A stretch of DNA of 45,529 nucleotides from Spirogloea muscicola. Lineage: Eukaryota. The number at the start of each line of letters is the position of its first letter. Position 1 is the stretch's first letter. The translations under genes and the position numbers were made by a program. Shown in pieces: positions 1-45,529 of the stretch. The notes under the pieces were generated by a model that worked only from the letters and a program-made list of their open reading frames with translations, was not told where the DNA came from and made no database searches. The stretch spans positions 1,439,048-1,484,576 of the forward strand of contig WELB01000004.1 in the NCBI GenBank assembly GCA_009602725.1, written 5' to 3'.

Positions 1-553
1 AAAAGCTCCGACACTACTCAGACTACCCCCGCAGTGACCACCTCCTCCCGGCCGCAATCGACACTTTCGGCTGCTTGGGTCCTCGCTTCCATACCCTACT
101 CGAGAACATAGCGAGTCTGGGATATGCACGACGCGAGGATATGCTCCCAGCCCAGATGGGTATGCCGAAGGCCTATCTGTCATTTCTGCGACGTCGAGTG
201 TCAACCTGTCTGCAACGAGCTCAGGCGTATGCTCTGCATCAGAAAGCTGGTCGAGCCTTAGCTGCTGGCACAAGAGCTAGTCAATTGCCGTCCGGTATTC
301 GAGCGTCAGCTAGCGACCTCTATGTGCTGACTCGTGGTTACTGAGCGGGCAGCTTAGCAGCAGGTGACGTACATTTGTCCAATGTGCTTGCCTTTGTACT
401 TGGCCACACATGGCCTCCCCATCTCTTAATATACACGCATTTTCTTTCTCTATGGGCGAGCCTTCTTCTTTTTTCGCCCCTTCGAACCTTTCTCAATTCT
501 TTTTTGGGCTGGCTTTTTGCAGCCCTTGCCCCCATTGGGAGTGCCACTTCTTC
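1..553 (+). mobile_element. 3' end of CRE-like non-LTR retrotransposon (RLE endonuclease C-terminus plus 3' tail)
   Basis: Frame from base 3: KLRHYSDYPRSDHLLPAAIDTFGCLG...RRRVSTCLQRAQAYALHQKAGRALA...DLYVLTRGY* (344). This fits the K..Y / P.A.DTFG / LS..LQR pattern of RLE-type non-LTR ORF ends. Followed by GGGCTG..CAGCCC tail modules. Confidence 0.7.
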
Positions 554-872
554 TCCCAAGTGGACTGGTGGCTGTGAGAGGCCAGCCCAAGAGGATGGAC
601 AAGGTCTGGAGGGTGTGGCTTCTCCCAAAGGAAGAAAGGGCGCGCCCATAGAGGAGGGGCTGGCAAAGCCAGCCCAAAAAGAACGGACGAAAAAAAAGAA
701 GGCTCGCCCATAGAGAAAGAGGGGCTGGCAAAGCCAGCCCAAAAAGAATGGACAATGTCCAAAGCCAAAGAACGAGATGCCGAGGAAGGACTCCTCTACT
801 CTACCAATCACGACAACATACTAGGGAAGCTCAGTACCCGCGAGTGAGCAACGTCAGGTCCGAGTAGCTCGA
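554..872 (-). mobile_element. Heavily 5'-truncated CRE-like copy, tail-to-tail with the copy at 1-553
   Basis: Minus strand SSYSDLTLLTRGY* (stop 833-831), then a tail with two GGGCTGGCTTTGCCAGCCC hairpins and ATGGGCG(A/C)GCC modules. Confidence 0.7.
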
Positions 873-874
873 GA

Positions 875-1360
875 GGGGGCAAGGGCTGTGAACGGCCAGC
901 CCGGAAAGATTGACAACGTTTAGGGTTAGCTCTGGGCAAAGCTCAGCGCCGACAGTTGCCGGCTTTAGACACGAGAGGTCGTTTGCCCATTTGCATTACA
1001 CTGGAGCGCAACAAGAATGCGGCTGGAAAAGCCAGCGAGCTGCATACAGAGGGTGCTCATGACTACATTGGCGGAGCCACAGGCTAGGCAGACAAGGCGC
1101 TCTTAGTACCCCCGTGTCAGCGATAGGGCTTTCAAGCTGAGGATGAAGCTACCCGGGAGCCGCCGTGGCCGGACAATCCTTGCCCACCGAGCAGCGGTGC
1201 CACGGCAACGGGCGCGTGCCGTTGCATCAAGCTGGGCCTCGGCACCGGGGTGGTCGACAGCAATGTTTGCGCAAGGGAGGGCGGTGCGAAGCCGCGGCAG
1301 ATTGCCCACGGCATCGTGCACTGGGGAGCCTGGCGGAGAGGGCTCGTCGCGCGGGGAAAA
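875..1360 (-). mobile_element. Degenerate CRE-like remnant
   Basis: LKALSLTRGY* ending at 1103; tail motifs at 875-902 and 1019-1036; upstream part is diverged. Confidence 0.45.
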
Positions 1361-1569
1361 GGCGAGCTTTTTAGAGTTAAGGGGTTAGGATTTACGGTTT
1401 AAGTGGGGCTGCCGGGCTGCCCAGGAGCGCGGCGAGCCGGGAGCCCGGCGGCGGCTGGCTGTGCCGGCGCCCGGACGGCCGCAGCGGGGGCCTCCCGGCG
1501 CCTCGTGAAATGGGAGCGCGCTCGCGGATGTGCGCCAAGAGAGCGAGAGAGAAGTCAGCTCTACCAATG

Positions 1570-2290
1570 TACGGCGATGGCTGTGAGAAGCCAGCCAAGA
1601 TAATGTACAGATATGGGAGAGGAAGAGAGAAGTGCTCGCGCACAGAAGGGAGAGAAGGGCTTGCCCATTGAGAATATGGGCTGGGAAAGGCCAGCCCAAA
1701 ACGAATGGACAAGGTCCAAAGAGCCAAGAGGTGCCTAAAACCACACAGCTAGACACGAGACTACTGCAGATGGAAGCTTAGTAACCACGAGTGAGCAGCA
1801 GCAAGTCGGAGTAACTCGCAGCTGGGAAAGAGGCACTCCGCCTGGACCCAGATGCTGCAAGCCTTAGCGCGGCCTGCTCGCAAGTGGACTGCGTGAGCCA
1901 GGGAGCGCTGGAAAGAGACTGACAGCCGCATGCGGAAGACCTGGGCAAGCGAGCCGGCAGCGTTGAAGCTGGGCAGCTCCCCTTGCTGACCCGGCCGCCG
2001 ATCGATGGCCTGCCGGGCAAGCGCTGCAGGAGGTCCAGCCAGCGACTGCCGAAAGCCCCGTGGACGTCGATCGCAAGGGCCGCGAACTCAACACCAGCAG
2101 GGTGATTGGCATACTCGCGCTCCTTGCCACGGGCCGCCAGGCTGACCGCGTGCCCAGCTTCGAAGCCAAATTTGAAGGGGTTGGCAGAGTCGTCGGAGTC
2201 GGAGGTCACGACATCCGCAATGATGCGGGGACCTCCTCCAGGCGGGATGGCGACCAGGTCAGCGCGCCGCGTATGGAAGCTGACCGTCCG
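1570..2290 (-). mobile_element. CRE-like copy with recognisable RLE (PD-D/ExK-type) core
   Basis: RRADLVAIPPGGGPRIIADVVTSD...AARGKEREYANHPAGVEFAALAIDVHGAFGSRWLDLLQRL...SYSDLLLLTRGY* (1778). The two halves read in different frames (frameshift). Tail 1570-1777. Confidence 0.75.
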
Positions 2291-2761
2291 CTCCCAGCTG
2301 GATGGGCATGACGGATGTGTCTTCCACCGCCACTGTGTAGCCACCTACAGCCATGCAGGTCGTGGGAGCCGGTCCTCTCGCCACCGTGCGCACAGCGGAG
2401 CATGTGTGCAGCCAGCTCCGCAGCGTCGGCGTGACGGCTCCGCATTCGCACTGCACCACACAGACGAGGCAGGGAAGAGAAAAGGGGGGCGAGAGAGATC
2501 GGCCGGCTTCCGGGCTGCGGGCCGGCACTGCCCCGGCCATTTGCCTCCCGCGGCCCCCCATCGGCGGCGGCGGCGCCGTCCACTAATACGGCCGCCCCGG
2601 GCTGAGCTTCGAACTTGGTCAACTCGTTTCGGGCTGGCTTTTCACCCTATCCTCAATGGGCGAGCCCTTTCTTCTTTTCACAGCCCTTGCCCCCACGTCC
2701 TTCTCATTGGGAGAGAAGGCCGGCGGTGCGCTTGAAATGAAAGCGCCCATTGGGAGACCCA

Positions 2762-2790
2762 CTTCTTTCCCGCCCCGGGCGGGAAAGAAG
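2762..2790. repeat. Perfect 14-bp-arm palindrome with a 1-nt spacer
   Basis: cttctttcccgccc-c-gggcgggaaagaag. Confidence 0.9.
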
Positions 2791-2810
2791 GAGAGGCACT
2801 ATAGAGAGAC

Positions 2811-3307
2811 GGCGCGCGGTGCGCATGAAATTGAAATGGAGGCCAATTGTAGCCTTAACAAATGTCCTGTTAATGACCACTATAATGACCACCCCCGGGG
2901 CGACCACTTCTTCCCGTGCGCCATGGACATATACGGCGGCTACGGAACGAAGTGGTCTTCTCTCCTCCATCGCCTGGCACTGCATGTTGATGCCCGCCGA
3001 CGTAGTCGAGCGGGTAGCTTAGGACATTCTAGCGTCCCGCAAGCCATCGTAGCATGCTATAGGATGCAGCTATCATTAAGTCTGCAGCGCTCCCAGGCAC
3101 TCTCGAATCACCAGCGTGCTGGTCGTGCATTAGCCCAGGCTAGTGGCTTCCGTGGTGGTGGTTTGGCGCCTCAGTATAGCTTGTCAGATATGCATGTGCT
3201 CACTCGGGGATATTTAGTGTCCCCCTTAGCCAGCTCATTACCCGGTTGACAGGACCTTTATAAGGCTAGAATTGGCCTCCCTTTCAATTTCATGCGCACC
3301 ACGCGTC
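2811..3307. repeat. Pair of about 62-bp inverted repeats (2811-2873 and 3246-3307), TIR-like
   Basis: ggcgcgcggtgcgcatgaaattgaaatggaggccaattgtagccttaacaaatgtcctgttaa versus the reverse complement of the right arm, gacgcgtggtgcgcatgaaattgaaagggaggccaattctagccttataaaggtcctgtcaa. Confidence 0.85.
2874..3245 (+). mobile_element. CRE-like ORF 3' fragment enclosed by inverted repeats
   Basis: HYNDHPRGDHFFPCAMDIYGGYG...YRMQLSLSLQRSQALSNHQRAGRALAQASGF...SDMHVLTRGY. Confidence 0.7.
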
Positions 3308-3319
3308 TTCTCCTGCCCC

Positions 3320-3430
3320 GGGCGGAGCCTTTCCGGGCCTCTGCCTCGAGGGCAGGCCATGATGCGGCCAAACACGCTGACCAACCGGCTGGGGACGAGT
3401 TCGTACCCCTGGCCGTGGATCGTGGAAACT
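3320..3430 (+). mobile_element. Short internal CRE-like fragment
   Basis: AAKHADQPAGDEFVPLAVD matches the EYANHPAGVEFAALAID segment of the copy at 1570-2290. Confidence 0.5.
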
Positions 3431-3967
3431 TGTGTACAGTACATGTCCTCCAAGAAGCCCGCAGCAACACGTAAAAGCCACGTAAGTATACCGCGCAAGC
3501 CGCAACATCTCACAGGCAGTTGACGTAGTTGCCAGCCAGATTCAGAAACCTAAAGCCCAGTTCACAATCAGTTGTCAGCATGTCCACCGGCCCCCTAGAG
3601 AGCCGGTGCTTGCGACTCGCGGCGGCCTTCCACAGCTTGCCCCAGTCGGCATTGAGCTCTTAGCAGCGCTCGGAGGCTGGGGTGGGGGCTGCAGCCCGAC
3701 GAGCGTCAGCGGCCATGTGGGTCTGTGCGTGCGGGCCAGCCTTGGCTGCGTGCATCTTTGCACGAGGCCTTGCGCCTCGAGTCCACCTCGCACCTCGTGC
3801 TTGACGGTCAGAGGCCCTGCACTTTGACGGCCGAGGCAAGGGGTCGCTAGTGACCGCAACGGCATCCGCCTGCCCGCCTGCCCGCCTGCGTGCCGCTAGG
3901 CGAGCGCCCGGGCAAGGAGATGGCATGCGGCAGTGCAACGCGGGGGCGGGGGGTTCCCCTTGACCCG

Positions 3968-4008
3968 TAAACCCCGTCACCGTAAACCCTAAACCTGCAC
4001 CCTAAACC
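3968..4008. repeat. Degenerate telomere-like (CCCTAAA)n tract including a telo-box AAACCCTA at 3984-3991
   Basis: taaaccccgtcaccgtaaaccctaaacctgcaccctaaacc. Confidence 0.6.
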
Positions 4009-4210
4009 AGGGCATCGAGTCTCGTGTCCGTCGCTGGCGTGCTGTGCGCGGCAAGGGTCCTGGCGTGGGCGCTGCGCGAGAAAGCTGCGGGGGCTCTGCC
4101 GGCCATAGGGAGCTCGGAGGGCGGCCTCGCGCTGCACCGGGCGCCGGCGCAGGGAGGCGGCTGCGGGCGAGCGGGCCGCCGCGGGCGCGGCTTTGCCAAG
4201 GAGCGCCGCG

Positions 4211-4494
4211 NNNNNNNNNNNNNNNNNNNNNNNNNNNNNNNNNNNNNNNNNNNNNNNNNNNNNNNNNNNNNNNNNNNNNNNNNNNNNNNNNNNNNNNNNN
4301 NNNNNNNNNNNNNNNNNNNNNNNNNNNNNNNNNNNNNNNNNNNNNNNNNNNNNNNNNNNNNNNNNNNNNNNNNNNNNNNNNNNNNNNNNNNNNNNNNNNN
4401 NNNNNNNNNNNNNNNNNNNNNNNNNNNNNNNNNNNNNNNNNNNNNNNNNNNNNNNNNNNNNNNNNNNNNNNNNNNNNNNNNNNNNNNNNNNNNN
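4211..4494. other. Assembly gap (N run) in GC-rich DNA upstream of RPC3
   Basis: Continuous Ns. Confidence 0.99.
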
Positions 4495-4568
4495 GGCGCT
4501 GCGGCCGACGGCGGCGGTGCGAACGGGGCCCGGCGGAGGCGGTCGCCGGAGCTCCGGCGCGAGGCACC

Positions 4569-7500
4569 ATGCCGAGCACGCGCCACGGCCTGAAGCTCGC
4601 CTGCGAGGCCGTGCAGGACACCTTCGGCGCCCTCGTCGAGGTTCGCAGCAGCCGCCGCCGCCGCCGCCTCCACTTCCGCCGTCGCCGTTGTGCTGCACAG
4701 CCGTGAGGAGCTGCTCAGGCTGCAGTTGCACGGCAGAGGCCTCGAGAGCGTGGCATGGCCGCAGCTGGCCGAATGCCTGACGGCGTTCCGTGCGGTCGAC
4801 GTCCGCCATTGCTCGCTCTCTAAGAGCAACCGTGCATAGCTACAAGCTCCTGCAAGGAGCTGCTGCTGCAGCTGACCGTCATTGCTGCGCAGAAGGTGTG
4901 CTCGACGCTCATCCACAAGGGGCAGCTGACCCTGGCGGAGATCTCTCGCGAGACTGGCCTTCCTCCTGCGGACCTTCGCAGCTACTTGCTGGTCCTCGTC
5001 CAGCATCACTGCGTGCAAGCCTACAGAGTGGAGGCGGACGGTTAGTCACGTCTCTCTGCGATGCTCTTGGTTTCAACTTGTCACTATATGAATAGCTACC
5101 AGTGGTCCTCTGCAGCTAGAGTAAGTCAGGTTCCTCAGCTTGTCTAATCTAGTCACTTCTGCACTCCTTGTGAAGAGCTAACTCATTGTTCTGATGCCTG
5201 CTCTGACGGCTACCTGCAATTTTATCTCGTGCAGCCAACTCGGCTGCAGCTAGAAAGCAGACCTACTACACTGCCCTCACAGACAACATCAGGCAGCGGT
5301 TGAGATACCCACGCTTCCTCCTCCACATACGCCACAAGCTTGGGGATGAGGTATGGCTGCAACATGTCAGTCTGCTAATTCCACCTTTCGATTAGATGGG
5401 GGACAAAGACGATTGTCTCCAGTCACCAGCTTAGACAGCTTGATGGTGTTGCAGGCAGAGGCGGTCGTGGAAGGCCTTCTGGAGCATGGTCGATTGTCCT
5501 TGCAGCAGATTGGCCAGCGAGCTGCCGCGCGAGGCAGTCAAGGTACTCTTCTGACATCTTGTAGTAGTTTAGGTGCCGTGTCTGATTCATCGCAGAGCTT
5601 GCTGGTACTTCTCTACTCTGCTCATCACTTGATCAGCTTGCCGTATTGACGAGCAGTCAGCAAATAGTATGTTCTGTGACACTCTGGTCGTCACCTACAG
5701 GTGAGAAGGAGGCCCGGAAGTCCGTGCAAGCAGCATTCGTAGCTCTTGTTTCAGAATGCTACCTTGAGCGATGCCCCAAGCCAGAGCCTGCATTGCCAAG
5801 CCTTGACAGCGTGGATGCGTACAGAAAAGGCCAGAGGGGACAAGTAAGTGTCCAGCAGAAAATATATGCAAGGGAGGAGAGTAATGATCAAGGTGTTCGT
5901 CTGATGCAACCTGTATGAAGGACTGAGAGTAGTCCTAGAAATCTGGCTGCACTGTTGAGGACTGGCTCACAGAGGGAGATGAGAATATTGAGCGAGCGAC
6001 TGTCAAGGGCAAGCCATCTCCAATCCTTTACTAAGCTGCCCTCCACTTATGTCCGTCTCACTGCGCTTGTATTGTGCTCTGCCCTGGCGTGAACCAGCGG
6101 GGCAGAGCTATCATAGAAGCGGGCGTGGGCGCCACAGAAGAGTTGCGGATTTTCAACGCTGCCATGCCAGTAGGAACAGACAGATTCCGCCTGCCTTCCT
6201 CCCTTGCATTTGCTCAGGCTCACACCAACGAGGACGTTCTTGATCAGAGCAGCCACACACCTGCCATGAAGGTGAGAAGCTTGCAGCTGCTTTGCCTTCT
6301 TGTGGCTTCAGACTGTTGCAGATGAGCAATTGTCAAGTGCAAGCTGTTGTAGGCGCCATGCTGATAGCCAGCAGCCTGCACGGTGAACTCATCACTGAGC
6401 TTCATAGAGAAATGCAAGTGTTCTGTCACGGTCAGCGTAGGAGGGTCATCATGGATAACGACGCAGATCAAGCAGAGGAGCATGCGAATGTGCCAGCTGA
6501 TGAGCATAAAGACAAAGATCGTCTGGATGCTGAGGAAGCGGATGTCTTGTGGAAAGTGAATTTCGCCGAAATCCTCCGACGATTTCGGCACCAGGTTCGG
6601 CAGACAGTATTCTGCTTGAGCTGCCCCCTGGTTTGGCGTAGCTGCGCATCTGTTGGGAGCACGCAACCAGGTGCGGGTGTTGGTTTGAGAGGGTTACTGC
6701 TCATTCAGGAGCAACTCAGAACAATGTCGAAGTCCACGCAGGCCTGCGTGGAGCAAGTGCGCAAGCGTATCGACCCCTTGGCGGGGACATTGCTGGAAGC
6801 AATCTTGGAATCTGGACGCACTAGCGAAAGTTCCCTCCAGCAAGCGTACACAGGTCCACCAGCATGTTGCTTCTTTACCAAGCAAGATTGAGAGATGTAA
6901 TAGCTATAGTTCACCTTAAGCTTCAGCACATGCAGAACAGAGATTTTTATGTTGTCCTCCAAAGTCGCGCCCAAGTGGCACATGCTCTTTGCACAATCTG
7001 CACACAACTGCATCCACTTACATAGTCATCCAAGCCCAATAGGGCAAGAGGCTTCATACATGCTTTGATTCACCAGCAATGTCTCACTCTCAGCAACTTG
7101 CGTGCAGCTCCCATCACGGTTGAAGCAGCTCTGCAGGCAGCTCAAAGGATGCCAAAGGGAACATCTCTTACGCTCGATCGCGTCCGCACTGCATTGCAAC
7201 TCATGGCGTCAGATGCCGAAGGCCTGGCTTCTCGAGTTGGCGAAGGAAGCGGCGGTGGCCAATATGTAATACGTATCCAATCCACCCAGAAAATGCTGCT
7301 AGGATCATTAACATGGCGTCGGTAGAACTACTACCTTTGGGCAAGTTTGATCTGTTGCCTTCTTAGTAGGGGTCACAATGAAAAGTGTCGCCATCTTTGT
7401 GGGTATGTGGTTGAGCAGTTCTGGCCATATCCTCAGTACAACTAACACTGTATATGTAAGCATAGTGTAGGGGTTTATGATATCCTATATGATCAGCCAT

Positions 7501-9279
7501 AATTGTCATATACGCAGACATTTGGTTGGACAGAAGTTGCACACGTACGATATCTGTCACTGCCACATTGTGCCTGCTAGTTCCACAAAGCATATTTCTC
7601 TCACAGCCTGATTTAGGGGTGAGAGAATGTCGAACGCTCTATTGCTGGATGTAATGAATGAGGTTATACTCCCTGAGAGGAAAATGAGAGACAAAGCCTG
7701 GTGGCTCTCACCTTGACTCTATCCGCTCAGACCTTGGCAAAATCGTTGACTTGATTCGCAGGCAGGAGGTGGGAACACCATCAAGCTCTCTTGATGTGAC
7801 AAGTTTCAGTTGACTGCTAGAGAAGAGCATGCTGGCAAAGCATGTGCAGAAGAGAATATGAGTGCAACCCAAGCCTCTCTCAAACAGATGCCCGGTAGTC
7901 TCTGCCTTGGCTTTGGTGCTCAGTGGCTGCCCATTGCAAATGCATCATGTCATTATGCCTTGTTCTGGCAGATTCGAGCTGTGGTGTCTCAAAGGTACGG
8001 CCTTCACAGCTGCCGCATCCTTGGGCTTCTTCTTAGCAAGAAGCAGCTCGAGCACAAACAGGTACTCCTGACAATGTATGCAGATCCTTCTAGCTGGCAG
8101 TCAATCTCACCTGAGAAATTAAGCCCAATGCATCCTAATCGCATAATACAATGCACAATTCGGTGTCTGCTGACGTCCTTGTGCAGGGACCACTATGTCA
8201 GACCCTTTCTTAGAATCATTCTTTGACGGCAAGAATAGTGTACACAGATCTCAAGCATAATCATGATCAGCTGCTCACTCGTATGATGACCTTGATGTCG
8301 TACCCACTTTGCAGATTGCAGAGATGGCCATGATTCCCATAAAGAATGCCCGTGAGCTGCTTTACAAAATGTTGCAGGAGGAATTCGTCCAGCTCCAGGT
8401 ATATACAGAAATATAAACAGCATGATGTCAATTGCAGTCTGGCCTGCTTTATGCTTGACCTTCCAAGCTGGACTCTGGCTGCTGCCTCCTTCTCAGGCCA
8501 CATGCTACCTCAAAATCTGCTCCATCTGACATGCTGCTATCCATTTCGAAGCATAGCAACATGAGACAGAATTGGAGGGGGGACATGCAGGGGCTTGCTA
8601 ACGCCAGAAGATGCTGCTGGGCTGATTTACAGGAGATTGCGAAGACGTCAGACCATGCTCCATCCAGGACTTTCTACCTCTGGCACGTCAACATGGGGCG
8701 GGTCAGTGAAATAGTCCTGGACAGCATGTTCAAGGCGGCATCGAACCTTCGGCAGCGGCTGGCATGCGAGGTGGAGCAGGAGCAGGAGGTCAGGAGCTTT
8801 GCACATGGCAGCAGCCTTGGTGGTGCAAGTAGCTATATGCAGCTGACTTGCCGACATAGCCTTGCTTTCGTTGCTTCTCATTCATAGGCTCAGATGAGTG
8901 CATCAGGTTTGCTTGCATGAGCAGTGTCCTTGAGAGTCAGCAGATCCTTCCTTGAAAACCTCATCAGGTGTTCTCAGCCTGCAAGTTACTTCATGGCGAT
9001 GTTCTCATCCACCAGTTGCTTTGCCCGTATGATGGCAAAACGGGCAATCTCGAGTAAGTGGCAAATGTGACAAGCTGTTTACGCATTCCTGTGCAGGTCC
9101 TTGCGCTGCTAGAGCAGATGCAGAGGTCGGCATCCTCGGGCAGCATGCCGCCTGTGCAGCCGGTGACTCTGACACCCGTCCAGCGGCAGCAGCTGGAGAG
9201 GGTCCGCCAGGTGGCCGCTGTACTGGAGTCCTCCTTGCTCCGACTTGACGAGGCAATCATTGCTTTCAGCGACTTCTGA
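4569..9279 (+). CDS. RPC3: DNA-directed RNA polymerase III subunit RPC3 (C82/RPC62 family), multi-exon gene span
   Basis: Spliced GT-AG exons read MPSTRHGLKLACEAVQDTFGALVE / KVCSTLIHKGQLTLAEI..LRSYLLVLVQHHCVQAY / ..DNIRQRLRYPRFLLHIRHKLGDE / AEAVVEGLLEHGRL / ..LWKVNFAEILRRF / IRAVVSQRYGLHSCRILGLLLSKKQLEHKQ / IAEMAMIPIKNARELLYKMLQEEFVQLQ / EIAKTSDHAPSRTFYLWHV / ..LESSLLRLDEAIIAFSDF*. These are characteristic RPC3/POLR3C motifs. Confidence 0.93.
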
Positions 9280-9986
9280 CAGCCTTCATTTGCCAGCGTT
9301 CTTCCTTGCACTTTTAGCAACTTCTGGTGCCAACTCCTGCTCTTTCACTCAACTGCTGCCTGCCTAGCTGCCTAACATGCAGTGTCAGCAAGTATCTGTG
9401 ACTTATTGGAATAAGCAAGAGCGTTTGCTTCTGATCTTGTGTCCCTGTTCTGGCGCCCTTTTTCTCTGACTCTGACACACACTGCTTTGTAAGAGTAAAT
9501 ATGCATCATGTTGAAAAGCAAGGCACAGATATAGGCATACAAATGCCCTTCAGTCAAATTGTTGTGTCCTTGCAAGCAGGTGCATATCCTATAGCTGCAC
9601 GAAAGTGGCCCACAGTGGCATCACCTGATAGCAAGAAGAAGACAGACGCTTCCAGTAGAGGGCGATGGCTGTGAGTGGCCAGCCCAGAAAAGCAAGAGGA
9701 CATGGCAGAGGGAACCCTCTTTCTAAGTCAGTAGTCTCTTGCAGCAGCAGCATGATGCAGCTGAGAAGCCCATGACTAGCTTGCACATTGGCCAGGGAGG
9801 CACACCTGCTTTGCATGTCTAGAAGCAATGGATGCAAGTGGTCACTGCACTGTCTTTTATCAATGGCTGTCTACTCTTTTGTCCTTGCTTGAGAATGGAC
9901 TCATTCGAGGATGACAAGGATCCTTGTTTGATTAGATGTTGCAAGTCCCAGACTCAGCCTGGAGTGCAGGATGTCAGCGATCCAAT

Positions 9987-20530: not shown

Positions 20531-23500
20531 TTACCCTGTGACGGCTGTGGTCTTCTCATTATGATTTACATCTCCATCGAGGCTCTGCTGCTGATGCCAC
20601 AGCTGCGCATATCGTCCATCTTGGTGCATCAGCTCATCGTGAGACCCCCGCTCCACTACCTGCCCGTGCTCGAGCACCACAATCTGGGGCAGAGTGCAGC
20701 AAGAGATGCAAGGTCAGTCCCTTTCGACGGCGCAAAAGTCAGAGGGAAAAGCATGGCCTATCGAGAAGTAGTCTCCGGCACTTCCATAGGATGTTACATG
20801 TAGAGACCATCAGCAGGTCCTGACAGAAGCTGTGTCTGTGACAAACTAGTCATCACAGCACAAGAACCCTCGATCTGCACCCTTGCCAACCTCGTCGCAT
20901 TGCATGGCGGTAGTGAGCCGGTGCGCAACGAATATGGACGTGCGGTTCTGAGCCAGTGCCCGGAGGGCAGCCAGGATGTCGGCCTCGGTCGTGCTGTCCA
21001 GGGCGCTGGTGGCCTCGTCACACAGCAGGATGGCAGGGGACTTGAGGAAGGCACGGGCGAGTGCCACGCGCTGCTTCTCACCACCGCTCAACTTGAGGCC
21101 CCTTTCGCCCACTTGTGTCCCATAACCCTCGGGGAAGCGCAGGATCGCGTCATGTATGGCCGCCTGCTTTGCCGCGTGGTGCACCTGCCACGACTCATGG
21201 CTACATGAGTCTACATGAGGCTACATGGGGTTTTCTGTACTCATGAGAGGTCCAAGGGGCAGGCTTTCTATCTGCGTGTTGCAAGGAGGTCATCAGCAGA
21301 TCGGGCATGCACGCAGCATCCCCGTCGCCATCATGCTCACCTCCTCCTCAGTTGCAGAAGGCCGACCGTACTGTATGTTGTAAAAGATGGTGTCATTGAA
21401 GAGCACCGTGTCCTGCGGTACAACCCCAATGGACGACCTGAGGCTCTCCAAAGTCACGTCCCTCGCATCTTGCCCGTCAACGATAACCTGCAACGTTGGA
21501 GGCTGCTTTGAAAACCTCTACCTTAAAATATGACATTCCTTGACAAGCAACAACAAAGTGTGCACCAGATCCTGAGCAGGCACTGCCCACAGCAGTGAAC
21601 TGTCAGTTTTCAGTAATGCTCAAAAGCGAAACTCAGCGCCCAGATTTCCCTTGCTTGATTCCGACTCACAGCGCCTGCTTCAGGGTCGAAGAAGCGGTAG
21701 AGCAGGCGCAGAATTGTGGATTTGCCGCTGCCGCTGGAGCCAACTATGGCCACGCTCTTGCCACCGGGGACGGTGAGGTTGACTCCGTCCAGGATCGGCC
21801 TCTCGTGTAAGTAGCCGTATCTCACGTCCTTCAGTTCAATTGTGCCGCTCTGCAGCTGCAACGGCTTTGCACCGGGCTTGTCGTAGACGCCTGGCTCTAC
21901 CTGCAATTCAGTGACAGGCAGGCATGTAATCATGTCAGGAACACGTGATGTTGTAAGAGTGAGGTCTCAAGTTATTTCTCAATCTTGGCTTCTCAGCTAC
22001 GACTACAGAATGCAAGTGAAGGCCTTAACGGTATTCGTCATGATAGCCACAACCACAAGTGCCACATTAGATATGGCCTCTCGTTATATGAAGAACTCAA
22101 GAAATAGTGCTTAAGAAAGCATCATGCCTCCAAGAGAGAGAACATGGCCTGCATGTCGATCAAGCTCTGCCGCGTCTCGCGGTACACGGAGCCGAGGAAG
22201 TTGAGGGGCAGCGAGAGCTGAAAGAGGAGCCCGTTGACCATGACCTGCAGCCGTGCCAACGGCACTGATGAGACCAATCTTGATCATTCAGCTCTGCTCA
22301 ATATATCCAATCTGAACAATTCCATGCCTGCTCTGAAGAGCAGGGCAGACATAAAGCCTGGCAACATTTGCAGCTGTGCCAAGTTGGTTGCCTGGCCCAC
22401 TCAGACTCGTGCTCTGGGTGGCTTGCTTGCTTTGAATGGGGTTTGGCAGCAGCAGTAGGCAAGCACGAGCAAGCTTGTTCAGCCATCTGATAAAAGCTCT
22501 AACAACAGAGAGACATCTCTTTCCTTCTGCCCAGTGGTGACGGCCTACCAGATCTCCAATGGACATGGTGCCGGCTACGATGCCGTTGGAGCACATAATC
22601 ATTGCAGCGACGAGCGCTGAGCTGAAAATGGCATTCTGGCCGAAGTTGAGCAGCGAGAGGCTAGTCTGTGTCTTCAGGGATGCATCCTCGTAATCTGCAC
22701 AGTGGGCCAAACGTCAATCAAAATTCCAGGTACATTCTTTACTACACGTGCTCAAGTGATGCTCTGCCACTTCCTGCCGCCATGTCACGACCTTGTCTTT
22801 CTAGCGTAGCTTCTAGAGCAGATCAGATTAAGACCATTAGTACAGACCTTTCAAGTACTTGTCATAGCGTTCAGCCTCGAGCCGTTCATTGTTGAAGTAC
22901 TTGACGGTCTCATAGTTGATCAGCGAGTCGACGGCGCGGGAGCTCGCTGCATTGTCGGCCTGGTTCATCTGCTGCCGAAATTTGGTCCTCCACTGCCATG
23001 ATGGTGCCAAGTAGGTCCATTTTGCAAACTAAGGTGTGATATCAACTTCTTGGCTACTAGCGAAGCAGTCACATATATGCAAGTTGCATTTTACTGATAC
23101 TTATAACAAAAGAGAGGCTGTCGTAATTTCCTGAGTCCGCAGAAGCAAGCAGCAACTACACGGCCTAACTTAGCTGCTCCTGCTGGAACATCAATCTCTC
23201 AGTAAAAGTCGCCTGAACTCTGGACCCTATCTTTTGACCTTGTATTCACCTGTGTAACCACAAGCGTGAAGGCAGTGTACGCCGCAACAGTGGCGGACGT
23301 GATGAGAGCAAACGGCGAGCCAAATTTCCAGGCGAGGATGCCGGCGACCAGAGATATCTCCAGCACCGTCGGAACGACGTTGAAAACCATGGAGGAAAGG
23401 ATGAAGTTGATGCCACGCGTACCACGGTCGATCGTGCGGCTGAGCGCGCCAGTCTGCCTGCTCAGGTGGTAGCTGAGGTCCAGGTTGTGGAGGTGGAGGA

Positions 23501-25394
23501 AAACCTGCACATGCTCAGGCAGTGCCCGACTTAGAGGTTCATGACAAGGTACCTCTTCTGAGCACTTACTAGGATTTACTAGGCTTAAGGCCTGGGAAAT
23601 AGGCTGCCTAAACCCCAAGACCTAGGCTGGAGACGAACCAATCGCAATCCTGTATTCTGAGCCAACTTCTGTTGAGCCTCCCTGCGCGTGCCAGCTGCGG
23701 TTGGCGAGCTTCTTGGCAGCCATGGGGGTTTGGAACCTTGAAACACTTTTGCAGGTTCCAAGCGCACGCCCAAGACCTCCTTGCAGCTGCTGGACTGAGC
23801 TTCTAGTACCCGCTACGAGCTACCCATGTTGGGGGAATTTGACCAGGCTAAGAGATCTGCGGGTGCCCAGAATTGCCAACGAACCGCCTGGACTGGGATT
23901 AAATGGGCTGGACAGTGTGCACCAAGCACTTCCTGGCCGGAGGTTTATCACAATGATGATGATTATGATTTTTATCACATTGATTAGTTTCACAGGCACG
24001 GCCCACGGCATATTCACCTTTCTGGCGACCTGGCGGATGGTGCCCTGCGCGACCTTGGCGAAGATGGCATTGCGGAGCTCATTGCAGGCGGCAGAGCCGG
24101 CGCGTGCGGCGCCGTAGCCCAGAAGCAGCGCCGGCGGGCTGGACGCCGCCAGCCACAGGAGCGGGTGGCTGCTGGCGGCGGCCGCCGTCGCGCCAGCCGC
24201 GCCGACCGACGCCGACAGCGTGTCAACCACGTACTTGAAGAAAAAGGGCACCTGGATGTTGAGGACCTGAGGAGTGGCAACATCGACCAATCATTCAAAT
24301 ATATATATATGCACAGATAATAAGCATGTAGTATACGTGCGACCGAGTATTCACAGGATTCATACCTACAGATGTTACCCATGAAGTATACAGTTCAGCA
24401 GACCCCGTAGTAACTATGACTAGTGTAATATCATCTGAAATCTCCTCTGTAATTGCTTGTTATGGAGTAGCTTAAGGTGCAAGTCCTTTCATTCGGTCTT
24501 CTGGCTGCAAGAGCGAGAGCCCACATCCAGGTCCACATCTTGCAAACTGACTCAGAGCCTTGCGGGCTTGGCACTGAGGCCAAGCCAAAGCCCACCTTGG
24601 AGCCGACGAGGAGGCCGAGCGAGCCGGCGACGCGGCGCTGGAGCTCGGGGTTGTCGCGCGGCCACAGGTAGGCCGACAGCGTGCGGAGGATGCGGATGTC
24701 CGCGCCGGGCTCGCCGTCCTCGCCAGCCGCCGCCGCCGCCAGCCTCGCTGCCTTCTGCTGGGCCTGGCCGGTCAGGATGCCAATTACATGAAAGGATCCC
24801 ATTTCAGCCTGCTACTGAGAGAACCAATCTGGAAATACAAAACAATTACGGAAAAAGTGGGTCACAGTACAGGCGGGTCAGCTGGGCACCCATCAAAGTC
24901 GTGCCTTAGCCATCAACGAGAGGACCAAGCAGGGCCTGCTAAGCCCAGAACCCCCGAACCTTAAACCCCGAACCCTACTCCTAAACCCGAAACCCAGGAT
25001 CGAATCCTGGACCCTTCACCGGCACCAGCGAGAGCGCGGCCGCGCCGGCGGCGTTCTCACCGCGGGCCCAGGCCGTGGCTGAGCAGCGGCAGCTACTGAG
25101 CCTGGCGGCGGTTGTCCCGTCGACAGCTGCCGCCAGAGGAACGGCGGCGGCGGCGGCGCCGCCGCCGCCGCCGGAGAAGCATGCAGGGGACGAAGGCGGC
25201 ACTGGCGCCGCGCGTCCTCGTCGGCGGCGTTTGCAGGGCGGGGCGGCCGCCCCTCCCCACGCTGCCGATGCCAAGACCAGGGCCCGCCGTCGCCGTCGGC
25301 GGCGGCGGCGGCGGCGGNCGCCGCCGCCGCTGCCGCCGCGGCGCACGGGGAGGGCGCGCAGGAAGCGCAGCGCGCGCGCAGCTGGCGCAGCCAT
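20531..25394 (-). CDS. ATM3: Mitochondrial ABC half-transporter ATM3/ABCB7 (Fe-S cluster precursor export), multi-exon gene span
   Basis: Arg/Ala-rich N-terminal targeting-like peptide [13 protein letters not shown]. Exons [92 protein letters not shown], Walker [10 protein letters not shown], signature LSGGEKQR, Walker [17 protein letters not shown]. Last exon [19 protein letters not shown] ends at TAA 20533-20531. Confidence 0.95.
24941..24998. repeat. Degenerate telomere-like tract at the 5' end of ATM3 intron 1
   Basis: aacccccgaaccttaaaccccgaaccctactcctaaacccgaaaccc, about 7-nt periodicity. Confidence 0.55.
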
Positions 25395-25499
25395 GGCCGG
25401 GCGGCGAAGCTCTGCGGAGGAGATGGGAAGGCCCGGGAAGGCTTAGCTAGAACATGGGTCCGGCTGAAGCCTCCAACATCTCTTCCAATGTAAGGCAGT

Positions 25500-26162
25500 G
25501 GCTATGGCATCGGTCGCTCGTCAGCCCAGTGAAGGAAGCAGCTCTTCCACAATGACAGCAGTGGCTGTGAGAGTCCAGCCCAAAGGAATAAGAAGAAGAA
25601 AGAGCTCGCCCATTGAGGATAGGGGCTGGAACAGCCAGCCCAAAAAAGAATGAGCAGAGGAAAAGGAATGGGCGCACAATCTCTTTCTTTCTTTCTGATA
25701 GACAAGAATGCGTGTGTGTTAAGAAGAAGTGGCACTCCCAATGGGGGCAAGGGCTGCAAAAAGCCAGCCCAAAAACGAATTGACAAAGGTTCGAAGGGGC
25801 CGAAAAAGCATTGAGCAGCTACAAAGGGGTCTGAAGATGCTATGGTAGAGCAGGGGGAGGATGAATCACTCAGTAGTTACGAGTGAGGAGCCTCAGATCC
25901 GACAGACTAGCTGCTGGAAAACTATCCCCCTGACGAAAGCCAGAGGCCGCAGCGAGAGCACGGCCAGCACGCAGATGCAGAGCGTGGGCCATGGACCGCT
26001 GAGAGATACAGAGTCTCATACGGTAGACCTGGACCCAGGAGCCAGCGGCGTTGAAGTCAGCCGGCTCGCCGCGCCCACGGGACACAGCCTGCCGCGCAAG
26101 CCTGGCCAGCAGGTCAAGCCACTGGGACCCGAGAGCCCCGTGTACGTCCACAGCCAAGGGGA
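25500..26162 (-). mobile_element. CRE-like 5'-truncated copy with multi-module tail
   Basis: PLAVDVHGALGSQWLDLLARLA...YRMRLCISQRSMAHALHLRAGRALAAASGFRQG...SDLRLLTRNY* (25870). Tail 25720-25808 is nearly identical to the reverse complement of 470-553. Confidence 0.75.
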
Positions 26163-26289
26163 CTCTATTAAGAGAAGGGGAGGCCATGTGTGGCCAAGTA
26201 CAAAGGTAAGCACGTAGACAAGGTCTGAAAGGAGGACAGAAAGGGCCGAATGGCTCAGAAAGCAGATACTAGTCTCTCAGACAGTCAGC

Positions 26290-26600
26290 AAGTGGGCTCT
26301 TAGTAACCTCTAGCCTTAAGAAAGTGGCTCCCCCAAAGAAGAATGGCGCGCCCTTAGAGAAGAGGGGCTGGCCAGCCAGCCTAAAAAGAATGGATAATAT
26401 CCAAAGCCAAAGAAGGTGCCGGAAAAGAAATACTACACAACTAAACAACCAAAGGGGGCGAGGGCTGTGAACAGCCAGCCCGGAATGCTTCAACAAGGTC
26501 AGAAGGGGCCCAGCAAGCTTATCCAAAAGGGGGCGAGGGCTGTGAAAAGCCAGCCCGAATATAAGGGACAAAGTCAGAAGGGGCTAAGAAGCGCTGGAAT
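26290..26600 (-). mobile_element. Stacked CRE-like tail fragments
   Basis: 26325-26420 resembles 612-790; two tandem gggggcgagggctgtgaa.agccagcccg modules near 26454 and 26529. Confidence 0.55.
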
Positions 26601-26779
26601 ACACAAGCAAGCAAGTACACAAAGAACATACTGTCAGCTATAGCATCAACTTGACCCGACTGGGGTCTAGTCTGGAGTCTTGTATTGTCATGTCTGGTGG
26701 CTCGGCCTTGTTAGCGACATCTTCGACATCTTGCGTGTCTTTGACTTGGACCATGCCAAATCGGAAAGTACTCCTCAAG

Positions 26780-27190
26780 AGGGGGCGATGGCTGTGGAAG
26801 GCCAGCCCAAAATAGATGCACAAGTCAGAAGGGCCGGGAAAGCGCTGGACCATGCAGCTACGCAAGTGGCTATCAGAGGTGGGTGCTCAATAACCCCTAG
26901 TCAGCAGCCGCAAGTCAGATTAGCTTGCAGCAGAAAAGTGTCAGGACGGGGAGACCCAAAAGCAGCAGCCACAAGAGCGGCCTGCCCGCAGGTGCACTGC
27001 AAAAGCTTGGCTATTTTGGCACAGGGCTGACAGGCGCATGCGGAACACCTGAGCGAGCAACCCAGCGGCATTGAAGCCGGGCTGCTCACCTTGCTGACCT
27101 TGGCATCGGGTGATCTTACGTGGGTTAAGCAGTAGAAGGTCTAGCCATGGACTCACAACCCAGCCCGTGCACGTTAATGGCCAGCCTGAC
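26780..27190 (-). mobile_element. Degenerate CRE-like copy
   Basis: LAINVHG..., FNAAGLLAQVFRMRLSALCQNSQAFAVHLRAGR..., SDLRLLTRGY* (stop 26889-26887); tail motif at 26780-26810. Confidence 0.7.
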
Positions 27191-28192
27191 ATCCATCACC
27201 AGAGGATGCCAAAGACGCCAAAGGACGCTTTCATCCCACGGTCGCCAATGCAAGGCCAGGTCGTCGAGATCACCGAGACGACAAAATGAGTGGCTCATCA
27301 TTGACTCTGGGCAATGTGAGCCCCTGGATTCACCACAACATCCTGAAGTCATGGCCGGCTGAGCTGGTCCTTGTATTGAGTTGAGCAGTTTCTGTGTTGA
27401 GTGTAACGAGCTCCTCCACCCCTAGGCCTAACCAATCCCTCCCAGCTTCTGTCAAGAGAGTCATCCCCTTCATGCGGCGGCATCAGCCACAATGTCACCA
27501 CTTGCAGCGCCACCAAGGGCCGCATGGTGCACCTGCAATTGCAAGCTTAATGTTGGCACTGGGATATGAAGTGTAACAAGCTGCCATGGCCAGAGGGCTT
27601 GGGCATGCTGGCGAGCCCACATACAAGAGCTTCTGGAACAGCAACTGCACTAGCTTGCTTTGCTGGAAGGCCTGCAGAATGGCGAGAGGCCTAGAAGAGG
27701 AGCCCGTTGCTAAGCAACTGGTGGCCAAGCTGGTGGCTGCAGCAAATGCAGCCAAGAAACTTTTGCAGCAAGCCCTCAACAACAATTGGCAAAGATTTGT
27801 CAAAGTGACGTCCTATCCTGCAAATCCTGCCAGACTAGACAAGAACCATGCTAGCGGCATGCTGCTCGGTCACGGCTAGCGCCAAAGGCTCAGATGTGTA
27901 GTGCACCTATGCCAATCCAAGGAATGTCCTACTGTCTCTCGGCTGTAGTCGAAGTTCCTGGGGGGCCCCACTTCAGCCACCGCCGGCAGGTTGACCAAAC
28001 AGGACTTTCTGAGGCCAAGCGAGAGACCTGCACCTGCCACGTTGTCACTGCCGGGGGAGGCATCACCAGAGGGGTCGGCTACGGCTTCCTTGAGTACCTA
28101 CTACTACTTAACGATCCTAATGGTCCGCACCGCAGCCATCAATGACGTCCCAGAATGGGCCCTGCTAGGCCGTCAGCATGCAGTGACATTCG

Positions 28193-31100
28193 TCAGGCAT
28201 CCACCATCTCGTCTTGTATCTCTGCGGGTGCGATGAGGCCCGGGATGGCCAGCATGCGCTGCCTCTCAGCCTCTCGCTGGGCTGCTGCCTCCTCGGCATA
28301 CAGGTCCTTGTTGTCCTGCACACGAAGAGTGCGCAGCCAAGGACGACTAAGCATAACTTGGACGCACTCTGGGACCAAGCAAGGACTGCACGAGCATATT
28401 GACTCTCTTGCCCCAACTCTTGCCAGCATGTCTTGGTGAAAGTACAGTAGTAATCGACCCTGCAAAGAAGCAGCTACATGCAAGGACTCATTGATAGACA
28501 AGCTCAAACCCTGCACGGTACCTTGTCCGAGAACTCTTTTGATTGCACGAGGAAGTCGCGCAGATGATTCTTAAAGGCAGCCAGGTCATGCTTGACCTCA
28601 AAGCTGCCCTTGACAAAGGCAGCCACCTCGATGGGAGTCATGTTGGGAAAGGACTCGCTCAGCAACTTGATTGTGTAGTCAAGTACAAAGGCAGCATTGT
28701 TTGCAAAGGCCGTCGGCCCCAACTTAGCAACATCCCATAGTGGCTGCGTGAGAACATCAGAATCCACCTGCCAAACAGGAGTTGTCCCAGGTAAGCATTG
28801 GCAAAGGCAAGTGGAATATCATCCACTGGAACCTGCAAGCCTCTGCATGTTACTGGACTCATCAGACAAACAAGAATAATCCACCTCTTAACAATCTCCT
28901 GGATTATCTCCATAACAATATATACAAAGTCTGGACATACCAGGCAGAAGAGATGCTGCAAGATCAAGGTATGAAGCTTGAAGCCAGGCTTGTGAAAGGA
29001 GTCCGTCAGCACAGCAAAAATTTCCTGCTCAATGGTAAGGAAGTAGGTCTGGTGGAACTGGTTGCAAAACTCCGACGTCTGCAAGCAGGGGTAAAACCAA
29101 AATCCTTGACATGAGCGAAGTACAAAGAGATTGTCTGAGCTGCTCTATATCCATCAAAGTCGGGCTTCTTGATAAAAGCTCCTCTATATGACCTCCAGTA
29201 GCCTACTTAGATTTATGAGAAAAAGGAGGTCCCGATCTGCTCACTGACACTTGGCTGTCCAGATAGACAGACAGACAGACCGACAGACCTACCTGGAAGT
29301 TGGTGAGAATATCCAGCAGCAAGTCCGCTGGGGTATACTGCAAGGTCATTATGTACGGACCACGTACAAGGACCTCAGCAGACAGCTGATAGAAGCCCCT
29401 ACAACTTCTAAGTAGACCTCCAGGTGCATGCCCAAGGTGATCATGGCATGCACCCATTTAGAGTGAGGTCTTATGGAAGCTGGTGGAAGGTGGACTGAGG
29501 ATTTGGGGTCTGAGCTATATCTCGAGATTGAGAATCTACTTGTAACTGACCTGGAATTGGGTAAGGATCTCCAATAGGAGGTTGAGGCCTGTCTCTGCAA
29601 CATTCCTTTCTGTGTGGCGGAATGCCCAGAAGATGCTGTCCATCACAAGCTTCAATTGCTGCTAGGCCATAACAGACAACAACCCGCTCAGTTGTTAGAA
29701 GCAAGTCAATGAGCAGCTATACGCAGCAAGGAGTATAACATCCTTGATAATAAAGGGCGCAATGATCATGTCATAGCGGCATGCCTGCATGCCTTCAAAC
29801 TAAGAGACGCACACACACACCTGGCTGGAAAGAGTGAAAAGTGCACGGAAGCAATGTGAGGCAATGGCTTTCAAGAGCGAGAAGAACTTGAGCCTGTGCT
29901 CAGGGTAATCCTCAAAGTTCGTTGTGATCATCTGGTATAGTGACATCAACAGTGTTAGCCATGTCAAAAGCACTTGAAGATGGAAACCCGCCAAGTACTA
30001 GACAGCAACAGCCAGATGCGTTTAGCTGGGTAAGACGAAGTTTCATGCATGTCACGGGTTGTGCGACTGCAACCTCTTCAAGAAGATCGTGACCCCTGCT
30101 TTAAGCATTAGATGGATGCCTAGAAGGGATAGTTGCTCTACCTTGAGCGTGCACTCAAAACAGGCCTCGAAAATGCGGGGGACCTCATCAAGCATTGCAA
30201 CTTTCAACCTGCAAGTAACAGCACTTCCAGTGAGCCAAGCCTGCCAAATCTCCACACGTCATCTTGCACAGTACCAAAACATCAACAATGGAAATTGGAG
30301 GACGTTGTAAACAAGACCTCATATTGCAAAAGTAGCCCAACACTTCTTGATACTGCATGCATAACAAGCGGTAAGACTGCCCTCACTTGTTGATGATGGT
30401 GGCAAACAGAGAGAGGACTTCGGATTCCCTTGCATCAGGCACATTGCGCGCATAGTCTCCAAGGATGGGGTCCATCATAGCCGGCACAAACTGTTTTGCA
30501 ATGAGCTCGGGGTCCTCGGACTTGTCCACAAACGTCTCAATCAACTTCAAAGTCTCCCGCTTGACAGACCTGCAACAACGCCACGATAGCAAAAAACGAT
30601 GACAATCTGCACTGACGACTTGCAAATTAGGTTTATCAATGCATGCTGCTGCACCATCTTCAGCAAGCAGGACCTGCGTGAGGCAGGATAATGTGCAGGC
30701 TGATGAGGCTATCAGTGCTGGCATTTTGTTACCCAACAAAGGTACCTTGTGCTTCCAAGAGCCCAAAATTGATAGTAGCAATACTAGCATCGACAATATT
30801 TGGCACAAGCCACCTGATGGTCATTACCTGAGAAGCTTGACAAATGACGTCTTCGAAGCGTAAGGCCCTCCTTCAGCAACACTACTTGAGATGAGCTCGC
30901 TGTACATCCTGCACGGAATTGAGCAGCAGGGAGACTTATAAGATTCAATTAGAAACAAGCTCCGCCACAGGCATAATGATTCCAATGACCTGAATATTAC
31001 ACAACTATGTAGGATACTGACAGTCAAGAATGACAGAAACCTGGTAGATCATTCCAGACTTTACGATCATGAAATAACAGCAATAGGGTGGACTATCAAA

Positions 31101-34100
31101 TGACCAAATCGTATGCTGGCATATGCTGTGCTAGCCTACCGGTATATATTAAGCATGTCAAGATAGATGAGTGTGATTTGCGTAAGGAAAGGCTGTCCAA
31201 GTGCACTAGCCACACTTGTGTTGGTCTGCATCCACCAAGCATGCACATAGACACGTGTCAGACATCTGCCCTAGTCATTACGCTGCAATAGTTGCATCAA
31301 CATGATTAATGTTTGACAGTTGAAGGAAAGAGGTGTCCTTAATATGCACCTGCAGAATATTCAAAATTGCTCTGATGGAGTCAGGCAACTTCAGAAACTC
31401 GACATTTTGCTTAGCCTGTTCAATAATCTGCGCCCATCTCTGCAGATCACACACCGAGGACAGAGGCAGGATGTGACTGACGCAGATTGTGCAGTGCATG
31501 GCAGACAATGCCAAGTGGGAGACTGGACACCCATACTTACAGACAGGACATGGGTTTGCTAAGATAAGCTTGGGATCAAGAGATGCCACACCAAGCTTCC
31601 TTGAAAGAGCACGATAGCCTCATGCAGTGCAAAAGTTGAGACTCACCACATTGGGCGGCTGCATCAATTTTTGAAGATACTCGTCGCGCTTCAGCTGATC
31701 AGTTTCTGCTTGGATCATATACCCAACCTGATAGCAGATGACATAATCTTCATGAGAAACTTGACTGGCCTGATTGAGTGACTGAGAGGCAAAAAATTCT
31801 CACCCCACTTGATTCCAAACTGCACATATTAGGAGTGGCCATTCCAAGGTCGTACATATATAGTGCACACATGGCAGCTGCACTTACAGACTCATAGAAG
31901 GTGTGGATCTGATGTGCCTGCAGGTCAAGGATGGTTGTTGACAGCCCTCGTAGTAGCTCTAGTATGAAAGGCTCTGACTCACCCACCTGCACATTAAACC
32001 ACATGATTAGAAGCATGCTAGCAAAGCTGGTATTGCACAACGCGAGCATGGCGACGTTGACTAGCATACATATGCTTGTTAAGAATATCAGGACCAAAAT
32101 ATCATAGAATGCACATCTGACAAGTGAGAAATCCATGGCATACCTGTAGTATCACGAATTTGCGGCGGCACTTCTGTACAATCTTCAAGAAGGTGTCACA
32201 CGCCATGTCCTATATTGCAAGAAGCAGGAGGCCTGTCAGTATAGCTGCCAGCCTAGCGCACACCACAGGCATGCATACATTGCGAGGCAGATTGAATAAG
32301 AGAGAAGTCTAGCTAATGAGAAATGATTGTAACTTTGGGGACCATCAGTACAAGCTCGTAGTCTTAGAAGCATAGATGGCGCGCAGCTACAACAAGCTGC
32401 CCTCAGGGGCCACAGCGAAGAAATACTGCACACACCTGCACCCCAGGGTGAGTCTCGTGCATAAACTCAAACAGCTTGTTTACGACCGTCTTCAAGAACT
32501 TCCAATGAGCTCGCAAGAACCTTGGATACTGTCCAACGACATACCTGCAAAAGCAAACCACAAAGATGAGCATGGCACTATGTGGCAGCAGACTTACATC
32601 TTCACAATGTTCTTTGCTGCAGCATATGTTCCTAGTTGCCACTTGTGGCAGTAAATTAGGCACAAATTAGACAGAGCAATTTTGACATGTACGACAGCAG
32701 GTGAAAGCTCTCCAGCTTCAATTTGCGCCTTTTCAAGGTCCAATGGCCTAGCCTACATGATGTCACTGGCGACCACCGCCTTATGATCCTTTCCCTTGAC
32801 TGCCTTTGATAACGTGAGAAGATCTTGGACCACTTGCACCAAGAATCGGCTCTCCTGCATGACAAGTAGCAAGCACTTGGACGTCTCTCAAGAGCTAGTC
32901 AAGCAGAGGACTCTCTTGTGTGGACAAGACCCGACTCGACCCCAGGTCGCCCCACTTTGCTTCGTACATGATGTTGCTGGCAATGACGGCCTTGTTGTCC
33001 TTCCCTCTTGTGAATTCACAGAGGTTCAACAGGTCGCGAATCACAGTCACCAAAAAACGATTCTCCTGCATTGCGCAAGAAGTCCAGCATTCCATGTGAC
33101 AGCTGCCCAACATCTGCTGACTACTGGGCAGACACGAGCTGCACACCGTGTGGTCTCTGTGCCATGGGCACACCCGTGCAGCCTTTGACACTCGCATCAG
33201 CTTCAGACCCACCCACTGACATCGCAAGCAATACGACATTCATGAACAACGCTTCCTAGGAGTAGACTGTCAAGGTAAAGTAGCCGTGTCGACTGACCTG
33301 ATCCTCAACCATAGAACCAGAGATGGAGCCAATCGCCCAGCACAGAGTGTTCAGGTTATTCCACGACCATTCATCTCCATTCAGCTGCTTGGTCAGCTTC
33401 TTGAGCATCTGCAGAATTCAAGCAGTGTTTGTAATTGAAACTATCAGCAGATTCCTTCTCAATCTCATCGTCACCACCTCTGCAAGAATGACCACCCTAA
33501 CTCATAACAACCTAGAAGGCATCAAAAGTACATCACTGCTTAACTAGCTGGCTTCTACTATGTGGTTGCAAGGCCATTCCATCACACATATGAAGCACTA
33601 TTCGTGCTATGCTGACCTGCTGCTCAGTGTCCTCGTGATCTAAATGTGAGAGGTAGATCAGCGTCTCTCTCATAATCTGCAACATTGCCATGTGAAGACT
33701 GAGCAACTGAGCACTTACGACACACCTCTCTGCTCATGATGCCATCTTGAAGCCTAGGAGAGCAGAGCAATGAGCTACTGAAACAAGCAATTAGTCAATG
33801 AACCAAGCACTCAACAACAAGTCTACCTTGTACTGGACAAGAACGTCATTGTCTTTCATTGTTTCTCGGACTATGTTGCCGTTTTCATCCTCAACTATCA
33901 AAACCTCCTCTGGCTTGGCCATTCTACTGATCATGAGGAGTCGCAGCTTAGACATTGGCCCCGAGTACAGCTGCTTTCGTGGCGACATCTGCCCACCAAT
34001 TCCGTTCGTCATGGGTGCACTGACTACTAAGCCCACCTGCGAGCCCACAAGTACAGTGATACGTGACTTAGTGTTGTTGCTTCCTACTGCCCTTGCAGTA

Positions 34101-37100
34101 TGTGCAGATTTGCTCCTTACGCACAATCTCGATCTCATGACTCAGTAGGAGACATTGTTTGCTACTCTCACTGAGGCAAGTTACTGTAGTGCATAAAGCT
34201 CGCAAAGATGATGGCAAGTTCTAACATGGACTACTTGAGCCGTGGATATCACATCACACAAAGGCTTTGCCCGTATCCATGATGGCTGTGTGCATGCTAA
34301 CACACTGTGGCATCCAATTGGAGCAAGTAAAGACTTGCCTGCAACCCAAGGGGTGTTGGTGGCAATGTTGCCTCCATACTGCACTCTGACTGGAATAGCT
34401 CGCAGACGAGCACATTCCAGTAGTCTAAACACACCTGCACACAGCTATCAAAAATCTCCTTGTGAGATGCCAAAGCAATTCTGCCACGATTCGTTGCTGC
34501 CCAAACACTTGACGAATGGATTAGAGGAGCATATGTACCACCCGTTTGCACAAAGCAGAGGGGTGACTGAATCAAGTATAGCTATGGTGCCAGCAAGGCG
34601 GGCAATAAGCTCGCTGCAGTCTTAACAAAGTGAATTATTTCTAATTAAGTAGAACCACTGAAGAACAAGAGCAACAACAGCATGCCAATCAAAAAGCATA
34701 GCTTACGAGCAAGAGCAAAGGTCAGAGAAGGTGTGAAGAAGACCAAGCAGCAACTTGATATTTCAGCTGGGCGTAGTCAAACCCAGCAATCAGGCTAGAG
34801 TGTAAGATGTACCTTGAAGACCTCAGTGTCCTCCACATACGAGATGTATATGAGGTAGTCAAGGCCGAACAAGAGGGGCTCTGGTGCTGCTTCCAGGACC
34901 TGGATGTGAGCCTGCGGACACATGCAACACACCTCAGAACCAGCTCACAAGCTACTGGAAGCAGGGAGCTCAACGCATTGTGGTGACACTGCAAGGGACT
35001 CATGAAGACGTTTATGTACAGGTGGCCATCCATTACGTTGTATGCTGACGGTTGGAGCAACTCGCAGGACCCAGAGGAATAATTACCAAGTGATGCCTTC
35101 AATATATACAAAAGCAAAGTGATGCAAGAAAATATATCCAGAGCTCACAACATGCATATGAATCTCACCTTGAAAAAGGACGTGAAGAAGAGTGCAAGGT
35201 TCTGAATGAAAGCCTGTGTACAGGGACAGCCAGGCACAACACCAGATATTGGATGTGAATGACAAAGTAGTGAGCTTAGCAAAAGTAAAGGAAATGGGAG
35301 CACTAGTCAGATTCGTAATTAGCTGGCCAAATTACTGCGAGACAAGGAGCTAAGTCCTTGACACGGCAAAGTTGCTGCTTGATAGCCCAATCTTACCTGA
35401 TCCTCATCACTGCCTACGTTATAGGCTTCAGGAATATTTGTAGAGAGCGGCAATATGGCCTGCAATGGCAGCCAAGAAATGCATCAGCATTAGGCATGCC
35501 ATATATTTTCTTGTTATGCATTATCAAAACAGCTTCTCCACCCTTTAAAGACCAGGGTCTACCGTCTGCAACATTTGGATGCATAATAGCTCTCTTGCCT
35601 GGAGCTGCTCCATGAAGAACGTGTATAGCTTGGCAAAGTGTGGATTGTAATAGTCGCCGAAGCTGAGAGCAGCCACCTGCAGCAACCACCCAAAGGCGAG
35701 GCACATGTTGGCAAGTGTTTTTAAGTAGGCATGATGAGTGGAATAGGCAGCACAGTGCCGATAGCAAGTGCCACTATAACACTCATATGCATCACCCACA
35801 GGCCCTACAATCCTTTTGATGGTCGGATGCATGTTTCCTCATTTGGCACTCCATTGCAAAGCATGAGCAAGCCATGTTGTGTGAATCAAAGTCACAAGCC
35901 CAGAGAAAGACGTGATTGTTGACTCCGAAGTTGACTCTCTGCGCCCCACGAAGTGACACGCTTGACACGATTTGATGCCATGGCTAATACAGAAAGAGAT
36001 CACGATCATGTATTCACCTCTGTGAGGCACTGCAATGCAAGATTTCTGTACGCCGGTATGGGGAAGAGTTTTAACAAACTCTCCAACTGCAGTGGACACG
36101 AGGCATATATGGCAGCAGATCAGCATTTGTGCCCTGTCATCTTGCTCCATGATCCTCCGCAAGCACGAGTACTTCTTACTGGCTACTAACACCCAGGACA
36201 AGTAATCAGCAACACTGTGCATCTCAAACTAGAGATTTATTGACAGCTCCTGCAGATGGGATATTGACATGAGCTCCAAGGGGGGGAGACTGACCAGAGT
36301 GGACTCAAAGATGTAGCCCAATGGTATCCAAGAGAGGAAGGCATGCAGCGTGGAGAGCGTCGCCCTGGTCAGTGAGGGCCGCTGCGAGGCAGCGAGAACA
36401 TACTGGCAGAGCTCGTGGACCAGCTGGAACTCGCTGCACCAGCAGTGCACACACAAAAGCCACATTGCTGTCACTGCCAGGAAGAGTCTGGAGCCTGAAG
36501 CAGAGGCCCATTCACCGAAGAGAACAGCGGCACATATGTGCACATGAGTGGCAGCCAGCTTACCTGTTGAGCGATTGTTTCAAGTCCTTGATTTTCTGCT
36601 GAGTCATCTCTCCGCGCGAGAAGTCGAAGACCTCCTCACTCAGGAGCTGTAAGTGGATAGATGATGATTGTGAGCTCGATCCAGCTCTCAAGCTATGCAG
36701 AAAATGGAAGGCATCCATAGATTGACTGGACACATGATTACGTTGCATGGATGTCAGCTTCTCAGGCATATGCAGCCACCTTCGTGAAGCAAAAGTACCT
36801 TAAGAATGACCATGCAATTTTCACACAGGGTTTCACTGCTCCTTGCAGCTGTCACAAGGTCTGGTATGAAGTTTGGCCAACGTTGCGGCCACTCATGCTT
36901 GAGGACCTGCCCCAACATGGACATATACAGTCATCAGACACAGCAAGCTCAGAGGGCCAGAGCCAAATAACGTCTGACAATGTCAAGAAACTGAAGTCAC
37001 AGAGGTGGCTGCATGACCCGATTGCCCAGGACATAGCCACTGGGACTACGAATCCTTCAAGCCGCACTCTAAGCAGTACTAGCCAGGTTGATGCAGGACA

Positions 37101-38326
37101 CAAAAACAACCAGTGAGATGGTGGGGCAATCTTTTCATGCCTGGACTAGAATGATGTTGAGCTTATTTAGGTACAATCGCTCAGAGCGGAATGTCGTCTC
37201 ATCTCGTGATATCTGCAGGAAAACGGAAATGATGGACAGCTCCTTGACTCAGGGAGTTGTTATCGACGACAGACAACCCTGCATGCATGCTGAACACGGC
37301 ACGACCTTGGCAGTGCAGCTACCTGGTCAAGGCATAATTTGATAGAGGACTTACTGCTAGAGAAAAGCCCTACCTGAACAATCAAATCAGAGATGTAGTT
37401 CTTGATTCCGTCCCTCTGCTCCACAGGAAGGGCGTTCCACCGATACTTGATGACACCCTCTAAGACCTGGAAAGGGCCAGACAAGGAAGAGCATGCTGCA
37501 ACATTAATACAAAGGCCACGAAGACACCAATACATGAAGCCTCAGGATCTTGTCGTTCACTATGAAGGCAACTTGGGTCTCACTTCTTCTGACGACCATG
37601 TGCAAGTGGGCATTGCTACTTGTCCAAGACGAGAAAAGTAGCTGAGTTTCAGGGAAAGTACTTCAATGCACGTCCCCTTGCCTAGCCAAGCGTCTGCACA
37701 AAACCTTTGCTAAGGATAATACAGCAGTTGAGCAGACTAACTACTGCTGCAGATGCTAGCCTTCGTGACACCCTAGAGGACTTCGCATCATGGGAGCTCA
37801 CCTGTAGGGCGAAGAACTTGGAGTTCTGGTTGCGGCTGGTCTGGAGGACCGACACGACGCGCGTCCAGGTCTCGGGATGCTCTTGGAGGGCTCTCAGGAC
37901 GCGCTCCGCAGCAGCCCGCTGCAGGCATCGAGGAGGAGCCCGCGGATGGCATCGATGACACACCAGCTCAAACGGTACCAAGCAGGCTGAGTGCCGACCG
38001 CGCGACGACCGCGAGACGGACGCACGTACAGTACAGCGCCACTAGCTGCTATGGTCTTTGAGCTTCGGGCCAGAAGCTCCAACTCGTCATCTTCTGTGTC
38101 AAGGCCTACCATGGACGAGCAGGCTTGGCCATGAGAGCCTCTAAGCCCCATTTGAGCTTCCGCAGGAGCTTCTGGTGCGGAAGGAGTCGTTGGCAACTCA
38201 CTGTACCTTAGTGGCTATTTAGTGGCTTACCTCGTCTTTGGATCCGGTGCCGTAGAAGGCGTCGATGGTGGAGTCGAGGAGGGCGACGTCGAGCGGCTGC
38301 GAGAAGTCGAGGAGCCGCTCCGCCAT
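28193..38326 (-). CDS. XPO1: Exportin-1 (CRM1), about 31-exon gene span
   Basis: Starts [32 protein letters not shown]. Exons include [42 protein letters not shown], acidic loop [137 protein letters not shown]. Ends [17 protein letters not shown]. Confidence 0.97.
29262..29288 (+). repeat. (GACA)n microsatellite in an XPO1 intron
   Basis: gatagacagacagacagaccgacagac, directly after the donor of the candidate 45-nt exon. Confidence 0.8.
29293..29337 (-). other. Candidate 45-nt alternative XPO1 exon resembling the 3' end of the preceding exon
   Basis: ttgcag|TATACC...AACTTCCAG|gtaggt; [15 protein letters not shown] versus upstream exon end [13 protein letters not shown] (ends at 29551). Confidence 0.45.
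32757..32854 (-). CDS. XPO1: XPO1 NES-groove exon, duplicated alternative copy B (98 nt), candidate mutually exclusive exon
   Basis: tgcag|GAGAGC...GACATCAT|gtaggc; [32 protein letters not shown](M). Same length and phases as copy A, no stops or indels. Confidence 0.8.
32968..33065 (-). CDS. XPO1: XPO1 NES-groove exon, canonical copy A (98 nt)
   Basis: tgcag|GAGAAT...AACATCAT|gtacga; [32 protein letters not shown](M); phase 0 to phase 2. Confidence 0.95.
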
Positions 38327-38917
38327 CCCGCCACCCCGCAGGCTGCGGCCACCGCACGAGCCGCCGTCGCGGTCCTAGCCGCCGCCGCTGCCGCCACCGC
38401 CGCCGCCGCCGCCGCCGCTGGTGCCGCAGTCGTCGCCTTGGAAGGAGGCGGCGGACATGGAGCGCTGGAAGCTCGGCAGCGGCGGCGGCGGCTTCTTGCG
38501 CACGGCGGCGTACTCGGGCGTCTCCGGCCGACGCTCCGGCGACGGCGTAGCGCCNGGGGGCCCACCGCCCGTCTCCGTCGCCCCCGACGCGACGTTGCTC
38601 GCCACGCGGCTGACTTCGTCGGCGCCCAACGCGACGGGACGCCCACCTTCTGTCAACGGCAGTGGCGTCTCGTTGTCGTCCCAGCCAACGGTCTTTTTTC
38701 CACCCCTCCCCCATTTTCCCCTCCCCTCCCTCAGATTTCGCCACTTCGCCACAGCAGCGCTCGCCGCCGCCTCCGCCGCCGCCGCCGCAGCCGCCGCCGC
38801 AGCCGCCGCCGCAGCCGCCGGTGCCTTGCACGGGCAAGCAGGGCGAGCAGGCGGTCCTGTCAGCAACCGCATCAGCCGCCGGCCGCGAGTCATCGAACGC
38901 GGCGAGCCCGGCGAGCC

Positions 38918-41900
38918 ATGGCGTCGTGGAAGCACCGGCGCCGCAGCCTCGCTGTCTTCCTCGTGCTCCTAGCCAGCGCTGTGGAGGTCGCTGCTGAGGC
39001 CAGCCGCAAGGAGGGTGAGTCGACAGAATGGTCTCCTGTCAAGAATACCCCAAGCCTCTGATTGTGTTCTGATGCTGCCTTTGTCGAGTAGCACCCTGCC
39101 TTGTGAATGAAGAGACCTGCCGTTGGTAGCCCTGTCGATCTCTGTGCCTTGCCTACAAGCTCTTGTAACCACTTCAGGAGCCTCCATCACTAGCACGATG
39201 CAGTGTCTCTGTTGTGTGCCAGAACCATGACAGAATGTACAGTAGCTTCCTATTAGTGTAGGCCCTTGAGATTCTGTGATCGCACGTCTCACCCCTCATC
39301 TTTCGTCGAGCAGTGGAAGCTCTGAAGCAGATATACGCTTCGTTTGGGAAGCCCATCGCTCTGTTGGATTGGACTGGACAACATCCCTGCCGTGACAGCT
39401 GGTCAGGGGTTGTATGCGACAACAGCCACCCTCAGCATGTCGTTGGCTTGTGAGTGACATGATCGTTTGAGTTGCATATATCCTACAGTTAGGCATTCTG
39501 AAAGACCACTGCTACATGTCTGCAGTTGCGAAGTAGGCCTTTCCTATTCATAGACTATTGGGTGCTGCGCGCCAGTTAGCAGGGAGCTAGACCTTGCTGC
39601 AGTGAGATGCAGTGGGTGCTGAGGGTCTTAAGAAAGTCTCTGCATGTTCCTCTGCATTCTGGTGGTCCTTTTCGTAAGACAAGCCATCGTCCAAGCATTA
39701 CTTTGCAATCCTTCTATCTTCTTGCTCATCTGGTACCATCTGCTTGTAGATTGTTGGGCAGCATGCGCCTGTATGGAGACATTCCAGCAGCCATCTTCAA
39801 GCTGAAGTACATCAGGACTTTGTGAGTGATAGGCCACTTCAAAGGGATTATGTTGTGCAGACGGGTACATGACTGGTCTGACATGACAGATAGTAAAAGG
39901 GGTTGCCAATGCCAAAGAGCGGTTCAGCATCAATCAAGGTGATAGTAGTATGCTACATGGTCTCAACAGATTAAGGAGGTCTTCTTGCATGCACATATGA
40001 AAGTGCTCATTGTTACAGCCTTATGGTTGCACTTACAAGGGTGTTCATCTCAATGTGTCCACTTACAGTCCTTTCCTTGTCACATCTTGTGGCACGTTGT
40101 GGCTCCAGGCTTGAGATGCTCCAGCAATGACAGAAGCGCACAGCTTGTGCGCCAGGAATATGTATGTCGCAAGGCATGTCAGTCTGAACGCATCAAGCGC
40201 CTTCTTATTGTCGCTAAGCAACCTGCTGTGTACTGCAGCTTTTTGCAGAAGGTGTTCAGAGACATCACTGCAGGCTCACTGAACCTGGGGAGCTGATACT
40301 TGCACCTGTTGATTGCACAGGGACCTCAGCACAAATGGCATTTCTGGAAGCATCCCGGAGTGGCTTGGGCACCTCAGTAGTCTGCAAACTCTGTAAGTTC
40401 CACAGAAGTGGGTACTGTGGCTTACTCTTGCAGTGGTTGCTGGCAGTCGAATAAGGCAAACGCTGTAGCCTCCAGTTGCATGATGCAGGTAAAGAGCAGG
40501 ATGATGTTGGTGATAGCATCTACGGCCTCTGCTTGAGTTGGACAGTCCTGTCTGACCACGTCCAATAGCAGGTCTTAGGTGTATGATGCCAAGGCAATAT
40601 GGTTGAATCGTGATAATCTGTCTCCTCACTGGCAGTGAGCTGGAGCATAATCACCTCACAGGAGCGATTCCTAAATCTCTTGCACATCTGACAAAGCTCA
40701 CGTGAGTGCTCATAAAGCCCAATTTACGACTGACCCCCTCTTGTGATGACGTGTTAGTAGCTACAGAATGTACATTATCTCACTAAGCCCTCAGTGCTGC
40801 AACAGGTACGACACCGGTAGTCTGTGTGAGGCAACCACCCCAGGTTGCGTCGCAAATGCACCACCCAGCACCTATCCAACTCCACAAGCCTCCACGCCAC
40901 CAGCACCGCACCCAAGCACACCAGATAAACCCAAACCCCCGGCTCGCCGCAGCCCTTCTCCAGCGACACTCGTCACAACTTCCCATCCACCAAAGTTGGT
41001 GTCACCACCAACAGCAGCAGTACACAGTGCTCCACCTCCTGAATCATGTGTCATTGAGGATCCTTGGCCATGCATCTGCTCGGGCGGTTACCAAGGCCTG
41101 GAGACCTGCAAGTCTACACTCTCAAGCACTTTGTGCAGTTGTGATACATGTAAGTCTTGTGTTTTCATTCAGCCCAGAGAACAACGTCCTTATGATTAGT
41201 TGCCACTGATGTTGTCTAGATTGAAGCACGTATGTGATTATTTCTACCTCACTCAAGCTTACTTGAGACATCAACCAGTGTGTTCTTTGTCAAAGTTTTG
41301 TTGAAGCATGAAGTGCCGTAAGCTGATAGTAACAATCAGCAAGCAGTAGGGCTTGTACTTTGTAAGTCCCTCTGACCTTCATGCAATCGCCAATGTGTGC
41401 CAGCATGCCCAGCCTGTCCGGCAGCTCAGTTGTTGTTACAGCAACAAGAGTCCAGCTGTCAATGCTCGGCGCCTATGATGGTCAAGGTGCGGCTGTTCGC
41501 AGCAAATTTCAGTACCTTTGCACCCTCAGACCAGCGAAGCTTCATCTCACAATTTTCACACCTGCTGCATGCCAGCCAAACACAGGTATACCTTTTCAAT
41601 ACTCAAACAATTTCGTGAACAGGTGAAGTTATTGCAATGTCGTATGCAGTGCACCTTATTGAATGCTCTTTTGAGGTTTATATGTGTTGCATTCTGCCAG
41701 ACATCTTCACATGACGATGAAATATGCTGATGCTGGCACGCAATGTTTGCCCGCATGTCCAGGGGCGTCTGTCCTGTCTCCGGTACTCAACTCGGCTTGC
41801 TGGATGCAGATGACGGTGTTGTCAAGGCAAGCTGGCAGCGTAATCCTCGATCTGGCGCTCTTGCCAGTAGCAGGACCATTCTTTTCCGCAGAGGACGTCT

Positions 41901-44269
41901 CCACGCTGCGCAAGCAGCTACTGGCGCTGAATGGCACACTGGTGCATCCACAATTGGGTCCGTACATCATCTTGAGTATCACCGACCCTTGGCAAACTGG
42001 TGAGTGAGTAGCTAGTAGCAGGCTCTGTATATCTGCTCATTTGACGACACAATAGCAGCAGAAGGTTTCAAGACGAAGTCATCCTGCACATTGTGCACAT
42101 CTAGGACTCAACTTGTTAGAGATGATCTGAGCCCAAGCTCTGTAGCATGTGCACATTGCTAAATTGATGCCTTTTGGATTGTGTTGGAGTCACTGTCTCA
42201 AGACTTTTTCTTGCTTGTACCTTGCTGCTGGCTTCTTCTTGGATAAATTTGTAAGGCAGCCCTTGCGATTGTAACAGGAGTCACATCCAAGCGGCGCTCT
42301 GTCCCACTCATTTACATCATCCCAATCGTATTAAGTGCCGCAGCTCTGGTGGCTCTAGCAATTGCACTGATAGTATACAGAGAGATGCGTTTGGGTAGTA
42401 TCAGGAAGTCCACAACCATCATGGGACCCTATGATATGAGTCATCCTTTCCAACAGTTGCCCAGCCGACCAAACTCTTTTGATGGCAATGAGGCTCCTGC
42501 TCCACGTAAAGACGATGATCGCAATAGTGGTATGAAGACTCTACGACTCACCCAGATCATGACTGCTTGCTATGTTTCTCTGAAGCAAGGAATGTGTCAT
42601 CAATCCTCCTGCTGACCATCTCTTCTTCTTCTTCTTCTTTTTTGTGTTACTTTGATGCTCCCCAGATCCACCTCTACCAGTTGAGACTGTGCCAGAAGAG
42701 ACAGTTCTCAGCGTCAAGGTTTTGCAAGTACCGTACGAGGAGCTGTACATGAGCAGCGGTGGTTTCAACGAAGGGCATCGGATCAGCTCCGGAGAGGGCA
42801 GTGCTGTATACAGGGGCACTCTTGCAAATGGGCAAGACGTTGCCATCAAGCATTTACGCGGGAGAAGTGGCCAGGGCCTGACCAGTCAGTTCCGCGCTGA
42901 GGTATGCGACCATGCGATCACCTCATTTGCAGCTTTTGCAGGACTGCAGGTCATACCTTCCTACAATTTTTAAGGAAGGCTGAGATATGTTGTACCATTC
43001 TTGATATATGTGCCCTCTTCATTTTCTCGAGCAGGTGGAAGTCCTGTCAAAGGCACAGCACCTCAATCTTGTGAACTTCATAGGCTACTGTACTGAAAGG
43101 AACGAGCAGCTCATTGTGACACAATTCGCGCCAAATGGGACGCTCAGAGAGCATCTCGACTTCAGTGCGGGCAAGAAGGGTCTGAGCTGGGAAGCAAGGA
43201 TATGTGTTGCTCTTGGTGCTGCCAGAGGCATGGAGTACCTCCACGATTCAGCCCCTGTACCTATCCTGCACGGCGACCTGAAGTCTAGGAACATCCTGCT
43301 GGATGAGAAATGGCGAGCAAAAGTGAGGACTCTTCCCTAAGACTTTTACTTGCTTGCTAGCACAGGGATATTGGACGAAGATGCTGCCAAGACATTGCTC
43401 ATTGATCATCATGACTCGTAAGTTCTCATTTATGCAAGATCTGCATCCTCCAGGTCTCCAGCTTTGGTGTAGCCAGGCCGGCAACACCCGCGGCAGGGGC
43501 GCGTTCATCATCCATTGCTGGGGTTTTAGGCAACTCTGGCTATCAGGCCCCCGAGCAGGCAAACATGGGCTTGACTACAATCAAGAGTGATGTATTCAGG
43601 TATTGTTGCATTCTCGCTGCATGCACTTACAGCATGTCTGGGTCTGAGCATCTCAAGAGCATCTCAAGAGCCGCAGAATGGGAGACCCACATTGATTGGC
43701 CTTGTCAGCAGTTCATAGATGCCCAACGCTGCTGCGACAACTTGTCACTGCCCATAAGCCGTGTGTCAAGGAGAAGAGAAATAAAGAATTAATGAATGGT
43801 GAGCCGGAGACATCCACTCCTTGTGCAGCTTTGGGGTGGTCCTGTTGGAGCTGCTGACAGGCCGGAAGTCCATCGACCATAGTCGGCCAGAGGGCCAGGA
43901 GAGCCTCGTTCTTTGGGTGAGTCTTGTGTCTGGCAATGAATTTTGTAACTCGCGAGCTTGCAGAGCTTGTCTGCGAAACACTGCAGTCTGACAGAAGCTC
44001 ATGACATGCTGACATCCTGATAAATCCCATTTCGTCTGGATACTGTGCAGGCTGTCCCACTGCTGCAGAAAGCAGCCAGCGAGGCAGACAAGATCGTCGA
44101 CCCGGCCTTGAGGGGCCGCTACCCCGTGCACGGCATGGAGCAGCTCGCCCGGCTCGCCTGGGCGTGCCTGCAGGCACAGCCGGCGAGCCGGCCGGACATG
44201 CCAGCAGTTGTAGACGTGCTGGTCCAGCTGATGCCAGAGCACCGCAAGCTGCAGGAGCAGTCAACGTGA
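38918..44269 (+). CDS. LRR receptor-like kinase (RLK/Pelle) with Pro-rich and juxtamembrane ectodomain; kinase probably atypical or inactive
   Basis: Signal peptide [31 protein letters not shown] exon [17 protein letters not shown]; three short LRR exons ([40 protein letters not shown]); Pro-rich exon near 40807-41150; [25 protein letters not shown] near 42310-42380; kinase [60 protein letters not shown]; stop at 44269. Confidence 0.9.
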
Positions 44270-45339
44270 GCAGAGCTGCCGTCTTGCAGCCACTGTAATT
44301 GACAGTTACCCAACAGCTCCCGTAACCTACCTCTTAAACATTCCATCTCGGGTTATATACTCTCCAACTTCTAGTGGTAGTAGTGTGCAGGAGTCGTGGT
44401 CCTATAGATTATCACCCCATCCCATCCCTGAACTTCCTGGGAATTGGGCACTTAGGATTGATGCACTTGGGTTTCGCTTGCAGCAGCTTCGCTGGGCAGC
44501 AGCCATGGAAACCATTCCAAGGACTTATCATTCGTGATAGACCTGTAGCTTTTGCCCACAAGCGAAATTGCAGTGACCAGCACAACTGATGTCAGCAGCC
44601 AGAGACTATCATGTATGACCTTCATGCACAGTGCTCAATGGAATACATTGTGCAGTTTCTTTATGAATCTGCAGTGAGTATTGCAGCAAATCACCTGCTG
44701 CCAAACCCACCAGAGCAAGAACTGCTTGCAGCATTGGCGCTTCTTTCTACATATTCTTCGAAGTGCTATATATCCGCAGCTCAAGAGCAAGCGGCTAGGC
44801 AGTCACCTGGGACGCATCCAGCATGTACCACCATTGCCTGCTCCCTGCCTACCACCTTATGCAGCCAGAATGACACCTGCTTGTTTGTTAGCCGGCTTTG
44901 AAATCAGGGGGCTGTGTCCAACTTGCGGCAGCGGGGCTGACTACCTGCGGCAGCATGGCTGACTACCTGACCGAGTGCCTGCTTGGCACAGGCTTCCCCT
45001 GCTGTTGGCGCTTGTTTTGTGCGAGAAACGCCGTCAAGCAATCCAAGTGGTATTGCAATGAACAGCCGGGAACAGGGATAGCCGCAGCTGCCGGACCGCT
45101 GGAAGGCCACCCGGCCTGCTGTGCTCGGCCGTTGGCGCTGCGCTTGCTTGCGGCCCCCGGTGGCGCGCCGTCACCTGTCCCCGCGGTACTCGCCGATCCC
45201 CAAGAGGTCCTTAGCCCAAGCAACACAAAACCCCCACAGCAACTCGCCATGCTCAGCAACGAGGAGCGTGGCGGCAACGAGTCACACGGACGGCAGCGCA
45301 ACATTGCGGCAGAGGAGCCGCTGAGCCGGCGGGGGAACC

Positions 45340-45460
45340 TGGCAGGCGCGCGTCTTGGCGCGGGTCTCCGCCGTGCACGGCACGTCGTTGTTGGGCTTGG
45401 CGAACCGCTTCTCGGCGCGGTCGCACGAGCCCCACGCCTCGGCGAACCGGCCGGACCTGC
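45340..45460 (-). CDS. Possible exon of an unidentified gene entering from the right edge
   Basis: GC3-rich open frame SGRFAEAWGSCDRAEKRFAKPNNDVPCTAETRAKTRACQ bounded by gcag and gttccc; no family recognised. Confidence 0.25.
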
Positions 45461-45529
45461 CGCCGCGCCCTCTGCCCATCAGGCTTGCAGACGGGCAGCG
45501 GCGACTGCGGGGGCGGCGGCGGCGGCGGC

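What the first reader, a model, noticed from the sequence alone, without database searches (positions are those of the whole stretch)
32757..33065. Tandem duplicated, apparently mutually exclusive exons swap the NES-binding groove of XPO1/CRM1, including the leptomycin B cysteine
Seen: two homologous exons, each exactly 98 nt with tgcag acceptors and GT donors and the same phases (0 in, 2 out), separated by a 113-nt intron. [69 protein letters not shown] has no stops or indels and several synonymous differences, which suggests selection. Because 98 is not a multiple of 3, including both or skipping both shifts the frame, so only one can be used. Established: this segment (human about E513-M545, HEAT 11) forms one wall of the hydrophobic NES cleft. 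Its Cys (human C528) is the covalent target of leptomycin B and SINE inhibitors, and Cys-to-Ser there confers resistance. Copy B has that Cys-to-Ser change plus E-to-K, R-to-Q, I-to-V, N-to-H and N-to-D changes. Inference: one gene may make two exportins, a canonical one and an inhibitor- or redox-insensitive one with altered cargo preference. I do not recall such an exon pair being described for XPO1, but could not search the literature.
Basis: partly seen in the sequence, partly recalled or inferred. Interest (0 to 1): 0.92.

Follow-up and report, generated by a model that had tools for sequence, protein, structure and literature searches.

The report
Swappable cargo-groove exon in algal exportin
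In this green alga the gene for the main nuclear export receptor carries two versions of the exon that builds its cargo-binding groove; the second version is shared with a distantly related alga and lacks the cysteine that export-blocking toxins attack, so the gene likely makes a second receptor, predicted to resist them, although no transcript using that exon was seen.

Summary
Observation confirmed. The XPO1/CRM1 gene (minus strand, 38326-28193, 1074 aa) holds two 98-nt, same-phase exons, A (33065-32968) and B (32854-32757), for human residues 513-545; using both or neither gives a premature stop. B is not debris: synonymous sites are saturated against A while the frame is open (pS 0.98, pN 0.27); B is identical in three EukProt 'SM' gene models; and a Mesotaenium model holds an orthologous B, 21 of 25 residues identical, sharing Q522, S528 and K529, states seen in 0 of 164 ordinary CRM1 segments. 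The two B copies group 100/99; grouping by species is rejected. So the duplication predates two zygnematophyte orders. An unnamed chlorophyte-type ORF (P0183) shows a separate tandem duplication, with Cys528 to Val. Best reading: a conserved mutually exclusive exon giving a Cys-less groove with moved rim charges, probably a minor or conditional isoform. Not shown: any spliced transcript with B, or its function. Main rival: a poison exon for nonsense-mediated decay. Not found in ten literature searches.

The parts
28193..38326 (-). XPO1/CRM1 (exportin-1) gene, 32 coding exons with either A or B, 1074 aa
   Evidence: Model built by coordinates; identical to EukProt protein P0005 at 1072 of 1072 aligned residues; all six CRM1 Pfam families on P0005 above cut-off; spliced contigs of run X1 join across introns of the model (15 joints shown, 15 not shown)
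33298..33408 (-). Upstream exon, 111 nt, phase 0 donor shared by A and B
32968..33065 (-). Exon A, 98 nt: canonical NES-groove segment (human 513-545; helix 11A, loop, start of 11B)
   Evidence: the bin holding it is covered by contigs of run X1
33018..33020 (-). Cys codon equivalent to human Cys528
   Evidence: codon 16 of exon A; numbering from 3GB8 alignment
32855..32967 (-). 113-nt intron between A and B, the shortest of the gene; one branch-point-like motif with its A about 68 nt from the donor of exon A
   Evidence: branch point is a motif match only
32757..32854 (-). Exon B, 98 nt: duplicated variant exon, 13 residue changes, among them R522Q, C528S, E529K
32807..32809 (-). Ser codon at the Cys528 position in exon B
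   Evidence: codon 16 of exon B
32436..32544 (-). Downstream exon, 109 nt, starts in phase 2; holds the premature stop if both or neither exon is used

Best explanation
Exon B is an old tandem copy of the exon for one wall of the XPO1 cargo groove, kept by selection on its protein sequence, and is likely spliced in place of exon A to give a second exportin that is predicted to lack the reactive Cys528 and to carry its rim charges in other places. Shown: anatomy, frame constraint, selection, orthology with Mesotaenium. Inferred: (1) splicing picks A or B, and transcripts with both or neither are likely removed by nonsense-mediated decay; the short A-B intron may help; (2) A is the usual form and B a minor or conditional one; (3) the B groove still binds leucine-rich export signals, because V518, L525, K534, K537, A538, A541, I544 and M545 are kept and I521 changes only to Val; (4) Ser528 removes the thiol attacked by leptomycin-type bacterial products and other electrophiles, while R522Q and E529K shift cargo preference. 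I favour a back-up exportin that keeps working under electrophile or toxin stress.
For: Same length, phase and normal splice-site scores. pS 0.98 against pN 0.27, no stop, no indel; 0 of 20000 random-drift copies reached 19 of 32 identical residues. B identical in P0003, P0004, P0005, while the neighbouring intron-derived linker differs by frame and the 45-nt duplicate elsewhere in the gene differs at 2 of 15 residues. Mesotaenium model P0007: 21 of 25 identical to B, 14 of 25 to A. Tree of 25 columns: B+B 100/99 on a long stem (0.86) with a short crown (0 and 0.28), species-wise groups rejected, p-AU 0.002 and 0.014: a burst of change, then conservation. P0183 has two tandem copies of the equivalent exon, one with Val528. 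I521, L525 and A541 are groove residues and I521A has the mildest effect (PMC7503480 passages); yeast K533 and E540 (human 522 and 529 by my offset of 11) contact export signals in predicted models (PMC13041915 passages); human cells live with endogenous C528S; B's best PDB match is the T539S yeast mutant 4HB3, described as binding leptomycin B weakly.
Against: No transcript or transcript-derived protein with B in place of A was found: 0 of 116 other full-length hits listed (P0006 and P0007 aside, which hold two copies), 0 of 60 shorter proteins, 0 of 138 segments from the representatives search. In P0007 only 25 residues of B are visible; the model then shows Thr where Ala538 is invariant (164 of 164) and leaves the exon early, so the 3' end of the Mesotaenium copy may be damaged or mis-modelled. 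No pairing element that would enforce exclusion beat shuffles. Which trait is selected (Cys loss or cargo change) is not resolved; leptomycin B can still sit non-covalently in a Cys-less groove (PMC4588050 passage).
Confidence: 0.6

Rival explanations
1. B is a real alternative coding exon, but its purpose is a different cargo set (or weak export-signal binding for a cargo-independent or dominant-negative role); the loss of Cys528 is incidental.
For: 13 changes, not one; R522Q and E529K are absent from 164 ordinary segments and fall on residues predicted to touch the export signal; a lone Cys change would be enough for resistance, as in 21 of 164 single-copy segments.
Against: The separate duplicate in P0183 changes little besides Cys528 (Val) and position 530 within this segment, and 5 of 207 segments with R522 have Val or Thr at 528 with E529 kept, which points to the cysteine as the repeated target.
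Confidence: 0.17
2. B is a poison exon: including it after A shifts the frame and sends the message to nonsense-mediated decay, tuning XPO1 level.
For: A+B gives a stop with 13 exons downstream; Chlamydomonas XPO1 has a cell-cycle-regulated exon-skipping event that introduces a premature stop, in its N-terminal domain (PMC7534427 passages); no B-only protein was found.
Against: After A, exon B would be read in another frame, so its residues would be free to drift; instead they are kept in A's frame with saturated synonymous sites and match Mesotaenium at 21 of 25. I had no Mesotaenium DNA, so could not test whether that conservation is at the nucleotide level.
Confidence: 0.12
3. B was once functional but is now a silent relic.
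For: No B transcript seen; the three gene copies are close (5-7 true residue differences in about 1020), so identity of 33 codons is weak evidence alone; the Mesotaenium model is irregular at the 3' end of B.
Against: Intact splice sites and frame; if neutral, 3.7-6 residue changes would be expected for total tree lengths of 0.05-0.08 (P of none 0.024-0.003, lengths assumed, not measured); the adjacent intron already shows a frame difference between copies.
Confidence: 0.07
4. Both exons are used together in frame through a later donor inside the intron, as the public gene models have it, adding an extra helical pair.
For: P0003, P0004, P0005 and P0007 are annotated that way; AlphaFold models both copies as helix-turn-helix.
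Against: The donor needed scores -0.6, below 28 of 29 true donors; the linker differs in frame and length among the models; pLDDT falls to 47-68 over residues 531-620 against 82-97 over residues 621-800.
Confidence: 0.03
5. Assembly artefact (collapsed alleles or paralogues).
For: The lineage has three close gene copies.
Against: The copies are only 57 of 98 nt alike, occur at three scaffolds and in a second species.
Confidence: 0.01

Closest known systems
XPO1/CRM1 (exportin-1), NES groove of HEAT 11-12, Cys528
   Same: Full domain set, fold matches human and yeast CRM1, exon A is the canonical segment.
   Different: Known CRM1 genes have one groove sequence per gene; here two versions sit in one gene. 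No splice variant of the groove was found in my searches.
Naturally or artificially Cys-less CRM1: S. cerevisiae Crm1 (Thr539), human C528S/C528T, yeast T539S (PDB 4HB3)
   Same: A hydroxyl residue replaces the reactive Cys; D543 is shared with yeast-type segments.
   Different: There the change is fixed in the only copy; here it is optional and comes with R522Q and E529K.
Homologous mutually exclusive exons from tandem exon duplication (ATE1 7a/7b, search listing and abstract start only; PKM, FGFR2 IIIb/IIIc, tropomyosin, Dscam recalled)
   Same: Equal length, same phase, adjacent, homologous, non-multiple of three, swapping a ligand-binding surface.
   Different: In a streptophyte alga and in a housekeeping karyopherin; exclusive splicing not yet shown by reads; no pairing element detected.
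Chlamydomonas XPO1 (Cre03.g146487) exon-skipping event with premature stop (PMC7534427)
   Same: Alternative splicing of a green-algal XPO1 with a frame-breaking outcome.
   Different: It disrupts the N-terminal domain and is not described as a duplicated groove exon.

Membership tests
XPO1/CRM1 | IBN_N, Xpo1, CRM1 repeats 1-3 and CRM1_C domains in order | tested here: met
   on P0005, all six above cut-off; P0005 equals the window model at 1072 of 1072 residues
XPO1/CRM1 | HEAT-repeat fold matching solved CRM1 | tested here: met
   (E 2e-65, TM about 0.7-0.8; model of the annotated A+B form)
XPO1/CRM1 | RanGTP-dependent NES binding by the B isoform | not testable with these tools
   pocket residues kept; needs binding assay
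Homologous mutually exclusive exons | Adjacent exons of like length, same phase, sequence homology, usable splice sites | tested here: met
Homologous mutually exclusive exons | Each exon alone keeps the frame; both or neither break it | tested here: met
Homologous mutually exclusive exons | Conservation of both exons across species | tested here: met
   P0007, 25 visible residues only
Homologous mutually exclusive exons | Transcripts exist with each exon, and not with both | tested here: inconclusive
   one run of contigs only; its joint table was cut before this region; see Tried and rejected
Homologous mutually exclusive exons | A mechanism of exclusion (steric, competing RNA pairing, or decay) | tested here: inconclusive
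   113-nt intron with branch motif about 68 nt from the donor; duplex energies not beyond shuffles (9, 46, 14, 59 of 100); frameshift gives a decay-type stop
Poison exon (AS-NMD) | Inclusion creates a premature stop upstream of exon junctions | tested here: met
Poison exon (AS-NMD) | No protein-level constraint in the productive frame | tested here: not met

The most novel reading that the evidence does not exclude
Probability: 0.3. Interest if true: 0.88.

Novelty: new variant of a known kind. Interest (0 to 1): 0.74.

Why it matters
The XPO1 groove is treated as one invariant surface that reads hundreds of export signals and is the target of leptomycin B and selinexor. [quoted passage not shown] It also means public gene models of these algae are wrong at this place, and that leptomycin B may not be a clean test of XPO1 export in them.

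Tried and rejected
Expression: the look-up of sequencing runs listed no RNA holder on record, one run X1 with a small share. Laid on the gene, X1 gave spliced contigs; the bin holding exon B had depth 0 and the bin holding exon A 11.7, but the joint table was cut before this region, contigs drop rare variants, and one run is one condition, so the blank at B is no evidence either way. A closer look at this region could not be obtained, so isoform use stays open. No whole genome is held. Cluster membership of P0003-5 could not be looked up. Metagenome scan with the B profile: 306 pattern matches, none confirmed. Metagenome scan with an A profile: 437 confirmed, best 80 kept; 0 of 80 had a second copy within the fetched flanks, but 54 have no intron on either side there (intronless or cDNA) and many are near-duplicates; none is known to be a zygnematophyte. 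Genomic context of P0183: none found in genome contigs or viral contigs; viral-contig scan with another exon gave one weak irrelevant hit. Docking/selector pairing: 11 short inverted repeats, the best 17 nt at 82% between exon B and the upstream intron, not beyond shuffles in duplex tests; not accepted. Steric exclusion: not accepted for this gene, the distance (about 68 nt) is above the roughly 50 nt limit that I recall. P0006's two copies are identical and part of a long internal repeat, taken as a likely model or assembly artefact. No complex prediction was run: no export-signal partner was at hand. Earlier findings: three look-ups, nothing. Literature: ten searches; none listed an XPO1 duplicated or mutually exclusive groove exon; subscription journals, supplements and exon databases were not seen and could hold one.

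Full report
1. Observation. The window's minus strand carries an intron-rich XPO1/CRM1 gene from 38326 to 28193. A model built from coordinates has 32 coding exons and 1074 residues. Exon A (33065-32968) and exon B (32854-32757) are both 98 nt, both follow TGCAG, both end before GT, enter in phase 0 and leave in phase 2, and lie 113 nt apart. Either alone gives the full open frame; both give a stop at codon 596 and neither at codon 539, in each case in the next exon, with 13 exons downstream. Exon A aligns to human CRM1 513-544, so its 16th codon is Cys528; B has Ser there. Of 32 codons, 8 are identical, 11 differ silently and 13 change the residue; 57 of 98 nt match. Of 31 introns scanned against the protein, only this one holds a strong copy (score 107; the other 30 score 26-41). 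Splice-site scores from this gene's own 29 other sites place A and B within the normal range (donors above 6 and 9 of 29, acceptors above 17 and 12 of 29).

2. Organism and copies. A search with B found three EukProt proteins, P0003-P0005, with 'SM' identifiers on three scaffolds; P0005 equals the window model at 1072 of 1072 aligned residues. I recall that prefix as Spirogloea muscicola (Zygnematophyceae, Spirogloeales; lineage) and that this species has a recent genome triplication; neither point comes from a call. All three models contain A and B, each identical across the three, joined by an intron-derived linker that differs in frame in P0004. The donor needed for that in-frame join scores -0.6, below 28 of 29 true donors, and AlphaFold gives 47-68 pLDDT over the doubled stretch against 82-97 just after it. 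I read the public A+B models as gene-finder artefacts that happen to expose exon B.

3. Selection. Between A and B, 21.2 of 21.5 synonymous sites differ (pS 0.98, saturated) but only 19.8 of 74.5 non-synonymous ones (pN 0.27), with no stop or indel; none of 20000 copies mutated at random to the same nucleotide distance kept 19 of 32 residues (best 16). That control puts all change on one copy and so overstates the case, but saturation shows a long separate history during which B did not decay. Recent constraint is suggested, more weakly: no residue change in B among three copies, against 2 of 15 in another duplicated element of the gene; the chance of none under neutrality is 0.11 to 0.0003 over assumed tree lengths of 0.03-0.11. 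I had no DNA for the other two copies.

4. Age. In a search with the A+B region (3275 hits, best 120 listed) the next two-copy hit of this kind was P0007 (jgi Mesen1 ME000107S10808; recalled as Mesotaenium endlicherianum, placed in Serritaeniales, a different order, by passages of PMC13443282). Its model has a canonical A followed by 25 residues that match B at 21 and A at 14; the whole proteins differ at 177 of 939 aligned residues. Shared states include Q522, S528 and K529, each absent from 164 ordinary segments, a set that was itself pulled by likeness to B or A+B. In a tree of 29 rows and only 25 columns the two B copies group 100/99 on a stem of 0.86 with tips of 0 and 0.28; holding B with A of the same species is rejected (p-AU 0.002 and 0.014). 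This is the pattern of one duplication before the two orders split, a burst of change, and then conservation. Against: the last seven residues of the Mesotaenium B are not visible, the model shows Thr at the otherwise invariant Ala538, and that model lacks other exons too.

5. Distribution. Of 437 confirmed metagenome loci the best 80 were kept; none has a second copy. Eleven loci, which look like land plants by sequence (my inference; many near-duplicates), have this same 98-nt exon with both flanking introns and no copy in them; eleven chlorophyte-like loci have the same downstream boundary on a longer exon; 54 have no intron on either side. So the exon is old, and the duplicate is absent from the land-plant-like loci seen. 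The representatives search (324 hits, best 150 listed) gave no segment closer to B than to A (0 of 138), but its top hit, unnamed P0183, is a read-through frame with two tandem copies of the longer chlorophyte-type exon: the first has Val at 528, the second Cys, with an 18-residue linker that fits a 55-nt intron if the boundaries match those of L055 (inferred, no DNA). Its copies do not group with B, so this is a separate duplication. Four more short frames with R522 have Val or Thr at 528 (5 of 207 segments in all); their context is unknown, and they may be sole exons.

6. Expression. Not shown for B. Contigs of one run (X1) are spliced across introns of the model and cover the bin of exon A. 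What that run does not cover is told under Tried and rejected and is no evidence.

7. How it most likely works. [quoted passage not shown] B keeps V518, L525, K534, K537, A538, A541, I544 and M545 and changes I521 to Val; I521, L525 and A541 are named groove residues and I521A is among the mildest mutants (passages of PMC7503480). B changes residues 514, 522 and 529, whose yeast equivalents (K525, K533, E540; offset 11 from K579 = K568) are listed as signal-contacting in predicted models (passages of PMC13041915). Leptomycin B, anguinomycin (Streptomyces), ratjadone (Sorangium) and 15d-PGJ2 bind Cys528 covalently (passages of PMC5487384), as an itaconate electrophile binds XPO1 (passages of PMC10374058); C528S and C528T block conjugation and an endogenous C528S cell line exists (passages of 10.1101/2024.10.07.617049; PMC11330842). 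I therefore infer a working groove that is not closed by covalent inhibitors and reads flanking charges differently, made as a minor or conditional isoform, with exclusion enforced mainly by decay of frame-shifted messages. Confidence 0.6 for the whole; about 0.77 that B is a coding alternative exon, whatever it is for. The poison-exon rival has a precedent in Chlamydomonas XPO1 (passages of PMC7534427) but does not explain residue conservation in A's frame.

8. Novelty. The gene is an ordinary XPO1 and homologous mutually exclusive exons are a known kind. An exon pair that swaps the XPO1 groove did not appear in ten full-text searches; of most listed papers I saw only titles and the start of abstracts, of eleven I saw passages, of none the whole text or supplements. 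Three look-ups among earlier scan findings gave nothing. Verdict: real, conserved, a new variant of a known kind; interest 0.74, held back by the lack of a B transcript and of any functional test.

Noticed in passing
window 29293-29337 (minus strand): A 45-nt in-frame element with TGCAG acceptor and a strong donor that resembles the 3' end of the preceding exon (29658-29551). All three EukProt models include it; it differs at 2 of 15 residues among them; an X1 contig skips it (joint 29078-29551); its likeness is only marginal against shuffles (1 of 500 reach it) and no better than intron background at protein level; pLDDT below 50. Probably a decaying partial duplicate or minor cassette exon.
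   Followed up: partly
P0183, P0218, P0211, P0213, P0271 (unnamed proteins): Green-lineage-type groove segments with Val or Thr at 528; P0183 has variant and canonical copies in tandem, P0218 also has D543. Possible independent alternative exons; no genomic context found.
   Followed up: partly
L062:2707-2760, L071:2707-2760, L070:274-451: Partial copies of the 5' part of the corresponding exon lie just upstream of it in three chlorophyte-like loci, hinting that this region duplicates often.
   Followed up: no
window 37140, 35598, 34338 (minus strand donors): Three introns of the model start with GC instead of GT; the public models go wrong at or near these places.
   Followed up: no
window 32789-32805 and 33264-33280: 17-nt, 82% complementary inverted repeat between exon B and the start of the upstream intron; not beyond chance in duplex shuffles, but worth checking for conservation in Mesotaenium.
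   Followed up: partly
P0010: A lettuce XPO1 model has an 11-residue insertion right at the downstream boundary of this exon; unrelated to B, probably a gene-model extension.
   Followed up: no
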